From contig CAZGUZ010000001.1 in NCBI GenBank assembly GCA_964529025.1, positions 70,163-134,162 of the forward strand: 64,000 nt of DNA, in the 5' to 3' direction. This DNA is from an uncultured Candidatus Saccharibacteria bacterium (GTDB taxonomy: Bacteria > Patescibacteriota > Minisyncoccia > Phycocordibacterales > PALSA-1337). Of the stretch, positions 1-64,000 are shown in pieces. The position numbers and the translations under genes are program-made. Within the stretch, counting starts at the first letter, position 1. The number at the start of each line of letters is the position of its first letter. The notes below the pieces were generated by a model. That model made no database searches. It was not told where the DNA came from and was given only the letters and a program-made list of their open reading frames with translations.

Positions 1-1018
1 AGGCTTTAGTAATTTCAATGAATGGTTCAACATCTCTTCCAGGCTTCATCACATTAGGAAACTTTGTTCCACTCTTAATACTTGCTCCGGCCCCAGTATC
101 AGGATCTGTTAAGTAACACGAGCCAACATTCTTACCAAAAGCAGACTCTTGCATTAGGATTGCCAAAAGGAATGCTGGCCGAATACCAGTTTTCTGTGCT
201 GCTTCGTTTGCAAAAGCCAAAGCTTGTTCGAATGGAATTGCGGCTGTATCGCGCAAAGAAAAGAGTGCCGCGCGAATCTCGGCAGCTTTTGCTCGCTTTT
301 CAGCGGCAATTTGTGAATAGAGCATTTCACTATTCTTACTTGCGGCAAGGAGACGCTTTTTTTCGGCCTCGGCAGATTCAATTTTCTTTTTTTGTTCAGC
401 AATAACGGCTCTGGCATCGATCTCTTGATTCTTCTTTTTGTCGAGTGCTTGTTTTTCTGTTTCTGTCTGTGATCGAGCATCGCGAATATCTGCAAAGGTT
501 GCAGCGAGTGAATCTTCTATCATTTCAAAGTCGTCAATATCAGCAAAAAACTGAGTTAGTGACACTCTACTAAGTACGACTTCTGGCAAGCTGTACGTAT
601 CAAATTCATTTCTTTTGCGTAAGAGTTCTGCAAGAGATTCTTGCCCCCTTTCTATACGCTCATTAAGTTCACCTATATGCTCATTCTTAGTATTTATATC
701 TTTACCTAGAGTAGCAATAACCAAGTTTTTAGCTTGAATCTTAAGTTGGGCAGACTTAATTTCGGCATTGAGAATACGAATATCTCGATCCAAAGAAGCC
801 GATTCATTTTTAGCAGAAGCTAGAGCAGCTTCAGTTTCTTTAACTTCGCGCTCAACATTTGCCAATTCTTGTTTGAGGCGAGCCTCGCGCTCAACGGTAG
901 TTTCAGCATGTACAACGTGCGGAGCAAACAAAAAATCTGCCCCTACCACACAACCCAGAATAAATATGGTGGCAGCGCAATGCATTATAATTTTTTGGTA
1001 CAAACTGCCCTGTGACAT
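1..1018 (-). CDS. Partial CDS (5' part in window, runs off the window start): secreted or membrane-anchored coiled-coil protein with a C-terminal MltB-like lytic transglycosylase domain
   Basis: Manual minus-strand translation from the ATG at 1018 gives MSQGSLYQKIIMHCAATIFILGCVVG... (signal/TM). A long Glu/Lys/Ala-rich coiled coil follows, then ...AFLLAILMQESAFGKNVGSCYLTDPDTGAG..., which resembles the MltB-type E-S-x-FG catalytic motif. There is no stop before position 1, so the ORF track missed it. The listed ORFs 82..405, 154..495 and 768..1094 lie inside it in other frames. Confidence 0.6.
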   Translation of the reverse strand, partial: MSQGSLYQKIIMHCAATIFILGCVVGADFLFAPHVVHAETTVEREARLKQELANVEREVKETEAALASAKNESASLDRDIRILNAEIKSAQLKIQAKNLVIATLGKDINTKNEHIGELNERIERGQESLAELLRKRNEFDTYSLPEVVLSRVSLTQFFADIDDFEMIEDSLAATFADIRDARSQTETEKQALDKKKNQEIDARAVIAEQKKKIESAEAEKKRLLAASKNSEMLYSQIAAEKRAKAAEIRAALFSLRDTAAIPFEQALAFANEAAQKTGIRPAFLLAILMQESAFGKNVGSCYLTDPDTGAGASIKSGTKFPNVMKPGRDVEPFIEITKA

Positions 1019-1037
1019 GCGTATAGTATACCAAAAT

Positions 1038-1062
1038 AAAAACCGGCTTGCGCCAGTTTTTA
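1038..1062 (-). terminator. Intrinsic terminator downstream of rplY
   Basis: On the minus strand: AAAAACUGGC GCAA GCCGGUUUUU hairpin followed by a U-tract, immediately 3' of the rplY stop. Confidence 0.55.
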
Positions 1063-1083
1063 TCATTGAACAACACTTTTGTA

Positions 1084-1731
1084 TTATTCTTTAGCATCTC
1101 CTTCACCAGGAGCTGGTTCTTCTTTACCTTTCTTTTCAACTTCGATAGCCGACATGTCGATAGCTGTAGGAGCTTCTTCGACTTCTTCCTTAGCAACAGC
1201 GATAGAAGCAACAATTTCATCAGCATCAGTAGCAAGCTCTACTCCAGATGGGAGTTTGATATCACCTGCCTTAATAACACTTGTAAGATCTGTAAGAAGT
1301 GCAATGTCGACAGCAATTTCTCGAGGAAGATCTTTTGGCATAGCCTTGATCTTAAGATCATGAGCCACCTTAACAAGAATACCTCCAAGATCCTTAACTG
1401 CAGGAGAAACGTTAACGAATGTTACAGGAACATCCACAGTAAGCTTCTTACCCTTTTCAATAACGTAGAAGTCTACGTGTCGAACTGCATCTGTTAGAGG
1501 GTGAAAATCGATGTCATGAATAAGAACATCGTGCTCCTCGCCGCCAACCTTAAGACTAATAATTGATGACTCACCTGCTTTTTTCCAAACCTTAGTAAAT
1601 TCTACCTGAGAAACAGCAACTGAAGTTGATGGTTCTTTTGGACCATAGAATACAGCAGGAATAAAGCCCTTTTTATTAAGCGCCTCTACTGAATCTGCTG
1701 GAGTTCTTTTTTCGACATTAAGCGTATACAT
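1084..1731 (-). CDS. rplY: 50S ribosomal protein L25 / general stress protein Ctc
   Basis: 215 aa. The N-terminal L25 domain (MYTLNVEKR...AVFYG...) and the acidic C-terminal Ctc-type extension (EEAPTAIDMSAIEVEKKGKEEPAPGEGDAKE) are both present. Confidence 0.85.
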   Translation of the reverse strand: MYTLNVEKRTPADSVEALNKKGFIPAVFYGPKEPSTSVAVSQVEFTKVWKKAGESSIISLKVGGEEHDVLIHDIDFHPLTDAVRHVDFYVIEKGKKLTVDVPVTFVNVSPAVKDLGGILVKVAHDLKIKAMPKDLPREIAVDIALLTDLTSVIKAGDIKLPSGVELATDADEIVASIAVAKEEVEEAPTAIDMSAIEVEKKGKEEPAPGEGDAKE

Positions 1732-1805
1732 ACCAGAACAGTCTACTGATTTCTACAAAAAAAGCAAGGGTTTTGAGCTTTTTACACCCAAAACTCACAA
1801 TTACC

Positions 1806-2012
1806 TTACAAGATAAATGTAAATACAACGATAATTGTTAGAACGACTGCCGCAAGAGCGATACCCAAAAGAAACATATTAGCCTGAGCATCATCTTTAG
1901 CAATACCACGAGCAACAAGGAAACGACCAAAAGCAGAAGAATTAGCTTGCTGTACCTGCTGTTGATACGCCTGATTCATCATTGCATTCTCTTCATTAAA
2001 TTCAATTCCCAT
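1806..2012 (-). CDS. Small hypothetical membrane protein (one C-terminal TM helix)
   Basis: 68 aa with a Gln-rich N-terminus and a hydrophobic C-terminal helix (LLGIALAAVVLTIIVVFTFIL). No recognisable family. Confidence 0.35.
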   Translation of the reverse strand: MGIEFNEENAMMNQAYQQQVQQANSSAFGRFLVARGIAKDDAQANMFLLGIALAAVVLTIIVVFTFIL

Positions 2013-2062
2013 ATATAGTTAATTAAATAATACGTAATAAGTATATCACACAAGGGTACTGC

Positions 2063-3040
2063 CTAGTAAACAGGGTTTTTTGGAGCTCGTCCTGCTAATA
2101 CCTCTACAATATTTGTCGCTGATAATCGAGCCATATCGAGTCGAGCTTCTTCGGTTGCTGAAGCAATATGTGGAGTGAGGATTACATTCGACAAGTCGGC
2201 AAGGCCTGGAGTAAGCTTTGGTTCAAATTCAAATACATCAAGTCCTGCTCCTGCTATTACATTGTTCTTCAAAGCCTCTACAAGAGCTGTCTCGTCAATT
2301 ACAGGGCCACGTGATGTGTTAATAAGGTAAGCAGTCTTTTTCATCAGTGCCAAACGCCCTGCATTCATAAGGTGATGTGTTGCTTCCATCAAAGGTACAT
2401 GGATCGACACGACATCTGAAATCTTAAGAACTTCTTCTACCGTTGCGCAAAACTGTGCTCCATAGTTTTTCTCAAGGTCTTCATTACGCTTAATATCGTA
2501 GTAAGCAACCTTCATACCAAAGCCGTGCCATGCTTTATGAGCAACCTCGGCTCCAATACGGCCGGTTCCGACAATACCTAAAGTTCCTCCATTTAATTTA
2601 CTTCCATGCAAAAGCATGGGATCCCAACCGACATATTTACCTGTTCGAATATATGAATCACCTTCTACAACTCGACACGTAAGACCAAGAATAAGTGCCC
2701 ATGTATGTTCTGCCACTCTGTCTGCCCCGCCACCTGGAGTGTTAGTCAAAAATACTCCACGCTTTTTTGCTGCTTCTACTGAAAAATTATTAAAACCAAT
2801 TGCATAGTTAGCAAATATTTTTACACTTGGTGCAGCTGCCAAAACTTCTTCATCAATTGAATCAGTAAGTAACGACAAGACAGCATCGTACTGTGTGTCT
2901 GACAAAGCCTTAATGAGCTCGGCTTTTGTTAAAGGTCGAGGAAGTTTATTTATTTCAACTGTATGCCCTGCTTGAGTAAGAATATCGATACCAATTTGTG
3001 GAATCTCGCGAGTTATATAAACTTTTGACATATTAAGCAT
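2063..3040 (-). CDS. D-isomer-specific 2-hydroxyacid dehydrogenase (glyoxylate/hydroxypyruvate reductase or PGDH-like)
   Basis: 325 aa. NAD-binding GxGxxG (GIVGTGRIGAEVAHKA) and the catalytic region ...SIHVPL...LINTSRG...D are present. Architecture is typical of the family. Confidence 0.8.
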   Translation of the reverse strand: MLNMSKVYITREIPQIGIDILTQAGHTVEINKLPRPLTKAELIKALSDTQYDAVLSLLTDSIDEEVLAAAPSVKIFANYAIGFNNFSVEAAKKRGVFLTNTPGGGADRVAEHTWALILGLTCRVVEGDSYIRTGKYVGWDPMLLHGSKLNGGTLGIVGTGRIGAEVAHKAWHGFGMKVAYYDIKRNEDLEKNYGAQFCATVEEVLKISDVVSIHVPLMEATHHLMNAGRLALMKKTAYLINTSRGPVIDETALVEALKNNVIAGAGLDVFEFEPKLTPGLADLSNVILTPHIASATEEARLDMARLSATNIVEVLAGRAPKNPVY

Positions 3041-3917
3041 TCATAAAAACTAATAATTTTTTCTTTACAACCTCTTTCATTGCATCGCGTGCAGCTTTCA
3101 TGTATTTATAGGGAGCAACTTCATCAGGATTTTCTTGAAGGTATTTAATGAGCCCCTGCTTAAATGCAACACGGAGTTCGGTATTTACGTGCACAATTCG
3201 AACACCAGCTTTTATACACTCTTTAATTTCTGCATCAGAATTACCCGAAGCCCCATGAAGCACTAGTGGAACCTTTGTTGCTAAACTAATTTCTTGCACA
3301 CGCTGTGGGTTTAAAGCAGGATCAACTCCACCCTTAAGCATACCGTGGATATTACCAACAGCAGGAGCAAGCATGTCAGCACCTGTCTCTTGAATAAACT
3401 TTTGTGCTTCACTTGGGTCAGTTAAAAATTCATCAGTAAGCTTAACATTGTCTGGTATACCTTCGAGGACCTTTGAAGACTTACCGATAAAACCCAGCTC
3501 TGCTTCTAAGAGCATTGTTGGTCTAACTTTTGTAATGTATTCTTTGCATTTTTGAGTTTCTGCAACATTCGAAGCAAAAGGCAGTTCGGTTCCATCAAAA
3601 ATTACTGCATCGTAGCCTGCATCTACCACTTCTTTAACCCGTTCAAAAGAATAGGTATGATCAGCATTTAAAAATAGAGGTATATTATATTTTTCACGAG
3701 CACTGCGCACCATAAGCGCAACGGCTTCTACTCCAATACAATCTCTTTCGCCTTCTGATACGCCAATGATTACAGGAATTTTATGTCCGAGTTCTGCTTC
3801 AAGTTCTTGTGAAGCATGTACAACAGCCCAAAAGCCATCGGAGTTTGAAATATTAAAGTGACCGATAGCATTACCCTGTTTTTCTGCTAATTTCAGATAT
3901 TCTTGTATGGTGTTCAT
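3033..3917 (-). CDS. fba: Class II fructose-1,6-bisphosphate aldolase
   Basis: 294 aa. N-terminus GHFNISNSDG..., LFLNADHT and His-rich metal-ligand motifs (HVNTEL, LVLHGASG) match FbaA/tagatose-bisphosphate aldolase. Confidence 0.85.
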   Translation of the reverse strand: MNTIQEYLKLAEKQGNAIGHFNISNSDGFWAVVHASQELEAELGHKIPVIIGVSEGERDCIGVEAVALMVRSAREKYNIPLFLNADHTYSFERVKEVVDAGYDAVIFDGTELPFASNVAETQKCKEYITKVRPTMLLEAELGFIGKSSKVLEGIPDNVKLTDEFLTDPSEAQKFIQETGADMLAPAVGNIHGMLKGGVDPALNPQRVQEISLATKVPLVLHGASGNSDAEIKECIKAGVRIVHVNTELRVAFKQGLIKYLQENPDEVAPYKYMKAARDAMKEVVKKKLLVFMNA

Positions 3918-3969
3918 AACACTAGTGTACCATTTGCTGTATACTTATGTCATACGAACATCCACACTT

Positions 3970-5028
3970 ATGATTCTTTTATCTTCTCTATTCTCTAAAA
4001 AATTCGACGTTGTCACAATTGGCGATATAACTGTAGATACATTTATTCGCCTCAAAGAAGCCGAGGTTCATTGCAACGTTAATCCCGAAGATTGCACCCT
4101 ATCGGTAAAATTTGGTGACAAAATTCCTTACGAAGAAGCCTACAATATTCCCGGAGTAGGAAATAGCGCCAATGCAGCAGTGGCATTTTCGAAATTAGGA
4201 CTCCACACTGCTTTTATTGGTAACATCGGTGATGATACTAATGGCGATGATTGTATTGAAGCTTTGCGCAAGCAGCAGGTTCGTACGCCCTATGTGGTTC
4301 GCCATCATGGCCGTGCAACAAATCATCATTATGTACTTTGGTACGGAGCCGAAAGAACAATACTCGTAAAGCATCAAACATACCCTTATTCTTTACCCGA
4401 AGAACTTATTACACAGTCTTCACACAAAATTCCTTCATGGGTGTATTTAAGTTCGCTCGGAGCATCTTCTGAGTCTTTCCATCATGACATTGCAGAATGG
4501 CTTGAAATGTACCCGACAATTAAAGTTGCTTTTCAGCCTGGAACTTTTCAGATGCGACTCGGTACTGAAAAGCTCAAGAAAATATATGCACGTACCCATG
4601 TTTTTGTGGTAAACGTCGAAGAAGCGGGCAGAATTCTTAATCTTCACTCAGCCAAGATTTCTGTTTTACTTAAAGGTTTGGCACAGCTTGGTCCTAAAAT
4701 CGTCTGCATTACCGATGGCCCTAAAGGAGCCTATATGTACGACACTACAAGCCCTGAGGCAGTCCAGAAAATGTATTTTATGCCACCCTATCCAGACCAA
4801 GGAGAGCCTTATGAAAGAACTGGCTGTGGCGATGCTTTTGCTTCAACCTTCGTGGCAGCCCTAGCGCTCGGAAAAACCCCGCTAGAAGCTCTTATATGGG
4901 CGCCTATTAACCCAATGTCAGTCGTATTGTCAGTTGGTGCTCAAAAGGGTCTTTTGAATGCTCAAGAAATTGAAAGCTGGATTGCGCGCAAACCTGAGTC
5001 TTATAAACCTATAGAACTTTCAGAATAG
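3970..5028 (+). CDS. PfkB-family carbohydrate/nucleoside kinase (ribokinase-like)
   Basis: The C-terminal PfkB signature is DGPKGAY...GCGDAFASTFVAALALG. The start is placed at the internal ATG (MILLSSLFSKKFDVVTIGD), which leaves a divergent promoter gap with fba. The track ORF begins at 3907 and overlaps fba. Confidence 0.75.
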   Translation: MILLSSLFSKKFDVVTIGDITVDTFIRLKEAEVHCNVNPEDCTLSVKFGDKIPYEEAYNIPGVGNSANAAVAFSKLGLHTAFIGNIGDDTNGDDCIEALRKQQVRTPYVVRHHGRATNHHYVLWYGAERTILVKHQTYPYSLPEELITQSSHKIPSWVYLSSLGASSESFHHDIAEWLEMYPTIKVAFQPGTFQMRLGTEKLKKIYARTHVFVVNVEEAGRILNLHSAKISVLLKGLAQLGPKIVCITDGPKGAYMYDTTSPEAVQKMYFMPPYPDQGEPYERTGCGDAFASTFVAALALGKTPLEALIWAPINPMSVVLSVGAQKGLLNAQEIESWIARKPESYKPIELSE

Positions 5029-6257
5029 AAATCTGCTAAGAATTTCTTTTTGAATTCTGTATACGTACCATCAAGGAGCGATAATCGTATTTTTTCGACG
5101 AGTGAAATTATAAAGTGTAGGTTATGAATTGAAGCAAGTGTTGCTGCAAGCATTTCATGCGATCTAAATAAATGAGCTAAATAAGCAGCTGTATACTTTT
5201 GAGCAACTGGACTATTAGATGTCGCGTCGAAAGATTCGAGTAATTGGGCAAACTCAGCATTGCGGATATTAATCTTTCCTCGGTTGGTATACAGAGTGCC
5301 ATTTCGCGCAATGCGAGTTGGAGCAACACAATCAAAGGTGTCGACACCATTTTCAATAGCACCAAAAATATCAATTGGCTCGCCAATTCCTAAAAGGTGC
5401 CGTGGTTTATTCTCTGGTAATTCTGAGCAAACCCAGCCTACAGCAGTATCGATATCTTTTTTAGTGAATGAACCACCAATGCCGAAGCCATCGAAAGGCA
5501 TACTTCCAAGGTGACGCGCACACATGCGGCGCAAGTCTTCATGCTGACCGCCCTGCACTACTCCGAAAAGCATTTGATTTTTAGAGTTATTTGCCAAATG
5601 TCTATCAAGAGATCTTTGAGCCCAGCGATGCGTTCTTTCTACTGCTTGTAATTGATATTCATGTGGCGCCATTGGCGAAGTACACTCATCGAAAGCAAAG
5701 AAAATGTCTGCACCGAGCGCATGCTGAATATCCATTGAAAGCTCCGGAGTAAAGCGATGGCGTGATCCATCAATGTGTGACTTAAATGTCACACCATCTT
5801 CATCAATATCAACAAGTGATCCTTGGCCATTACTTTCGCGACCATCATTATCTATCGCCTCATTAAGATCAGCTGCTTTTGTGGTAGCAACCTTGGATAC
5901 ACCTTTACCATATGCTTGCCCTAAAGAAAAAACCTGAAAACCACCTGAGTCAGTAAAAGTTGGGCCATTCCAATTCATAAACTTTCCAAAACCACCAGCT
6001 TGATCAACAAGCTTATGTCCTGGCTCAAGATATAAGTGATATGTATTAGCAAGCACTGCCTGTGCACCTGTAAGATGAATGTCTTCTACCGTAAGAGCTT
6101 TAACTGTAGCTTTTGTTCCCACCGCAATAAAAGCAGGAGTCTGTATATCACCATGTGGAGTTTTAATTGTTCCTACACGTGCTAAGCCAGTACGATATTC
6201 ATCACCTTTACCGCCTCCCTGTGGAAATTTCTTAATAAGTTCAAAGCCAGGCTTCAT
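5001..6257 (-). CDS. tgt: Queuine tRNA-ribosyltransferase (tRNA-guanine transglycosylase)
   Basis: 418 aa with Tgt hallmarks: ...TPAFIAVGTKATVKALT..., ...DCVAPTRIARNGTLYT..., and the zinc-binding region. Confidence 0.85.
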   Translation of the reverse strand: MKPGFELIKKFPQGGGKGDEYRTGLARVGTIKTPHGDIQTPAFIAVGTKATVKALTVEDIHLTGAQAVLANTYHLYLEPGHKLVDQAGGFGKFMNWNGPTFTDSGGFQVFSLGQAYGKGVSKVATTKAADLNEAIDNDGRESNGQGSLVDIDEDGVTFKSHIDGSRHRFTPELSMDIQHALGADIFFAFDECTSPMAPHEYQLQAVERTHRWAQRSLDRHLANNSKNQMLFGVVQGGQHEDLRRMCARHLGSMPFDGFGIGGSFTKKDIDTAVGWVCSELPENKPRHLLGIGEPIDIFGAIENGVDTFDCVAPTRIARNGTLYTNRGKINIRNAEFAQLLESFDATSNSPVAQKYTAAYLAHLFRSHEMLAATLASIHNLHFIISLVEKIRLSLLDGTYTEFKKKFLADFYSESSIGL

Positions 6258-6280
6258 ATGCGCATGATATACTAGTCTTT

Positions 6281-6964
6281 ATGGATGCACAATACTTTAA
6301 CGAACACGATATTCGAAAAAATCAGGTAGAAAGTCTTGCTCGAATTTTTCAAGAATTTAAAAATGGTTTTGATTTTATCAAACGTTATCCAAAGAGTGTT
6401 AGCATTATGGGCTCAGCGCGCTTTGCCGAAGACCATAAGTACTCGCTTATGGCCCGTGAACTTGCTCGACGAATTGCAAAAGAATGTGGCTATGCAGTTG
6501 TAACTGGTGGTGGCCCCGGAATTATGGAGGCAGCTAATCGTGGAGCGCATGAAGCTGGCGGAGTTTCTCTTGGTATTTCAATTAAATTACCTAAAGAACA
6601 ACATACGAATCCTTGGGTTGTTGAAAATATGGATTTTTCATATTTCTTTACCCGAAAGACAATTCTTACTTTTGCTGCAGAAGCATATGTAGTATTCCCT
6701 GGCGGCTATGGAACTTTCGATGAATTCTTTGAAGTACTTACCCTTATCCAAACAAAAAAGATCCCCGCTGTTCCAATAATTCTTATTGGCTCAGACTTTT
6801 GGACACCTCTTGTTACCTTTATTAAAGAGCACATGCTTGAAGAAGATAGAGCAATTAATCCTGAAGATCTTAAGCTCTACACGATCACCGATAATCTTGA
6901 TGAAGCAATAGATATTATTAAACGCGCACCGATTCAGAGGTGGTGGAAAAATATCGAGCGGTAA
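6281..6964 (+). CDS. LOG-family protein (TIGR00730; cytokinin riboside 5'-monophosphate phosphoribohydrolase-like)
   Basis: GGGPGIMEAANRGAHEAGG and PGGYGTFDEFFEVLTLIQT(KK) motifs. Confidence 0.8.
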   Translation: MDAQYFNEHDIRKNQVESLARIFQEFKNGFDFIKRYPKSVSIMGSARFAEDHKYSLMARELARRIAKECGYAVVTGGGPGIMEAANRGAHEAGGVSLGISIKLPKEQHTNPWVVENMDFSYFFTRKTILTFAAEAYVVFPGGYGTFDEFFEVLTLIQTKKIPAVPIILIGSDFWTPLVTFIKEHMLEEDRAINPEDLKLYTITDNLDEAIDIIKRAPIQRWWKNIER

Positions 6965-8171
6965 CAAAAACCAAACCAGCAACAACCATGAGAACCCCGG
7001 CAACTAATACCGGGGTTTCTGGCGTAAATGTAATGACAACAAAGCCCGAAATTAAAGGTGGTATAGACTGGGCCAATGCTTGCACACTTGCATTGATACC
7101 TAAAATCTCACCCTGTATTGTCTTATCTGCTTTGCGAGAAATTAAACCATTTACATTCGCAAGCACAAGACCGTTAGCGACAGCAAACATTGCAGCTACT
7201 ATACGTAACTCAATAATTCCGTATACAAAGTAATGTGTAAACATAATTAGACCAGCCAGAACAAGTGATGTGCGAATAATCTTATAGTCCGAAACTCGTG
7301 TTGCTAAAAAGCGCGTAATTGTTACTTGGGTAATTACAATACAGATACCCAAAAAAGCTAAGTGCTTCCCTATTTGTGCTTCTGTCATCATAAACCTATC
7401 AACAAGAAAGACTCCAAAGAAAGACGTAAAGAAAGCAAAACTAGCTTGATAAATAAAGTTTGTTGCAAATATTCCTCTAAAACCTGGGAAAGTTGCGGCG
7501 CGTGCAAGATTTGCCAAAGACTTTCCCCATTCGAGTCTTGTCTTTTCTTGTGGAATATATGTTTCAGGTAATACAAACCACACGATAATTACATTAATGA
7601 GTGAAAGTATAGCAGCAAACCAAAATGGAACCGTTGGGCCAAACCAAGATACGATAGTGCTATCAACCAAGACTCCACCTAAAAATGGGCCGAGGATAAA
7701 GCCGAGCCCAAAAGCAGCTCCGATTAAACCAAAATTCTTTGCTCTGTCTTGTGGTAATGTACTGTCGGCAATTACCGCTTGTGCCACTGAAATGTTTCCT
7801 CCGGTTATTCCGTCAAAAAAACGTGACGCCATGAGTAACCACACACTCTTAATAACAACACCGATGCCAAAGACGACATATGATACGAGGGTTCCGAGCA
7901 AAGCAATTGCTAGGATTTTTTTGCGTCCATACATATCTGATAGCTGTCCCAAAATAGGTGTGGCCACAAACTGCCCAAGTGGATATGTTGCGGTAAGTAT
8001 GCCGAGCAAAACGTATCCCGTTTCGATTGATACTGAATTACCAAGTAAATAAAGTGACGAGTCTGGATTAGCAAATAGCTGCGGCAGAATTGGAATAAGA
8101 ATTCCAAAACCAAGCATATCTAGAAATATAGTAAAAAATATTATCGGCAGAATGAAGCGGCGATTTACCAT
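6918..8171 (-). CDS. MFS transporter
   Basis: 417 aa, about 12 predicted TM helices, and MFS signature-like loops (GQLSDMYGRKKIL). Convergent 47-nt overlap with the LOG gene. Confidence 0.75.
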   Translation of the reverse strand: MVNRRFILPIIFFTIFLDMLGFGILIPILPQLFANPDSSLYLLGNSVSIETGYVLLGILTATYPLGQFVATPILGQLSDMYGRKKILAIALLGTLVSYVVFGIGVVIKSVWLLMASRFFDGITGGNISVAQAVIADSTLPQDRAKNFGLIGAAFGLGFILGPFLGGVLVDSTIVSWFGPTVPFWFAAILSLINVIIVWFVLPETYIPQEKTRLEWGKSLANLARAATFPGFRGIFATNFIYQASFAFFTSFFGVFLVDRFMMTEAQIGKHLAFLGICIVITQVTITRFLATRVSDYKIIRTSLVLAGLIMFTHYFVYGIIELRIVAAMFAVANGLVLANVNGLISRKADKTIQGEILGINASVQALAQSIPPLISGFVVITFTPETPVLVAGVLMVVAGLVFVTARYFSTTSESVRV

Positions 8172-8182
8172 AGGAAACTTTC

Positions 8183-8674
8183 TTAGTTAAGAGCAAAGAT
8201 AACAAACGTTATGATGAATACCACTGCCATAACAATATTCCCCGCAACGCCAGTTAAAGTACCGAGCACACCACCAATTGCTGCTTTCCAAGCTTTCTTA
8301 CTTTTATGATGCTGACTTAATTCAGTGATATATATACCAAGAAAGAAACCAAGAACACTACCAAAAATTGGAAGTGGAATTATAAAAGTTCCAACGATAA
8401 GTCCAAAAAAACCACCGAGGAGAGAAAGCATATTTGCTCCGCCATAACGTGCTCCAATTATTCCTGCACCAATGTCAAAAAGAATTGCTGCAATAACAAT
8501 GATTCCGAGAATTAAAAGATTGTTTACTGTGAGGAGTGAGAACGTGGTTGCAAAACCAAAGACAGCTGCAACAAAAAGCATATAGAGCAAACCTGGTACT
8601 CCAGGAATAAAAGCCGCAATAATGCCGGGGAGTAATAGTAAGGTAAAAAGTATTACAATAAGTTCATAATTCAT
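8183..8674 (-). CDS. Small polytopic membrane protein (DUF456-like)
   Basis: 163 aa with four hydrophobic Gly-rich helices. There is no catalytic motif. The family assignment is tentative. Confidence 0.4.
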   Translation of the reverse strand: MNYELIVILFTLLLLPGIIAAFIPGVPGLLYMLFVAAVFGFATTFSLLTVNNLLILGIIVIAAILFDIGAGIIGARYGGANMLSLLGGFFGLIVGTFIIPLPIFGSVLGFFLGIYITELSQHHKSKKAWKAAIGGVLGTLTGVAGNIVMAVVFIITFVIFALN

Positions 8675-8691
8675 AGCTTATAGTTTAGCAC

Positions 8692-8717
8692 AAAAAAACC
8701 GCGTGAGCGGTTTTTTT
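8692..8717 (-). terminator. Intrinsic terminator after the RRM gene (possibly bidirectional)
   Basis: AAAAAAACCGC GUGA GCGGUUUUUUU is a perfect stem flanked by A-runs and U-runs on both strands. Confidence 0.6.
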
Positions 8718-8734
8718 GTGACTTATAGGTCAAT

Positions 8735-9007
8735 TTAGGCGTCTCGTCGTGCTCGAGGCTCCATTGGGCGAGCTTCGTTAACTGTGAGATTTCGTCCATC
8801 GAGTGGCTTACCATGGAACATTTCAATTGCCTTCTGTGCTCCATCTTCTGATTTCATTTCAACGAATCCAAAGCCCTTTGATCGGCCTGACATTCGATCC
8901 ATGATGATCTGAGCAGATTCAACTTCTCCTGCTGCTTCAAAATGAGCTCGGAGAGCGTTATCATCTGTTGAATAAGGAATACCACCAACGTATAGCTTCT
9001 TTGCCAT
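8735..9007 (-). CDS. RRM-type RNA-binding protein
   Basis: 90 aa. RNP2 (KLYVGGIPY) and RNP1 (KGFGFVEM) motifs, plus a short Arg-rich tail. Confidence 0.85.
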   Translation of the reverse strand: MAKKLYVGGIPYSTDDNALRAHFEAAGEVESAQIIMDRMSGRSKGFGFVEMKSEDGAQKAIEMFHGKPLDGRNLTVNEARPMEPRARRDA

Positions 9008-9060
9008 AATTAATTACCTCGTCTTTGACTATTATTACCCGTAAGCGATCGAGAAACTTA

Positions 9061-9714
9061 CTAGGCTTTTAGTGTAGCATACTCAGGTACCACTTGTCTA
9101 TTGACTTCATAAAAAGCCTTGATAGCAGCAAAAAACTCTCGGAATGAATTCTTAAAATCTGAATAAGTACTATCGGTAGGTATTCCGTATGCATCTATGC
9201 CAACATTACGTGCAATATAGATAGAACGAGCGACGTGGAACTTTTGTGTCACAATGAGAGCCGAGTTAACACTATACACATTACGTGCTCGGTACATTGA
9301 GTGATATGTGTCGATACCCCCTTCGTCGGTAATAATGTCCACTTCGGGAATTCCGTAGTTTTTAAGATAGCTCACTACAGCATTCACCTCTTTTCTGCCA
9401 GCTTGAACACTATCAGCACTTACAAGAATCTTTTTTACAAATTTCTTTTCGTACAAAGAGATTGCACCGAGAGTTCTATCTTCAAGTGCCCTGCTGAGGC
9501 TTCCATTATTATATACCGATGCACCGAGAATAATTGCAACGTCTGCTTGAGGAGCCTGCTCGCGCTCACGTAAGTATGATGAAGCACTGATTCTAATGTA
9601 CATATTGATACACATAATAATTACAATGGTACCAAGCAAAAAAGCTCCGCCATACACTTGAAACTTATGGCACCATAGGCCAAAGCCAGTTTTTTGTTCA
9701 GTACTACCTTCCAT
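9061..9714 (-). CDS. SanA/YdcF-like DUF218 domain protein with N-terminal TM anchor
   Basis: 217 aa. The N-terminal hydrophobic helix is followed by a DUF218 core (ILGASVYNNGSLSRALEDR...ILVSADS...). Confidence 0.7.
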   Translation of the reverse strand: MEGSTEQKTGFGLWCHKFQVYGGAFLLGTIVIIMCINMYIRISASSYLREREQAPQADVAIILGASVYNNGSLSRALEDRTLGAISLYEKKFVKKILVSADSVQAGRKEVNAVVSYLKNYGIPEVDIITDEGGIDTYHSMYRARNVYSVNSALIVTQKFHVARSIYIARNVGIDAYGIPTDSTYSDFKNSFREFFAAIKAFYEVNRQVVPEYATLKA

Positions 9715-9715
9715 A

Positions 9716-11194
9716 CTAGCTTAAAAGCTCCGTTAATATTTTTCGTAATAGTTCTGGGTTTGCACTACTTCCTGAAGCCTTAACAGTTTTCATTGCCTGA
9801 CCAACCAAAAATTGTAGAGCACTTACTTTACCACTCTTAAAATCAGCAACTACTGTTGGGTTTGCTGCAACGATTGCTGCACACACAGTCTTAAGTTCAC
9901 CTTCATTACTATTTTGAATAAGACCTTGGATCTGAGCAATTTCTTCGGTAGTTCTTAAAGGAGTTTCGGCATCAACCAATGTTTCGTAGAGGTGCTTCAA
10001 AAGATCCTTTGCTCCTCGAGAAGAAAGTTTACCTGACTGAATAAGCTTAATCACATCAGCCATACGCTCTGGCGATATTTTATTAATTCCTTGCGCAATA
10101 TTTTCTCCGAAATCTTTTTTAATAAAACCAACGTAGTCGGTAAGAATATAATTAACAGACAATTTTACAGCTTCGGCTTTGTTGTCGAGTAATTGGGCAA
10201 CTTTTTCAAAGTATGAACCAAGCTGAACTACTATCACAAAAACTTCAACCTCCTCTGGCTTAAGACCAAAATCTTGTGTGTATCGCTTGCGCTTTTCCCA
10301 AGGTAATTCTGGTAATGTTCCTCGCAAATCTTCTGGCTTAAATTCTTCTATCTCAGAAATCATCATATGAGGAATATCAGGATCAGGAAAATATCGATAA
10401 TCATGTGAGCTTTCCTTTTTTCTCTGAGAAAATGTTGTTTGAGTACTATCATCCCAGCCACGAGTTTCTTGAACTACCTTTTCACCTCGGGCAAGTAAAT
10501 CTGATTGTCGCTTAATTTCATAAGCAATTGCGCGTTCAACAGCTCTAAAAGAGTTAAGGTTTTTAACTTCTGTTTTTGTACCAAACTTTTTATTATCAGT
10601 ATCCTCGCGAGTTGCAACAGAGATATTTGCCTCTACGCGCATATGACCCTTTTCCATATGAGCATCGCCTGCTCCCAAATAGCGAAGTACAAGCTGTAGT
10701 TCTTCGGCAAAACGAACGGCTGTTTCAGAGTCATGAATAACCGGTTCGGTTACAAGTTCCATAAGTGGAACACCTGCTCGGTTAAAATTAACGAGACTTT
10801 TCTCGTGAATATCGTGTGTTGATTGTGCAGTGTCTTCTTCAAGATGAATGCGGGTAATTTTAACGCCAGCAAGTTCTCCACCTTCAACAAGGGGGTATGC
10901 ATACTGACTTATTTGATAGCCTTTTGGAATGTCAGGGTAAAAATAGTTTTTTCTATCCCATTCAGTATAATCAGCAATCTTTGCACCAAGAGCATGCCCC
11001 ACACGCAAAACATGTCGAATTGCTTCAAAGTTAAGCACAGGGAGTGTCCCTGGATGCCCCATACATACAGGACACACAAGTGCATTGGGTTTTTCTTCGT
11101 CAGGATTATTTGCGCAACCACAAAACATCTTTGATCGTGTCTTGAGTTCAGCGTGAATTTCGAGACCAATTGTAGGAATGAGTTCTTGAGCCAT
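9716..11194 (-). CDS. gatB: Asp-tRNA(Asn)/Glu-tRNA(Gln) amidotransferase subunit B
   Basis: 492 aa. N-terminus GLEIHAEL...MFCGC...CPVCMGHPGTLP is the GatB zinc site and catalytic region. A C-terminal YqeY-like domain is present. Confidence 0.9.
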   Translation of the reverse strand: MAQELIPTIGLEIHAELKTRSKMFCGCANNPDEEKPNALVCPVCMGHPGTLPVLNFEAIRHVLRVGHALGAKIADYTEWDRKNYFYPDIPKGYQISQYAYPLVEGGELAGVKITRIHLEEDTAQSTHDIHEKSLVNFNRAGVPLMELVTEPVIHDSETAVRFAEELQLVLRYLGAGDAHMEKGHMRVEANISVATREDTDNKKFGTKTEVKNLNSFRAVERAIAYEIKRQSDLLARGEKVVQETRGWDDSTQTTFSQRKKESSHDYRYFPDPDIPHMMISEIEEFKPEDLRGTLPELPWEKRKRYTQDFGLKPEEVEVFVIVVQLGSYFEKVAQLLDNKAEAVKLSVNYILTDYVGFIKKDFGENIAQGINKISPERMADVIKLIQSGKLSSRGAKDLLKHLYETLVDAETPLRTTEEIAQIQGLIQNSNEGELKTVCAAIVAANPTVVADFKSGKVSALQFLVGQAMKTVKASGSSANPELLRKILTELLS

Positions 11195-11205
11195 ACGTGC
11201 AACAA

Positions 11206-12204
11206 TTATAACGCAGAATCGGTTTTCGTTGGAACCATTTCTCGTAAATGAACACTGAGCATATCTTTAAACTTTTTCAAAGACTCATCATCGAGAACCG
11301 AGACTGCATAAACATACTTTGAATACTTTTTCATTAAGTCTACTGCAGCTTTAACCTGCTCTGGTGTACTCATATCGGTCTTTGTGAGCACAATGATTTC
11401 TGGTTTATGCTCAAGCTCATTACCATATTCTTTAAGTTCTTTTCGAATTGTAGTGTATACATCTTCGATATTTTCATTTTCAAGAGAAACACAGTGAACA
11501 ACAACTGATGTTCTTTTTACGTGACGCAAAAATGCATGACCTAAACCTTTACCTTCGGATGCCCCTTCAATGAGTCCTGGAATATCAGCAAGAACGTAGC
11601 CATAGAATGCACCGAGGTTTGGCTCAAGTGTGGTAAAGGCATAATTACCAACCTTTGCCTTTGCATTTGTTAGGGCATTAAGAAGACTTGATTTACCTGC
11701 ATTTGGCTGCCCTACAAAACCGGCATCAGCAGCAAGCTGTAGCTCAACAAAAAAATCTGCTTCTTCGCCTGGTTTGCCTGGAGTTGATTGCTCTGGACGA
11801 ACATTTGTCGACGCTTTAAAGTGTTCGTTTCCAAGACCGCCGTTTCCACCCTTAAGAATTCGGACTGTTTCACCTTCGGTCAAAAGGTGTATTGGTCTAT
11901 TCGTTCGCAAATCAGTAACCACGGAACCGATAGGTAAATCGATAATGAGATCAGCTCCACTACGGCCGAACATACTATCGCTCATACCATCAATACCGTT
12001 TTCGGCTACGAATTCCTTTTGATTTCGATATTGAGTAAGTAAAGCAAGGTCGCGGACAGCGCGTACGAATACGTCGCCACCCTTTCCACCGTTACCACCA
12101 GAGGCCCCAGCAAATTCGCGACCCTTTTCATGGCGCCAGCGTACAACACCTGATCCTCCATTGCCTGCCTTAACGTGAAATGTAAGTTCGTCTATAAAAG
12201 CCAT
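11206..12204 (-). CDS. obg: GTPase Obg
   Basis: 332 aa. The Gly-rich N-terminal Obg fold (GNGGSGVV...GGNGGKGGDV) and G1-G4 GTPase motifs (GQPNAGKSS) are present. Confidence 0.9.
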   Translation of the reverse strand: MAFIDELTFHVKAGNGGSGVVRWRHEKGREFAGASGGNGGKGGDVFVRAVRDLALLTQYRNQKEFVAENGIDGMSDSMFGRSGADLIIDLPIGSVVTDLRTNRPIHLLTEGETVRILKGGNGGLGNEHFKASTNVRPEQSTPGKPGEEADFFVELQLAADAGFVGQPNAGKSSLLNALTNAKAKVGNYAFTTLEPNLGAFYGYVLADIPGLIEGASEGKGLGHAFLRHVKRTSVVVHCVSLENENIEDVYTTIRKELKEYGNELEHKPEIIVLTKTDMSTPEQVKAAVDLMKKYSKYVYAVSVLDDESLKKFKDMLSVHLREMVPTKTDSAL

Positions 12205-12230
12205 ATTTGTTCGGTGAGTGTATCACAGAC

Positions 12231-13292
12231 CTACTCTGCCGTCACCTGTTTGTAAATATCAAGAAGAGCCAAAAGAAGACTGAGCGATAGTGGACCAAGG
12301 ATAAGTCCGATCGGACCAAAGAATGACAAACCACCGACAACTGACAAAAGAATAAGAAATTCGTGCACATCAACACCTTGCTGAACAATTCGTGGACCTA
12401 AAAAATTGTCGATGAGACCAACTGCAACAACTCCCCATACAAGAAAGCCTACTGCAAATGCTGTAGCGCCTGTAGCAAATAAATAGATAATACCCGGTAC
12501 AACCACAAGTGCCGTACCTACTCCTGGAATCAAAGATGCAATAGCAGCAACACTACCCCACAAAGCTGGGTTTGGTATACCGAACAAAAAGAAACCGAAA
12601 CCCGTAAGCACTCCTTGAATTCCTGCAACCACAAGTGAACCACGGATAACTGAGTTAATTGCTCGCTCGAGTTTAGTAAAAATCAAATTGTCGTATTCAT
12701 CATTAAGAGGTGAAAGCTTAGTCAGCATTGCTCGAACACGTGAACCATCTTTAAGCATATAGAACAAAGCAATGAGCAAGATGAAAGCGTTAAACATGAT
12801 TGTAGCGAAACTCGAGAATACGAAATCAATGTTCGTAAATGACCACTCAAGAGCACTCCTAATATAGGTAGCTATATCGAAAGAATCAAAAGAGATGAGC
12901 GCGCTTTCTCCGAAGATCTTATAGCTTATACGATTTGCAATACCATTAAGTGTATCGATCATTTGTACACGATTGCCTTCATGAGTTAAGTACACATAGA
13001 CATCCTGTGCTTCAAGAGAGATTTGGAGTACTAAAAATGAAAGCGGAATAAGGACCGCCGCAAAAACAATTGCAAGTGTTACACATGTTGAAAATGAACT
13101 GCCTTCATTACCTCGTGAGAATATTTTAGAGACAAAACGGTGCAGTGGCCTAAATAATACAGAAAAAACGAGAGCGAGAACGAGGGTCGAGATGTACGGC
13201 AAAAAAACTAATGTAGTAAGTACCGCTACGACACTTAATAGTGAAAAGAAAAAGTAATGTTGATTTCTATGCATACTCTTAGTATACACCAA
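12231..13292 (-). CDS. AI-2E family (PerM/YhhT-like) transporter
   Basis: 353 aa with about 8 TM helices. The architecture and Gly/Pro-rich C-terminal helices are typical of AI-2E. Confidence 0.65.
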   Translation of the reverse strand: MVYTKSMHRNQHYFFFSLLSVVAVLTTLVFLPYISTLVLALVFSVLFRPLHRFVSKIFSRGNEGSSFSTCVTLAIVFAAVLIPLSFLVLQISLEAQDVYVYLTHEGNRVQMIDTLNGIANRISYKIFGESALISFDSFDIATYIRSALEWSFTNIDFVFSSFATIMFNAFILLIALFYMLKDGSRVRAMLTKLSPLNDEYDNLIFTKLERAINSVIRGSLVVAGIQGVLTGFGFFLFGIPNPALWGSVAAIASLIPGVGTALVVVPGIIYLFATGATAFAVGFLVWGVVAVGLIDNFLGPRIVQQGVDVHEFLILLSVVGGLSFFGPIGLILGPLSLSLLLALLDIYKQVTAE

Positions 13293-13319
13293 AAAGCCAT
13301 CTTGTATGATGGCTTTTAT

Positions 13320-15797
13320 TTACTTATTTTTCTTCTGTGCTCGCCTATCTTTTCGATTGCCCTGCTTTTCTGTTTGTTCACCTGAATTTGTTGCGAGTGA
13401 ATCTGGATTTGTATGGACTTCTTTAAGCTTTTCTTGCTCTGGCTGAGCAACCTGAACTCCAACATGCGGTAAGAGTGAAAGTATTTGATTATCTACTGAC
13501 ATTTGCATTACCTTAAATAAACGCAGACCTTCTTTCTTGTACTCAACAAGTGGATCATGTTGTCCGTAGGCACGAAGATTTACACTGCCTCGCAAATAAT
13601 CCATAACCTCAAGGTGATCAACCCACAAAGTATCAATTGATTGCAAAATAACTTGTCGAATAACTTCACTGAAAGGTTCGCTTCCAAACTGAGTTACCTT
13701 TTCAGCAATGGTTTTTGTAAGCTTTTCTTGATCTTCTGTATTTGGAACACGGGCAATAATCTCATTGATACGCTCATATACAGTCTGAGTATTTGCTGTA
13801 AGTATATCTCGGCGGCGAGCATATACTGTTACACGCTGCTGATTGAGAACATCGTCATACTGCAAAACATGCTTTCTTCCATCAAAATGAAATCCTTCGA
13901 TCTTAGACTGAGCACCTTCAAGAGTCTTAGTTATAAATGAATTTTGAATTGCTTCGTCCTCGGGAACATTTAATTTTGCAAGTACGCCACGAATAGTTTC
14001 ACCACCAAAAATTCGCATAAGAGAATCTTCAAGAGAAACAAAGAACTGGGTCTCACCCGGATCACCTTGGCGACCAGCTCGTCCTCGGAGCTGATTATCA
14101 ATGCGTCGCGCATCATGACGCTCTGTTCCGAGAACAAAGAGTCCACCAAGAGCTTTTACTTCTTCGTATTGCTCTGGAGTTGCAGGATTACCACCGAGTT
14201 TAATGTCGACTCCTCGACCAGCCATGTTTGTTGCAATTGTCACTGCACTTTTTTTTCCTGCTTGAGCCACAATTTCTCCTTCTTTCTCATGATTCTTAGC
14301 ATTGAGCATATTGTGAGGCACGCCTTCTTTATGTAAGAAGTTGCTCAACATTTCATTGCGTTCAATAGAAACAGTACCAATGAGTACTGGTTGACCTTTT
14401 GAATGAATTTCTTTAACGCGTCGAGCAATTGCTTTAAACTTTCCTTGCTCTGTTCTGAATATCAAATCCTGATGATCTTTACGTGCAACTGTTTTATTTG
14501 TAGGAACAACAACAGTATCAAGGCCGTACACTTTATAAAACTCTTCTTTAGAGGTCTCGGCAGTACCTGTCATACCCGACAACTTTGTATAAAGTCTGAA
14601 AAAGTTTTGATAGGTAATAGAAGCAAAAGTTCGTGACTCTTGTTGAACCTTAAGACCTTCTTTAGCCTCAACAGCTTGATGAAGCCCTTCTGACCAGCGT
14701 CGGCCCGGCTGCATACGGCCAGTAAATGGATCTACAATAACCACCTGTCCATCTTTTACAACATAGTCTGTGTCTATGGTGTACAAAGATTTTGCTTTAA
14801 GCGCTGTTTCGAGGTGATGAACATATTTAATACCGGCATCTGCATATAGGTTTTGCACGCCCATAGCTTTTTCAACCTTGGCAATACCAGCCATAGTAAC
14901 AGCTACTGACTTTGATTTTTCATCAACGGTATAGTCTTCGGTCAAATTAAGTGATGCTGCGATTTGGGCAAATTGTGCATAGAGCATTCCTGAATCTGCT
15001 GCGGGTGCAGAAATGATAAGTGGAGTTCGAGCTTCGTCAATAAGAATTGAGTCAATTTCATCGACAATTGCATAGTTTGGCAAACGCTGTCGCAAGCGTT
15101 CTGAACGGTATTCAAGATTATCGCGTAAATAATCAAAACCAAATTCACTATTTGTTCCGTAAGTAATGTGCGCTTTATATGCTTCGCTACGTGATACGGG
15201 TCGCATGAACTCATTTACAACCTTAAATGAGCCTTGCTCATCGCGGACATCATCTTGTTGTTCTCCTGTATGAGATGGATCGTAAATAAATGAAGAGTCA
15301 TGATTGAGAATACCCACAGTAAGGCCAAGGTAATCGTAAATTTGACCCATCCACACACCGTCACGGCGTGACAAATAGTCATTAACTGTTACAACATGAA
15401 CACCCTTACCCGTAAGAGCATTCAAATATCCTGGGAGTGTGGCAACGAGAGTTTTTCCTTCTCCTGTACGCATTTCGGCAATATTACCGTCATTCATAAT
15501 CATGCCTCCAATAAGCTGAACATCGAAATGTCTTTGACCGAGAGTTCTTCGTGCAGCTTCGCGAACTAAAGCGAAAGCTTCAGAAAGAATTGGGTCGAGG
15601 GCTTTTTGTATATTTTCTTTTGTATCTAAATTTGCCTGACTCAAGGTTTGCATAAAAAATGCAGTGCGAGCACGCATATCCGCTTGAGTCATTTTTTCTA
15701 CCTGAGGTTCGAGGGCATTAATCTCGAGTACACGCTTTTTATACTGCTTAATGAGGCGACCATTATTGTCGCCGAGTAAATTTTTGAGCCATTGCAT
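13320..15797 (-). CDS. secA: Preprotein translocase ATPase SecA
   Basis: 825 aa. DEAD-like motor motifs (MRTGEGKT; DEIDSILIDEARTPLIIS) and a C-terminal basic tail. Confidence 0.95.
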   Translation of the reverse strand: MQWLKNLLGDNNGRLIKQYKKRVLEINALEPQVEKMTQADMRARTAFFMQTLSQANLDTKENIQKALDPILSEAFALVREAARRTLGQRHFDVQLIGGMIMNDGNIAEMRTGEGKTLVATLPGYLNALTGKGVHVVTVNDYLSRRDGVWMGQIYDYLGLTVGILNHDSSFIYDPSHTGEQQDDVRDEQGSFKVVNEFMRPVSRSEAYKAHITYGTNSEFGFDYLRDNLEYRSERLRQRLPNYAIVDEIDSILIDEARTPLIISAPAADSGMLYAQFAQIAASLNLTEDYTVDEKSKSVAVTMAGIAKVEKAMGVQNLYADAGIKYVHHLETALKAKSLYTIDTDYVVKDGQVVIVDPFTGRMQPGRRWSEGLHQAVEAKEGLKVQQESRTFASITYQNFFRLYTKLSGMTGTAETSKEEFYKVYGLDTVVVPTNKTVARKDHQDLIFRTEQGKFKAIARRVKEIHSKGQPVLIGTVSIERNEMLSNFLHKEGVPHNMLNAKNHEKEGEIVAQAGKKSAVTIATNMAGRGVDIKLGGNPATPEQYEEVKALGGLFVLGTERHDARRIDNQLRGRAGRQGDPGETQFFVSLEDSLMRIFGGETIRGVLAKLNVPEDEAIQNSFITKTLEGAQSKIEGFHFDGRKHVLQYDDVLNQQRVTVYARRRDILTANTQTVYERINEIIARVPNTEDQEKLTKTIAEKVTQFGSEPFSEVIRQVILQSIDTLWVDHLEVMDYLRGSVNLRAYGQHDPLVEYKKEGLRLFKVMQMSVDNQILSLLPHVGVQVAQPEQEKLKEVHTNPDSLATNSGEQTEKQGNRKDRRAQKKNK

Positions 15798-15833
15798 ACC
15801 GGCTATCCTATCATATTTATAAGCATATAAAAA

Positions 15834-15851
15834 GACCGACGAATGTCGGCC
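15834..15851 (-). terminator. Intrinsic terminator closing the murB-ncRNA transcript, just upstream of the secA promoter region
   Basis: Minus strand: GGCCGAC AUUC GUCGGUC followed by UUUUUAUAU. Confidence 0.6.
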
Positions 15852-15876
15852 TTTGCAAAAAATATGCTTGGGGTTG

Positions 15877-16245
15877 AATGAAGGGGGTGGTTGTACAGGA
15901 GTCTTGGCGGCGACTCAATGTATGCGAGCCACCCCCTTCACCCCTTGCTCACCCAAGGTACTCAGTACCTTGTTGAACTGCGCTAACACTCCGGTCTTGA
16001 AGTGTCACCACTCACTCCCCTTTATCCCCGGAGTGGTTGCGCAGCCGCACAGTAACACCATACTGTGTGGCAGATCCTCGCTCAAGGCCAAGCCTGAGCA
16101 CAAGATCGTATAGAGAACGGGGCCCTTCGACCCTATCCCCTCCCATTTCAAGTAGATTGTTCATTCCCTCTGGCCGCCCTTTTCTCCCCTGGGCCCTACC
16201 AGTGAACAATCCCTACCCAAACGGTCTACACTGCATATAGTATAC
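15877..16245 (-). ncRNA. GC-rich, highly structured non-coding island (candidate housekeeping ncRNA; divergent RNase P RNA is the best guess, identity unresolved)
   Basis: A roughly 370-nt stretch is markedly more GC-rich than the surroundings. It contains many long-range complementary segments, for example GGGGGUGG...CCACCCCC, CACUCCGG...CCGGAGUG and GAUUGUUCA...UGAACAAUC. On the minus strand there are RNase-P-like motifs: AAGGGGUGAAGGGGGUGG (cf. CR-II AGGGUGAAANGGUG), GGGUCGAAGGGCC near the 5' end, and ACAACCACCCCCUUCA near the 3' end, which could form a P4-like GAAGGG/CCCUUC pairing. It sits between the murB stop and an intrinsic terminator. No convincing protein-coding frame is present. 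Confidence 0.4.
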
Positions 16246-16361
16246 ACCATATCTGAATAATGTCAATAGCTTTAAACGCCGACTGATTAATACGGGTGTA
16301 ATATGGCTTTATTGAGCCATTTAGTATAAAGTCACACGACCAGTTACTTGCACTTTTCAAA

Positions 16362-17417
16362 TTATAAACAACAAACTTCCCTTTCGAGAGTTATATTAAA
16401 TTCTTTGAGGCATTTTTCTTCAATTTCTTGTGCTAAAGAATAAACATCGGCAGAGCTTGATGAAATTCCCCTTTCCATAGCCAAGACGAGTGGTTGATTT
16501 TTGTACACTTCAGCATTTCCTTTGCGGTAACCATTCAAATGAAGCACCTTATCAAGAAGCCATGCCAAAGAAATCTTATACTGACCATTTTTAGATGGAT
16601 ATGCGGGCAGTCCAGGATATTGCCTTTGTAGCCTTTTCAGTTGTTCTTCAGAAATTACTGGATTTTTAAAAAATGAACCTGCTGTTCCGTAGTGATTAAG
16701 GGGTGGTAGTTTTTTGGAACGAATCTCGCAAATTGCTTTGCGAATTTCTTGCGGATGATTTGGCATATTCCCTGCGAAATAGTTTTTAACATCCGGATAT
16801 GAAATATTTGGCTGGGAATTTTTTGAAAGCTTATATATTACCGCTGTCACAATGTATGTATTTGGCCTTGCTTTAAAAATACTGTGACGATAGTCAAAGT
16901 GACAGTCTTCATTCATTAAAGTAACTATCGGTAAATCCTGCTGTATGATATCGATACACTCTACTGCAACAATAGTTGATTGCACCTCTACTCCATATGC
17001 ACCGATATTTTGAATTGCACTTGCACCGACAAGACCGGGAATTGCCGAGAGGTTTTCAAAACCCCATAGACCTTTTTCGACAGTAACCCGCACGAGATTA
17101 TCCCAGTCTTCTCCTGCCTTTGCTTTTACATATACACTACTTTCATCTTGATTTTGCTGTGCCACCTCTAAAGGAAAGTAGTCGGAGAAATTTATTCCCT
17201 TGGCACGAATCATGAGTACAACTCCATTAAAACCATCGTCATGAACTAAAGTATTTGAACCGCCTCCAATAACTGTAATTGGTAGCTTGTGGTTGCGAGC
17301 ATAATTAACACCCTCACGAATATCTGCAATAGTACTGCATTCAATAAGTGTACGAGCCTTACCCCCTACTCCAAAGGTTGTAAGCGGGCCGAGTTCTGTA
17401 TTGTGAGATATTTTCAT
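16362..17417 (-). CDS. murB: UDP-N-acetylenolpyruvoylglucosamine reductase
   Basis: 351 aa. The FAD-binding domain (TFGVGGKARTL...VIGGGSNTL) and a long-form C-terminal domain are present. Confidence 0.85.
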   Translation of the reverse strand: MKISHNTELGPLTTFGVGGKARTLIECSTIADIREGVNYARNHKLPITVIGGGSNTLVHDDGFNGVVLMIRAKGINFSDYFPLEVAQQNQDESSVYVKAKAGEDWDNLVRVTVEKGLWGFENLSAIPGLVGASAIQNIGAYGVEVQSTIVAVECIDIIQQDLPIVTLMNEDCHFDYRHSIFKARPNTYIVTAVIYKLSKNSQPNISYPDVKNYFAGNMPNHPQEIRKAICEIRSKKLPPLNHYGTAGSFFKNPVISEEQLKRLQRQYPGLPAYPSKNGQYKISLAWLLDKVLHLNGYRKGNAEVYKNQPLVLAMERGISSSSADVYSLAQEIEEKCLKEFNITLEREVCCL

Positions 17418-17944
17418 GTGATGCGTAATAATGGCGAACGGGTGTTAGCTCCAAATATAATGTCTAAATTAAGATGTGAGTACAGCCGTCCGCCGTTACT
17501 AAGCACCACACATCTACAATCATATACTAATATTAGCGGTAATGCAGGATTTTATCCACATAAAAACGCAAAATCCTGCCGAGACAGGATCTTACGTAGA
17601 CATTCATTTGGTTTGGACTAACAGAGTTAGTACCCACACGTAAATAGTATAGACCCGTATTCTTGAGTGGTCAATGATTTTATACACATACACACAATTC
17701 ACCGAGTATTCCCCTGTTTTCTTAAGAAAGTCTCAAAAAATCATTTTATTTTTATCTCTTTTTTATAAATATTTTAAGAGAACAGGTCATACTATTCGCA
17801 CCACATACGTGGCATTATTATTTAAAATAAATTTATGTCTATTGATACACACGAACCACTCGAGGACCTTATCGAAAATAATACTTTCGAAGAAGACTCG
17901 GATGACTTAACAAATGAGCTTGAGCCATGGCATACTGAAGAAGA

Positions 17945-19342
17945 ATGACCGAGCAAACACTAACCGACACAGAGAGGATTAAGAAAGTGGGAACCACTCT
18001 ACTTAACGGCACTCTTATAGTGCTCGGTTTGTGTACCTGCACCATAATCTACGGCACCTTAACTCGTGGCGAATATTATAACGGTATCAATCTAGGTTTA
18101 TTTATGTGCATAGTTGGGATCATGGTATTCATACGTTTTCTTTACCATAAGAACTGGATTACCCTTGCATCAGTCAGTTTTGTTACCATCTTTGCCCTTG
18201 GCTGCTCTTACGGTGCATTTACATGGGGAGCAAGCATGCCAATCACTCTTTTAGGATTTGGCCTTACTATAGTTTTCACAACCTCGCTTCTTGGCAATAA
18301 AAGCGGTATCGCCGCACTCGTCATCACTGCTGTGGTACTCATAACTGCTGGAGTGCTCGAAATGGATCGTGGCATACCATCATGGAAATCAGAAAACATT
18401 GTCATTGCTGACCTCATCATATATACAGTCATGCTTGGCCTCACGACTCTCGTAGGTTGGTTGGCACAAAAGCAAATTGCTCAGGCACTTGAAAAAGCAA
18501 ATACTGCCGCAAGGGTTCTTAAACAAGAACAACAGAACTTGGGCAATATGGTCTCTGCTCAGGTACAGAAAATCGAAGCGGGCTTTAGAAAAGATATGAC
18601 TTCATCACAACATCAAGCAGATTTTGGAAAAATTGCTCAAGGATTATTCCACGATCTCATTAATCCAATCACCACTTTGACACTCACTATTGAAAGTATT
18701 AGATCGGGGCGAATTGGTATTAACGATGCATACATGCACTCAGAAAGCCTTAAGCGAGCGATATCAAGAACACAAAGATACCTTACTGCAGTTAAAAATA
18801 ACTTGGGTAAACCCAGTCTAGCTTGCGAATTCGATATCAAAGAAGAAATCTTAGCTGCTCTGGCACTCCATGAGTTTAGGGCTCGCCAAAATGACATTGG
18901 GCTTATTGTGCACGGTGAGCCATTCCCTATGTATGGTGATCCGATACAGCTCGGGCAAATTGTCTCTACTTTTGTATCAAATTCACTTGATGCTTTCGAG
19001 GACATTGAACGCAAACACAAGAAAATAATTATTCACTGGAAAATACGTCCGCGCACAATATCACTAACAGTAAAGGATAATGCTTGTGGCATGAGTGCCG
19101 AAACTCTCTCAAAAATCAGCACCTCATTCTTTACAACCAAAGAAAATGGTAATGGTTTTGGTTTAAATGCCGCAAAAAGTTCTCTCGAGAAATTCTTCAA
19201 TGGAACACTTTCCCTAGGTAGCGAGCTCGGAAAAGGAACCACAGTAACCTGTAGTATTCCCTTGCAAACGACTAACTCTCTAAGCGATGAATTGCAAACT
19301 CAAGCAGAAAATAATTACGAAGAGAATCTTGGCTCTCCTTAA
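17945..19342 (+). CDS. Sensor histidine kinase with N-terminal polytopic membrane sensor domain
   Basis: 465 aa with about 5 N-terminal TM helices. H-box (FHDLINPITTL) and HATPase_c N/G boxes (...DNACGMS...GNGFGL...GKGTTV) are present. No response regulator gene is adjacent. Confidence 0.85.
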   Translation: MTEQTLTDTERIKKVGTTLLNGTLIVLGLCTCTIIYGTLTRGEYYNGINLGLFMCIVGIMVFIRFLYHKNWITLASVSFVTIFALGCSYGAFTWGASMPITLLGFGLTIVFTTSLLGNKSGIAALVITAVVLITAGVLEMDRGIPSWKSENIVIADLIIYTVMLGLTTLVGWLAQKQIAQALEKANTAARVLKQEQQNLGNMVSAQVQKIEAGFRKDMTSSQHQADFGKIAQGLFHDLINPITTLTLTIESIRSGRIGINDAYMHSESLKRAISRTQRYLTAVKNNLGKPSLACEFDIKEEILAALALHEFRARQNDIGLIVHGEPFPMYGDPIQLGQIVSTFVSNSLDAFEDIERKHKKIIIHWKIRPRTISLTVKDNACGMSAETLSKISTSFFTTKENGNGFGLNAAKSSLEKFFNGTLSLGSELGKGTTVTCSIPLQTTNSLSDELQTQAENNYEENLGSP

Positions 19343-20267
19343 GCAAATAGAAAAAGCCTGCATACGACATGAACATGAATACTCATTCATATACACGGGC
19401 GCAGGCGGTCATTCTCATAAAAAATTATCTAACCTTGTTCAAAATACATGTATAGCTGGCCTACTTGGAAGTATTCTAAGAAATATACTTCGTAACCAAA
19501 CTATTCATCGCTCAGAAAATATATTGGTTAAAGAGGTAATACTGCGAATACAAAAACATTGCAATAACTACCTAGTTGCTCATGTACGTTCTGGACTAGA
19601 GTGGAACTATTATCCAATCAACACTCAAGCCCGAGTACCGAACGATCTTGATGATACCTCATTAGCACTCTATTCACTATCATCACCCTCAAACGCCACC
19701 ATCATTAGCAACCATTGCCACAAGCTCATAGCTAATACTTCTAGTTACGACCACAAAATTAACAGCTGGCTCAGAAGTGCGTGTAATCCAGCGTGGTTTC
19801 ATGAAGACATTACTGTATTAGCAAACTTCGGGCGCCTTTGTGATTTATACGGAATTACACACGAACCTCTTACGAATCGCATTTATCACCACATTACAGA
19901 CGACCGTAAATCTATATTCTACGTAAATAATTGGTGGGCTCTGTATGCACTTTCTACCTGGCTGCATGACACCACACTCTTAAACCAACTCTATGATTCA
20001 TGCGCCTCAAAAGAAAGTAGGAGTTGTGTGTCCACTCTCGAACTCTTATGCTTTCTCAAGCTCAGGCAGCGTGGCATAATAGCACAAATAAACACTCAAG
20101 AAGCACGTGTCACATATCATAATCTCATCACTGCACAAGATAATAATGATGAGACCGGCATATATTACGAAAAAATTAATCGCTCGCAGATCTTGATAGC
20201 TCACTCACCCATAATAAAACTAGCTATTGAGGTCGAAATACTCCTGTATGGTATACACAAAGAATAA
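19287..20267 (+). CDS. Hypothetical protein with prenyltransferase/squalene-cyclase-like alpha/alpha-toroid repeat motif
   Basis: 326 aa. The motif ...GLEWNYYPINTQARVPNDLDDTSLALYSL resembles the DxDDT(A/S)xxxxAL repeat of class II terpene cyclase and prenyltransferase beta-subunit toroid folds. It is Trp/Tyr-rich. The ATG overlaps the 3' end of the kinase gene by 56 nt and there is no internal Met, so the true start is uncertain. Confidence 0.45.
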   Translation: MNCKLKQKIITKRILALLKQIEKACIRHEHEYSFIYTGAGGHSHKKLSNLVQNTCIAGLLGSILRNILRNQTIHRSENILVKEVILRIQKHCNNYLVAHVRSGLEWNYYPINTQARVPNDLDDTSLALYSLSSPSNATIISNHCHKLIANTSSYDHKINSWLRSACNPAWFHEDITVLANFGRLCDLYGITHEPLTNRIYHHITDDRKSIFYVNNWWALYALSTWLHDTTLLNQLYDSCASKESRSCVSTLELLCFLKLRQRGIIAQINTQEARVTYHNLITAQDNNDETGIYYEKINRSQILIAHSPIIKLAIEVEILLYGIHKE

Positions 20268-21180
20268 TAAGCCACTTAGTAGCTATCACATTAAATGTGT
20301 ACTCGAAACCCCGGCTCGCATTGCACAATATGCACCAAATAAACTACAGAGCCTCGTCAAACAGACCGGGGATCATCTTGTAACCATATCAAAACACCTC
20401 TGGGCATATTACTGTGACCTTGATATGTATCTGGATACCGGCACTCACAACAGCTTTAATGAACCTAATTCACTCCTTCAGGCAGAAAAGATAATACTCG
20501 AAAAAATCAAAGAACTTCCCGAAGCCTACGCAAATGAGCTACTGGGTCAACATATGCAATTTAAAAAAATCTTCATCAAAAGGAGTTTACGAGAACGCGA
20601 TACTCCTGGGCAGCTCAATGAATTTACCTTGCTCAATCTACCCCTCCTTGGTGTGTTTTTTGGCTCAAAAGGAGATTTATTAGCAATACCAACAATCATT
20701 GCATTTAAACACTCGAGCTTACATCAAAAGACAATAAGCTTTTGCTCGCGCTATATGCGATATTTTGTTCGGGTACGGGCAGTTATTGATGATATTAAAG
20801 ATTGGGAAAATGACCTTCAGTATGGGCATTTAACTTGCATCCACCTTCAATGTATTAAAGCACTCGCCTTAATACAGTACGACCAAACGGAGCATTTATG
20901 CCTTAACCTTAAGGATAGCAGAGAACTCATAAAAACAACTTTATACCAGAAAGTCGTACCCCGATTAATTTATGAAATGATTCGCACTCACCGTGAATAC
21001 ATTAAAGAGATTGACTCTGATGAAATCCTTAGTGATGATTTTAAACGTATTAAGGCAATCCTTGAGCCAGCTCTATCCTACTTCGAAAATCTGGCTAATA
21101 AATACAGGCTTTATTGCGAAAGACAATTACCCACAGCAATTAACATTGATGCTAGTACAAAAATCTGCTATAGTATCTGA
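20227..21180 (+). CDS. Hypothetical protein, divergent trans-polyprenyl diphosphate synthase / class I isoprenoid synthase-fold candidate
   Basis: 317 aa with two Asp-rich motifs about 125 aa apart: YYCDLDMYLDTG (FARM-like) and RAVIDDIKDWENDLQYGHLTCIHL. The second aligns with the SARM block FQIQDDILDxxGDxxxxGKxTLPxI of polyprenyl synthetases. It overlaps the preceding gene by 41 nt; the alternative start MVYTK is at 20248. Confidence 0.45.
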   Translation: MRSKYSCMVYTKNNKPLSSYHIKCVLETPARIAQYAPNKLQSLVKQTGDHLVTISKHLWAYYCDLDMYLDTGTHNSFNEPNSLLQAEKIILEKIKELPEAYANELLGQHMQFKKIFIKRSLRERDTPGQLNEFTLLNLPLLGVFFGSKGDLLAIPTIIAFKHSSLHQKTISFCSRYMRYFVRVRAVIDDIKDWENDLQYGHLTCIHLQCIKALALIQYDQTEHLCLNLKDSRELIKTTLYQKVVPRLIYEMIRTHREYIKEIDSDEILSDDFKRIKAILEPALSYFENLANKYRLYCERQLPTAINIDASTKICYSI

Positions 21181-21310
21181 AGAGTTTGGTCTTTTGTTTT
21201 TCTAAAGCTCGCTTCGGCGAGCTTTCCTGTCCTCGCAAAAGCTTTTGCAGGACTTAAGTATAGATGGTTAAGATCTACACTGTGCTTTATAGATAAAAAT
21301 ATAGAGAATA

Positions 21311-21340
21311 AGAAAGCGGTGGCTATGCCACCGCTTTCTT
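21311..21340 (-). terminator. Intrinsic terminator after the DoxX gene; two further hairpins at 21204-21225 and 21228-21256 probably terminate the plus-strand kinase/toroid/synthase transcript
   Basis: AGAAAGCGGUGGC UAUG GCCACCGCUUUCU is a 13-bp stem, followed on the minus strand by a U-rich tract. The two upstream hairpins, AAAGCUCGC UUCG GCGAGCUUU and GUCCUCGCAAAAG C UUUUGCAGGAC, lack clean U-tracts. Confidence 0.55.
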
Positions 21341-21363
21341 ATTACACACAACAAACAAAACGA

Positions 21364-21834
21364 TTAAACCTTTGGTGCGTTTGTGTTAGCAGCAGAAGCT
21401 GTATCACAACTCTTAATACATGTATTCGAAGCACAGCAGCAAACATCTTTTCTTAATAAAGAGAAACGACCACTTCCGGTTACAAAGAGTGCAATGGCAT
21501 TAAGGAGAAGAACGAAATCGAATTCCCAACCACCAGAGAATCCTTTTGCCCACTTTAGTGAGACAATTGCTCCAATCATTACAGCAGCAATAAGAATAGC
21601 AGCGATTCGAGCATAAACACCAAGGACAATCATAATACCCCCAATAAGCTCAATGAAAGCAACAACATAAGCTAGGTACGCAGGCAAACCGATACTTGTA
21701 AAAAAACCGGCAGTCCCTGCAAGGTCTGCAACCTTTGCCCAGCCGTGAACGATAAATACTGAACCCAGAGCAATTCGAATAATTACTAAAGCAATATCAT
21801 TATTGCAACAAACTTTATTAAATAAATTTTTCAT
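21364..21834 (-). CDS. DoxX-family membrane protein with Cys-rich C-terminal tail
   Basis: 156 aa. The DoxX core is MKNLFNK...IALVIIRIALGSVFIVHGWAKV.... It has an unusual C-terminus, ...RKDVCCCASNTCIKSCDTASAANTNAPKV, and an N-terminal CC. Confidence 0.75.
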   Translation of the reverse strand: MKNLFNKVCCNNDIALVIIRIALGSVFIVHGWAKVADLAGTAGFFTSIGLPAYLAYVVAFIELIGGIMIVLGVYARIAAILIAAVMIGAIVSLKWAKGFSGGWEFDFVLLLNAIALFVTGSGRFSLLRKDVCCCASNTCIKSCDTASAANTNAPKV

Positions 21835-21850
21835 ATGTGTAAATTGTGTA

Positions 21851-22705
21851 TTAATTATACTCTATCTTGGGTACTAAATACAGATCCTGATTATAGCCGC
21901 CGACTCCAATGTACTCTGCCTTGCTTTGCATGATAAGTTCATATGGTAAACAGTGGCGGCAACCCTTTTCTCCTTGTGGACACACAAATTCTTTTGAATC
22001 GCGTGCATTCTTAACTTGGACAGCGACCTTCATTACCCTCTCGCGAGCACTTACGAGATCGGGCAAATCGACAGTAACCGGTGTATCATCGCGGTCAATA
22101 TACCAATAACTTGCACCTTCTACCTTGCGCTTCTGAATTGCATCGACAATAAGGTGGTATATAGGCAATTGCAATGAATCCTCTTTCTCATCATACTTAC
22201 CTGTTTTAAAATCAAGGATATGTACTTGATCAGTCTCTTCAACATACTGTAGCCAGTCGACTTTGCCACACAAAATAAGATTATCATCTTGCGACAAATA
22301 AAAGTGTGGTAAGTCGCCTTTATTCTTAAAAGCTTTTTTAAGGAGCGGCTGAGGATGATTCTTAACCCTTTCAATCATCGCTCGACCACGCTCAAAAAAA
22401 CTTTTTTCTTCTTCGGGAGAAGTAAAACCGCCAATCTTTCCTGAAACCTTCGCCCATTCTTCTAAAAATCTTTTGTTGAAATCCACACTTGTTCTTTCTT
22501 CTGCTTTTATGTTTGCTAATGGTTCAAGGACACCGTGCACTGCTTGCCCGAGTGACATTGCTGGGGCAACGATACCAACTTTTCGTCTCGTTTTTGGGTT
22601 TTTATACACATTATGCAAATAATACAATCGCGGGCATTTCAAAAAATCACCCATTGAGGAGTGTGATACCCACACTGCGCTAAATTTATCATTTGAAAAA
22701 GCCAT
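21851..22705 (-). CDS. Stand-alone Fe-S PD-(D/E)XK nuclease (Cas4/AddB-nuclease-domain-like; not CRISPR-associated here)
   Basis: 284 aa. One N-terminal Cys (CPRLYY), a D...ILDFKTGK PD-(D/E)XK-like core and a C-terminal CPQGEKGCRHC (Cx6Cx2C) give the 1+3 cysteine arrangement of Cas4/AddB Fe-S nuclease domains. Confidence 0.6.
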   Translation of the reverse strand: MAFSNDKFSAVWVSHSSMGDFLKCPRLYYLHNVYKNPKTRRKVGIVAPAMSLGQAVHGVLEPLANIKAEERTSVDFNKRFLEEWAKVSGKIGGFTSPEEEKSFFERGRAMIERVKNHPQPLLKKAFKNKGDLPHFYLSQDDNLILCGKVDWLQYVEETDQVHILDFKTGKYDEKEDSLQLPIYHLIVDAIQKRKVEGASYWYIDRDDTPVTVDLPDLVSARERVMKVAVQVKNARDSKEFVCPQGEKGCRHCLPYELIMQSKAEYIGVGGYNQDLYLVPKIEYN

Positions 22706-22727
22706 ATGTCGTGTAGTAAGTTACTCT

Positions 22728-23354
22728 TTAACGATCTAAGATATCCTTAAGAACAGGAATTACTCTTTGAGCAATTTTTGCATAGCCAGCGTCATTTGGA
22801 TGTACCGCATCGTACATAAGCTCTTTATTGAGGAGGATTCCATCGAGAACATCTGAAACGTATGCGGTCTTATATTTCTTTGAAAGTTCCTCAAACTTCT
22901 CTTCGTAATTATCTCGAAGGAGTCCGCCTCTAACACCAAGCAAAACAACTACGACTCCTCTGTCGGTAAGGCTTTTAACAATATAATCAAGATTCCTCCA
23001 GGTTTCTTCTGGTGGCACTTTACGCAAATAATCATTACCACCGAGTAGAACAAGAACAATACCTGGATCTTCAGCATAAACTTCGCCCAAACGTGCCACG
23101 CCATCGGCTGTGGTGTTTCCGGGAATACCTAGATTTTTAATAGGAATTTTAAGAGCTCTTGAAGTCTGAGAGACGAAGTTATTACCCGTTGTTGCCCCAA
23201 CTCCGTTAATGAGACTGTCTCCGAAAGCAACGATTCGAGCATTTTTAGGAGGGGTATTTGCAATTGTATTACCAGACAATATGAACCAACCAGCAACACA
23301 AATTACGATAAGCACCAACCCTGCCCATAATTTATTCTGCGAAATCGATAGCAT
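22728..23354 (-). CDS. SGNH/GDSL hydrolase (arylesterase/lysophospholipase-like), secreted or membrane-anchored
   Basis: 208 aa. N-terminal TM/signal, block I VAFGDSL, block III GGNDY, and a C-terminal DAVHPNDAGY catalytic Asp/His. Confidence 0.8.
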   Translation of the reverse strand: MLSISQNKLWAGLVLIVICVAGWFILSGNTIANTPPKNARIVAFGDSLINGVGATTGNNFVSQTSRALKIPIKNLGIPGNTTADGVARLGEVYAEDPGIVLVLLGGNDYLRKVPPEETWRNLDYIVKSLTDRGVVVVLLGVRGGLLRDNYEEKFEELSKKYKTAYVSDVLDGILLNKELMYDAVHPNDAGYAKIAQRVIPVLKDILDR

Positions 23355-25571
23355 TTATTTGAGTTGGATTGGGTTTCGACCTAGCTTAATTTCTTTAATT
23401 ACATTATCAGCTTTTGTTTTGTCTTCAGTTGAACCATTCTCGAGAACATACGTTGCCTGCGCTAATGCTTTAGATGGATTCTTAAGTATCATTGCCACGC
23501 CAGCGAGCATAAAGCGATATTCACTATTTTGTGGCTGTGCAAGAATAGCTTCATCAAGACCTTGCTCGGCAAGCTTGTACTGTGACTGTGAAATCAATGC
23601 ACCAATAACCCTTCTATCGGTACGTACATCGCCATATTGCTTAACAAGAGTAGTTGCTTGATCGACTTTGTCTGATAGTAATAAAGTGAGCGTATACATC
23701 ACTCGTGCTTCTGGGTACTCTGGTGACATGTCGTATGCTTTCTTTGCTTCAACAACACCAAGATTTTCTTGTCCAAGAGTCATGAATGAAATTGCTTTTT
23801 CAAGATATACAGTGTGTTTTTGTGGGGTGAGCTTTTCCGCAGTTGCAAGTAACTCTAATGCCCTCTCTGCCTGCCCCATACGATTGAGACTAGAAGCAAG
23901 TATTAAATATGGGCGAGCATCCCCTGGTGTATCTTTAATTTGCTCATACATACCATCTACTGCAGCCTGTACAATTTCGCGCTGCTTATCGGCAGGTATT
24001 GCTGGCGATCCTACAATACCTGTAGCACATACAAGAAACTGCTCTCGTGCTTCTTGTCGAGCAACCGGACTAAGCTGTGCAGCCTGGGTAAAATAAAGCG
24101 CATTTGGCTGTCCAGACTGACAAGAGAACAAACCTTTAATGAGCGAGTAATTTGCTCGTAGCGGGTTAACAATTGTTACGTAGGCAAGAATACAAAGGGC
24201 AACAACAACAGCCGGCATAACAATAAGCTCACGAACGTCTTTTTGCTGAGATACAATCGCAAGCTCTGTTAGCTCTTCACCACCAGATAAATAACTTGCG
24301 AGTGATATCATCAAGAAGAACATCAAATAACTTGTATTATTATCAAAAACAAAAACGTTGTGAACCGCATATGCAATAAGGAAACCAATGAGGGCTGCTT
24401 TCTCTGCTGATTTAAGCGATTTAGTTTTGACGACACTTCGCACTACAAAAAAATACAATGATACGTATGCAAGAAAGCCTAGGAAGCCGCCCGCAACAAG
24501 CCAATCAAGAAAGACGCTGTGGGCACGATCAAACCACTGCTCATGGCGCCACATATCTTTAACATAATGAGAGTTGAATACATAGTTGAATCCTTCTTGA
24601 CCCCAACCAAACAGAGGGCGTTCAAGGGCACCCGTAACTGCAATTGGCCAAATATAACCTCGTGCCTGAGTCTTGTTCTCATTCCATGAAATAGAAGTGT
24701 ATCGCTCAAGAATTGGTGGCAATGTAACTATACCTGTTGCACGAACAGTAAATAGCGCCGCAACACCCAAGAACATAGCCGCAATAATACCCAGAATTAT
24801 ATATCGATACCGAGCTGTTTCCTCTTGATTACGATCAAACCAAACATAAGCAATACCGCCAATACATGCAGCAGCTACTAGACCTATCATTGAACCTCGC
24901 GTTGCAGTAAAGAACAGAACGATACCAAAGTTAACAACAAGGAAAGCATAACCGAGATATACTCCAATATTCTTGACCGAACTACCAACAAACATATAAA
25001 ACGTTAAGAATATATGCACAAGCATGTACACAGCCAAATAAGCAGCATTACCGAGTGTCGCATCCAAACGGGTATCGCTTTGGTGAATTTCTGAAAGACC
25101 CCCCAACTGCATGAGTCCCTTATAACAAACCATAACAGCTGCTCCGAGCGAGAAAGCTATGTATCGGCGCCACTCTGCAGCAGTCTTTAAGAGTGAGCTC
25201 AAAGCAATATAGTATAAATACAAATATAGAATAGTAAAGAATCCTTCCATTCGTTCAAAGTTCGAGAAAAATGCCTTAGATGAATTCTCTGCTCCGAATG
25301 AAGAAATGAGTGTAACAACGACGAGTGCAGTTGTTGCATAAAGTATTGAATTCTTTTTGGGCAAAAAAGAATTATCACGAATAGCAAGCAAAGCCCAAGC
25401 ACCAAAGCCAATTGATATACAAAGTCTGAGCCACAACGCTTTTCCAACAATAAATGGAAAGAACAAACTATTCGCGACAAATAGTGGAGTAAATAAAACA
25501 CCAATCAAAGCGGCCGTCGCAATCCATTTTAAAATTGTATTTGTAGAATTCATATGTATGAATAGTAACAA
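23355..25571 (-). CDS. O-antigen ligase (Wzy_C)-family membrane protein with C-terminal TPR repeats
   Basis: 738 aa. About 11 TM helices with a large periplasmic loop are typical of the WaaL/O-antigen ligase family. The C-terminal roughly 280 aa has TPR-like repeats. Confidence 0.65.
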   Translation of the reverse strand: MLLFIHMNSTNTILKWIATAALIGVLFTPLFVANSLFFPFIVGKALWLRLCISIGFGAWALLAIRDNSFLPKKNSILYATTALVVVTLISSFGAENSSKAFFSNFERMEGFFTILYLYLYYIALSSLLKTAAEWRRYIAFSLGAAVMVCYKGLMQLGGLSEIHQSDTRLDATLGNAAYLAVYMLVHIFLTFYMFVGSSVKNIGVYLGYAFLVVNFGIVLFFTATRGSMIGLVAAACIGGIAYVWFDRNQEETARYRYIILGIIAAMFLGVAALFTVRATGIVTLPPILERYTSISWNENKTQARGYIWPIAVTGALERPLFGWGQEGFNYVFNSHYVKDMWRHEQWFDRAHSVFLDWLVAGGFLGFLAYVSLYFFVVRSVVKTKSLKSAEKAALIGFLIAYAVHNVFVFDNNTSYLMFFLMISLASYLSGGEELTELAIVSQQKDVRELIVMPAVVVALCILAYVTIVNPLRANYSLIKGLFSCQSGQPNALYFTQAAQLSPVARQEAREQFLVCATGIVGSPAIPADKQREIVQAAVDGMYEQIKDTPGDARPYLILASSLNRMGQAERALELLATAEKLTPQKHTVYLEKAISFMTLGQENLGVVEAKKAYDMSPEYPEARVMYTLTLLLSDKVDQATTLVKQYGDVRTDRRVIGALISQSQYKLAEQGLDEAILAQPQNSEYRFMLAGVAMILKNPSKALAQATYVLENGSTEDKTKADNVIKEIKLGRNPIQLK

Positions 25572-25602
25572 AAGGAGCGAGTCTATGCTAGAGTAGAATC
25601 AT

Positions 25603-26874
25603 ATGAAAGTACAGGTAATTGGGGTCAAATTCTTACGCTATCTCGAAAAATACACCAAAACTGATATGGTCTACCTTGCAAAAGGTGGTTTTTGGCTGAG
25701 TATAGGCCAAGGAATGGCCATGGTCTCTTCTTTTGCCCTGTCTGTGCTCCTTGCCCGAGCCCTTCCCCAGGAAACATTTGGAACATATAAATTCATTTTG
25801 TCTATTACAAGTATCATTAGCGGCCTATCACTATCTGGTCTTGGAACAGCACTACTTCAGTCGGTTGCTCGAGGTAAGGACGGCACTCTTTTTCTTGCCA
25901 TCCGCACACAACTTATTTGGACAAGCGTTCTTGGTGTGGCTTTTCTTTTGGTGGCAGGTTATTACACACTCAATGATAATTTCATTATTGCCACATCCTT
26001 ACTTATAGCCGGAGCAACCACGCCTTTTGTAAACTGCTTCGGACTCTATGGCTCATTTTTGAGTGGAAAAAAAGATTTTAAACGATCCACCCTTTATTGG
26101 ATAATTAGCCATGTGGTCAACGTCTCAGTTATAGCAATCATTGCGCTTACAACTCACAATGTAATTTACCTTGTTGCCGGATACTTTGTATCACAACTTA
26201 TTACAAGTATTATTTTTTATCGCAGAACAATTTCTTTATATAATCCCAATAAGAATAACAATGATCCGGAAATGATAACGTATGGATCCCACTTAAGTGC
26301 AATTAATATCTTTGGGACAATAGCAAATCAACTTGATAAAATACTTGTCTTTCACTTTGTGGGTGCTGCCCCTCTTGCAGCATATTCGTTTGCGTTTGCA
26401 ATTCCCGAACAAGTTAAAGGGTCACTTAAAAACCTTGTAACTGTTGGTGTCCCGAAGCTTGCAGAACTCGGAGAGGATCATTTACGAAAAAGTTTAGTAG
26501 ATAAGATACTCCGTCTTACCGTAATTTGTGCTGCCATCGTAGTGCTGTACTGGATTACTGCACCGTATATTTTTGCTGTGCTTTTCCCAGCATATATGAA
26601 TGCTGTCTTTTACTCGCAGCTTTATATGGTAGGGCTTATATTTTTCCCTGGAATTTCACTTTTTGCTTTATATTTTCAGCTCATGCAACAAACAGCAGCA
26701 CAATATAAACTCAGCATTATTGGAAACGTGGTTACCATAGTACTCGGCATCATACTCATTGCTCGATATGGTGCACTTGGGGCTGTACTCGAAAACACCC
26801 TTTCATGGAGCATACTCCTACTTATTAATCTTGTATTTTTTATAATACGCGGCTATAAGATTAGAAAAGTATAA
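25603..26874 (+). CDS. Polysaccharide biosynthesis protein / oligosaccharide flippase (MOP superfamily, Wzx-like)
   Basis: 423 aa, about 12 TM helices, typical Wzx architecture. It is the only plus-strand gene in the island. Confidence 0.7.
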   Translation: MKVQVIGVKFLRYLEKYTKTDMVYLAKGGFWLSIGQGMAMVSSFALSVLLARALPQETFGTYKFILSITSIISGLSLSGLGTALLQSVARGKDGTLFLAIRTQLIWTSVLGVAFLLVAGYYTLNDNFIIATSLLIAGATTPFVNCFGLYGSFLSGKKDFKRSTLYWIISHVVNVSVIAIIALTTHNVIYLVAGYFVSQLITSIIFYRRTISLYNPNKNNNDPEMITYGSHLSAINIFGTIANQLDKILVFHFVGAAPLAAYSFAFAIPEQVKGSLKNLVTVGVPKLAELGEDHLRKSLVDKILRLTVICAAIVVLYWITAPYIFAVLFPAYMNAVFYSQLYMVGLIFFPGISLFALYFQLMQQTAAQYKLSIIGNVVTIVLGIILIARYGALGAVLENTLSWSILLLINLVFFIIRGYKIRKV

Positions 26875-27615
26875 TTACTTTTTCTTAAAGACAAAAACGG
26901 TTTCGTGAAATAAACCTCGTGTGCCTGGAATCAAGTTACAACATGTATCAATTATTTTTTGCACAAAAGGAGCAATGGTAGGAATACTCCAAAGCTTCGG
27001 CACAAAAATTCCATATGAGTGTGCTGATTCGATTGAAAAGCCAGCATTAGCGGCCACCTTTTTTATGTGTCTAATTGTTGGGTAAGTATCAAGAAAATCT
27101 ACTCCTTCTTGTCGCAGTTTTCTAACTCGGGCCTCAATAGAATACTTTGCCGCGACGCCGTAAATAAAATAGCCTCCAGATTTTAATTTATTTGAAACAT
27201 GTTCGAACTCATTCTCTAGATCTCCAACATATACTCCAAGCTCAGTCACAATATCGTACTTTTTATCTTGCGCTTCATCCCCTCGTAAAAAATAGTTGAA
27301 TCGAGTGTCTGTAGTCTGCTTTCGTGCTTGTTCAACCATACCTGAGGCAATATCAACAGCATCAATCTGTGCCAAAGCTTTTTGCGTAATCTGATCAAGT
27401 CGGCGCACAACTGAACCGTCAGCGCAACCAATGTCAAAAAGGCTCACCGTGCCCTGCTCTTTAAGACCAAGTACGAGCGGAGCAAATATCTTTTCTACAA
27501 TACCTAATCGTGTACGAAAAATATACTGGGGGTACGACACGAGTTTACCTTCATAGCGCTTTTGAGAATACTGAGAACTTTCTTGAGTGTAATAGCCGGG
27601 AATATCTTTGTGCAT
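26875..27615 (-). CDS. Class I SAM-dependent methyltransferase
   Basis: 246 aa with motif I LFDIGCADGSV and a Rossmann-fold pattern. Confidence 0.75.
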   Translation of the reverse strand: MHKDIPGYYTQESSQYSQKRYEGKLVSYPQYIFRTRLGIVEKIFAPLVLGLKEQGTVSLFDIGCADGSVVRRLDQITQKALAQIDAVDIASGMVEQARKQTTDTRFNYFLRGDEAQDKKYDIVTELGVYVGDLENEFEHVSNKLKSGGYFIYGVAAKYSIEARVRKLRQEGVDFLDTYPTIRHIKKVAANAGFSIESAHSYGIFVPKLWSIPTIAPFVQKIIDTCCNLIPGTRGLFHETVFVFKKK

Positions 27616-27620
27616 ATAAT

Positions 27621-28832
27621 TTATTTATATGTATCATACCAAGAAACTAGTCTTTGTATAAATGCCTCTTGAGAAAATAGTTTTAATGCTGTTTCTTGTG
27701 CTCGTGCAGCTTTACGCTCTGCATCACTTGGATTCCTAAGTACTTCGACAATTGATTGAGATATGAAAGTCACATCAGGATTACCTACGTAGCCCAAATT
27801 ACTATCAATCAACTCTGGGGCACCTCCTCGGTTAGTAACAATAACAGGAACATTCATCATCATTGCTTCAATAATAACAGTTGGTAGTGGGTCAACATAC
27901 TGAGACGGAACAACCACACATAGTGAACGAGCATACACTGATGGCATTTTGTCTCGAGGGAGCCAACCGACGCATTCAAAGCTATCTTGTATAGAATTTT
28001 TTTGAGCATAGCTATTAATCTTTTTCTGCTCAACTTCCGACACACCCACAAGGAGTAACTTTATCTGAGGAAATATTTTGCGAACATCAGACAAAGCCTG
28101 TATAGCAATATAGATTCCTTTTGCTGCCGATGCCCTTCCTCCGAATAATACATACTGAACATCATTGTTTAGTGAGAACTCTTTATTAAGTTCTTCAACT
28201 GTTTTTCTGTCGCGACTCACCTGGCCAAATTTATTTGTATTAATTCCATTATGAATTACACGCTCAACTACCAGACCATTTTCTTCGAGCACTTGCTTAA
28301 GTGCATTACTAACCGCAGCAACTTTTACTTTACAAAGACAATAGCGAATTAATAACTCACGAAATGGATTCCACGTATGTCGAGAAGAAACAAATCTTTC
28401 ACGTAAGGTAATTGTGTGATTATGAGTAACTTTTGATGGGAAAACGGACATTGCATCATGTGCAGTAAAGAATGTTGGCGCCACTTTTTGTGCCAAACAG
28501 CAAACTGCAAAAGAGAAATGTGTGTGAACATTATGAATATGAATTACTCGAGGAGACTCTTGTTTCAAGATCTTACGCACTTTCATGAGCATACTTATAT
28601 TTAAAACTCCGATCCACTGACGAAATACGTCTGGATATGAACTATATATTTTAATTATTTTAACTCCTCCTTGTTCAAAAGTTCCCTCATCTTTTTTATG
28701 ATTACAACGCGTAAGAACAGTGACAGAATATCCATGTGTCACTAAACCTTCTGCATGCTCTGCTGCAATAGCACCCGCTCCCCCTGTAACAATTGGAGGG
28801 TAGTCATCAGTAATAATACAAATTTTATTCAT
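27621..28832 (-). CDS. GT4-family (GT-B) glycosyltransferase
   Basis: 403 aa. The N-terminal sugar-acceptor domain (ICIITDDYPPIVTGGAGAIAAEHAEGL) and a C-terminal Glycos_transf_1 domain with the E..E motif region (VVPSQYVDPLPTVIIEAMMMNVPVIVT) are present. Confidence 0.8.
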   Translation of the reverse strand: MNKICIITDDYPPIVTGGAGAIAAEHAEGLVTHGYSVTVLTRCNHKKDEGTFEQGGVKIIKIYSSYPDVFRQWIGVLNISMLMKVRKILKQESPRVIHIHNVHTHFSFAVCCLAQKVAPTFFTAHDAMSVFPSKVTHNHTITLRERFVSSRHTWNPFRELLIRYCLCKVKVAAVSNALKQVLEENGLVVERVIHNGINTNKFGQVSRDRKTVEELNKEFSLNNDVQYVLFGGRASAAKGIYIAIQALSDVRKIFPQIKLLLVGVSEVEQKKINSYAQKNSIQDSFECVGWLPRDKMPSVYARSLCVVVPSQYVDPLPTVIIEAMMMNVPVIVTNRGGAPELIDSNLGYVGNPDVTFISQSIVEVLRNPSDAERKAARAQETALKLFSQEAFIQRLVSWYDTYK

Positions 28833-28833
28833 A

Positions 28834-29484
28834 CTATTTCTTTTGTATCACACAAGCCCAACCAATTGCATGCTTACGATTTGCAGTTGAAGTATTTATA
28901 GAATCGAGCTTAAGAGCTAGTTTACCGGCAATAAGAGCAAACTTACCAAATACCCTTCCTAAAATCTTTCGCTGGTGCAAGTGCAGCGAATCCATACAGT
29001 ATCGTATAAAAATCTGTGAGATTACACAAAAGAAGCCTCCACGTTGATTCATTTCTACAATAGAAAAACCGGCATCTTCGAAAATGCGTTTGAGGCCAAA
29101 CGATGTATATCTAAAGTAATCATGGGGCTCTTCATGAAGCTCATTCATTTGTGGGACTGTAACAAGAGCATAGCCACCTTTTTTAAGGACTCTTGCCATT
29201 TCTTGTGCCCCCAAATCGGGATAACGAATATGTTCAAACACTTGCGTACACACAATTGAATCAACAGAATTTGCTTCGAGTGGAATCTTATCAACGCTAC
29301 CAACCAAATCAACTGTATCTGCATGTGCCACATCCATGCGAATCATCTTTTGAACATTAAATAGCTTTCCGTATCTATTATAATGACCAGCACCAACATC
29401 AAGACAAGTACCTTTTACATAATGAGAAAACTTTTGTACTTGTTCAAGTAAAATATGTCGATCTGGTTGAAAAATGTATGTCAT
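28834..29484 (-). CDS. Class I SAM-dependent methyltransferase (Methyltransf_11-like)
   Basis: 216 aa with motif I CLDVGAGHYNRYG and an acidic motif II. Confidence 0.75.
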   Translation of the reverse strand: MTYIFQPDRHILLEQVQKFSHYVKGTCLDVGAGHYNRYGKLFNVQKMIRMDVAHADTVDLVGSVDKIPLEANSVDSIVCTQVFEHIRYPDLGAQEMARVLKKGGYALVTVPQMNELHEEPHDYFRYTSFGLKRIFEDAGFSIVEMNQRGGFFCVISQIFIRYCMDSLHLHQRKILGRVFGKFALIAGKLALKLDSINTSTANRKHAIGWACVIQKK

Positions 29485-29487
29485 AAA

Positions 29488-30141
29488 TTATTTCTTTCGA
29501 GCAACTATATACACATTTGCATAGATATCTGAATCCCCGACGCAAAGATCAAGTTTGCGGGCAAGCTTCTGGACAAGACTAATAAAACGCTCAAACTTTT
29601 TATGGAGTTTTGGGTTTTTATAATGGTTAAAAAAATAAAAGTGTGCAAATTCTGATAGTGTAGAGAATACCCGGCCATATTGCTTACATTCAATAACTTC
29701 AAATCCCTCATTCAAAAACAAAGATGATAGACCTGTTACCGTATATCGAAAGTAATCATGGGGATCTGCATGGTACGGTATCAAAAAAGGAGCCGAGAGA
29801 ATACAGGTTCCACCTTGGACTAAAACTCGTCTAATTTGTTGAACCATCACCCATGGTTTTTCAACATGCTCTAGAACCTGTGTCGAAACTACAGTATCAA
29901 AAGAGTCTTCCGGGATCGGTAAGTTTAATATATCACCCACAATATCAATATGGGGTCCTGGCACCATATCAAATGTAGTATAGGTACTAGCTTTAGGCAT
30001 AATTAAAGAGCGATACTTGGCTGAACCTGCTCCCAAATCAAGAGTTCTACCGTGCACATACTTCAATGTGTAATTAACGACATCGCGGGTTGTCTGTAGA
30101 TAGTTGTTCATATTATTTAATGAGTTCGTCAATAGCAGCAA
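29488..30141 (-). CDS. Class I SAM-dependent methyltransferase (Methyltransf_11-like), paralog of the preceding gene
   Basis: 217 aa with TLDLGAGSAKY motif I. Clearly paralogous to 28834..29484: shared ...DxV.STQV.EH... and ...DYFRYT..GL... blocks. Confidence 0.75.
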   Translation of the reverse strand: MLLLTNSLNNMNNYLQTTRDVVNYTLKYVHGRTLDLGAGSAKYRSLIMPKASTYTTFDMVPGPHIDIVGDILNLPIPEDSFDTVVSTQVLEHVEKPWVMVQQIRRVLVQGGTCILSAPFLIPYHADPHDYFRYTVTGLSSLFLNEGFEVIECKQYGRVFSTLSEFAHFYFFNHYKNPKLHKKFERFISLVQKLARKLDLCVGDSDIYANVYIVARKK

Positions 30142-31231
30142 GTACCATTTCTACGGTAATTTCTTCAATTTGGCGACGAGCTTCAGCAACATTATACACC
30201 CTTGAATTCATAATATGAATCTCGGGCTTTTTTCTATCACGTAAATACACCAATCGAGCATTTGGTCCTTGTGGGGGCTGTTCTTTTTCTGATACGGGAC
30301 CAATAATATCAACGAGAGGAATGTTTAAAGCTTCGGCAATGTATATTGGGCCTGTATCGACACCAACAAATAAATCGAGTCTTGATATACATGCTTTAAG
30401 CTCATCAATAGAAACATCCGATACACTTATAATTCTTTCAAGTTCTTGGGCAGAAAAATAATTTCTAAAGTCTTGAATAATATCTTTTTCTTTTGCTCCG
30501 CCAAATATGTATACAATATCTGTAGTATTTCGCTTGAGCAATTCCCTTGTAAGCTCAACAAACTTTTTAATTGGCCATTGCTTAATATCGTTTCCTGCAC
30601 CAAGAGCTAGGCCAATTGCTTTGCCACCCAGTTTTTTTTGAATCAAATTGTGTGCAGTACCCTCGGCTTGCTTTGAGTAATATATATGTTTCTGTATATC
30701 AATACTCTCTACTCCTAATGGCTTCAATAAGTTGAGGTATTGCTGTGGAGCATATTCATTCATTGCAAAAGGAATTTTTATTACTCTTTGCAAAAGAAAA
30801 CGGTAACCTAAAGTCATATACGGAGAGTAGCCCCCAACAACTTGAGGAGCAACAATAAGACTCGCTCGTGAAAATAGAGCAACTATGAGAGATTTGAAAT
30901 TAGGAGTTGTAATACAGATAATCTGCGGGCGCTCTTTTTTAAGAAATTTAATTTGTTCAATAATCTCTGATCGTACGACAATGTATTCGTGTACGTATGG
31001 ATGATATTCGAGTACTTCTTTGTTAATTGAACTACCGGCAACAATACACTTAAACTTATGACTTGATTGGGCCAACGCTTGAATCATAGGGGTTATACAG
31101 ATAGTATCGCCAAGCTTACCTGTATGAAAAATTAGAACTTTCGCCTCATCGAGTGCTTTATTAGAACGGGTATATGTAAGCGAGTACACATAGGCCGCGC
31201 AACACAAAATAAGATTGTATAGTCGATGCAT
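30113..31231 (-). CDS. GT9-family glycosyltransferase (heptosyltransferase-like)
   Basis: 372 aa. C-terminal GT9 signature ...LFVGVDTGPIYIAEALNIPLVDIIGP.... The N-terminal domain has a GKLGDTICITPMI donor-binding loop. Confidence 0.7.
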   Translation of the reverse strand: MHRLYNLILCCAAYVYSLTYTRSNKALDEAKVLIFHTGKLGDTICITPMIQALAQSSHKFKCIVAGSSINKEVLEYHPYVHEYIVVRSEIIEQIKFLKKERPQIICITTPNFKSLIVALFSRASLIVAPQVVGGYSPYMTLGYRFLLQRVIKIPFAMNEYAPQQYLNLLKPLGVESIDIQKHIYYSKQAEGTAHNLIQKKLGGKAIGLALGAGNDIKQWPIKKFVELTRELLKRNTTDIVYIFGGAKEKDIIQDFRNYFSAQELERIISVSDVSIDELKACISRLDLFVGVDTGPIYIAEALNIPLVDIIGPVSEKEQPPQGPNARLVYLRDRKKPEIHIMNSRVYNVAEARRQIEEITVEMVLAAIDELIK

Positions 31232-31272
31232 AAGTAAATTAAGTATACGCTACCCCTAAGGCAAAACAAGTC

Positions 31273-33609
31273 TTACCAAGCAGGAAAACTTATTTCAATT
31301 GTATGCACACCCTGCTTCAAAGGTAACCCCATAAAGATATCCATGACTAATTCCGGTTTAACATTTTGGCCATCGAGTGTAACTACATAATCAGCAAGAA
31401 ATGCATTGCCTATAACTAAATAACCATCTTTTGTATTTTGAACATTTAAGACAGTCTTTCTTTCCTCATACTGCGGTTTAATTTGAGCGATAACCGGCAA
31501 CAAATCGTAACTTTGTGGCTTTGCTGTGGTCACATAGTATCGGGGCATATAATCACTCAACTCATACAAATACACCTTAGTCCCACACGAACCAACCTGC
31601 CGCTCTGATACAAGTTTAAAATCCTCATGAATAATTGGGTAGCCTGAAACTACATAACGAATGTTGAGGAATTTATAAATTAATCTATTTTTAATAACAC
31701 CCTCAATTTTTTCTTGCACAGAACCTGAAGCTCGCACCACAGAATCACTGTGAAGTGTTTGTTCGGTTGCGAGCTGTGACAGTATCTTTGAGACCCTCTC
31801 GGGCATAAAGTTATCATAGCCATCGACGGCATCGATTCCATAAAGTAATGAAAGATTGGGCTGAAGGAACTCTTTTTGGTATAGCCACACCTCTTCGACT
31901 GAACTTACGCCACAACGAGACAAGACCTCATTATAAATAGTTGTCGCCGGCAATATTGATATGTATCGATATGGCATAGCTCCTTCGCCCTTCTTCATCA
32001 ATGAAACCGTTTCGGGCTCACTTTCTACCTGCTCGCGCTCAATAAATTCATAATGTCCAATATACACACCAGCAAAATTGATCATGACAACTCCGACAAT
32101 CAAATAGCCTACGTAATTTTTTGCATACTTGAGCACCCAGATAGAACCCCATACTGCGACAATGCTCATCAAGACAAAAAATACTACATGATAATCAGTG
32201 AAAGTTAGTTTCCAAAGATCTTCCATGTACATATCAAGTACATAAACATAGTGTTCGTACGGCAAAACGTAGTTACCTAAAAGCAAGGACCGCTCAATCT
32301 TTTGGAGAGCAAAAGAGCGTATATTATCAGAGAAACCAGCGAGCACAATAGTTGCAAGAGAAATTAGAGGCAAAATACAAAATATAAAAATACGGCGGTA
32401 CCACTGAATTACCTTGTCAAAAACACTAATTGATTCTTCATTGTCATCAATAATTTGATTAATAATATATGCGATCAAACAAGCACCTGCAAACCAGCCA
32501 ATAAACATTAATCGTGGTGCCTCTCTAAAACTATCCCACAGCGGTATTTGATGTGTTAACCAAGCAAGTGGTGAATATTTAATTCCGTGAAGTATACAAA
32601 AAATAAAAACTACGTACCAAAACCTGAAATAAAAATTTTGTATCTTTTTCCACGATACCAGAGCTGTGCATAGTAAAAGAAGGCTGAGAATACCGATGTA
32701 TAGATTAGGATTACTTAGCTCAAAGTGAGGGATCTTAATAAAAGGTAGGAAGAAACGTACCGCATCTTGAAACTGATAAGCTCCGGCATAAACTGAATCT
32801 AGACCAACCCCTTCTGCCCTCATGGTCTCAGGCCTGAACGACATGATTGCTGCTATCTGTGGCAACCCATAAAGAAACGACACTAAATAGGCACCAAAAA
32901 GTCCCACACCTTCTTTTGTAAGCAAAATAAGCTTTTGCTTTGTAGTAGTGGTACTGTGGCTGGGGACAAACCAACTTCGAGCACATACATATATGCCGAT
33001 AAAGGTGTGAATATATACAATGTACTGTACATGTCCTACTCTCCAGCCCAAGCCAAGAGCTAAGCCGATAGCAATCCATAAAATAAATTTATTAAACTTA
33101 TTTGTGATACTCGCAATGAGTTCATAAAGGAATAATACTAAAGGTAGAATTGGATAGTACATCACATTTGCGTGTGACTCGACCCACAGCATATTTTGAC
33201 CCGAGAAGACAGCAATTGTCGCACCGGCCACATACGCAAACGGTGAAGCAATAAACTTACGTATATATCCATAAGAAAAGACGTAGGTGAATACAAGTGA
33301 AACAACGATACTTAAAGAATAGAGCGTCATCGGCTCAGCGTACATACCGAGTAAGCGAATAGCAGGAAAAAACCATGTCCCCGTATTTGATGCCAATAGT
33401 GGAAAACCTAAAAGTATTCCCTGAGAAATAACCGGACCACCTCGCATTGCATGAAAAAAGTATTCATAGAATGAAAAGATCACATCGCCATTAGAAATAA
33501 ACTTATTACCAAAAATGATTGGGAAAAATATGGCAACAATGAGTACCATCGGCACGATCGACATTATGTAGAAATTAATTTTTTTCATGTTTTTTAGTGT
33601 AGTTATCAA
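31273..33609 (-). CDS. YfhO-like large polytopic membrane protein (putative lipid-linked glycan transferase)
   Basis: 778 aa. More than 12 TM helices in the N-terminal two thirds, followed by an about 250-aa extracytoplasmic C-terminal domain. Size and topology fit the YfhO family. Confidence 0.5.
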   Translation of the reverse strand: MITTLKNMKKINFYIMSIVPMVLIVAIFFPIIFGNKFISNGDVIFSFYEYFFHAMRGGPVISQGILLGFPLLASNTGTWFFPAIRLLGMYAEPMTLYSLSIVVSLVFTYVFSYGYIRKFIASPFAYVAGATIAVFSGQNMLWVESHANVMYYPILPLVLFLYELIASITNKFNKFILWIAIGLALGLGWRVGHVQYIVYIHTFIGIYVCARSWFVPSHSTTTTKQKLILLTKEGVGLFGAYLVSFLYGLPQIAAIMSFRPETMRAEGVGLDSVYAGAYQFQDAVRFFLPFIKIPHFELSNPNLYIGILSLLLLCTALVSWKKIQNFYFRFWYVVFIFCILHGIKYSPLAWLTHQIPLWDSFREAPRLMFIGWFAGACLIAYIINQIIDDNEESISVFDKVIQWYRRIFIFCILPLISLATIVLAGFSDNIRSFALQKIERSLLLGNYVLPYEHYVYVLDMYMEDLWKLTFTDYHVVFFVLMSIVAVWGSIWVLKYAKNYVGYLIVGVVMINFAGVYIGHYEFIEREQVESEPETVSLMKKGEGAMPYRYISILPATTIYNEVLSRCGVSSVEEVWLYQKEFLQPNLSLLYGIDAVDGYDNFMPERVSKILSQLATEQTLHSDSVVRASGSVQEKIEGVIKNRLIYKFLNIRYVVSGYPIIHEDFKLVSERQVGSCGTKVYLYELSDYMPRYYVTTAKPQSYDLLPVIAQIKPQYEERKTVLNVQNTKDGYLVIGNAFLADYVVTLDGQNVKPELVMDIFMGLPLKQGVHTIEISFPAW

Positions 33610-35506
33610 ACCAAAGTTGAAAAGCTAATAGATTCCAAAGTTTTTTTCTATGGTCATAGACATGATCCTGGTGCTCAGAAACAATCTTTTCAACATAGCC
33701 AGGGTTAAAAAGACCCTGCTTTTCAAGATACTTACGCGAAAGATATTTATCTACAAGGAATTTCATATCTCCATTAAGCCATTCGGCAACAGGCATACCA
33801 AATCCTTTTTTCTTTCGGTAGATTATGTCATGGGGAAGCTTCCCTTCCATTGTCTTTTTAAAAGACCATTTAAGTGTTAAAAACCTTCTTTTATTTTTAA
33901 AAGGTAAAGAGAATGCGTACTCAATAATTGAAGTATCGAGGATTGGAGATCGAGCCTCCAAAGAAGTCATCATCGTTGCACGATCAACTTTTACCAAAAC
34001 CCCATCAAGCAAATATGTACTCATATATGAGTACAGCAAAGCATTGAGCTTGAGCGCATAAGAAAAGGTTCGTGAACCAGAATTTTTTATAAATTCAGTA
34101 AAATACTTTTCATTACTATGATATACGTCTTTTGCTAAATCTTGGACATTAAAAGTGACCAAAGAAGAAATCTCTCGCTGAGAGAAACTGGCTAAATAAC
34201 GAGCGTGTCGTTCTGACATACTATTTACACAACCATCTAAGAACTTCTGGACTTTAAAAACAAAACTAAAGTTAGTATGAGATACTGGCAATAGTAGAGT
34301 GGATTTTCGCAGAGCACTGCCTAAAATTTTTATTACAACTTGAGGCAACCAAGATAGGCCGTACATATAAAAAGATTCAGCAAAAAAGGTTGGATAGCCT
34401 GCGAATAGCTCATCGCCACCGTCTCCACCGAGAGCTACCGTAACGTGTTTTCGTGCAAATTCAGAAACAAGATATGTTGGCACAATTGAAGCATCGCCGA
34501 GAGGCTCATCGAGCTTACTAAATATTGGCTTTAGAGCAGAAAGACAATCTTGAGTCGTCACCACCTGATGATAATGTTCGGTTCCAAGAAACTTTGCAAC
34601 TTTATATGCATAAGGTGATTCATCAAAACTTTTCTCATTAAAGCCAATTGAGAATGTCTTGATTTTTTTTGGAGCATATTGCTCTGCGGCGTAATATGCA
34701 ACTGCTGAACTGTCGAGCCCACCACTCAAAAATATTCCAATAGGAACATCGGCAATTAATCGCCTCTTTACTGCACCTTGAAGTAATTTATCGAGTTCTT
34801 GCTTATTAAATCTCTTTTCTTCTTGAATACTTAAGTTCCAATATTGCCGCTTTATTTGTGAGAAGTCTTTGAGAGATACTGTAACGTATGTAGCTGGTTC
34901 AAGCTTGTATACATTCTCAAAAATAGTTGCAGGTGTTGGAACATAATCGTGTACAAGATACTCAACAAGAGACTTTTGTGAAATCTTCGGCTTATTTTGC
35001 TTCCATAAAGGATGCGCCTGCAAAGCCGAAAGCTCTGAAGCAAATGCAAAGTTTTGATTATCAAATTGCGTCCAGTACAAAGGCTTTTTACCAGCTCTGT
35101 CGCGAGCCAAAATTAAAACATTTCGCTTTATATCGACAATACCGATTGCAAACATTCCATGAATAAATGAAAATACTTTTTCTCCATATTTATCATACAG
35201 AGCCAAAATAACTTCGGTGTCCGAATGACCTCGGAAAGCGTAACCATCTTGCATTAATTCATTACGGAGCTCTTTAAAATTGTATATTTCACCATTAAAT
35301 ACAAGAATTACCGAAGAATCAGTATTGGTCATAGGTTGGCTACCAGCCTCACTCAAATCCACAATGCTTAATCGTGCATGAGCAAGGCCAAAGTTCTGAC
35401 CCTCAAATACACCCTGCGCATCAGGGCCTCTATGCCGCAAAGCATGTGCCATTTTTTGCAAGTCGTTTGAACTACCTTTGCCTATGTATCCAGCAATGCC
35501 GCACAT
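33575..35506 (-). CDS. asnB: Asparagine synthetase B-type glutamine amidotransferase
   Basis: 643 aa. The N-terminal MCGIAGYIG class-II GATase nucleophile, PP-loop SGGLDSS and a C-terminal AsnB domain are present. Confidence 0.85.
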   Translation of the reverse strand: MCGIAGYIGKGSSNDLQKMAHALRHRGPDAQGVFEGQNFGLAHARLSIVDLSEAGSQPMTNTDSSVILVFNGEIYNFKELRNELMQDGYAFRGHSDTEVILALYDKYGEKVFSFIHGMFAIGIVDIKRNVLILARDRAGKKPLYWTQFDNQNFAFASELSALQAHPLWKQNKPKISQKSLVEYLVHDYVPTPATIFENVYKLEPATYVTVSLKDFSQIKRQYWNLSIQEEKRFNKQELDKLLQGAVKRRLIADVPIGIFLSGGLDSSAVAYYAAEQYAPKKIKTFSIGFNEKSFDESPYAYKVAKFLGTEHYHQVVTTQDCLSALKPIFSKLDEPLGDASIVPTYLVSEFARKHVTVALGGDGGDELFAGYPTFFAESFYMYGLSWLPQVVIKILGSALRKSTLLLPVSHTNFSFVFKVQKFLDGCVNSMSERHARYLASFSQREISSLVTFNVQDLAKDVYHSNEKYFTEFIKNSGSRTFSYALKLNALLYSYMSTYLLDGVLVKVDRATMMTSLEARSPILDTSIIEYAFSLPFKNKRRFLTLKWSFKKTMEGKLPHDIIYRKKKGFGMPVAEWLNGDMKFLVDKYLSRKYLEKQGLFNPGYVEKIVSEHQDHVYDHRKKLWNLLAFQLWFDNYTKKHEKN

Positions 35507-35507
35507 A

Positions 35508-36452
35508 CTAGAAATTATGCATACTCTTTATCGAGTATGGCTTTTTATCTTGCGACTCATAGTAGGTTCGCATAAGCATTTCTGCAATTACACCCATTGT
35601 TATAAGCTGCACGCCAACAATGATACCGAGGGCTCCGAATATGGGTAGTGGAGTGTCTACAAAACTTCGCACATCGAGAATTTTTAAAATGAAAGCTAAT
35701 ACAAGTGCAATAGCACCAAGAATTCCTGAAAAGAAACCTATTCCTCCAAAGAAGTGCATAGGGCGATTCATGTATCGAGCCATGAATTTAATCACGACAA
35801 GATCAAGAAGAACTCGGAAAGTGCGCGTAATTCCATACTTACTCTGACCAAAACGCCTTTGCCTAAAATTAACAGGAACCTCCGTTACTCGAGCACCGTT
35901 CCACGAAGCATAAGCAGGAATAAAGCGATGCATTTCGCCGTACAAACGAACATCTTGTATAACAGATCTTCGATAAGCTTTGAGAATACAGCCGTAGTCA
36001 TGTAAATGGACACGAGTAATATATGAAATTATTTTATTTGCAGTAAGAGAAGGTAATTTTCTTGTTATGAATGAACCCGCCCATCTACCTTGCCTCCAAC
36101 CAGAGACCACATCGTAACCGGAGTCAAGCACCTTAATAATGCGAGCAATATCCGCAGGATCATTTTCAAGGTCACTATCAATAGTAACAAATACATCGCC
36201 TGTTGCATTTTCAATACCTGCAGTTATTGCTGCGCTTTGACCTCTGTTTGCTCTAAAGTTAATAACCTTAAGCTGGGGGTACTTTTTTGCTTGTTCTTCA
36301 AGAACACTCTCTGTCGAATCTTTAGAACCATCATTAACAGCAATAATTTCAAAATCTCCAATTAGTGATAGCTCCTTTGTTAATTCTTCAAACAAAAAAG
36401 GCAGGCTTTCAGCTTCATTATAAATTGGAGTGACAACGGAAAGCTTTTTCAT
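35508..36452 (-). CDS. GT2-family polyprenyl-phosphate glycosyltransferase (GtrB/ArnC/DPM1-like) with two C-terminal TM helices
   Basis: 314 aa. The GT-A core is ...SVVTPIYNEAESL...VNDGSKDST...DSDL.... C-terminal hydrophobic helices are typical of the GtrB/ArnC lipid-carrier-loading enzymes. Confidence 0.75.
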   Translation of the reverse strand: MKKLSVVTPIYNEAESLPFLFEELTKELSLIGDFEIIAVNDGSKDSTESVLEEQAKKYPQLKVINFRANRGQSAAITAGIENATGDVFVTIDSDLENDPADIARIIKVLDSGYDVVSGWRQGRWAGSFITRKLPSLTANKIISYITRVHLHDYGCILKAYRRSVIQDVRLYGEMHRFIPAYASWNGARVTEVPVNFRQRRFGQSKYGITRTFRVLLDLVVIKFMARYMNRPMHFFGGIGFFSGILGAIALVLAFILKILDVRSFVDTPLPIFGALGIIVGVQLITMGVIAEMLMRTYYESQDKKPYSIKSMHNF

Positions 36453-38098
36453 TATTTACGAATACTATATATGTTTTTACCCAAACGCTCAAGGCCCCAA
36501 AAGCTCGATGAAAAGTAGCTACCAATATCCTCAAGCTCCATGCCGCCACCAATAGAAAATGGTATTCCCTCCCTTTGTGTATTGAGTACGAATACTTGAC
36601 CACCAGCCGTGGCACCCTTTTGTAGTACATTTTCACTGCCCACTAAATATCCCTCAATAAAAAGGCCTTTAAAATCATGGTGTTTATTTAACCTTAGCCT
36701 ATCAGAATTTTGATCGAGTACAATCTTGCACCTTGTACCACAAATGTAGTTTACATTGAGCTTATTAAGCGCATATGAACTAGTGCTTTGTCGCACCGAA
36801 AGCAAAGGGCTTACATTATTAACAACAACTGTATTATTATCTTGATACAAACTCACGACCTTATGTGAAGCAACATTATAAGTTGTTGGTACACTCAATA
36901 GCCAAGCACTTCTGAACATGAAAATTATTGAAATCAGACAAAGAACAGTGTTCATTATGGTAAAGACTCGCACATACTTCTCTGCTATTACGTATATACC
37001 CAAAGTGATCCCCAACAATAAACACACTGGTATCATATAACGCAAATAAGCCTCAGGGCTTGTTGACCAACGCGCAATCACCACGATTGCACCGAAATAC
37101 GCCACGCAACTTATAAGTACCAGTTGCCAGAACGATTTTATACCCTCATTGATACCAAGAATCGCTTGCTTCTTTGTGCGAAAGAATAAAGCTAAGCCAT
37201 GAGCAAGAATAATAATAGGGGCAACAAGAAATAGCTTTATAGAATTCGCACTAAAAGACTCACTTATTGTTAAGTTTGTTGCTTTTGCAGTATCCGAAAG
37301 TGTATAGTCAAAAACAATACTCTTGAGCTGAGCAGCTACACCATTCCAGTTGAGTAAAATGATACCGATAGTAACTAATCCGGAAACCGTAACAAGCTTA
37401 AAAAAACCCTGCCAACTCATATTGATCTTTTTTGCATGTATCAAATATACTGACCAGCAAATCATAGTCACCAAAAACACTCCAGCGAGCGGAAAGTTCG
37501 CAGTAGCCATAGCAGAGAAAATAAATGCTGCGTACAAAAAATTTTTCCTACTCTTATCTTGAGTGAGAGCAATTAGGTAATAACGCAAAGAACCAACAAT
37601 GAGCGCGCAAGTTACCACCCAGACTTTACTTGTGTGGAAAATTGTAAAAACGACAAGATTACTCATTGTAAGCACCATAATAACTATACGCCGCCACGTG
37701 GTAGAGCCTGTAACAATTAGAATATCTCTCGTCCACAACATTATCAACACAACTGATGCCACACTAATCAATCGAGCAATGAGATAGACCAACCAAGTGG
37801 AATCTATAAAAAAGAATTTAGTTGCATTAATATCTAAGTTATTCAACAGACCAACAAAGATAACGACTGGTACTATAAAGACATAGTTGAGAAAATAGGT
37901 AACCGTTCCATAGAGAACATCTGTCCCTTGAGGTAATAGGCTCCATGCAGATAATGCTCTTAAAACCGAACCGGGGAACATTTCATCAAAGATAATAGAT
38001 GTCGAGGGAAATCCGTACCACACGCCAACAAGATAAAATATTGTCAGTAAACAAATTACAGCAAAGTCAGAGTTAATTCTCTTAAGGGTAGAGATCAT
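36452..38098 (-). CDS. GT-C-fold membrane glycosyltransferase (GT39/GT83 ArnT/PMT-like)
   Basis: 548 aa. About 11 TM helices with an FDEM motif in the first extracytoplasmic loop, and a C-terminal soluble domain. Translationally coupled to the GtrB-like GT2 (shared nucleotide at 36452). Confidence 0.5.
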   Translation of the reverse strand: MISTLKRINSDFAVICLLTIFYLVGVWYGFPSTSIIFDEMFPGSVLRALSAWSLLPQGTDVLYGTVTYFLNYVFIVPVVIFVGLLNNLDINATKFFFIDSTWLVYLIARLISVASVVLIMLWTRDILIVTGSTTWRRIVIMVLTMSNLVVFTIFHTSKVWVVTCALIVGSLRYYLIALTQDKSRKNFLYAAFIFSAMATANFPLAGVFLVTMICWSVYLIHAKKINMSWQGFFKLVTVSGLVTIGIILLNWNGVAAQLKSIVFDYTLSDTAKATNLTISESFSANSIKLFLVAPIIILAHGLALFFRTKKQAILGINEGIKSFWQLVLISCVAYFGAIVVIARWSTSPEAYLRYMIPVCLLLGITLGIYVIAEKYVRVFTIMNTVLCLISIIFMFRSAWLLSVPTTYNVASHKVVSLYQDNNTVVVNNVSPLLSVRQSTSSYALNKLNVNYICGTRCKIVLDQNSDRLRLNKHHDFKGLFIEGYLVGSENVLQKGATAGGQVFVLNTQREGIPFSIGGGMELEDIGSYFSSSFWGLERLGKNIYSIRK

Positions 38099-39708
38099 AA
38101 TTCAATGCGACGCGCTACGACAAACATATTATCCCGCAGATTAATAGGTAAACTGATTCGAGCAAAAAACTTACTCTTTGCAAAAGACTTTGATAGTGTC
38201 AGAAAAATATTAAACTTGAGCCATTTGTACAACATCAGGAATATATATTCGAGCGTAAATTTCTTTCCAATTGTTGTGGAAATCTCAATTTCAAAACCAG
38301 CATCAGCAAGCATTGAGTGAACTGCCCCTCTTGATAAACAATAGATATGTTCTGGTGGAATAATTAAATGCCAAGATGCTCCCAAAATTCGAGCATACAA
38401 ACTCGAAGCGTCTGGAGTGTTAACAATAATGAGTCCATCTTTTTCAATAAATTTCCTTGCTAACACCAATAATTCGCGTGGATTTGCTACATGCTCGAGC
38501 ACATCAAGCATTGTAATAACGCCAAATTTTTTACTTGATTTTTGCGCATATTCTTCGAGTGTGATCGCTTCAACATTAAGACCTTTTCTCTGAGCACTCT
38601 GTGCTGCTGCTTGAGAAATTTCTATTCCTTGTACAGCAAAACCGTGTTCACGAGCAATGTCCAGAAAATAACCCGTAGCAGCGCCAATATCAAATAATGA
38701 TAGTGGGAATTGAGTCTTTGTATGTAAAGACTTAATTATATCGATATATTTATTGAATGTTGAGCGCATAGGCTCTTTATCAGCATCGTAATTTACATAG
38801 CCAAAACCATGCTGTGCTCCATTAAAATACTCTTCACTGTAAATTTCTTGTGTACTCACTGGAGTTGGATGGACCTTGAGAGTGTCACATCGTGTACACT
38901 TTACAATTTCATGCTCGTTTTTGTGGGCGAAAACAGTGACGGGGACTTCCGTATTACAACCTGGGCAATATGTAGCCAAAACGGTACGCCCTTTCTTTAA
39001 ACGGTTTCGAATTGCAATTCTCATTGGTGCATAAATACCCTCACGAATGATATGATTCGAGATTTTTGACTCACCGCCCATACGTTCTTTGAAAATAATC
39101 GGTATCTCAACCATGCGTGAACCTAGATAATACAGAGCGCACTTGAGTTCAAGTATAAAAGCATATCCCGAACTACCAATACGGTCTAAATCGATTCTTT
39201 TAAGAGTGTTTGTCCGAATAAGATTGTACCCTGCTGTTACATCATAAATTGGAACTCCGGTAAGAACTCTTGTATAAAGATTTCCATTCTTACTTAAATA
39301 CTTTCTCCACCTTTCCCAACCTTCAACACTTCCACCCTGAATGTATCGAGAACCGGTTACGACATCTGCATTAACCTCTTCCATACGGCGAATTAATGTA
39401 GGTATGTATTTAGGATCATGAGAACAATCAGCATCCATCATTAAGACGGCATCGTATTTATTTTGGGAAAGTACATATTTCATTGCATGAGAATATGCTT
39501 TGCCCAAACCCTCTTTTCCCTTTCTCTTGAGTAAAAATAACTGCGAAAATTGTGCTTGGAGCTTTTCTACAATTTGCGCAGTCCCATCAGGGGAATTATC
39601 ATCGACAACAAGAACATCAATTTGTGGAGCATGATGAAAGATATTCTCTAACACCGCGGCAATTGAAGCACTTTCATTGTATGTCGGTAATATAGCGGTA
39701 ATTTTCAT
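38095..39708 (-). CDS. Bifunctional GT2 glycosyltransferase - Zn-ribbon - class I SAM methyltransferase fusion
   Basis: 537 aa. The N-terminal GT-A domain is (ILPTYNESASI...VVDDNSPDGT...DADCSHDP). The central Cys4 ribbon is (CPGC...CTRCD). The C-terminal methyltransferase has motif I (LFDIGAATGYFLDIAREHGFAVQGIEIS). Confidence 0.75.
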   Translation of the reverse strand: MKITAILPTYNESASIAAVLENIFHHAPQIDVLVVDDNSPDGTAQIVEKLQAQFSQLFLLKRKGKEGLGKAYSHAMKYVLSQNKYDAVLMMDADCSHDPKYIPTLIRRMEEVNADVVTGSRYIQGGSVEGWERWRKYLSKNGNLYTRVLTGVPIYDVTAGYNLIRTNTLKRIDLDRIGSSGYAFILELKCALYYLGSRMVEIPIIFKERMGGESKISNHIIREGIYAPMRIAIRNRLKKGRTVLATYCPGCNTEVPVTVFAHKNEHEIVKCTRCDTLKVHPTPVSTQEIYSEEYFNGAQHGFGYVNYDADKEPMRSTFNKYIDIIKSLHTKTQFPLSLFDIGAATGYFLDIAREHGFAVQGIEISQAAAQSAQRKGLNVEAITLEEYAQKSSKKFGVITMLDVLEHVANPRELLVLARKFIEKDGLIIVNTPDASSLYARILGASWHLIIPPEHIYCLSRGAVHSMLADAGFEIEISTTIGKKFTLEYIFLMLYKWLKFNIFLTLSKSFAKSKFFARISLPINLRDNMFVVARRIEL

Positions 39709-40838
39709 GACTTTAAATTGAGTAACTGCATAATACCATAAGCACGCTCACCCCAACTATATTTTTTTGCCAATTCTTGTGCTCTATTTGATTTTTGTCG
39801 ATCTGAACTTAGGGCGGCTATGAGTGCCTTTTCGCAACTCTCAACATTATCAGGTTCCATAAAATAAACAGCATTCTCGTCAACAACTTCTTGTATTGCG
39901 GGCACTCGCGAAGCGACAATTGGTATACCGCTCGCCATGTATTCGAAAAGCTTCAGTGGTGATGTATATTCTCGAGCAATAATATCACGAGCTGAATTGG
40001 GTATAACCGCAACTTGAGCAGACTGAATGAACTCTGGAATCTGGGAGTAATTTACATGCCCAAGAAATTTAACTGACGGATGATTATATTCTTTTTTAAA
40101 CTGCTCGATGAGCGACTTAGTTCCACCAACCATATAAAGCATGCTCTTCCTCATAACAGAATTTTGCGAGTTTATAAAAGCACTGAGGAGTGTTCGCACC
40201 CCCTTCCAATCGTATAAATGGCCTGTATATATAATTATTGAACCTGTATCTGTGATTCCCACCCTTTTCCTTGCCTCTCTATAATCAATTCCCAAAGCAA
40301 ACATTTCGTAATCTACCCCATCATGAAATACTGCCGTGCAAGAATGTGGAACTTCTTTGAGAAATAGTTGTCGCAAACCATCCGATATAGTAATTACTTG
40401 CACATTCTTTGATAGGAATCTCCACCAAAACTTACCTCTCTGAGTATGCACCTCGAGAACAACTTTTCTCTTTAAAAGCATCCACAGCATCGCAATAATC
40501 TCGTCACGTGTATATACAACTTCTGAGAGGAAAACACTAGGTAAAAACATCGTTCGCAAAGTAAAAAGTACTATTTGCAAATAGTATCCGATTTTTCCAA
40601 AATATATAATGAAGGGTGTATAGAGTGAGATAATTGACACTTTCTCATCAATTCTATGTATGTCTCTTATCTTTTGTTCAATATCTTTTTCATGAAAAGA
40701 GTATCTCATTGTGACAAGACTCACATCAATACCCTGTTGAGCAAAAGCTGAACACATAGCTGAAATCTGAACGCCGTGAGCTTTTTCAGTAGGAAATCTA
40801 TTATGCGCAATATAAGCAATTTTTATTTTCTTTTCCAT
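39705..40838 (-). CDS. GT4-family (GT-B) glycosyltransferase
   Basis: 377 aa with a C-terminal Glycos_transf_1-like region ...LFEYMASGIPIVASRVPAIQEVV.... Confidence 0.7.
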   Translation of the reverse strand: MEKKIKIAYIAHNRFPTEKAHGVQISAMCSAFAQQGIDVSLVTMRYSFHEKDIEQKIRDIHRIDEKVSIISLYTPFIIYFGKIGYYLQIVLFTLRTMFLPSVFLSEVVYTRDEIIAMLWMLLKRKVVLEVHTQRGKFWWRFLSKNVQVITISDGLRQLFLKEVPHSCTAVFHDGVDYEMFALGIDYREARKRVGITDTGSIIIYTGHLYDWKGVRTLLSAFINSQNSVMRKSMLYMVGGTKSLIEQFKKEYNHPSVKFLGHVNYSQIPEFIQSAQVAVIPNSARDIIAREYTSPLKLFEYMASGIPIVASRVPAIQEVVDENAVYFMEPDNVESCEKALIAALSSDRQKSNRAQELAKKYSWGERAYGIMQLLNLKS

Positions 40839-42385
40839 ATTTCGTAGCGACTCACATTTGAGTCAAAATAATACTGCTCATCATCTTCTGGAAAGACTTC
40901 TTTTGAGTATCCTTGCGGTAAAACAAAATAATCAGCACCCGCATTCTTTGCATTTAAAATTGCACCTTCACCAACCACAAGCGATTGTGTGATCTTCATA
41001 TATTGATAATACTCATGTGACCCTAGGAAGGTTGCAACTTCGGGAGTCTGGTATAAAAACACCCTTGAGTCTTTCTGTATGTCTTGAACCCACTTCTCTA
41101 GATCAAAAGAACGTGTTGAATCCTTATACACAAATATCCACGAACTCGTAAACATGTAGTAGAGCTGAATTGTGAAAAGTAAAACTATAATAATATATTT
41201 TCCGTACTTTAAACTAAATACCAAAATGCTATTTGAATAGTTAGAAAATAAATCCTGAATATTAGAACTTAATCTTGTAATTGAAATCGCAAAAAATATT
41301 AATGAGATAAATTGTGCAATAAAGAAATAACGGTAATACCCTGCAGTTCTTAGAAAAGCAACGAGCACTCCCAAACTTAAAAACCACGCAACACACTCTA
41401 TAATTGATACCTTTTTCTTATTCCACACAAGCAAAGCCAAGCCTATGCTCCATGCTAAGAATAATAACAACGTGTGTAATGGTTGAACCTCGGTAAAAAA
41501 TAATCTGGCATTATGCCAAAATGCCAAAATTAATTCATTATGGTGTGGATTTGAGTATACCGACCAAACAGCAGCTAGTGACTGCTTATTAAACTGATGA
41601 TTAAACCATGTGCAGAGTGGCACCATAATTCCACTAATCACAAGCAAAAAATTAAAAAGATATTCTTTAAAGAAAAGTTTCTTAACTCTTATATATTCAT
41701 AGACTAGATAGTAAACAAAACCGGTTACCGTAGCGATTAGTGCCAAAATATAAATAGGTTTTGTTGCCACAGCCAAACCAAGTGCAGTACCTGCAGCAAA
41801 CACAACTAAATATCTAACACGAGAGCTTTGTATTTTTGAGTAGACCAACCCAAATATTGCAGATAGAACAAGCCAAAACATACCCGGAATTTCACCGAGG
41901 ACGTTTTTTCCTTGTCCATAGAGAGGAGCAAAGCTCACAACGAGCATAAGGGTTGAACTAGTCACAAAACGAGTCGATACATCGTAATAACGAGCAAGTA
42001 ATTGCCCAACAATGACTATAGAAGCCATGAGCAGCATAAGGTATATAACCATTACCGACCGTGCAACAAAGAGAGACTGGCCAAACACATCAAAAGCAAT
42101 AGCGATCGGAAAAGTTACTGGATAGCTTGTGGTAACATACCAACCTGTTTCAAATACACCTGGAGCACTCTGGAGTACAACTTTTCCATTAAGCCAAATA
42201 TTTCGTGCAACTTGAATAATAATCCCTTCATCCATCCAAGTCGGAGGTGTTTCGGTTAGCCTATAGGTACTTAAGAAAACACCGAAGATACAGCACGTAA
42301 CAATTAGAAAATACCATGCCGCAGTGGTGTATTTAGACTTAAACAGTTCGAGGTATTTGTTCAAGGAATTCACGAGTAAATACAT
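40823..42385 (-). CDS. GT-C-fold membrane glycosyltransferase (ArnT/PMT-like, GT39/GT83)
   Basis: Polytopic, with the first-loop motif ...RLTETPPTWMDEGIIIQVARNIW... (DE motif of GT-C enzymes) and about 12 TM helices. The track ORF starts at 42502 and overlaps the next gene by 164 nt. The start was trimmed to the internal ATG (MYLLVNS...), but it remains uncertain. Confidence 0.5.
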   Translation of the reverse strand: MYLLVNSLNKYLELFKSKYTTAAWYFLIVTCCIFGVFLSTYRLTETPPTWMDEGIIIQVARNIWLNGKVVLQSAPGVFETGWYVTTSYPVTFPIAIAFDVFGQSLFVARSVMVIYLMLLMASIVIVGQLLARYYDVSTRFVTSSTLMLVVSFAPLYGQGKNVLGEIPGMFWLVLSAIFGLVYSKIQSSRVRYLVVFAAGTALGLAVATKPIYILALIATVTGFVYYLVYEYIRVKKLFFKEYLFNFLLVISGIMVPLCTWFNHQFNKQSLAAVWSVYSNPHHNELILAFWHNARLFFTEVQPLHTLLLFLAWSIGLALLVWNKKKVSIIECVAWFLSLGVLVAFLRTAGYYRYFFIAQFISLIFFAISITRLSSNIQDLFSNYSNSILVFSLKYGKYIIIVLLFTIQLYYMFTSSWIFVYKDSTRSFDLEKWVQDIQKDSRVFLYQTPEVATFLGSHEYYQYMKITQSLVVGEGAILNAKNAGADYFVLPQGYSKEVFPEDDEQYYFDSNVSRYEIWKRK

Positions 42386-43421
42386 AGGTACAGAATACTC
42401 GAATATTAAGGTATTGGTCAAATGCAGCTCGTGCTTTAATTTGCGCATCACTAACGCCAGATGAACCTTTAATACGATGCCATTCTGCAATTTCTGTATC
42501 AAGCCTGTCGATATTTTCTAAAGGAACCTTGACTACGAAGTCATCGTACCGAATCATATTCTCAAGCGGAAACACAATTTGTGTATCAAGGACTACAGGA
42601 ATCTTACCGAGCGACAGCGCCTCAAAAAATCTTACCGAAAAGTTTCCGTCCCCTTTTGGAGCAAATGCATACGCGCAGGAATCCATATTTGCAATATACT
42701 CAGCCCGAAGCTCTTGTGGTTTACCCTTCAGCGTTTTAATGCTCCCCGTATACGTAGGTCGCATAATAATCTTTGCAATAACCTCATTCGACTTTTTGAG
42801 TACATCGATACCAATTCTTCTGAGCACAATACCTGGCCTACGAGCTGCTAAATGCTTAATAAATTGACCGAGTGCTGACCAGAGTACATCTTTAATGAGA
42901 CTTGATACTTTAGTCTTAATACCCGATGCTTGTGCCCACCCACAAAATGATACTGTGGCCTTTGTGGCTTCATGTGTATCATGTTGCTCTGTATTGCTGG
43001 TATACAAAGCAGAGATTTTTCTAAGGTCATGTGCATATGCTGGCATCACAACTTCATATGGTAAGAGTCGATCACGATACTGCGAAGATCGAATAACAAT
43101 TACCGACACTCCCGCCGGAAAAAATACATGTTCGTTAGTGTCACCAATAACAAAAACAATTACTCGTTTTGAATGCTCACGGGCCACTTGAGCAATGTGC
43201 GCAATATAATCATGCTCGTGTAAAATTGCTGCCCATGTATGAGGAACACAAATGTAATCGCTCCATGCAGGATTTGTAACTACTTCGGCAGGCAAAACAT
43301 AATCCTGCCAAATATCAGGCTCACCGAAAATATTTTTTTGTGTTTCGGTATGACCCAAAACTGATCTGAGTGGATCAATTATAGTCTTCCCTTCGCACTG
43401 TGGAATATAGAGCTTAATCAT
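42339..43421 (-). CDS. Exostosin-like (GT47-like) glycosyltransferase-domain protein
   Basis: 360 aa. The C-terminal block ...CAYAFAPKGDGNFSVRFFEALSLGKIPVVL... resembles the exostosin/GT47 motif. Assignment is tentative. Confidence 0.4.
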   Translation of the reverse strand: MIKLYIPQCEGKTIIDPLRSVLGHTETQKNIFGEPDIWQDYVLPAEVVTNPAWSDYICVPHTWAAILHEHDYIAHIAQVAREHSKRVIVFVIGDTNEHVFFPAGVSVIVIRSSQYRDRLLPYEVVMPAYAHDLRKISALYTSNTEQHDTHEATKATVSFCGWAQASGIKTKVSSLIKDVLWSALGQFIKHLAARRPGIVLRRIGIDVLKKSNEVIAKIIMRPTYTGSIKTLKGKPQELRAEYIANMDSCAYAFAPKGDGNFSVRFFEALSLGKIPVVLDTQIVFPLENMIRYDDFVVKVPLENIDRLDTEIAEWHRIKGSSGVSDAQIKARAAFDQYLNIRVFCTYVFTREFLEQIPRTV

Positions 43422-43424
43422 AAA

Positions 43425-44420
43425 CTACTTTAATGGCTGTAATGGTTGCACTACGGTTACCATCGCAAAGTCTTTAGAATTTGGTAGTAGCAAAGAAACT
43501 AAACTAGCTATTGCATACAAACACGTATATAGAGTATACACGGCACCGACATACATACATACTTTAACCTTCTTTATACCATGGGCAGATCTAATATTCC
43601 TAAAAATATGAAGCGCGCCAAGTTCATACATTAATGATGGTCGCTTATTATACCAACGTGTAACCACACCGAATCCTAGCTCCTTGAAAAGAATATCGAG
43701 GTTTGAATCTGAAAATTGAAATAAATGGTGTGGAGGTGTAAACGATGATACGGGAATATTAAACAATTTATAGAGTAGCTGCGTAGAGCGCGCCCAATAA
43801 CAATTTAAGTTTGGTGTTGAAATAATGACATATCCCTGCGGATGCACTATTGTTCGCACCTGCAACAAAAGATCACGTGGCGAAGGTACATGCTCAATAA
43901 CATCCCCCATGTGTACCATGTCACACGATCCTTCTTTAATTTGTGCATCTACTAAAGTGCCTACAAATACATTCAGATTATGACTATTCGCAACCGCTGC
44001 AGTGCTTGCATTGAGCTCGACACCGCAAGTTTTGTAGCCACGTTTTCGCGCCGCAAAAAGAAATTCCCCGTTTGAAGCACCGATATCACAAACTAAAGCT
44101 GATGTCGCATTTAAGCCTGACCGAGCAGAGCTTGCCTGAACAGAATCTATAAAATCGAGAACCTTAGAAAAAGCTTTGGTGACCTTAACTTTTGAAATAT
44201 CTTTAATCTTATTTGCTTGATAGCCGACATTCGACGAATAAACATTCTGTGCCAAATCTTGCTGGGTGGGTTGAGGGTGTACAAAAACCAGCGAACAACC
44301 TGTGCACTTATATAAAGTAAAGCCATCCTTAAGAGCATGTGCACACGAGCTACAACCACACACATGACAAGTCACCTGAGCTTTTATGTACTGACTATCT
44401 TTTGATTGAGGCTGCTGCAT
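43425..44420 (-). CDS. Class I SAM-dependent methyltransferase with N-terminal Cys4 zinc ribbon
   Basis: 331 aa. N-terminal CHVCGCSSC...CTGC, motif I VCDIGASNGEFL and an HMGDVIEHV motif. Confidence 0.7.
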   Translation of the reverse strand: MQQPQSKDSQYIKAQVTCHVCGCSSCAHALKDGFTLYKCTGCSLVFVHPQPTQQDLAQNVYSSNVGYQANKIKDISKVKVTKAFSKVLDFIDSVQASSARSGLNATSALVCDIGASNGEFLFAARKRGYKTCGVELNASTAAVANSHNLNVFVGTLVDAQIKEGSCDMVHMGDVIEHVPSPRDLLLQVRTIVHPQGYVIISTPNLNCYWARSTQLLYKLFNIPVSSFTPPHHLFQFSDSNLDILFKELGFGVVTRWYNKRPSLMYELGALHIFRNIRSAHGIKKVKVCMYVGAVYTLYTCLYAIASLVSLLLPNSKDFAMVTVVQPLQPLK

Positions 44421-44424
44421 ATTG

Positions 44425-45489
44425 TTACTCTATAGTATAGCCCAAACCGCATCGTTCGCACACATTACGCAGTACATACCGCATACGGGCCGCAGATGAA
44501 TGGTGTTTAATTAAATCTGAGTATGCCCTACGATAGTCCTCTTGTGATACCTTGTTTGCCCTTACAAGCAGCATCTTGAGTTTTTCATCAATATCGAGCC
44601 CTGAAGAAAACTCTGCGTATAACTCTTGTGGCAAACCTATTTCATCAGGAAAATTAATATCAATTTTTTGCGTAAGCAAGAGTGCCCCTGATCCTAGAAT
44701 TTCCCAGAAGCGCGCAGTATCAAATCCTCCTCCACTGATCGAAATTCCAACGCGCGCATTTGCCAACTTTTTATAAAATCTCCATCGTGACAAAAAACTA
44801 TTTGGCGAAAGAAAAGGTAGTTTAGTTGATGTGTTCCACACACGAAGACTCCCTTGTGCCTTAATCATTTCGACATATGAAGCAATAAGTTCTCGTAGCG
44901 GTGGGTACTTTCTTTGTCCAAAGACAGAGATAATATCATACGATCTTTCTTTTAAATTTTTATCTAAAGAGTATTTCGTATAAGCTCTTTCAATTCCATA
45001 CGGCAATGGCAATACACCTTTGACATAAGGTTTTTCTCTCCTAAAGTACGCAACACAGCGTTTGAGCATATCAGTATTAATTGCACCCTGCTCTTGGTAA
45101 GAGCCCTGCTCAACTTTTTGAACAATCTGCGGCTCAAGTCGTTTATTGTGACCGAGCTCAGAACCATCAATGTAAGCAGTAATGTTATAGCGCCCAATTA
45201 TATCTACGAGTTCTTTATGATCATGAACTTTGCCCCAGCAATACAAAATAACATCGGCAGATCGAGCAAATTTAATAAAATTATCATCATTGAGCTCATG
45301 GCATGAAATGCCAAAGTGCCGCGGATTACCACTCGTATACTTAACGTCTTTCACTATTCCATCTATTCGAAGCTGTTCTAAACCATCGACAACCGTGCGG
45401 ACAAGGTAGTCTTCTTTTCCACCCGGCGTAATAACAGCAATAGTAATTTGAGTATTATTCATACCTCTATTATAGCAATTTAAGCCCAA
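44425..45489 (-). CDS. Hypothetical protein, possible GT-B-like glycosyltransferase (CgeB/DUF3880-like)
   Basis: 354 aa. The C-terminal ...RVGISISGGGFDTARFWEILGSGALLLTQ... resembles the nucleotide-sugar-binding end of GT-B enzymes. Support is weak. Confidence 0.3.
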   Translation of the reverse strand: MGLNCYNRGMNNTQITIAVITPGGKEDYLVRTVVDGLEQLRIDGIVKDVKYTSGNPRHFGISCHELNDDNFIKFARSADVILYCWGKVHDHKELVDIIGRYNITAYIDGSELGHNKRLEPQIVQKVEQGSYQEQGAINTDMLKRCVAYFRREKPYVKGVLPLPYGIERAYTKYSLDKNLKERSYDIISVFGQRKYPPLRELIASYVEMIKAQGSLRVWNTSTKLPFLSPNSFLSRWRFYKKLANARVGISISGGGFDTARFWEILGSGALLLTQKIDINFPDEIGLPQELYAEFSSGLDIDEKLKMLLVRANKVSQEDYRRAYSDLIKHHSSAARMRYVLRNVCERCGLGYTIE

Positions 45490-46564
45490 GGCTATTTTGG
45501 TGATTTAAACGATCGATACTATTCTTTACCTGCTCGGGCGAACACAATGGAACTACAGCGCCGCGAGCTGCAGCACCGAGCTCTCGCCTTTTTCGATAAT
45601 CTTGTGCCAGCAATCGAATACTCTGAGCTAAAGCTTGATGATTACCCGATGGAACTCCAGTAATACTTTTTTCGGGAGTAAATATTTCTCGCAGAGCACT
45701 CGTGTCTGCACTAATAATAGCCTTCCCCATTGCTGCATATTCATAAACTTTATTAGGAATTACACGCTGTGTTTTTTCTGTATCTCCAAAAATTCCCAAG
45801 CAAATATCACTTTGAGCAATGTAGGCAGGTAGCTCAGTATAAGGAACTCGTTCAATAAAATGTGCCGATTCTACGCCGAGCTCGTGCGCAAGCTGTACCA
45901 TTGAGTTCTTAGTATTGCCCCTTCCAATAATTGTGCATACGATTTTTATATCCTTAAGCAGTGCCAATGCTCGAATAATAGTATCGATGCCTTGCAACGG
46001 AATATAGCTTCCATGAAAATGAATTCTTATTACGTGCTCATCATTATGATTTGATACTATTTGGCCGTACTTATTAGAATCAAAAATCTCAAGATCGGTT
46101 CCAACATAGAGCGGTGCAATTTTATTCACACTCACGCTAAAAGTGTTCGCAAAAAACAGTGCATGCTCTACTGTATCGGTAATAATTGCATGGGCACAAT
46201 GTACAGAAACGTAATCGTACACATAATCCCTTATAGCACGGAGACTCCAGCGTGAATATAATTTTCTATCAAATACATTAGAATCGTAGAGCGAAGTAAA
46301 AGCGTCAAAAATAACAGGGCAAGAAAAAAGTAGTCGAGCAAGTGGCACCACGGTCTGACCAGGAAAAGCAACCCATACAAAATCAAAGGCGTTTTCTACT
46401 TGCAGTTTACGAACTTTTTTAACTAATTCAACATACTTTGATACACCAGATTTTCGAGGATCCACACAACATTCAACTACCTCACCCAACTGTGACAAAC
46501 CTTTTATAACAAATTGATTTCTTGGGTAATGAGCATCGTATATTCCAATGAGGCAGATTTTCAT
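45470..46564 (-). CDS. GT4-like (GT-B) glycosyltransferase
   Basis: 364 aa. The C-terminal region is ...KVYEYAAMGKAIISADTSALREIF... (E-x7-E-like). Confidence 0.65.
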   Translation of the reverse strand: MKICLIGIYDAHYPRNQFVIKGLSQLGEVVECCVDPRKSGVSKYVELVKKVRKLQVENAFDFVWVAFPGQTVVPLARLLFSCPVIFDAFTSLYDSNVFDRKLYSRWSLRAIRDYVYDYVSVHCAHAIITDTVEHALFFANTFSVSVNKIAPLYVGTDLEIFDSNKYGQIVSNHNDEHVIRIHFHGSYIPLQGIDTIIRALALLKDIKIVCTIIGRGNTKNSMVQLAHELGVESAHFIERVPYTELPAYIAQSDICLGIFGDTEKTQRVIPNKVYEYAAMGKAIISADTSALREIFTPEKSITGVPSGNHQALAQSIRLLAQDYRKRRELGAAARGAVVPLCSPEQVKNSIDRLNHQNSLGLKLL

Positions 46565-46569
46565 ATGCT

Positions 46570-47616
46570 TTATGAAAGTTGGGCTATTATTTTGTGTATC
46601 ATGTGATCCAAATTTGATAGCTTTGAGACTGAATTGTATAAAGAGTCTGTGTATTTTTCAACCGGTTCTCCTCCATTCCATACCCACACTAGTTCCTGTG
46701 CAATCTTCTGTATATCACTTAAAGAAACGATGTGTTCTGTATGACCACTAAAGTACTCTTTAAATGCCGTATTTGCAACTACCACAGGCACTCGTGCAGC
46801 CATACTTTCAAGCACAGCTTTATCCAAACCGCCTGGCGGACAAAGGTTTACAGAAACATGCGACTGATAAAGCTCGGATGTGAGCTCAGAATTCTTTATT
46901 GCTCCTCTCCACTTAACTCGATCTTGAATACCTTTTGCAAGAATCAGCTCTTTCAATTTGTTCAGGTATTCAAAATCACTTTCAAGAACAGGCGCTCCCA
47001 CAATATGTAATTCATAATTTATCTGAGCGGGTAATAAACTTGCAGCTTCAATAAGAATATCGATATTTTTAATTGGAGTAATTCTTCCGACGGTAATTAT
47101 TTTAAATAGCTGTGGTTGCGAAACAACTTTAAGTTGAGGCCGAGAGAATTTATCGAGTGGCACAGACTGCCCCATATAATTAACCTTATGTGACGGCAGA
47201 TTAAAACTTTCTGGTGTAGCGGTAAAAACCTTATCGACAAGCATGTGTGCAAGTCGCAATTTAAAATCAACTGAACGGTGCACATACCACAAGGCCAACT
47301 TTTTATTAAAAATCTTTGCCCAAGGAAAACTAAAGACTGCATACCAAGGACTCATGTGTGCGAAAATAGCATCGTACTCGGTTCGGTATTTTGATAAGAA
47401 ATACACCAAACGAGCCATATACTTAAAGCGACTCTTACCCTTTTCTTTTCCAAGACTTACAACCTTAACATTATGAGGAAGGTCGTAGGCTCCGACTTCG
47501 AGTGAAATGACAATTACTTGTTCGCACTCACGAGAAAACCGAATTAGCCAATCGTGAAAAAAGGCAAAGTAACTATCATTCTTATCGACTTTCTGTGTCA
47601 GGATGAGTAACTTCAT
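46570..47616 (-). CDS. GT4-family (GT-B) glycosyltransferase
   Basis: 348 aa with a Glycos_transf_1 C-terminus ...GGLDKAVLESMAARVPVVVAN.... Confidence 0.75.
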   Translation of the reverse strand: MKLLILTQKVDKNDSYFAFFHDWLIRFSRECEQVIVISLEVGAYDLPHNVKVVSLGKEKGKSRFKYMARLVYFLSKYRTEYDAIFAHMSPWYAVFSFPWAKIFNKKLALWYVHRSVDFKLRLAHMLVDKVFTATPESFNLPSHKVNYMGQSVPLDKFSRPQLKVVSQPQLFKIITVGRITPIKNIDILIEAASLLPAQINYELHIVGAPVLESDFEYLNKLKELILAKGIQDRVKWRGAIKNSELTSELYQSHVSVNLCPPGGLDKAVLESMAARVPVVVANTAFKEYFSGHTEHIVSLSDIQKIAQELVWVWNGGEPVEKYTDSLYNSVSKLSNLDHMIHKIIAQLS

Positions 47617-48136
47617 GCTGAGTATTTGTAAAGATTAAAAACTTATAAACAAAGAAAGAAACGAAAGCCACAGTAAATGCAGCCATAAACTGAGCAGCAA
47701 CCACTGGCCGAATATTAAGTACTGCAAACGTAAGAATATCTCCCCCTTGAGCAAACCACTCAGCGAATGACTTACCCGAAACACCCAGCTCCATGAGAGC
47801 TATCACGATAGCAGTATTAAGCAAAAGATTCATTACCGAAACAATAAAATACTTTGCCACTTGTTTATGAGCTTCTGTACCTTGAGTACGATCCTGGAAT
47901 GTCCAATACTTTTGGAGTGAATAGCTAACGCCAAAAGCGGTTAAAAAAGCAATGTTAACGCTCACTACATAGAAAAGCTTTGTATATGAATCAAGAATAT
48001 GCACGAGGCCCAAATTAACAACAGCTGCTGTTCCTCCGGATACAACATACTTGAATATCATCACTCGGGCTTTATAGAGAGTGGCACAAGCTGAACGCAT
48101 TTTAACTTTCAACGAGACCGTATTCTGAGTATCCAT
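47582..48136 (-). CDS. GtrA-family small membrane protein
   Basis: 184 aa with four TM helices. The N-terminal ...YVVSGGTAAVVNLGLVHIL... is typical of GtrA-like proteins associated with polyprenyl-phosphate sugar pathways. Confidence 0.65.
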   Translation of the reverse strand: MDTQNTVSLKVKMRSACATLYKARVMIFKYVVSGGTAAVVNLGLVHILDSYTKLFYVVSVNIAFLTAFGVSYSLQKYWTFQDRTQGTEAHKQVAKYFIVSVMNLLLNTAIVIALMELGVSGKSFAEWFAQGGDILTFAVLNIRPVVAAQFMAAFTVAFVSFFVYKFLIFTNTQHEVTHPDTESR

Positions 48137-50296
48137 TTAATTAGTTTTATTCTTCGACAGATTAAGTATACTATTCGCCATCTTTTTCACAATATCCTGT
48201 TCATTTTCTTCATCAAAAACAAAAACCTTATCGGGCTTTTCAAGGGCAAGTTCTTCGGCAATGCCAACCTTGGTAGTTATGAGCGGAATACCTATATAGG
48301 CAGCTTCGGCAAGTACCAAGCCATATCCTTCGTACAAAGAGGTACTGATTACGTAATCAGCTTTCTTGTAGTAATCAAATACGTATGCAGTAAAGCCAAC
48401 AAAAGCAACATCATTTTGAATACCTAATTCTTGTGCTTTTTGTTTAAGACTCTGTTCTAAAGAACCTGAACCAACAATAGTGAGTTTATTTTTGACTCCA
48501 TTTTGTATGAGCTCATGCGCAATAGCTAATGCCATGTGTACTCTTTTTTCTGACTCTAAGCGTGCAATTACTAAAAGTTGTAGTGGCTCGTCTTGTTTTT
48601 TTCTGAGCTCTTTTTGTTGTTCAAGCCAAATCTCTCTTTCGTGTCGTACTGCATCAAGAGCAACGACATCTACTTCTATAGGACGTACCACTATTCGATC
48701 TGCCGAAACACCCATATTCTTAATTAAGAATCTTTTAAGTGTATGCGAAACAACTCTAATATGAGTAGCGCAACGAATTATGATTTGTGAACATACATAA
48801 CGCAACCAATTGAGTTGAGAGTGTTCCCTAAAATGCACACTCGATAAGTCAGTATGTAATTGCACTTCAAAAACAAGTTGTGACTGATTGCCAAAAATAA
48901 GATTCCGCATGCTCATAATTACGTATACAATGAGACCTACCACTCCTGTTTCAAAAGGATCTTGGCAAGTTATCTTTGTTGGAATAGGCCTTTGAGCAGC
49001 AACAATGATTGCATCAAGAACGTATAAAAACTTCGAGCTCGACTGTGTTGAGTACACCGTACAGCGCTCGCTTAAAATTAAAGGCTTACGTTGCTTACCT
49101 TGTGAAAAGACAATAATATCAAGGTCTGACATATTCTCTGCATACTGAATGTGACGAAGTGCAACTTTAGAAGATTCCTCAAGTAAATTTCTATCAGTCG
49201 AAATCATAAGACATCGCTCACCCCGAGTATGGTGCAAAGAAAACTGAGTATGAACGACAGCAGTACGAATAATGTCTTGTGCAACATTTTTCCAATCCCT
49301 CTTTTCTTTTATTTTATACTGCTCCGCTCGAGCACAAGCCTCTGCATAGCCTTGCGGAGAAGCAAGAGCCGTGAGCGCATTCGCAATACTCTGAACATTC
49401 ATAGGGTCCACAACTGTTACATAAGGTCGAATCTTATCGAGGATTCCGCACTCTTCGGTAACGATACAAGGTTTGCCATACGACAATGCCTCAAGAATCA
49501 TATTAGGACTAATATCGCCTAAAGAAACTTGTGCAACCACATATGCAGTTTGCATTTTTCTATGTGCTTCGTCTTTTTTAAGCGGACCGAACAGAACATC
49601 CATTTCAGGGTATTGCTGCCGCACCGCATTAACTGCCTTTTGTAAAACATCGTTATTCTTCCAAACAAGAGGACGCGTTACTGCATATACAACTTTAGAT
49701 GTTGTTCTATCACTCACCATCTGCTCCACCCCACTCACACCTTGCACTAAAGCGTTATCAATAACAGTTACATGTTTAAGGCGAGCCAAACCATAAGGGC
49801 CCGTAAATATATTTTTTTGCCACTCTGTGCTAAAAGCAACAACATCGGCACATCTATATGAAAACTTTATCAGTTCAAAGATTATTTTTTCTTTGATATT
49901 TAAGTACGGGAGCTCGGTTGCATAAAAGTTTCTCAGTAATACCTTTTTGCGAGTTCTTTCAACATACCCTTCCCATAAAAAATCTCCACCTGTGCGAATG
50001 ATAGATGGCACACCAAGAATTTTAGCCGCTACGACAGCAGGAACAGCGGCGCTAAACGTATCAACAACAATAGCGATATCTGCCCCTCGAAGGAGCATTA
50101 ATGTTTTCCAAAAATATACAAGGTGTCGTATTCCAATAGGAAGAGATCTTTCATAGGTAAAAGTAGCAATTGCCACATTGTGACCTTGTTCACGATATAC
50201 TTTTTCAATTTCTGAAGAATAGAGAGCCGGACCACCTGTATGAGGTGGATATATTCCTGTTGCAATAACAATTGAATATTTAGGCTCGTTGTTCAT
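48137..50296 (-). CDS. Tandem double GT4 glycosyltransferase fusion
   Basis: 719 aa. Two complete GT-B units are present. The first starts IVIATGIYPPHTGGPALY and ends ...ILEALSYGKPCIVTE. The second ends ...STSLYEGYGLVLAEAAYIGIPLITTKVG. Confidence 0.75.
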   Translation of the reverse strand: MNNEPKYSIVIATGIYPPHTGGPALYSSEIEKVYREQGHNVAIATFTYERSLPIGIRHLVYFWKTLMLLRGADIAIVVDTFSAAVPAVVAAKILGVPSIIRTGGDFLWEGYVERTRKKVLLRNFYATELPYLNIKEKIIFELIKFSYRCADVVAFSTEWQKNIFTGPYGLARLKHVTVIDNALVQGVSGVEQMVSDRTTSKVVYAVTRPLVWKNNDVLQKAVNAVRQQYPEMDVLFGPLKKDEAHRKMQTAYVVAQVSLGDISPNMILEALSYGKPCIVTEECGILDKIRPYVTVVDPMNVQSIANALTALASPQGYAEACARAEQYKIKEKRDWKNVAQDIIRTAVVHTQFSLHHTRGERCLMISTDRNLLEESSKVALRHIQYAENMSDLDIIVFSQGKQRKPLILSERCTVYSTQSSSKFLYVLDAIIVAAQRPIPTKITCQDPFETGVVGLIVYVIMSMRNLIFGNQSQLVFEVQLHTDLSSVHFREHSQLNWLRYVCSQIIIRCATHIRVVSHTLKRFLIKNMGVSADRIVVRPIEVDVVALDAVRHEREIWLEQQKELRKKQDEPLQLLVIARLESEKRVHMALAIAHELIQNGVKNKLTIVGSGSLEQSLKQKAQELGIQNDVAFVGFTAYVFDYYKKADYVISTSLYEGYGLVLAEAAYIGIPLITTKVGIAEELALEKPDKVFVFDEENEQDIVKKMANSILNLSKNKTN

Positions 50297-51512
50297 TGTT
50301 TCGTAATTTTGGTTCAGGCTGAATCATTACCGCATCCAAAACTTTCGTCTTAAATGATTGAGCAACTGTAGACCAATTATACTGCTTATGCACCATTTCA
50401 TATCCTGAAACAACAACCTTGCGGCGGAGCTTCTGGTCGTGAATATAAAGCTCGATACATTCAGCAACACTCTCGGGCGAATCAATTTCAGCAAAGATGC
50501 CAGTTACTCCATCGGTAAGAAAATCAGGGATACCGCCAATATTTGTTGCAATAACAGGCAAACCTGCAGCCATTGCTTCTAAGAAAGAATTGCCAAGCCC
50601 TTCTGATCTTGATGGTCGCGCAAAAATATCTGCAGCTTGCAAATATGCAGCCATTTCTTCGTGAGGAATTTGACCCAAGAATTTTACTCTATGCTGAACT
50701 TTTTTAAGAGCCGCTCTTTGTTTAAGCTCGGTTTCGAGTTCACCTGAACCAAGAATTGCAAGGTGTACATGCTCTGGCAAATACACGAGCGAATCAATAA
50801 GCGTATCAATGCCATTCTTATGTGTAAGTCGTGATGTAGTAATAACACATACACTTGTTGGCTTTTTATTCATCGCCTCTGCTGCTCGAGCAATATTTGA
50901 AGCAGAAACCGGAGCGGAAATAACCGAGACATCAACACCATTAGGAACCACTTCAACCGGACACAGAGCGCCCATAGTACCAGCAAAACGCTTAAGAAAA
51001 TTTGATATGGCATGCACACGACTTGCTCGTGCAAAAATCTTTCTAAAGAGTGGGTACACGGGTTTCATTTGGCGAACAATTTCTTCTATTGGAATTCCCT
51101 CTTGCAAAGTCACAACATACTTAGGTAGTGGATATATATACGTAAAAAGTACCGAAGCCAAACCAGCATATGCTGCCATTATGCTCCACACGATATCGTA
51201 TGAGTTTTTCTTATGGAGCTTAAGTGCTTCGATAAAAGCAAGTGGTACGTACAAGATTTTACTTACCAAAGAAAGGGTTGAACCATTTTCAAGGGGCTCA
51301 AGTTTAGTGTAGAGCCATGGAATACCAATACGGTACACATTAACTGCACCGATCTTTTCATAAGCAGGATCACCTGCCCCACGAAGAGTTATCATGTCAA
51401 AAGAATATTCCTCTTCAGGAATTCTTTGAGTAATTTCACGAACAGCAACTTCTGCCCCGCCAATATAACGAGGATAGTATGCAAGAGAAAAAATCAGTAC
51501 TTTTCGGGCCAT
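50280..51512 (-). CDS. GT4-family (GT-B) glycosyltransferase
   Basis: 410 aa. N-terminus VLIFSLAYYPRYIGGAEVAVREI and C-terminus ...PSRSEGLGNSFLEAMAAGLPVIATNIGGIPD.... Confidence 0.8.
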   Translation of the reverse strand: MARKVLIFSLAYYPRYIGGAEVAVREITQRIPEEEYSFDMITLRGAGDPAYEKIGAVNVYRIGIPWLYTKLEPLENGSTLSLVSKILYVPLAFIEALKLHKKNSYDIVWSIMAAYAGLASVLFTYIYPLPKYVVTLQEGIPIEEIVRQMKPVYPLFRKIFARASRVHAISNFLKRFAGTMGALCPVEVVPNGVDVSVISAPVSASNIARAAEAMNKKPTSVCVITTSRLTHKNGIDTLIDSLVYLPEHVHLAILGSGELETELKQRAALKKVQHRVKFLGQIPHEEMAAYLQAADIFARPSRSEGLGNSFLEAMAAGLPVIATNIGGIPDFLTDGVTGIFAEIDSPESVAECIELYIHDQKLRRKVVVSGYEMVHKQYNWSTVAQSFKTKVLDAVMIQPEPKLRNNEQRA

Positions 51513-51521
51513 GGAAGCATA

Positions 51522-53474
51522 CTACTCTACCTTGAGCACAGACGCCAGTACCTCATGGGGAACCTCTTTTTTAGGAGCTTGCTTTTCTGGCTCGTTCTTA
51601 TGAACAGGCGCATTTTCTGGTGGTCTAAAACCTTCTTTTGGTTTCAATACTATTTTAGGCTTTGGAGATGCAGCTCGATCGGCCATTGGATCATGTTTTG
51701 AATTTTGAGTATGCTGAGAAATTTTTGCCTCATGATGATGAGCCTGCAAATTATGATTCACAGCCTTCTGTGAAATTGGCTCTTTATTTTGAGTTAAAGA
51801 ACTGAGCATATCTTTAAGCGAAGCAAAACCATCCTGAGGATTTGATTCAAGTGGCGGTCGTTGAATTTTTTCTTGTGAATGCGATTGTGGATGTGACTGC
51901 GGCTGCTGCTGTTGTCGTTGTTGCTGTTGCTGAGGCTGGTGTTGAGGTTGCTCTTGAGGTCGTGGTTGTACTTGTGGCTTTTGTTGCACCTGAACTGGAG
52001 CCGCTTGTTGTGTCGGCACTGGCGCAGTACTTACTACCGACTGAGGCTGGACTTTAGGTGACTGGTTTTGAGGTTGAGCTTGTGCCTGAGGTCGTGGCTG
52101 AGACTGTGGTTGCGCCATAGGTGGTCGTACAGCTTTTTCTGTAGGCTTTATACCTTTATTCTTTGGCTTTTTATCTTCAGAACCTGGGAGTGGCTTATGC
52201 CATTCTTCAATGAGCTGCTCTACAGAGGCGCGTGATCGAGCAAATTGCGCTCGAGAAGCAGCAATAACCTTGTCGATAGCAGAATCTTGCGGCAATTTAA
52301 TTGGCTCCATCGTCACAGCCGAAAATGGCTGCGAACTAATTCCATCGATCATGAGCTTTAAATAAATCTGTGCAAAACCAAGGTTCACCATATCTTCTGC
52401 AGTAAACTGTGGAGCAAATTCTTTTTCAAGAACTTCGGCATCGAAAGCGCCGACACGAAAAGCAACCATGGTACCAACGTTACCAAAGACAGCTGCTCGA
52501 ACCTCTTCTTCCATTTGTTCTATGTATTGGTGGGCAACGGTAAGGTTGAGTTTATACTTTCGGGCTTCTGACAAAATGTCTGCAAATGATTCATTGGCAA
52601 AGTTCTGGAATTCGTCCACAAAAAGATAGAAGTTTGGCAAAGTCTTAAGAACTCTGTCGCCCACATCGGCTCGAGACATTGCAGCAAGGTAGATTTTAGT
52701 AATGAGCATTCCACCAAGCAAATTGGCATTTGATTCGCCAATGCGACCCTTAGAAAGGTTAATGATAATAATCTTACGATTATCCATAAGAGCGCGTATA
52801 TCAAATGACGAACGCTCTTGCCCTATCATGTTTCGAATAAGAGCGTTTGCAGTAAACTGTCCGATTTTATTTTGAATTGCAGGAACAGCTTCGGCAGCCA
52901 TACGCTCGGTATAGTTTGCAAATTCATCAAGCCAGAATGATCGCACCGACGGGTCTTTTACATGCGTCAAAACTTGATCACGATACGCCTTGTCAGACAA
53001 CATACGGTTTACACCAAGGAGTGTTGCTCCGGGGAACTCGAGTAAAGCAAGGAGAGTATTCGTAAGAATGTATTCCATTCGAGCAGACCAAGCATCTTGC
53101 CAAATCTTTTTGAATGTACTCATAAGACCAGCCACTACAAGATGTCGTTTGTCCTGGTCTACCTGTTCGAGCACATTGAATGAAATAGGATACTCCATAT
53201 CGAATGGAGCAAAGTACACAACATCTTTTGCTCGTGACTCTGGAATATATTCAAGAAGAAGTTCTGCCGTTTTGCCGTGAGGGTCGATGAAAGCAAAACC
53301 TTCGCCATTCTTAATATCTTGAACAGCCATGTTTTCAAGTAAGGTCGACTTACCCATACCTGTTTTTCCAATTACGTACACATGTCGAGTACGGTCTTTG
53401 GCTTTGATACCAAAAGGCGTTCGCTTATTGCGAGAATCTGTGTACGCGAAATATGTAACACGATTTTCGTCCAT
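51522..53474 (-). CDS. VirD4/TraG/TraD-like type IV coupling-protein-family ATPase (soluble, no N-terminal TM) with long P/Q-rich disordered tail
   Basis: 650 aa. Walker A (YVIGKTGMGKST), a DPHGK motif (cf. DPKGE of VirD4), Walker B (FYLFVDEFQNF) and a TraD/TraG-type C-terminal AAA core are present. The last roughly 200 aa are low-complexity, about 60 percent P and Q (PQSQPRPQAQAQPQNQ..., QQQQQRQQQQPQSHPQSH). Confidence 0.7.
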   Translation of the reverse strand: MDENRVTYFAYTDSRNKRTPFGIKAKDRTRHVYVIGKTGMGKSTLLENMAVQDIKNGEGFAFIDPHGKTAELLLEYIPESRAKDVVYFAPFDMEYPISFNVLEQVDQDKRHLVVAGLMSTFKKIWQDAWSARMEYILTNTLLALLEFPGATLLGVNRMLSDKAYRDQVLTHVKDPSVRSFWLDEFANYTERMAAEAVPAIQNKIGQFTANALIRNMIGQERSSFDIRALMDNRKIIIINLSKGRIGESNANLLGGMLITKIYLAAMSRADVGDRVLKTLPNFYLFVDEFQNFANESFADILSEARKYKLNLTVAHQYIEQMEEEVRAAVFGNVGTMVAFRVGAFDAEVLEKEFAPQFTAEDMVNLGFAQIYLKLMIDGISSQPFSAVTMEPIKLPQDSAIDKVIAASRAQFARSRASVEQLIEEWHKPLPGSEDKKPKNKGIKPTEKAVRPPMAQPQSQPRPQAQAQPQNQSPKVQPQSVVSTAPVPTQQAAPVQVQQKPQVQPRPQEQPQHQPQQQQQRQQQQPQSHPQSHSQEKIQRPPLESNPQDGFASLKDMLSSLTQNKEPISQKAVNHNLQAHHHEAKISQHTQNSKHDPMADRAASPKPKIVLKPKEGFRPPENAPVHKNEPEKQAPKKEVPHEVLASVLKVE

Positions 53475-53543
53475 ATAGAAAGAAATTAATACCTGTATAG
53501 TATACCACGCTTTTTATATTGAAATGTGACAAATAAACAACCC

Positions 53544-53568
53544 CACACGCATTGCGCGTGTGGGGTGT
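53544..53568 (-). terminator. Intrinsic terminator about 70 nt upstream of the coupling-protein gene start (ends the upstream transcript, or acts as an attenuator)
   Basis: Minus strand: CCCCACACGCG CAA UGCGUGUGGGG followed by UUGUUUAUUU. Confidence 0.65.
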
Positions 53569-53569
53569 C

Positions 53570-53870
53570 GGGTCGAAGTACGTGAGATCACTTCAACCCA
53601 CAACTTTGCCTGATCTCACCCGAGTGAGTAAAGGCTCCGCTCGGACGTGAGAGCTGTCTAGGTTCACGACCAAGAACACTCCTAATGATCGTTGCGGCGG
53701 GGATGTTTGTAGGGACAACTCCCTCTCCGGGAGTCTGACCGATAGTGGCTACTTTTACAGCGCCACCTCTTACAGGTTCTGAAGGTTTCATTGCTACAAA
53801 CACACTACACCCGCCACTATAACTTGTAAAGTGTTTATAACTGTATTTTCCACAACGAACGACGGCCGAG
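53570..53870 (-). ncRNA. GC-rich structured RNA candidate (sRNA, 3'-UTR element or regulatory leader; class unknown)
   Basis: A roughly 300-nt GC-rich stretch lies between the glycoside-hydrolase-like gene stop and the terminator. It has multiple nested complementary segments: AUAGUGGC/GCCACUAU, GGCGGG/CCCGCC, CUCCC-GGAGA-GGGAG and a 10-bp GGGUUGAAGU/ACUUCGACCC helix. The only ORF is a 71-aa GC-biased frame (53588..53803). Confidence 0.35.
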
Positions 53871-53890
53871 TGCCACCTTACAATAATTTT

Positions 53891-55051
53891 TTATTCCGGT
53901 AGATACGCTCCTGCTGTATAACGATTCGAAGCATTCCACACAAGCCAGCCATTCAAACCAACATCGTATGTTGCTTGAATCTGGGCTCGAATCATTTCGG
54001 GAGTATATGTCGTGCCACCAATACTAAAATCTTGTATCCATGGTCGTAATTTTTGTGGCGAGGTGCTTGCTGCAACTGCTCTCTCAACCGCTTTTGACAT
54101 TGCATACTGAATAATTTCATACGGCTTCTCTGCTGGCTTTTTATATCCATTAAAATTTGGTGGGTAGTGTGATGGGTACACCATTGGATACACATAATCA
54201 AAATAGGTTAAAGCTGGTTCAAGGAGTTGACCAATACCTAAGTCATCAGTATTCGAAGTAGTCATACCAAAAAGATCAGCAGAAAGGGGCACACCAAGAT
54301 CACCGAGGTCGTCGCGTACAAATTTAAAGTACGAAGTAAGAACTTCTGAGCGTACTCTCTTGCCCGCATAAGGATATACAATATTTGCCATATCGCCATC
54401 CGAAGGAAAACGTATATAGTCAAAATTAATTTCGCCAAAGCCTCTATCATATGATTCGCGAGCAATCATAGAAATATAGTGCCAATATGGTTCAGCTGCT
54501 GCATCAATCCAACTTACACCCTTAAAATCTTTCCAAATTTGATTATCACTCTTGCGTCGAACGGCCCACTCAGGGTGATGCGTTACCATGTATGAATCTT
54601 GGAAAATAGAGATGCGTCCAATTATATAAATATTCTTAGAATGAAGCTCATCAATGAGTGCGTCGATATCGGTTATACGATTTTCCCACGACTTAAACTC
54701 TTTAAGTTTTTCATTGCGGGGCTCGAAACTAATTTTTCCTGTATAGTCTTTAACATCAATAACAACAGCATTGATTTCGGTTTCATCAATGAGTTTAATT
54801 AATTTATTGCGTAGCTCTGGATTCCCCGCCACCCAGCTCGTCATATAAATTGCTTTTACAGATTCTGGTGTTTTTACTCGCTCTGGGCGAACTGGCTTTA
54901 TTGGTTCCGAATGTATTGCAGACTGAACTGCGCTCACAATGCCCGATGAATCAGGAACGACACGCAAAGGAAAGAAATATGAAACCGCATGAAAGACACC
55001 AATTATAACGACGAGGGCAATAATTGCTATCGATATGCGGATCGGTATCAT
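53891..55051 (-). CDS. Putative extracytoplasmic TIM-barrel glycoside hydrolase (DUF4015/GHL10-like), N-terminal TM anchor
   Basis: 386 aa. One N-terminal TM helix, then an about 340-aa domain with alternating hydrophobic beta-strands and acidic loop residues (...INFDYIRFPSDGD..., ...WIQDFSIGG...). These are reminiscent of putative glycosyl-hydrolase DUF4015 proteins. Confidence 0.45.
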   Translation of the reverse strand: MIPIRISIAIIALVVIIGVFHAVSYFFPLRVVPDSSGIVSAVQSAIHSEPIKPVRPERVKTPESVKAIYMTSWVAGNPELRNKLIKLIDETEINAVVIDVKDYTGKISFEPRNEKLKEFKSWENRITDIDALIDELHSKNIYIIGRISIFQDSYMVTHHPEWAVRRKSDNQIWKDFKGVSWIDAAAEPYWHYISMIARESYDRGFGEINFDYIRFPSDGDMANIVYPYAGKRVRSEVLTSYFKFVRDDLGDLGVPLSADLFGMTTSNTDDLGIGQLLEPALTYFDYVYPMVYPSHYPPNFNGYKKPAEKPYEIIQYAMSKAVERAVAASTSPQKLRPWIQDFSIGGTTYTPEMIRAQIQATYDVGLNGWLVWNASNRYTAGAYLPE

Positions 55052-55377
55052 ACGTTTTGTTGTTCACTTTTTGACTCACCTTGCTCCTCGGTTGATACTG
55101 CAGCTGATACTTCGGTCTCAGCTTCTGTTTCAGTTTCTGTTTCAGCTGCCACTTTGACTACTGGTTCATCTATTGCTTCGGCTTTTTTCTCGGCTGGTAT
55201 TTCCACTTTTTTATTTGAGAAAACTTGATACGTCAAAAAAATAATTACTAGAGCAAGAAGTACCGTTACCGAGGTTCGGAGTAATGAAGGAAACCCTGGT
55301 ATATGCATAATAAGAATTCCTGCTGCAAGAAAATAAAAGAAAGACTGTGGTCGGGATGATGTGGAAATATTTTTCAT
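55048..55377 (-). CDS. Small membrane protein with highly acidic Thr/Glu-rich C-terminal tail
   Basis: 109 aa. Two TM helices then ...ETETETEAETEVSAAVSTEEQGESKSEQQNV. The 4-nt overlap with the upstream gene suggests co-translation. Confidence 0.45.
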   Translation of the reverse strand: MKNISTSSRPQSFFYFLAAGILIMHIPGFPSLLRTSVTVLLALVIIFLTYQVFSNKKVEIPAEKKAEAIDEPVVKVAAETETETEAETEVSAAVSTEEQGESKSEQQNV

Positions 55378-55442
55378 ACAATAAAATCTGAAAGTGAAAT
55401 ATACCTTATATTACCACCGGTTTTGGATTTTAATGTAGAAAA

Positions 55443-55469
55443 AAGGCGCTGTTTTGTGGACAACGCCTT
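55443..55469 (-). terminator. Intrinsic terminator after 55468..55857
   Basis: AAGGCG-loop-CGCCUU hairpin followed on the minus strand by UUUUUUCUACAUU. Confidence 0.5.
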
Positions 55470-55857
55470 ATGCCGCAACCTGCTCATGTGGTTGCCATAA
55501 CCTATCAAACATACCCATGATTGCTCCAATAAAAATTTCTTGGGTATTGTCGTTAAGGCAAAGTATTAATTGCCCCGCTTCGTCAAACCTTCTCTGTCCC
55601 ATCAAAAACTGAATTGTTGGTGGTAGTGCATTGCTGCACAGAGTTGGATTCGAAAAGAGTTCAGGGTGCTTCCCGTATGCCGCCACAACAACAGAGTGGC
55701 AGTCAGAGGCAAGAGGAATCCTTGCTATATAGGCAAAAAAGTTTTGCTGAATTACAAACAGCGACACTCTTTCGCCTCGACCACATTCGGCCACCTGTTG
55801 TGCAAACTCTCGTATTGCACCCAGATGACGGCGAACTGCCGTAGATGCAATGTTCAT
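55468..55857 (-). CDS. Hypothetical protein
   Basis: 129 aa. Good coding potential and tight spacing with rsmI (10 nt). No recognisable motif. Confidence 0.4.
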   Translation of the reverse strand: MNIASTAVRRHLGAIREFAQQVAECGRGERVSLFVIQQNFFAYIARIPLASDCHSVVVAAYGKHPELFSNPTLCSNALPPTIQFLMGQRRFDEAGQLILCLNDNTQEIFIGAIMGMFDRLWQPHEQVAA

Positions 55858-55867
55858 TTATATAATT

Positions 55868-56596
55868 CTACGATTTTTGAGCTGGAGACACAATAACGAC
55901 AAATTCGCCACGAGTAAGGTCGGGGTTATGAGTTAAGGCTTGAGCAACGTCATGCGGAGTGCCTTGGATAACGTTTTCAAACACCTTTGTGATTTCTTTA
56001 ACAAGAGTTATGGTCACTGGAGTCTCACCGAAGGTGAGCGCGAGCGAAGCGAGCGCTTTTTCAATGCGATGAGTTGATTCATAAAAAATACATGTGCGCT
56101 CTTTTTCAACCACCTCACTCAATATTGTTTTCCAAAGAGTTTCCCTTCCCTTCTTATGCGGAGCAAAACCAAAAAATACACTTGGAGCAGTAGGAACGCC
56201 GGCAATAGATAGAGCGGCAGTTAAAGCCGAAGCTCCAGGAATAGCTTCAATATGAACAGGTTCTAAGCCACGCCCCACCCGCTCAAGCGAATAAGAACGA
56301 ATTCGCGCCACGAGCTCTGCACCAGGATCCGAAATACCAGGAGTTCCAGCATCAGAGACAACGGCCAAATTTTTGCCTTCTTCAAGAAGATTAATTATAT
56401 GACCTACTTTTGTAGAATCACTATGTGCGTGATAGCTCAATGTTTGTGTGCCAATATTGTGGAGCGATAAAATTTTTCTTGTTTCGCGAGTATCTTCACA
56501 TAAAATAACATCCGCATTACGAAGAGTTTCGAGAGCGCGGAGAGTAATATCATTCATATTACCTATAGGAGTTGCAACAATTGAGACTCGTACCAT
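55868..56596 (-). CDS. rsmI: 16S rRNA (cytidine1402-2'-O)-methyltransferase
   Basis: 242 aa. Tetrapyrrole-methylase fold; N-terminus VSIVATPIGNMNDITLRALETLRNADVILCEDTR. Confidence 0.85.
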   Translation of the reverse strand: MVRVSIVATPIGNMNDITLRALETLRNADVILCEDTRETRKILSLHNIGTQTLSYHAHSDSTKVGHIINLLEEGKNLAVVSDAGTPGISDPGAELVARIRSYSLERVGRGLEPVHIEAIPGASALTAALSIAGVPTAPSVFFGFAPHKKGRETLWKTILSEVVEKERTCIFYESTHRIEKALASLALTFGETPVTITLVKEITKVFENVIQGTPHDVAQALTHNPDLTRGEFVVIVSPAQKS

Positions 56597-56744
56597 ATAA
56601 ATATTATACTACACTTATACAACAAAATCAAGTAATTTGGTAATGTGTATTCGCATTTGACGGTCTCCTATGGTCGACACATTAAATCTGTTTGTACATC
56701 ACCCACTCATTCCCTCACTCGCTAGAAAATGCTAGTATCGTAGT

Positions 56745-58085
56745 ATGAACTTTCTTTCTTTCCTCCTCGGGAAAAAGCGTGGTTATAACCCCCGCCACAA
56801 ACGCACTCATACAGTAGCGCCTTTGCCTTTAGTGTATGTTGTTAAAGATATTGAGCGAGCAGTGGGATCTTTTCCTTTTAATTACTATATCGTGACAACA
56901 AATTCTCCTTTGGCACAGATGTATAAATCTACTTATCCAGAAAAGATTTTTATTGTTCGCCCAACATCGCAAGTATTAAATACCTATACCCTACTCCAGC
57001 ACCAAGACACGCACGATGCGATTAAAGAAATTCAAAAAAAACACGGCACACAACCCGATGTTATTGTTTTTCTTAATACAGAAAGAATTCGTGCATATGC
57101 AGAATCTTGTGGACTTAAAATTGCCAATCCTTCACCTTCACAGAGTGAGAAGATTGAGCACAAAATTAGATTAGTAGAATGGCTTGGTAAAGATGTTGAT
57201 CTTTTACCAGAACATCGAGTAGGAAAACTTTCAGCACTCCAGCCTTTCAAATACCCCTTTATTTTGCAGTGGGGTCTTGGTCATACCGGAAACAATACCG
57301 AAACAATTTCAGACAGTTCGACTTTTAATGCCTATGTACAAAAATTTCCTGAGCGAGAGGCGCGCATAACACAAATCATTCATGGTCCAACGATTACGGT
57401 AAATCTTGTTACCGACAATAGAATTACTCATTGTGGTTCACCGAGCTATCAGATTACAGGACTTCGACCATGGACCGATACTGATTGGAGTACTGTTGGT
57501 AATGACTGGGCACTCGGCGCTCACCTTGTTCATCTTTATGGAGAACTACCTTTCCGAAGACTCGTTAAAAGAATTGCTGAGCGAATGTCAGACTCAGGTT
57601 GGCACGGGCTCTACGGACTCGACATCGTAATTGATACCGAAGCTCCTCCAGAGCAGCGTTTTAAGCTCATCGAAATTAATGCTCGCCAGGCAGCATCGGT
57701 CACCTTCGAGTCGGAGCTCGCCCGAAATCATCTTCGTGATATCGAACAACCAACACTCTTTGATCTTCATATCGAAGCATTGCGATCTACCGAGCCGCGC
57801 AATAGCCATAAGCCACACACGCTTGAGTTTATGCCCTACATTAAAAATGGTGCTCAGCTCGTACAAAGAATTACACGCGACCGTGCTCTTGCTCCGCACA
57901 TTCCACACCTCACCGATCATATGTATACATGGAAAATAATTTCATATGATAATAAAGAGCACCTCGAAGACATGCTCAGAGTTCAAACATACGGAAACTT
58001 TATGACCGAGCATAATAAGCTCTCACCCGAAGGTCTTGCCCTCAAAGCACTCCTTAATAAACACATTAATTCAGAAAAACTGTAG
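56745..58085 (+). CDS. ATP-grasp-fold ligase-like protein
   Basis: 446 aa. The C-terminal half has ATP-grasp hallmarks ...GLYGLDIVIDTEAPPEQRFKLIEINARQAAS... (ExN motif). There is no signal peptide. Confidence 0.55.
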   Translation: MNFLSFLLGKKRGYNPRHKRTHTVAPLPLVYVVKDIERAVGSFPFNYYIVTTNSPLAQMYKSTYPEKIFIVRPTSQVLNTYTLLQHQDTHDAIKEIQKKHGTQPDVIVFLNTERIRAYAESCGLKIANPSPSQSEKIEHKIRLVEWLGKDVDLLPEHRVGKLSALQPFKYPFILQWGLGHTGNNTETISDSSTFNAYVQKFPEREARITQIIHGPTITVNLVTDNRITHCGSPSYQITGLRPWTDTDWSTVGNDWALGAHLVHLYGELPFRRLVKRIAERMSDSGWHGLYGLDIVIDTEAPPEQRFKLIEINARQAASVTFESELARNHLRDIEQPTLFDLHIEALRSTEPRNSHKPHTLEFMPYIKNGAQLVQRITRDRALAPHIPHLTDHMYTWKIISYDNKEHLEDMLRVQTYGNFMTEHNKLSPEGLALKALLNKHINSEKL

Positions 58086-58117
58086 TACTCGCAGCACTCT
58101 TATAGTAATATCAGTAT

Positions 58118-58909
58118 ATGAACACGCGAACCCTGAGCACAGAAGCACAGAAAGTTATTCAAGCCTACGAGCAATTTTGTCTTGGCGGCACTTGCGTTCG
58201 TGTACCCTATTTTAATAATAAAAAAGCAGGTTCACGCCGAGCACTACCGAGCCAAATCGGCAAAGGTAATCCAAAAGAAATTGAGGATGAAATTCTTCTG
58301 ACACTCAAAAAGACTCGCGAAAATGTGGGTAACCTTAACCCACAGAACCTTACCGATATTATGGTTTCTGAATCGATTGGCATTGACTGCTCAGGCTATG
58401 CACTCTATGTTCTCGATGCTGAATCTCGATCAAGGGGCAAAGGTGGCATTGATCGACATCTTTCTTTTCCTCTTGCGGGCAATATTTTTATGCGGATACT
58501 TGCGCACATTCACCCAGCAACAAATACTAATGTTGCAACATTTGCACATATAAAAAATAGTGCCGAAATTAAACTCAATGATGCTATGCCTGGCGACATC
58601 ATTACGATACTCAATACAGCGCAGAGCGAGCGTAATCACATTCTTATTGTTACTAATGTTGATTATCAAAACTTTGTACCTACAGCAATTTACTACACAC
58701 ATTCAATTGCTTGGCCAAGTGATGGAACTCATAACCACGGAATTCGCCATGGAAAAATCATCATAACTGACATTGCCCGCCCCATTACCGAACAACAGTG
58801 GCTCGAAACTCATTCAGAAAATAGCCAAACAGGTACTCCAGAAAAAAACTATACCCATGAGCGAGCAAATCAGGGTGTAACAACCCTACGCCGACTTAAC
58901 TGGTTTTAA
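58118..58909 (+). CDS. Cytoplasmic NlpC/P60-like (papain-fold) cysteine hydrolase/transferase candidate
   Basis: 263 aa. The ...SIGIDCSGYALYVLD... motif matches the NlpC/P60 catalytic-Cys block (D/N)CSG(F/L)(V/I). The downstream ...RNHILIVTNV...IYYTHSI... provides candidate His residues. No signal peptide. Confidence 0.45.
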   Translation: MNTRTLSTEAQKVIQAYEQFCLGGTCVRVPYFNNKKAGSRRALPSQIGKGNPKEIEDEILLTLKKTRENVGNLNPQNLTDIMVSESIGIDCSGYALYVLDAESRSRGKGGIDRHLSFPLAGNIFMRILAHIHPATNTNVATFAHIKNSAEIKLNDAMPGDIITILNTAQSERNHILIVTNVDYQNFVPTAIYYTHSIAWPSDGTHNHGIRHGKIIITDIARPITEQQWLETHSENSQTGTPEKNYTHERANQGVTTLRRLNWF

Positions 58910-58939
58910 CTCGTTTTTTTTGCTATTCTTGCTCTATCT

Positions 58940-60064
58940 ATGGCTGAATCAAATGCAGTGCAAGAACTTATTGTTATATTGTCTTTCCTCATTGGCTCCT
59001 CTCTTTTTGCTTTTGCTTGGTCTCCACTTTTGAGCCACCTCCTCTACAAGTACAAAGTAATTAAAAGCCCTAAGGTAGAACTTACACACACCCACACAGA
59101 CACAGTCAAAGCAAAGACCCCAATCATGGGTGGCATCCTTGTTATACTCACCGTTGCCATCATTACGTATGCATTTAACTGGGAGCGCAGCTTTACCTGG
59201 GTACCTATTGGCGTCATGTTGCTTGCCGCTGGTCTTGGAGCTATTGATGACCTCCTCAACATTTACGGAACACGCCGAAGAAATCGTAGCGTAGCCCAAG
59301 TCCTTACCCTTATACGAGTGCATCAAAATTATTTTGTACGTTTATGGCTCCTCATTACTCTGCCTTGGACAATTATTAAAAGAATCTCTCTTGTTTTTGG
59401 TTCACACCCAGGTAAGGGTGTTTACGTGCATGAAAAACTCCTCTTTCAATTTCTTGCTGGTGGAATAGCAGCATGGTGGATTTATTTCAAGCTTGGTCCC
59501 GCTTGGCACTTTTTGAATATTCCTTTTGTTGGGCAGTACCATGTTGGCTGGCTCATTATTCCTATCATTATTTTTATGATTATGTTTACCGCAAATGCAG
59601 TAAACATTGCGGATGGTATGGATGGCCTAGCTGGCGGCATGCTTATTCCAACCTATGGAGCACTTGCCCTTTTGAGTTGGACAAGTGGTTTTACTGAACT
59701 TACGGTTCTTAATGCTACCGTAGTTGGCGCCCTTGTTACCTACACTTATTTTAATATTAAACCTGCGCGCTTTATGATGGGCGATGTGGGCTCTTTAGGC
59801 TTAGGTGCACTTCTTGCAATTAACGCTTTAGCAATTGGCGAAAACGTAAGTCTACTATTTTTGGCTTTTGTATTTTATGTAGAAGCTACAACAGTGATCA
59901 TTCAAGTACTCGGAAGAATCTTGCTTAAGCGCAGAATATTCCGCATGGCACCACTTCATCACCACTTCGAACTCATAGGTTGGAGCGAAGAAAAAACCAT
60001 TATGCGATTCTGGATCGTTCACGCTCTCATGGTTCTCGTCGGTATTTGGATTTCAATTCAATAA
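58940..60064 (+). CDS. mraY: Phospho-N-acetylmuramoyl-pentapeptide transferase
   Basis: 374 aa with about 10 TM helices. MraY/WecA motifs are present: ...TPIMGGIL..., ...NAVNIADGMDGLAGG..., ...FMMGDVGSLGLGA..., ...APLHHHFE.... Confidence 0.85.
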   Translation: MAESNAVQELIVILSFLIGSSLFAFAWSPLLSHLLYKYKVIKSPKVELTHTHTDTVKAKTPIMGGILVILTVAIITYAFNWERSFTWVPIGVMLLAAGLGAIDDLLNIYGTRRRNRSVAQVLTLIRVHQNYFVRLWLLITLPWTIIKRISLVFGSHPGKGVYVHEKLLFQFLAGGIAAWWIYFKLGPAWHFLNIPFVGQYHVGWLIIPIIIFMIMFTANAVNIADGMDGLAGGMLIPTYGALALLSWTSGFTELTVLNATVVGALVTYTYFNIKPARFMMGDVGSLGLGALLAINALAIGENVSLLFLAFVFYVEATTVIIQVLGRILLKRRIFRMAPLHHHFELIGWSEEKTIMRFWIVHALMVLVGIWISIQ

Positions 60065-60090
60065 TTTCATTCTGTAACAGCACACATTGT

Positions 60091-60765
60091 ATGACTCAAA
60101 AATATCTTTCTTGGGGTGAAACTATAGTAGACCCACTTAATACTGCCGCAGCCGAAGAAGCCTACAATAAAGGTGCTCTTTTTACTCGAGTAGAGCCTCA
60201 AAAGATGACCTTAACTCGTAGTGTACGAGTTAACCTCAAAAAGTTTTCTTTATCGAGTGAAAATCGTCGTATCCTACGCAAGAATGAAAACATATCTTTA
60301 AGTACAACAGTACTGCCTTCAAGCTCGTATACATGGGAAATCGGAAAGCTTGCAAAAGACTTTTACGATACAAAATTTGGAAAAGATATTTTCTCAGCAA
60401 ATGCTATAAAAAAGTTGTGCACTGAGCCTCATAATTTTAATACTCTTTTTGTATATTCAGAAAATGAAAAGCCTTTGGGATATGCAATCTGCTATATGAC
60501 AAAGAACATCTTGCATTATTCATACCCCTTTTACGAGCTTAACCGAGCAGAAGCAAATATTGGCATTGGAATGATGACAAAAGCAATTGCATTCGCTCAA
60601 GAGAAAGGTCTTTCATACGTATACCTTGGTTCGCTTCAGCGTCCAACAGATACATACAAGCTTCAGTTTGAAGGAATAGAATGGTTTGACGAACACACTC
60701 AGTCGTGGAGTTCTAATCTTATTGCGGCAAAAACCCATCTTAATTCTGATATACTGCAAGCATAA
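60091..60765 (+). CDS. ATE_C/Bpt-like aminoacyl-tRNA--protein transferase family protein (GNAT-fold)
   Basis: About 225 aa from the internal ATG (MTQKYLSWGE...). The C-terminal block ...GLSYVYLGSLQRPTDTYKLQFEGIEWFD resembles the YLGYW...YK..F.P.E block of arginyl/leucyl-tRNA-protein transferases. Upstream ...RRILRKNENISL... also resembles Bpt/ATE. The track ORF starts at 59980 and overlaps mraY. Confidence 0.45.
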   Translation: MTQKYLSWGETIVDPLNTAAAEEAYNKGALFTRVEPQKMTLTRSVRVNLKKFSLSSENRRILRKNENISLSTTVLPSSSYTWEIGKLAKDFYDTKFGKDIFSANAIKKLCTEPHNFNTLFVYSENEKPLGYAICYMTKNILHYSYPFYELNRAEANIGIGMMTKAIAFAQEKGLSYVYLGSLQRPTDTYKLQFEGIEWFDEHTQSWSSNLIAAKTHLNSDILQA

Positions 60766-60771
60766 ATTTAT

Positions 60772-62253
60772 ATGTCTACTTTCTCTTTTCACGGAAAAAA
60801 TCCGAATGATATTCATATCCATGTTATTGGTATCTGTGGCGTAGCAACAGGTGCTTTGGCAGTCGCTTTTCATACACGGGGGTACATTGTAACTGGTAGC
60901 GATAAAGGATTTTGGCCACCGGTTTCAACCGAACTCGAAAAACACGGAATCAATTTTTATGCTGGCTGGCATCCCGAAAAAATGTCTCGCACCCTACCAG
61001 ATGGAAGCATAAAATACCCCGATGTTATTATTGCTGGCACAGCTTCTGGCACACAAAACCCCGAAACAGAATTAGCAAAAAAACTTGGTCTTCCTATTTA
61101 TTCTTTTGCCGAGGCTATTGGTGAATTTTTTGCAAAAGAAAATTCAATTGTCTGCGCAGGAACCTGGGGTAAAACATCTAACTCTACCCTACTATCACAT
61201 ATTCTTACCCAAGCCGATTTTGACCCAACATATATGTTTGGGGGAATTTCTTTGTCTCACAATCAGTCAGCATATTTAGGAGAAAGCAAATGGAGCGTTT
61301 TTGAAGGCGATGAATACAAAAGTTCACCGACCGACACGACACCTAAATTTGCCTATTATAAAGCAACGCATGTATTGCTTACTGCCGTAAACTGGGACCA
61401 TGCAGATCTCTATCCTACACCAGCAGATTTTAAAAAAGTGTTTCTTAAACTTGCTCATGGTATACCTCGTCATGGGGCTCTTGTAGCATGCGTCGACAAT
61501 GAAGGTGTTCGCGAAATAATTGCCGAGACTCCCGAGGTTCGCCACATTACCTATGGCAAAGCCAATACCTCATTCGAGCCAGACTATAGTTATTCCGAAG
61601 TCAAAGAAAGCGTTAATGGTATATCTTGCATCATTTCTCATGGTGATGAAGACTATTCGATAACCTCACCGATCCTTGGTTCATACCAAGTGGAAAATAT
61701 TACCGCTTGTTTTGCAATGGCACACCACCTTGGTGTAAGTGCTCAAACAATCATCAAAGCAATTGCAAGCTTTAAGGGCCTTAAGCGAAGACTTGAGCAG
61801 CGCCTACTAGCCCATGAATCACCGCATGGAGTTACTGTTATTGATGACATTGCACACTCTCCAGACAAAGCCCGAACAACTATTGCTGTACTTAAAAGAA
61901 TCTTTAATGGAAAAGTAACTGTAGTTTTTGAACCAAATATTGGCGGTCGCATTCCAGATGCACTACCAACATATGCTCATGCTTTTTCTGAAGCTGATCG
62001 TGTAATTGTTCCCCGCCTCACCAAACTTAAAACTTCAGAAGACCCTAATGCAATTGTGCCGGTTGATGGCACAGTACTTGCCGAGACGATTAAACAAACA
62101 CAACCAGACACAGACTATATTTCTGATGACGATCTTTTGGTACAAGAATTAACAAAAACAGCCCACACAGGGGATGTCATTGCTTTTCTTGGCTCACACG
62201 GCTTTAGAAAGATGATAGAAGCAACTGTTACTACTTTCCTTCATCAACAATAG
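60772..62253 (+). CDS. murC: UDP-N-acetylmuramate--L-alanine ligase (MurC/Mpl-type Mur ligase) with atypical P-loop
   Basis: 493 aa. The N-terminal MurC-type Rossmann domain (IHVIGICGVATGALAVAFHTRGYIVTGSD), the Mur ligase central domain and a C-terminal domain are present. The P-loop reads GTWGKTS instead of the canonical GTNGKTT. Confidence 0.8.
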   Translation: MSTFSFHGKNPNDIHIHVIGICGVATGALAVAFHTRGYIVTGSDKGFWPPVSTELEKHGINFYAGWHPEKMSRTLPDGSIKYPDVIIAGTASGTQNPETELAKKLGLPIYSFAEAIGEFFAKENSIVCAGTWGKTSNSTLLSHILTQADFDPTYMFGGISLSHNQSAYLGESKWSVFEGDEYKSSPTDTTPKFAYYKATHVLLTAVNWDHADLYPTPADFKKVFLKLAHGIPRHGALVACVDNEGVREIIAETPEVRHITYGKANTSFEPDYSYSEVKESVNGISCIISHGDEDYSITSPILGSYQVENITACFAMAHHLGVSAQTIIKAIASFKGLKRRLEQRLLAHESPHGVTVIDDIAHSPDKARTTIAVLKRIFNGKVTVVFEPNIGGRIPDALPTYAHAFSEADRVIVPRLTKLKTSEDPNAIVPVDGTVLAETIKQTQPDTDYISDDDLLVQELTKTAHTGDVIAFLGSHGFRKMIEATVTTFLHQQ

Positions 62254-62395
62254 AGGCATCAACACTTGTTGGTGTAATTTCATTAACTCCAAGTGTAATA
62301 CCGCACATATTACATTCAATAACATGGCCTACAGCAAGGTCTGGATATCGAGCAAGGTCAACAGGATTTTTACATTCAGGGCAAATAAGTTTCAT
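62231..62395 (-). CDS. Unannotated 54-aa zinc-ribbon micro-protein resembling amino-group carrier protein LysW/ArgW
   Basis: Manual minus-strand translation gives MKLICPECKNPVDLARYPDLAVGHVIECNMCGITLGVNEITPTSVDASIVDEGK. CPEC...CNMC is a Cys4 ribbon. The spacing and hydrophobic pattern parallel LysW (about 54 aa). The acidic C-terminus is VDEGK. It is below the ORF-track cutoff and overlaps the murC 3' end by 23 nt on the opposite strand. Confidence 0.4.
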   Translation of the reverse strand: MKLICPECKNPVDLARYPDLAVGHVIECNMCGITLGVNEITPTSVDASIVDEGK

Positions 62396-62419
62396 ATAGT
62401 TTAATTACATTAACCTTTA

Positions 62420-62444
62420 TATACTACTCAAAATAGAGTAGTAT
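62420..62444. promoter_or_regulatory. Perfect 10-bp inverted repeat (TATACTACTC-N5-GAGTAGTATA) immediately upstream of the PLP-enzyme start codon; candidate operator
   Basis: Exact palindrome ending 6 nt before the ATG at 62451. It lies in the 55-nt gap between the divergent LysW-like micro-ORF and the PLP enzyme gene. Confidence 0.4.
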
Positions 62445-62450
62445 AGCAAT

Positions 62451-63335
62451 ATGATTACCCCACAGACACAATACCCAGAACTCGGCCAACAAATCGGTAT
62501 TTCTAACCTTTGGCTTAAGCGCGAAGACTTACACCCCTATAAATCACATAAGGGTCGCTCTGTGCCACATATGATAGATACGGCCATTAAATCCGGCTCA
62601 ACAGAATTTGCTATATCATCTTCAGGAAACGCAGCACTTGCAGCTGCCCTCCATCTTGAAAAAATATCTCTTGAAGGATTACATGATTCTTTGCACCTCG
62701 AGGTTTTTGTTGGCTTAAAGATTCCCCAAGAAAAGCTCTCTCGTATTAATGCAGTCAAAGAAAGACACCCTGAACTCATTACCATTACCCATACCGAACG
62801 ACCTCTCCAGGCAATGTTTCAGAGAACAGAAAACGCTCCGCACATTCATAGCCTTCGACAATCTACCGATGACACTGCCCTTATTGGATACCAAAGCCTC
62901 TGTGAAGAGCTCGATAAAATTAACAATCTTGCACACATTTTTGTACCAACATCATCGGGTACAGCAGCCCAAGCTCTTGCAGAATTTTTTAGCTCAAAGG
63001 ATGTAACAATACACATTGTGCAAACATCATCATGCCACCCTATTGCTCAGCACTTCTTTGAATATCCTCAGACCGATGAAGTATCAATAGCCGATGCAAT
63101 TGTCGACAAAACAGCGTATCGCAAAGAAAAAATTCTTAATACCCTCACCAAAAATGGCGGCACAGGGATTATCGTTAACAATGAAAAAATTTCTGGAGCT
63201 CAAGAACTCATGCGTAAATATGCAAATATTGAAGTATCGCCCAATGGAGCACTCGGTGTTGCCGGACTCATGGAAGCAACCTATACAGATTTTAACCCTC
63301 GCGGGGCTGTAGTGTGTCTTGTGTGCGGTCTATAG
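62451..63335 (+). CDS. Small PLP-dependent fold-type-II enzyme (threonine synthase / Trp-synthase-beta superfamily-like)
   Basis: 294 aa. ...NLWLKREDLHPYKSHKGRSV... is the equivalent of the SFKDRG PLP-lysine motif. ...FAISSSGNAALAAALHL... is the equivalent of the Gly-rich phosphate loop. Confidence 0.55.
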   Translation: MITPQTQYPELGQQIGISNLWLKREDLHPYKSHKGRSVPHMIDTAIKSGSTEFAISSSGNAALAAALHLEKISLEGLHDSLHLEVFVGLKIPQEKLSRINAVKERHPELITITHTERPLQAMFQRTENAPHIHSLRQSTDDTALIGYQSLCEELDKINNLAHIFVPTSSGTAAQALAEFFSSKDVTIHIVQTSSCHPIAQHFFEYPQTDEVSIADAIVDKTAYRKEKILNTLTKNGGTGIIVNNEKISGAQELMRKYANIEVSPNGALGVAGLMEATYTDFNPRGAVVCLVCGL

Positions 63336-63363
63336 CCTAAAAATTCTACAATCATAGAACCAA

Positions 63364-64000
63364 TTATGCTTGGTATGTTTGACCATGCTTTTTAAGAAGT
63401 AATTGCACAATTTCATAGCGATCCCGGCGTGAATCGGCTTGGCCATAGTGTTCAGTCCCTGGGCTTACCACGATCTTTTGATCTTTATTACGGCAAGCAT
63501 ATGCCAGACGAATTGCATCATCAAGAGAGTCAGCAAACTCATACTGCGAGTCGGAATTCGCATAGTGCTTATGAAGACGTATATTTGAACTCCCCGGAAG
63601 AAAGATTACCTTTGAAACATAGCTTTGCAAAAAACTGAGAGCTTGGGTAGTAATATCTGACCCCTTTCCCCCTGTGACCAAAATCACCGGCGAATCTGTA
63701 GCACAGGTAACAGCAGCAGCCATAACCGAGACCATACACGTAGAATAACTATCGTTGTACGCCATTATACCCCCACCTGGCTTCTTAACCGGCTCTAAAC
63801 GCCCTTTAAGGCCCGTAAAAGGCTCTATAACCTCTCGACTTGTATCGAGCGGTATCTTGAACAGTTCAGCAACTCGGACCGCCAGAGCGATGTTTTCACG
63901 CATATGCAGGCCATCTGCGCTTAAAAGCCAATCTTGCGGAATTACCACCGTGCCCGTACGCAATATCTTTGAACGTTGCCCTTCAACATGCATTTTAAGA
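63364..64000 (-). CDS. murD: Mur ligase, C-terminal portion (MurD-like UDP-N-acetylmuramoylalanine--D-glutamate ligase); N-terminus lies beyond window end
   Basis: The C-terminal domain motifs ...FTGLKGRLEPV...YNDSYSTC...ILVTGGKGSD... match the Mur ligase C-terminal domain (cf. MurD GLPHRxE / NDSKATN / LLGGxGKG). The ORF continues past 64000. Confidence 0.6.
   Translation of the reverse strand, partial: LKMHVEGQRSKILRTGTVVIPQDWLLSADGLHMRENIALAVRVAELFKIPLDTSREVIEPFTGLKGRLEPVKKPGGGIMAYNDSYSTCMVSVMAAAVTCATDSPVILVTGGKGSDITTQALSFLQSYVSKVIFLPGSSNIRLHKHYANSDSQYEFADSLDDAIRLAYACRNKDQKIVVSPGTEHYGQADSRRDRYEIVQLLLKKHGQTYQA

What the first reader, a model, noticed from the sequence alone, without database searches (positions are those of the whole stretch)
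60091..60765. ATE/Bpt-like aminoacyl-tRNA-protein transferase gene between mraY and murC
The ...YVYLGSLQRPTDTYKLQFEGIEWFD and RRILRKNEN blocks resemble arginyl/leucyl-tRNA-protein transferases (ATE_C/Bpt, a GNAT-like fold shared with Fem peptidyltransferases). Its position inside the dcw cluster hints at a Fem-like role: aa-tRNA-dependent addition of an amino acid to a peptidoglycan precursor. An N-end-rule role is less likely. Such an arrangement has not, to my knowledge, been described.
Basis: partly seen in the sequence, partly recalled or inferred. Interest (0 to 1): 0.55.

Follow-up and report, generated by a model that had tools for sequence, protein, structure and literature searches.

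The report
tRNA-dependent transferase in cell-wall operon
A small gene between mraY and murC encodes a stripped-down relative of the arginyl/leucyl-tRNA-protein transferases, and it sits next to cell-wall precursor genes (in some organisms fused to murC) across two large groups of ultra-small CPR bacteria, so it probably uses charged tRNA to add an amino acid during peptidoglycan synthesis.

Summary
Window 60091-60765 (+) is a real 224-aa gene, between a MraY gene and a MurC-like gene. It passes the Pfam ATE_C threshold but lacks ATE_N and its Cys motif. A confident AF2 model matches ATE1 best, then MprF/A-PGS, FemX and L/F-transferase, all aminoacyl-tRNA-dependent transferases. The Tyr-Lys pair that I equate by motif with the catalytic Lys of ATE1 and FemX is invariant.

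It belongs to a Patescibacteria (CPR) family with two subfamilies.
- Parcubacteria type (80 species loci): MraY lies upstream in 72/72 and MurC downstream in 68/68 loci with room.
- Microgenomates type (55 loci): the gene sits in a canonical dcw cluster, mraZ-rsmH-ftsI-murE-X-murC-murB-murA-murF-mraY. MurE is upstream in 38/39 and MurC downstream in 32/32.
- In one 90%-identity cluster of seven sequences it is fused to MurC.

A role in peptidoglycan precursor synthesis is therefore well supported. The Fem-like branch-adding reaction is the likeliest reading but is inferred. Donor amino acid and acceptor are unknown.

Four further genes co-travel in both lineages: a LysW-like zinc-ribbon protein with a conserved C-terminal Lys, a PLP enzyme, an ATP-grasp ligase and a cytoplasmic NlpC/P60-like protein. 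I found no description in the literature searched.

The parts
60091..60765 (+). ATE_C-only (Bpt/ATE1-like) putative aminoacyl-tRNA-dependent aminoacyltransferase, 224 aa
   Evidence: Pfam ATE_C 29.5 bits, above GA 25. NCBIfam Bpt models E down to 1e-12 but 18-48 bits against cut-offs of 170-358. AF2 pLDDT 92.6; the best PDB matches are ATE1, then A-PGS/MprF, FemX and LFT. 65 synonymous against 15 non-synonymous codon differences to the orthologue.
60253..60282 (+). Basic helix SSENRRILRK (aa 55-64), candidate tRNA acceptor-stem binding helix
   Evidence: In the merged 60-sequence alignment of both subfamilies, E57 and R60 are invariant and S56, N58, R59 and K64 are at least 90% conserved. The model predicts a helix at 56-64. 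A positively charged helix is a shared feature of aa-tRNA transferases (PMC9351520). The equivalence to that helix is inferred, not superposed.
60616..60690 (+). YVYLGSLQRPTDTYKLQFEGIEWFD block (aa 176-200), containing the invariant Y189-K190
   Evidence: Y178, G180, Y189 and K190 are invariant in both subfamilies. The block lies within the stretch aligned to the end of the ATE_C profile. The Tyr/Phe-Lys pair is catalytic in K. lactis Ate1 (Y303-K304; K304A is inactive) and in FemX (F304-K305) (PMC9351520).
58940..60064 (+). MraY (phospho-MurNAc-pentapeptide transferase), immediately upstream with a 26-nt gap
   Evidence: Glycos_transf_4 E 2e-24; TIGR00445 177 bits. It is upstream of the transferase in 72/72 Parcubacteria-type loci with room.
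60772..62253 (+). MurC-like Mur ligase, immediately downstream with a 6-nt gap
   Evidence: Mur_ligase, Mur_ligase_M and Mur_ligase_C all hit. TIGR01082 murC 253 bits (cut-off 335); mpl 196 bits. It is downstream in 68/68 and 32/32 loci with room. It is fused to the transferase in the P0267 cluster.
56745..58085 (+). ATP-grasp ligase of unknown specificity, first gene of the operon
   Evidence: Weak ATP-grasp profile hits. AF2 pLDDT 88; the best PDB matches are PurK, biotin carboxylase and an L-amino-acid ligase. It co-travels in both subfamilies.
58118..58909 (+). Cytoplasmic NlpC/P60-like protein (IGIDCSGY motif), no obvious signal peptide by eye
   Evidence: Weak NLPC_P60 and Amidase_6 hits. 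It is homologous to the 233-aa gene after mraY in Microgenomates (hhalign probability 99.9, E 2e-37). Present in 55/60 and 18/18 loci with room.
62231..62395 (-). LysW-like zinc-ribbon protein, 54 aa, with conserved C-terminus ...VDEGK
   Evidence: PF21344 Zn_ribbon_LysW 28.5 bits, above GA 27. Present in 57/57 Parcubacteria-type loci with room; the last five residues are VDEGK in 61 of 69. Microgenomates homologues end in EEEK or VEEK.
62451..63335 (+). Fold-type II PLP enzyme (PALP), divergently paired with the LysW-like gene
   Evidence: PALP E 1e-30. Only weak threonine synthase and dehydratase similarity (58 bits against cut-offs above 300). Present in 57/57 loci with room.
63364..64000 (-). 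C-terminal part of a divergent MurD-like ligase, cut by the window end
   Evidence: Mur_ligase_C E 3e-4. The full-length orthologue in L001 scores TIGR01087 murD 133 bits against a cut-off of 212.

Best explanation
The gene encodes a soluble, single-domain aminoacyl-tRNA-dependent aminoacyltransferase from the ATE1/Bpt lineage. It has lost the N-terminal Cys-rich ATE_N module and has been recruited to the cytoplasmic stage of peptidoglycan precursor synthesis in CPR/Patescibacteria.

Proposed mechanism:
1. The basic SSENRRILRK helix binds the acceptor stem of a charged tRNA.
2. The 3'-aminoacyl ester enters the GNAT cleft.
3. A free amino group of a precursor attacks the ester carbonyl. The most likely acceptor is the side-chain amine of the residue-3 diamino acid installed by MurE, on a UDP-MurNAc-peptide or a lipid intermediate.
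4. The invariant Lys190, with Tyr189, stabilises the tetrahedral intermediate, as Lys304 does in ATE1 and Lys305 in FemX.
5. The product is a branched stem peptide, so the enzyme would be a functional analogue of FemX/MurM that is not related to them at the family level.

What is shown: homology, fold, conservation of the motif-equivalent catalytic pair, an operon with mraY and murC, conserved synteny across two CPR superclades, and a fusion to MurC.

What is inferred: tRNA use, the identity of the donor amino acid, the acceptor, and whether the substrate is nucleotide-linked or lipid-linked.
For: - **Family and fold.** ATE_C is above the Pfam threshold here and hits 59/60 members at E <= 0.1. 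No ATE_N, FemAB, L/F-transferase or DUF2156 hit appears in any member. Bpt models hit at E down to 1e-12. AF2 gives pLDDT 92.6 and pTM 0.90. Foldseek against the PDB puts human ATE1 first (E 2e-9, TMq 0.70), then yeast ATE1, A-PGS/MprF, FemX, LFT and Sba18. All 50 listed matches are aa-tRNA transferases.
- **Catalytic residues.** Y189-K190, R46, E57 and R60 are invariant across both subfamilies. The Tyr/Phe-Lys pair is essential in K. lactis Ate1 and in FemX (PMC9351520).
- **Context, Parcubacteria type.** MraY is upstream in 72/72 loci and MurC downstream in 68/68 loci. The same order appears in three independently sampled relatives.
- **Context, Microgenomates type.** The order is mraZ-rsmH-ftsI-murE-X-murC-murB-murA-murF-mraY. 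MurE is upstream in 38/39 and MurC downstream in 32/32. MurE there is bona fide (402 bits against a cut-off of 257). MurF scores 245 bits, just below its 288.6 cut-off. So the transferase accompanies these ligases rather than standing in for them.
- **Fusion.** P0267 is ATE_C-like, then a Pro/Ser linker, then MurC. It has seven cluster members from ENA, JGI and NCBI assemblies and sits in the murE-X-murC position.
- **Operon structure.** The gaps are 26 and 6 nt.
Against: - No biochemical evidence of any kind exists.
- The FemAB profile does not hit, and the protein has one GNAT-type domain, whereas Fem enzymes have two that form the UDP-MurNAc-peptide site (PMC12945691). How a stem peptide would be bound is therefore unknown.
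- ATE1/Bpt enzymes act on alpha-amines of N-terminal Asp or Glu, not on side-chain amines.
- The single most conserved adjacency, and the fusion, are with MurC. MurC's product has no free amine. Adjacency to MurE holds only in the Microgenomates type.
- Mur fusions often join non-sequential steps (PMC10214165), so the fusion proves a shared pathway, not a shared substrate.
- A conserved LysW-like protein with a C-terminal Lys offers an alternative acceptor.
- Half of the members also give weak hits to acetyl-CoA-type GNAT profiles.
- I could not superpose residues on ATE1 or FemX, because no coordinates are accessible and profile searches of PDB sequences do not reach ATE1.
Confidence: 0.5

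Rival explanations
1. Peptide pre-assembly for MurC. The enzyme adds an amino acid such as L-Ala from aa-tRNA onto the alpha-amine of a free acidic amino acid or short peptide, for example D-Glu. The adjacent divergent MurC-like ligase then attaches the resulting dipeptide or peptide to UDP-MurNAc, in the manner of Mpl. This would partly bypass MurD.
For: - The transferase-MurC pair is the one adjacency kept in both subfamilies, and the two are fused in some organisms.
- ATE1 and Bpt specifically recognise an amine next to an acidic group (PMC9351520).
- The MurC-like proteins score well below the murC equivalog cut-off (183-253 bits against 335) and also hit the mpl model.
- No MurD was found within +-10 kb in the Microgenomates-type loci.
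Against: - Parcubacteria-type loci do carry a MurD-like gene in the cluster.
- MurD could lie elsewhere in Microgenomates genomes; this was not testable here.
- Scores below the curated cut-offs are seen for several, though not all, CPR cell-wall proteins here (MraY 168-177 against 192; MurF 245 against 288.6; but MurE passes its cut-off).
- Mur fusions need not be sequential.
- The Arg (R33) that I guessed might correspond to the acid-binding Arg80 of Ate1 is not conserved in the sister subfamily.
Confidence: 0.15
2. Carrier-protein pathway. The acceptor is the conserved C-terminal Lys of the LysW-like zinc-ribbon protein, or an amino acid tethered to it. The transferase, the PLP enzyme, the ATP-grasp ligase and the NlpC/P60-like hydrolase together load, modify and release a non-standard amino acid or branch that is then built into peptidoglycan.
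For: - The LysW-like gene passes the Pfam threshold.
- It co-travels with the transferase in 57/57 Parcubacteria-type loci and 15/18 Microgenomates-type loci with room.
- Its C-terminus is strongly conserved (VDEGK in 61/69; EEEK or VEEK in the other lineage). This is the hallmark of carrier proteins used through their tail.
- ATE-family enzymes normally act on proteins.
- The same five accessory genes recur in a different order in two deeply separated lineages.
Against: - The ATP-grasp enzyme resembles PurK, biotin carboxylase and L-amino-acid ligases, not LysX/RimK.
- LysW carriers use a C-terminal Glu, not a Lys (my own knowledge).
- Three outlying loci (L091, L092, L095) have the transferase but no LysW-like gene within 8-10 kb.
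- The LysW-like gene is paired with the PLP gene, not with the transferase.
Confidence: 0.15
3. Acyl-CoA-dependent GNAT. The protein acetylates or acylates an amine of a cell-wall precursor and does not use tRNA.
For: Weaker hits to Acetyltransf_6 (30/60 members), Acetyltransf_1 (17/60) and related profiles at E <= 0.1. NCBI names one member 'GNAT family N-acetyltransferase'.
Against: - ATE_C is the best and most consistent hit (59/60).
- All top structural matches are aa-tRNA transferases.
- The catalytic Tyr-Lys pair and the basic helix typical of tRNA users are invariant.
- The second Gly of the CoA-pyrophosphate loop motif is not conserved.
Confidence: 0.07
4. Ordinary N-degron enzyme. The protein is a Bpt-type leucyl- or arginyl-transferase that marks proteins with N-terminal Asp or Glu for ClpS/ClpAP degradation. 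Its location would be coincidental.
For: Sequence and fold are closest to Bpt and ATE1. JGI annotates members as arginyl-tRNA-protein transferase.
Against: - ATE_N and its Cys motif are absent in 60/60 members; the window protein has no Cys in its first 100 residues.
- Scores are 18-48 bits against equivalog cut-offs of 170-358.
- Near-universal linkage to mraY, murC and murE in 135 loci from two lineages, plus a fusion to MurC.
Confidence: 0.03
5. Aminoacyl-lipid synthase. Like the catalytic domain of MprF/aaPGS, the protein aminoacylates a membrane lipid or the undecaprenyl carrier rather than the peptide.
For: A-PGS, L-PGS and MprF are among the top structural matches (E about 2e-7). The gene is next to the membrane enzyme MraY.
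Against: TMq is only 0.43-0.48 against 0.70 for ATE1. There is no DUF2156 hit and no membrane domain. The linkage is to the soluble Mur ligases as much as to MraY.
Confidence: 0.03

Closest known systems
Bpt (bacterial leucyl-tRNA-protein transferase) and eukaryotic ATE1 (arginyl-tRNA-protein transferase); Pfam ATE_N + ATE_C
   Same: - The only protein family detected by sequence (ATE_C above threshold; Bpt models E down to 1e-12).
- The best structural match (ATE1 TMq 0.70).
- A conserved Tyr-Lys catalytic pair, a basic helix and the YxYLG motif.
- Similar size to Bpt.
   Different: - It lacks ATE_N and the four-Cys metal site.
- It scores far below the Bpt equivalog cut-offs.
- Profile searches do not reach ATE1 sequences in the PDB.
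- The genomic context is peptidoglycan synthesis, not proteolysis.
- The family is confined, as far as seen, to CPR/Patescibacteria.
FemX (Weissella viridescens), FemXAB (S. aureus) and MurM/MurN; the FemABX family (PF02388)
   Same: - The proposed reaction type: an aa-tRNA donor and an amine of a peptidoglycan precursor as acceptor.
- GNAT-type catalytic domain, catalytic Lys preceded by an aromatic residue, and a basic tRNA-binding helix.
- Structural match at E about 4e-7.
   Different: - No PF02388 hit in 60/60 members.
- One GNAT-type domain of 224 aa instead of two plus a coiled coil, so the Fem-type UDP-MurNAc-peptide site between the domains cannot exist.
- TMq is only about 0.47-0.50.
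- It would be an analogue, not a family member.
Leucyl/phenylalanyl-tRNA-protein transferase (Aat, LFT)
   Same: A small soluble single-GNAT aa-tRNA transferase. It is a structural match (2cxa, E 1.6e-6).
   Different: No sequence-profile hit. TMq 0.46. It has a different catalytic arrangement (my own knowledge). Its role is in the N-degron pathway.
Aminoacyl-phosphatidylglycerol synthases (MprF, A-PGS, L-PGS catalytic domain)
   Same: An aa-tRNA-dependent GNAT-type transferase that acts on an envelope component. It is a structural match at E about 2e-7.
   Different: The acceptor is a lipid hydroxyl. It is attached to a large membrane domain. There is no DUF2156 hit here.
Natural-product aa-tRNA transferases (Sba18/Sbb17/Orf11 of streptothricin-type pathways, PacB, VlmA, DhpH-C)
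   Same: aa-tRNA-dependent amide formation on a small-molecule amine. Sba18 and Sbb17 appear among the structural matches (9wqy, 9wqx).
   Different: These are Fem-like double-GNAT enzymes (PMC12945691). Their context is secondary metabolism.
LysW/LysX amino-group carrier protein system (for the co-travelling zinc-ribbon gene)
   Same: A zinc-ribbon of about 54 aa that passes the Pfam LysW threshold. It has an acidic, conserved C-terminal tail and is encoded beside an ATP-grasp enzyme.
   Different: The tail ends in Lys (DEGK or EEEK), not Glu. The ATP-grasp enzyme is not LysX/RimK-like by fold. The partners are a PLP enzyme, an NlpC/P60-like protein and Mur enzymes.

Membership tests
ATE1/Bpt aminoacyl-tRNA-protein transferases | ATE_C (PF04377) GNAT-type catalytic domain | tested here: met
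   29.5 bits against GA 25, E 1.3e-6, aa 117-197. 59 of 60 members of both subfamilies hit at E <= 0.1.
ATE1/Bpt aminoacyl-tRNA-protein transferases | ATE_N (PF04376) domain with four conserved Cys that bind Zn or Fe-S | tested here: not met
   No ATE_N hit at E <= 1 in the window protein and none at E <= 0.1 in 60 members. The window protein has no Cys in its first 100 residues. Bpt models align only from about model position 57 onward.
ATE1/Bpt aminoacyl-tRNA-protein transferases | Score above the curated NCBIfam arginyltransferase (Bpt) equivalog cut-offs | tested here: not met
   Best score 47.8 bits against a cut-off of 170. The others score 18-44 bits against 205-358.
ATE1/Bpt aminoacyl-tRNA-protein transferases | Overall fold like the solved ATE1 structures | tested here: met
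   Foldseek top hits are 8tzv_A (E 2.2e-9, TMq 0.70), 8e3s, 7tif, 8j6v and 7wg2, using a model with pLDDT 92.6.
ATE1/Bpt aminoacyl-tRNA-protein transferases | Catalytic Lys preceded by Tyr (K. lactis Ate1 Y303-K304) | tested here: inconclusive
   Y189-K190 are invariant in both subfamilies and lie in the stretch aligned to the end of ATE_C. Residue-level equivalence was not confirmed by superposition.
ATE1/Bpt aminoacyl-tRNA-protein transferases | Acts on N-terminal Asp or Glu of proteins, feeding a ClpS/ClpAP or Arg/N-degron pathway | not testable with these tools
   This needs biochemistry and whole-genome content (ClpS, ClpA). The context argues against it.
FemABX peptidyltransferases | FemAB profile (PF02388) | tested here: not met
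   No hit at E <= 1. None in 60 members at E <= 0.1.
FemABX peptidyltransferases | Two GNAT domains forming the UDP-MurNAc-peptide site (PMC12945691) | tested here: not met
   The protein is 224 aa, and its model shows one compact domain that aligns to ATE1 over its whole length. FemX aligns over only about 150 columns at low rmsd.
FemABX peptidyltransferases | Encoded with, and acting on, peptidoglycan precursor synthesis | tested here: inconclusive
   Genomic linkage to mraY, murC and murE is strong, and a fusion to MurC exists. Activity on precursors was not tested.
L/F-transferase (Aat) | Leu_Phe_trans profile (PF03588) | tested here: not met
   No hit. Structural similarity only, TMq 0.46.
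Aminoacyl-phosphatidylglycerol synthase (MprF) | DUF2156/LPG_synthase_C profile and a membrane flippase domain | tested here: not met
   No hit. The protein is short and, from reading its sequence, appears to have no hydrophobic segment.
LysW-type carrier proteins (for ORF 62231-62395) | Zn_ribbon_LysW profile (PF21344) | tested here: met
   28.5 bits against GA 27 for the window ORF. 44.4 bits for the Microgenomates homologue.
LysW-type carrier proteins (for ORF 62231-62395) | C-terminal Glu used as attachment point, with a cognate LysX/RimK-type ATP-grasp ligase | tested here: not met
   The C-terminus is Lys (VDEGK, EEEK). The neighbouring ATP-grasp enzyme matches PurK, biotin carboxylase and L-amino-acid ligase folds, and LysX/RimK is not among the 50 matches listed.

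The most novel reading that the evidence does not exclude
CPR bacteria build or tailor part of their peptidoglycan stem peptide on a small LysW-like carrier protein. Under this reading:
1. The ATE_C-only transferase loads an amino acid from aa-tRNA onto the carrier's conserved C-terminal Lys, or onto a residue tethered there.
2. The PLP enzyme and the ATP-grasp ligase modify or extend it.
3. The NlpC/P60-like enzyme releases it or transfers it to the Mur pathway.

This would be the first carrier-protein-dependent and tRNA-dependent route feeding the core of cell-wall synthesis, and it would be conserved across Parcubacteria and Microgenomates.
Probability: 0.15. Interest if true: 0.85.

Novelty: new variant of a known kind. 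Interest (0 to 1): 0.66.

Why it matters
aa-tRNA-dependent decoration of peptidoglycan is so far known only from FemABX/MurM enzymes, mostly in Firmicutes and Actinobacteria. The ATE1/Bpt lineage is known only as a protein N-terminal tagging system.

If this family works as proposed, a second and unrelated transferase lineage was recruited to cell-wall synthesis. It would be a conserved feature of the dcw region in a large part of the CPR, a radiation whose wall chemistry has hardly been studied experimentally (my own knowledge).

The idea is directly testable, because the protein is small, soluble and predicted with high confidence. It would predict branched or otherwise unusual muropeptides in these episymbionts. 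It would also correct current annotations, which range from 'arginyl-tRNA-protein transferase' and 'GNAT N-acetyltransferase' to 'hypothetical'.

The co-travelling five-gene set points to further unexplored wall biochemistry: the transferase, a LysW-like protein, a PLP enzyme, an ATP-grasp ligase and an NlpC/P60-like protein.

Tried and rejected
- **Residue-level mapping.** Profile searches of PDB sequences with the family alignments (A1, A4) found only generic GNATs and not ATE1. Model coordinates are not exposed. I therefore could not map residues onto the ATE1 or FemX active sites, nor predict the donor amino acid from the pocket.
- **ATP-grasp neighbour.** I modelled it (pLDDT 88) hoping to see a Ddl- or LysX-like fold. 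It matches PurK, biotin carboxylase and L-amino-acid ligase generically, which is uninformative about specificity.
- **Failed locus search.** The search for related loci with the broad sister alignment A3 failed for lack of a conserved stretch. A narrower alignment, A5, worked.
- **Promoter and terminator scan.** Nothing above the shuffled expectation.
- **tRNA genes.** None in the window, so there is no dedicated tRNA clue.
- **Replacement of MurE or MurF.** I considered that the transferase might stand in for a missing MurE or MurF. I rejected this for the Microgenomates type, where both are in the same cluster.
- **R33 as the acid-binding Arg.** I considered R33 as the counterpart of Arg80 of Ate1. 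I dropped this because R33 is not conserved in the sister subfamily.
- **Literature.** Eight full-text searches and four papers read found no description of this arrangement.
Full report
**1.
Window 60091-60765 (+) is an ORF of 224 codons that starts at an ATG 26 nt after the mraY stop and ends 6 nt before the murC-like start. The longer TTG-initiated ORF from 59980 overlaps mraY and is not the true start, since all homologues begin at the position of the ATG.

The flanking genes are as described. MraY hits Glycos_transf_4 at E 2e-24 and scores 177 bits on TIGR00445. The downstream protein is MurC-like, with all three Mur ligase domains and 253 bits on TIGR01082. Comparison with a 93%-identical orthologue shows 65 synonymous and 15 non-synonymous codon differences, so the gene is under purifying selection. 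The window has 40% G+C and no tRNA genes.

**2. What the protein is.**
- Pfam ATE_C scores above its gathering threshold (29.5 bits against 25). The other hits are sub-threshold GNAT profiles or chance-level matches to unrelated families. ATE_N, FemAB, L/F-transferase and DUF2156 do not hit.
- Seven NCBIfam arginyltransferase (Bpt) models hit at E from 1e-12 to 2e-3, but with 18-48 bits against cut-offs of 170-358. They align only from about model position 57.
- The Cys-rich N-terminal module that binds Zn or Fe-S in ATE1 (PMC9351520) is missing. The window protein has no Cys in its first 100 residues.
- An AlphaFold2 model built on 34 homologues is confident (pLDDT 92.6, pTM 0.90).
- Foldseek against the PDB ranks human ATE1 first (E 2.2e-9, TMq 0.70). 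Yeast and K. lactis ATE1 follow, then A-PGS/MprF, W. viridescens FemX, E. coli L/F-transferase and the streptothricin-type enzymes Sba18 and Sbb17. Every one of the 50 listed matches is an aminoacyl-tRNA-dependent transferase.
- Across 60 members of the two subfamilies, ATE_C hits 59, and ATE_N and FemAB hit none.
- Invariant residues include R46, E57 and R60 (in or next to the predicted basic helix SSENRRILRK), Y178, G180 and the pair Y189-K190.
- In K. lactis Ate1 the equivalent-looking Y303-K304 pair is catalytic (K304A is dead). It corresponds to F304-K305 of FemX. A positively charged helix is common to all tRNA-using GNAT transferases (PMC9351520; PMC12945691). I could not verify these equivalences by superposition.

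**3. The family.**
- The window protein has 1,479 homologous 90%-identity clusters. Where they carry names, these come from Patescibacteria: Parcubacteria/Paceibacterota, Magasanikbacteria and Taylorbacteria.
- A profile search of 1.84 billion representatives found only 571 proteins at E <= 1e-3. The family is therefore a distinct, modest-sized clade and not part of the large Bpt/ATE1 population.
- Lower-scoring hits form a sister subfamily of about 262 aa with a different N-terminus. It has 2,299 clusters, and named members come from Microgenomates, Shapirobacteria and Dojkabacteria.

**4. Context, Parcubacteria type.**
Three diverse relatives show the same order as the window. In 80 species-level genome loci, counting only loci whose contig reaches far enough:

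| Gene | Position relative to the transferase | Loci with the gene / loci with room |
|---|---|---|
| MraY | directly upstream | 72/72 |
| MurC-like | downstream | 68/68 |
| PLP enzyme (PALP) | further downstream | 57/57 |
| 54-aa zinc-ribbon ORF | further downstream | 57/57 |
| NlpC/P60-like | upstream of mraY | 55/60 |
| ATP-grasp | upstream of mraY | 54/60 |
| Divergent MurD-like | opposite strand | about half (28/57) |

In the window itself the rest of the sequence holds murB (16362-17417), secA, housekeeping genes and a 28-kb glycosyltransferase/methyltransferase cluster. No mraZ, ftsI, ftsW, murG, murE, murF or ftsZ was found. 'Inside the dcw cluster' is therefore not literally true here.

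**5. Context, Microgenomates type.**
Here the gene does sit in a textbook dcw cluster: mraZ-rsmH-(ftsL)-ftsI-murE-X-murC-murB-murA-murF-mraY. In 55 metagenome loci:

| Gene | Loci with the gene / loci with room |
|---|---|
| MurE directly upstream | 38/39 |
| MurC directly downstream | 32/32 |
| MurF | 18/18 |
| MraY | 18/18 |
| NlpC/P60-like homologue | 18/18 |
| MraZ | 26/28 |
| RsmH | 25/28 |
| FtsI | 28/28 |

- MurE there is bona fide (402 bits against a cut-off of 257). MurF scores 245 bits, just below its 288.6 cut-off. The transferase therefore accompanies these ligases rather than replacing them.
- No MurD was seen within +-10 kb.
- Two outlying lineages keep the link: murE-X in a Dojkabacteria contig, and X-murC next to a Peptidase_M15 gene, a beta-lactamase-family gene and murA in another.

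**6. Fusions.**
- P0267 (645 aa) is the transferase domain, a Pro/Ser-rich linker and a MurC-like ligase.
- Its 90%-identity cluster has seven members from ENA, JGI and NCBI assemblies, on contigs up to 234 kb.
- It occupies exactly the murE-X-murC position.
- A published survey of Mur chimeras lists MurE-MurF, MurC-Ddl, MurC-MurB, MurG-MurC, MurD-FtsW and MraY-MurG, but nothing like this. That survey excluded sequences from unidentified species. It also notes that fused Mur enzymes are often non-sequential (PMC10214165).
- A single protein (P0263) joins the transferase domain to a PPDK_N/PEP-utilizer module.

**7. The co-travelling genes.**
- **Zinc-ribbon ORF (window 62231-62395, minus strand).** It passes the Pfam LysW threshold (28.5 bits against 27; the Microgenomates homologue scores 44.4). 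Its tail is strikingly conserved: VDEGK in 61 of 69 Parcubacteria-type sequences, and EEEK or VEEK in Microgenomates. It is divergently paired with the PLP gene in both lineages.
- **The 233-aa gene after mraY in Microgenomates.** It is homologous to the window's NlpC/P60-like gene (hhalign probability 99.9, E 2e-37). Both share the (I/V)DCSG(F/Y) Cys motif.
- **The ATP-grasp enzyme.** It follows the PLP gene in Microgenomates. By fold it is a generic PurK, biotin-carboxylase or L-amino-acid-ligase type.

The same five accessory genes (transferase, LysW-like, PLP, ATP-grasp, NlpC/P60-like) thus recur with Mur/MraY genes in two deeply diverged lineages despite rearrangement. This argues for a shared function in wall-precursor synthesis.

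**8. Mechanism.**
What is shown: an ATE/Bpt-derived, ATE_C-only enzyme with the fold and the motif-equivalent catalytic pair of tRNA-dependent aminoacyl transferases, co-operonic and sometimes fused with peptidoglycan precursor enzymes.

What I infer as most likely is a Fem-like reaction. The aminoacyl group would pass from aa-tRNA to a free amine of the stem peptide, most plausibly the side chain of the residue installed by MurE, giving a branched precursor. I put about 0.75 on 'aa-tRNA transferase working in peptidoglycan precursor synthesis'. I put about 0.45-0.5 on the specific Fem-like acceptor. The reported confidence of 0.5 is for the specific statement.

Two alternatives fit the context nearly as well:
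- The enzyme makes an aminoacyl-Glu or aminoacyl-peptide that the adjacent, divergent MurC-like ligase then couples to UDP-MurNAc.
- The enzyme acts on the C-terminal Lys of the LysW-like protein, as part of a carrier-based pathway.

A conventional N-degron role, acyl-CoA use and lipid aminoacylation are each unlikely, for the reasons listed under rivals.

**9. Comparison with known systems and novelty.**
- **By descent.** The protein is a divergent offshoot of the ATE1/Bpt family. It fails two defining features: ATE_N with its Cys motif, and the equivalog scores.
- **By proposed function.** It resembles FemX/MurM but fails Fem membership, having no PF02388 hit and a single domain.
- **In the literature.** Eight full-text searches, a 2026 review of aa-tRNA-dependent enzymes and the Mur-chimera survey gave no description of an ATE-like gene in Mur/dcw clusters, nor of a LysW-like protein in cell-wall loci.
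- **In public annotation.** Members are variously called arginyl-tRNA-protein transferase, GNAT N-acetyltransferase or hypothetical protein.

I rate it a new variant of a known kind: tRNA-dependent tailoring of peptidoglycan precursors by a different enzyme lineage. Interest is 0.66, limited by the absence of any functional data and by the unresolved acceptor and donor.

Noticed in passing
window 62231-62395 (-); homologues at L001 8240-8434, L004 10147-10311, L007 9670-9864, L090 16115-16273: A 54-aa LysW-like zinc-ribbon ORF lies between murC and the PLP gene. It is too short for the default ORF list. It passes the Pfam Zn_ribbon_LysW threshold. Its C-terminus is near-invariant: VDEGK in the Parcubacteria type, EEEK or VEEK in the Microgenomates type. 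This suggests a carrier-type protein used through its tail, but one ending in Lys rather than the Glu of LysW.
   Followed up: partly
window 62451-63335 (+): A fold-type II PLP enzyme with only weak threonine-synthase or dehydratase similarity is always divergently paired with the LysW-like gene. In Microgenomates it is followed by the ATP-grasp gene. It could be a racemase or a beta-replacement enzyme that makes a non-standard wall amino acid.
   Followed up: partly
window 58118-58909 (+); L124 16428-17228: A cytoplasmic NlpC/P60-like protein with no obvious signal peptide and an (I/V)DCSG(F/Y) motif is conserved next to mraY in both CPR lineages (hhalign probability 99.9 between the two versions). 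A papain-fold hydrolase or transferase inside the cytoplasmic precursor operon is unusual.
   Followed up: partly
window 56745-58085 (+): The ATP-grasp enzyme that heads the operon has a PurK, biotin-carboxylase or L-amino-acid-ligase-like fold. It gives no Ddl or LysX signal. No canonical ddl was seen in any locus, so it might be the D-Ala-D-Ala-type ligase or a branch ligase.
   Followed up: partly
P0267 (L093 8529-10466; L094 4075-6012): A natural fusion of the ATE_C-like domain to a MurC-like ligase through a Pro/Ser linker. Its cluster has seven members from independent assemblies.
   Followed up: yes
P0263 (L095 10001-12430): A single 809-aa protein fuses the ATE_C-like domain to PPDK_N and a PEP-utilizer mobile domain (a PEP-synthase or rifampicin-phosphotransferase-like module). 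A MurE-like gene lies 5.6 kb upstream. Its meaning is unknown.
   Followed up: no
L096-L150 (Microgenomates-type loci): No MurD homologue lies within +-10 kb of the otherwise complete murE-X-murC-murB-murA-murF-mraY cluster. ftsW, murG and ddl, which were not among the tblastn queries, also do not appear in the gene tables or large-ORF lists I inspected for a few of these loci (L090, L093, L114, L116, L124).
   Followed up: partly
L004/L005/L006 6652-7134: In one Parcubacteria lineage a small conventional GNAT acetyltransferase (160 aa, RimI-like) is inserted between the transferase and murC.
   Followed up: no
window 23355-51512: A block of about 28 kb, mostly on the minus strand, looks like a large surface-polysaccharide locus. 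It holds glycosyltransferases (GT1, GT2, GT4, GT9, GT47-like), many SAM methyltransferases, an asparagine synthase, a Wzy-like O-antigen ligase with TPR repeats, a flippase and YfhO-like membrane proteins.
   Followed up: partly
window 51522-53474 (-): A 650-aa protein with a Walker A motif (GKTGMGKST) and a C-terminal tail of about 200 aa that is extremely rich in Gln and Pro. It was not analysed. A homologue recurs upstream in about 26 related loci.
   Followed up: no
window 16362-17417 (-): murB lies 40 kb away from the mraY/murC operon in this organism. In Microgenomates it sits inside the cluster.
   Followed up: no
window 53891-55051 (-) and 55868-56596 (-): A DUF4015 protein and a TP_methylase (RsmI-like) gene are conserved just upstream of the operon, on the opposite strand, in many Parcubacteria-type loci.
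   Followed up: no
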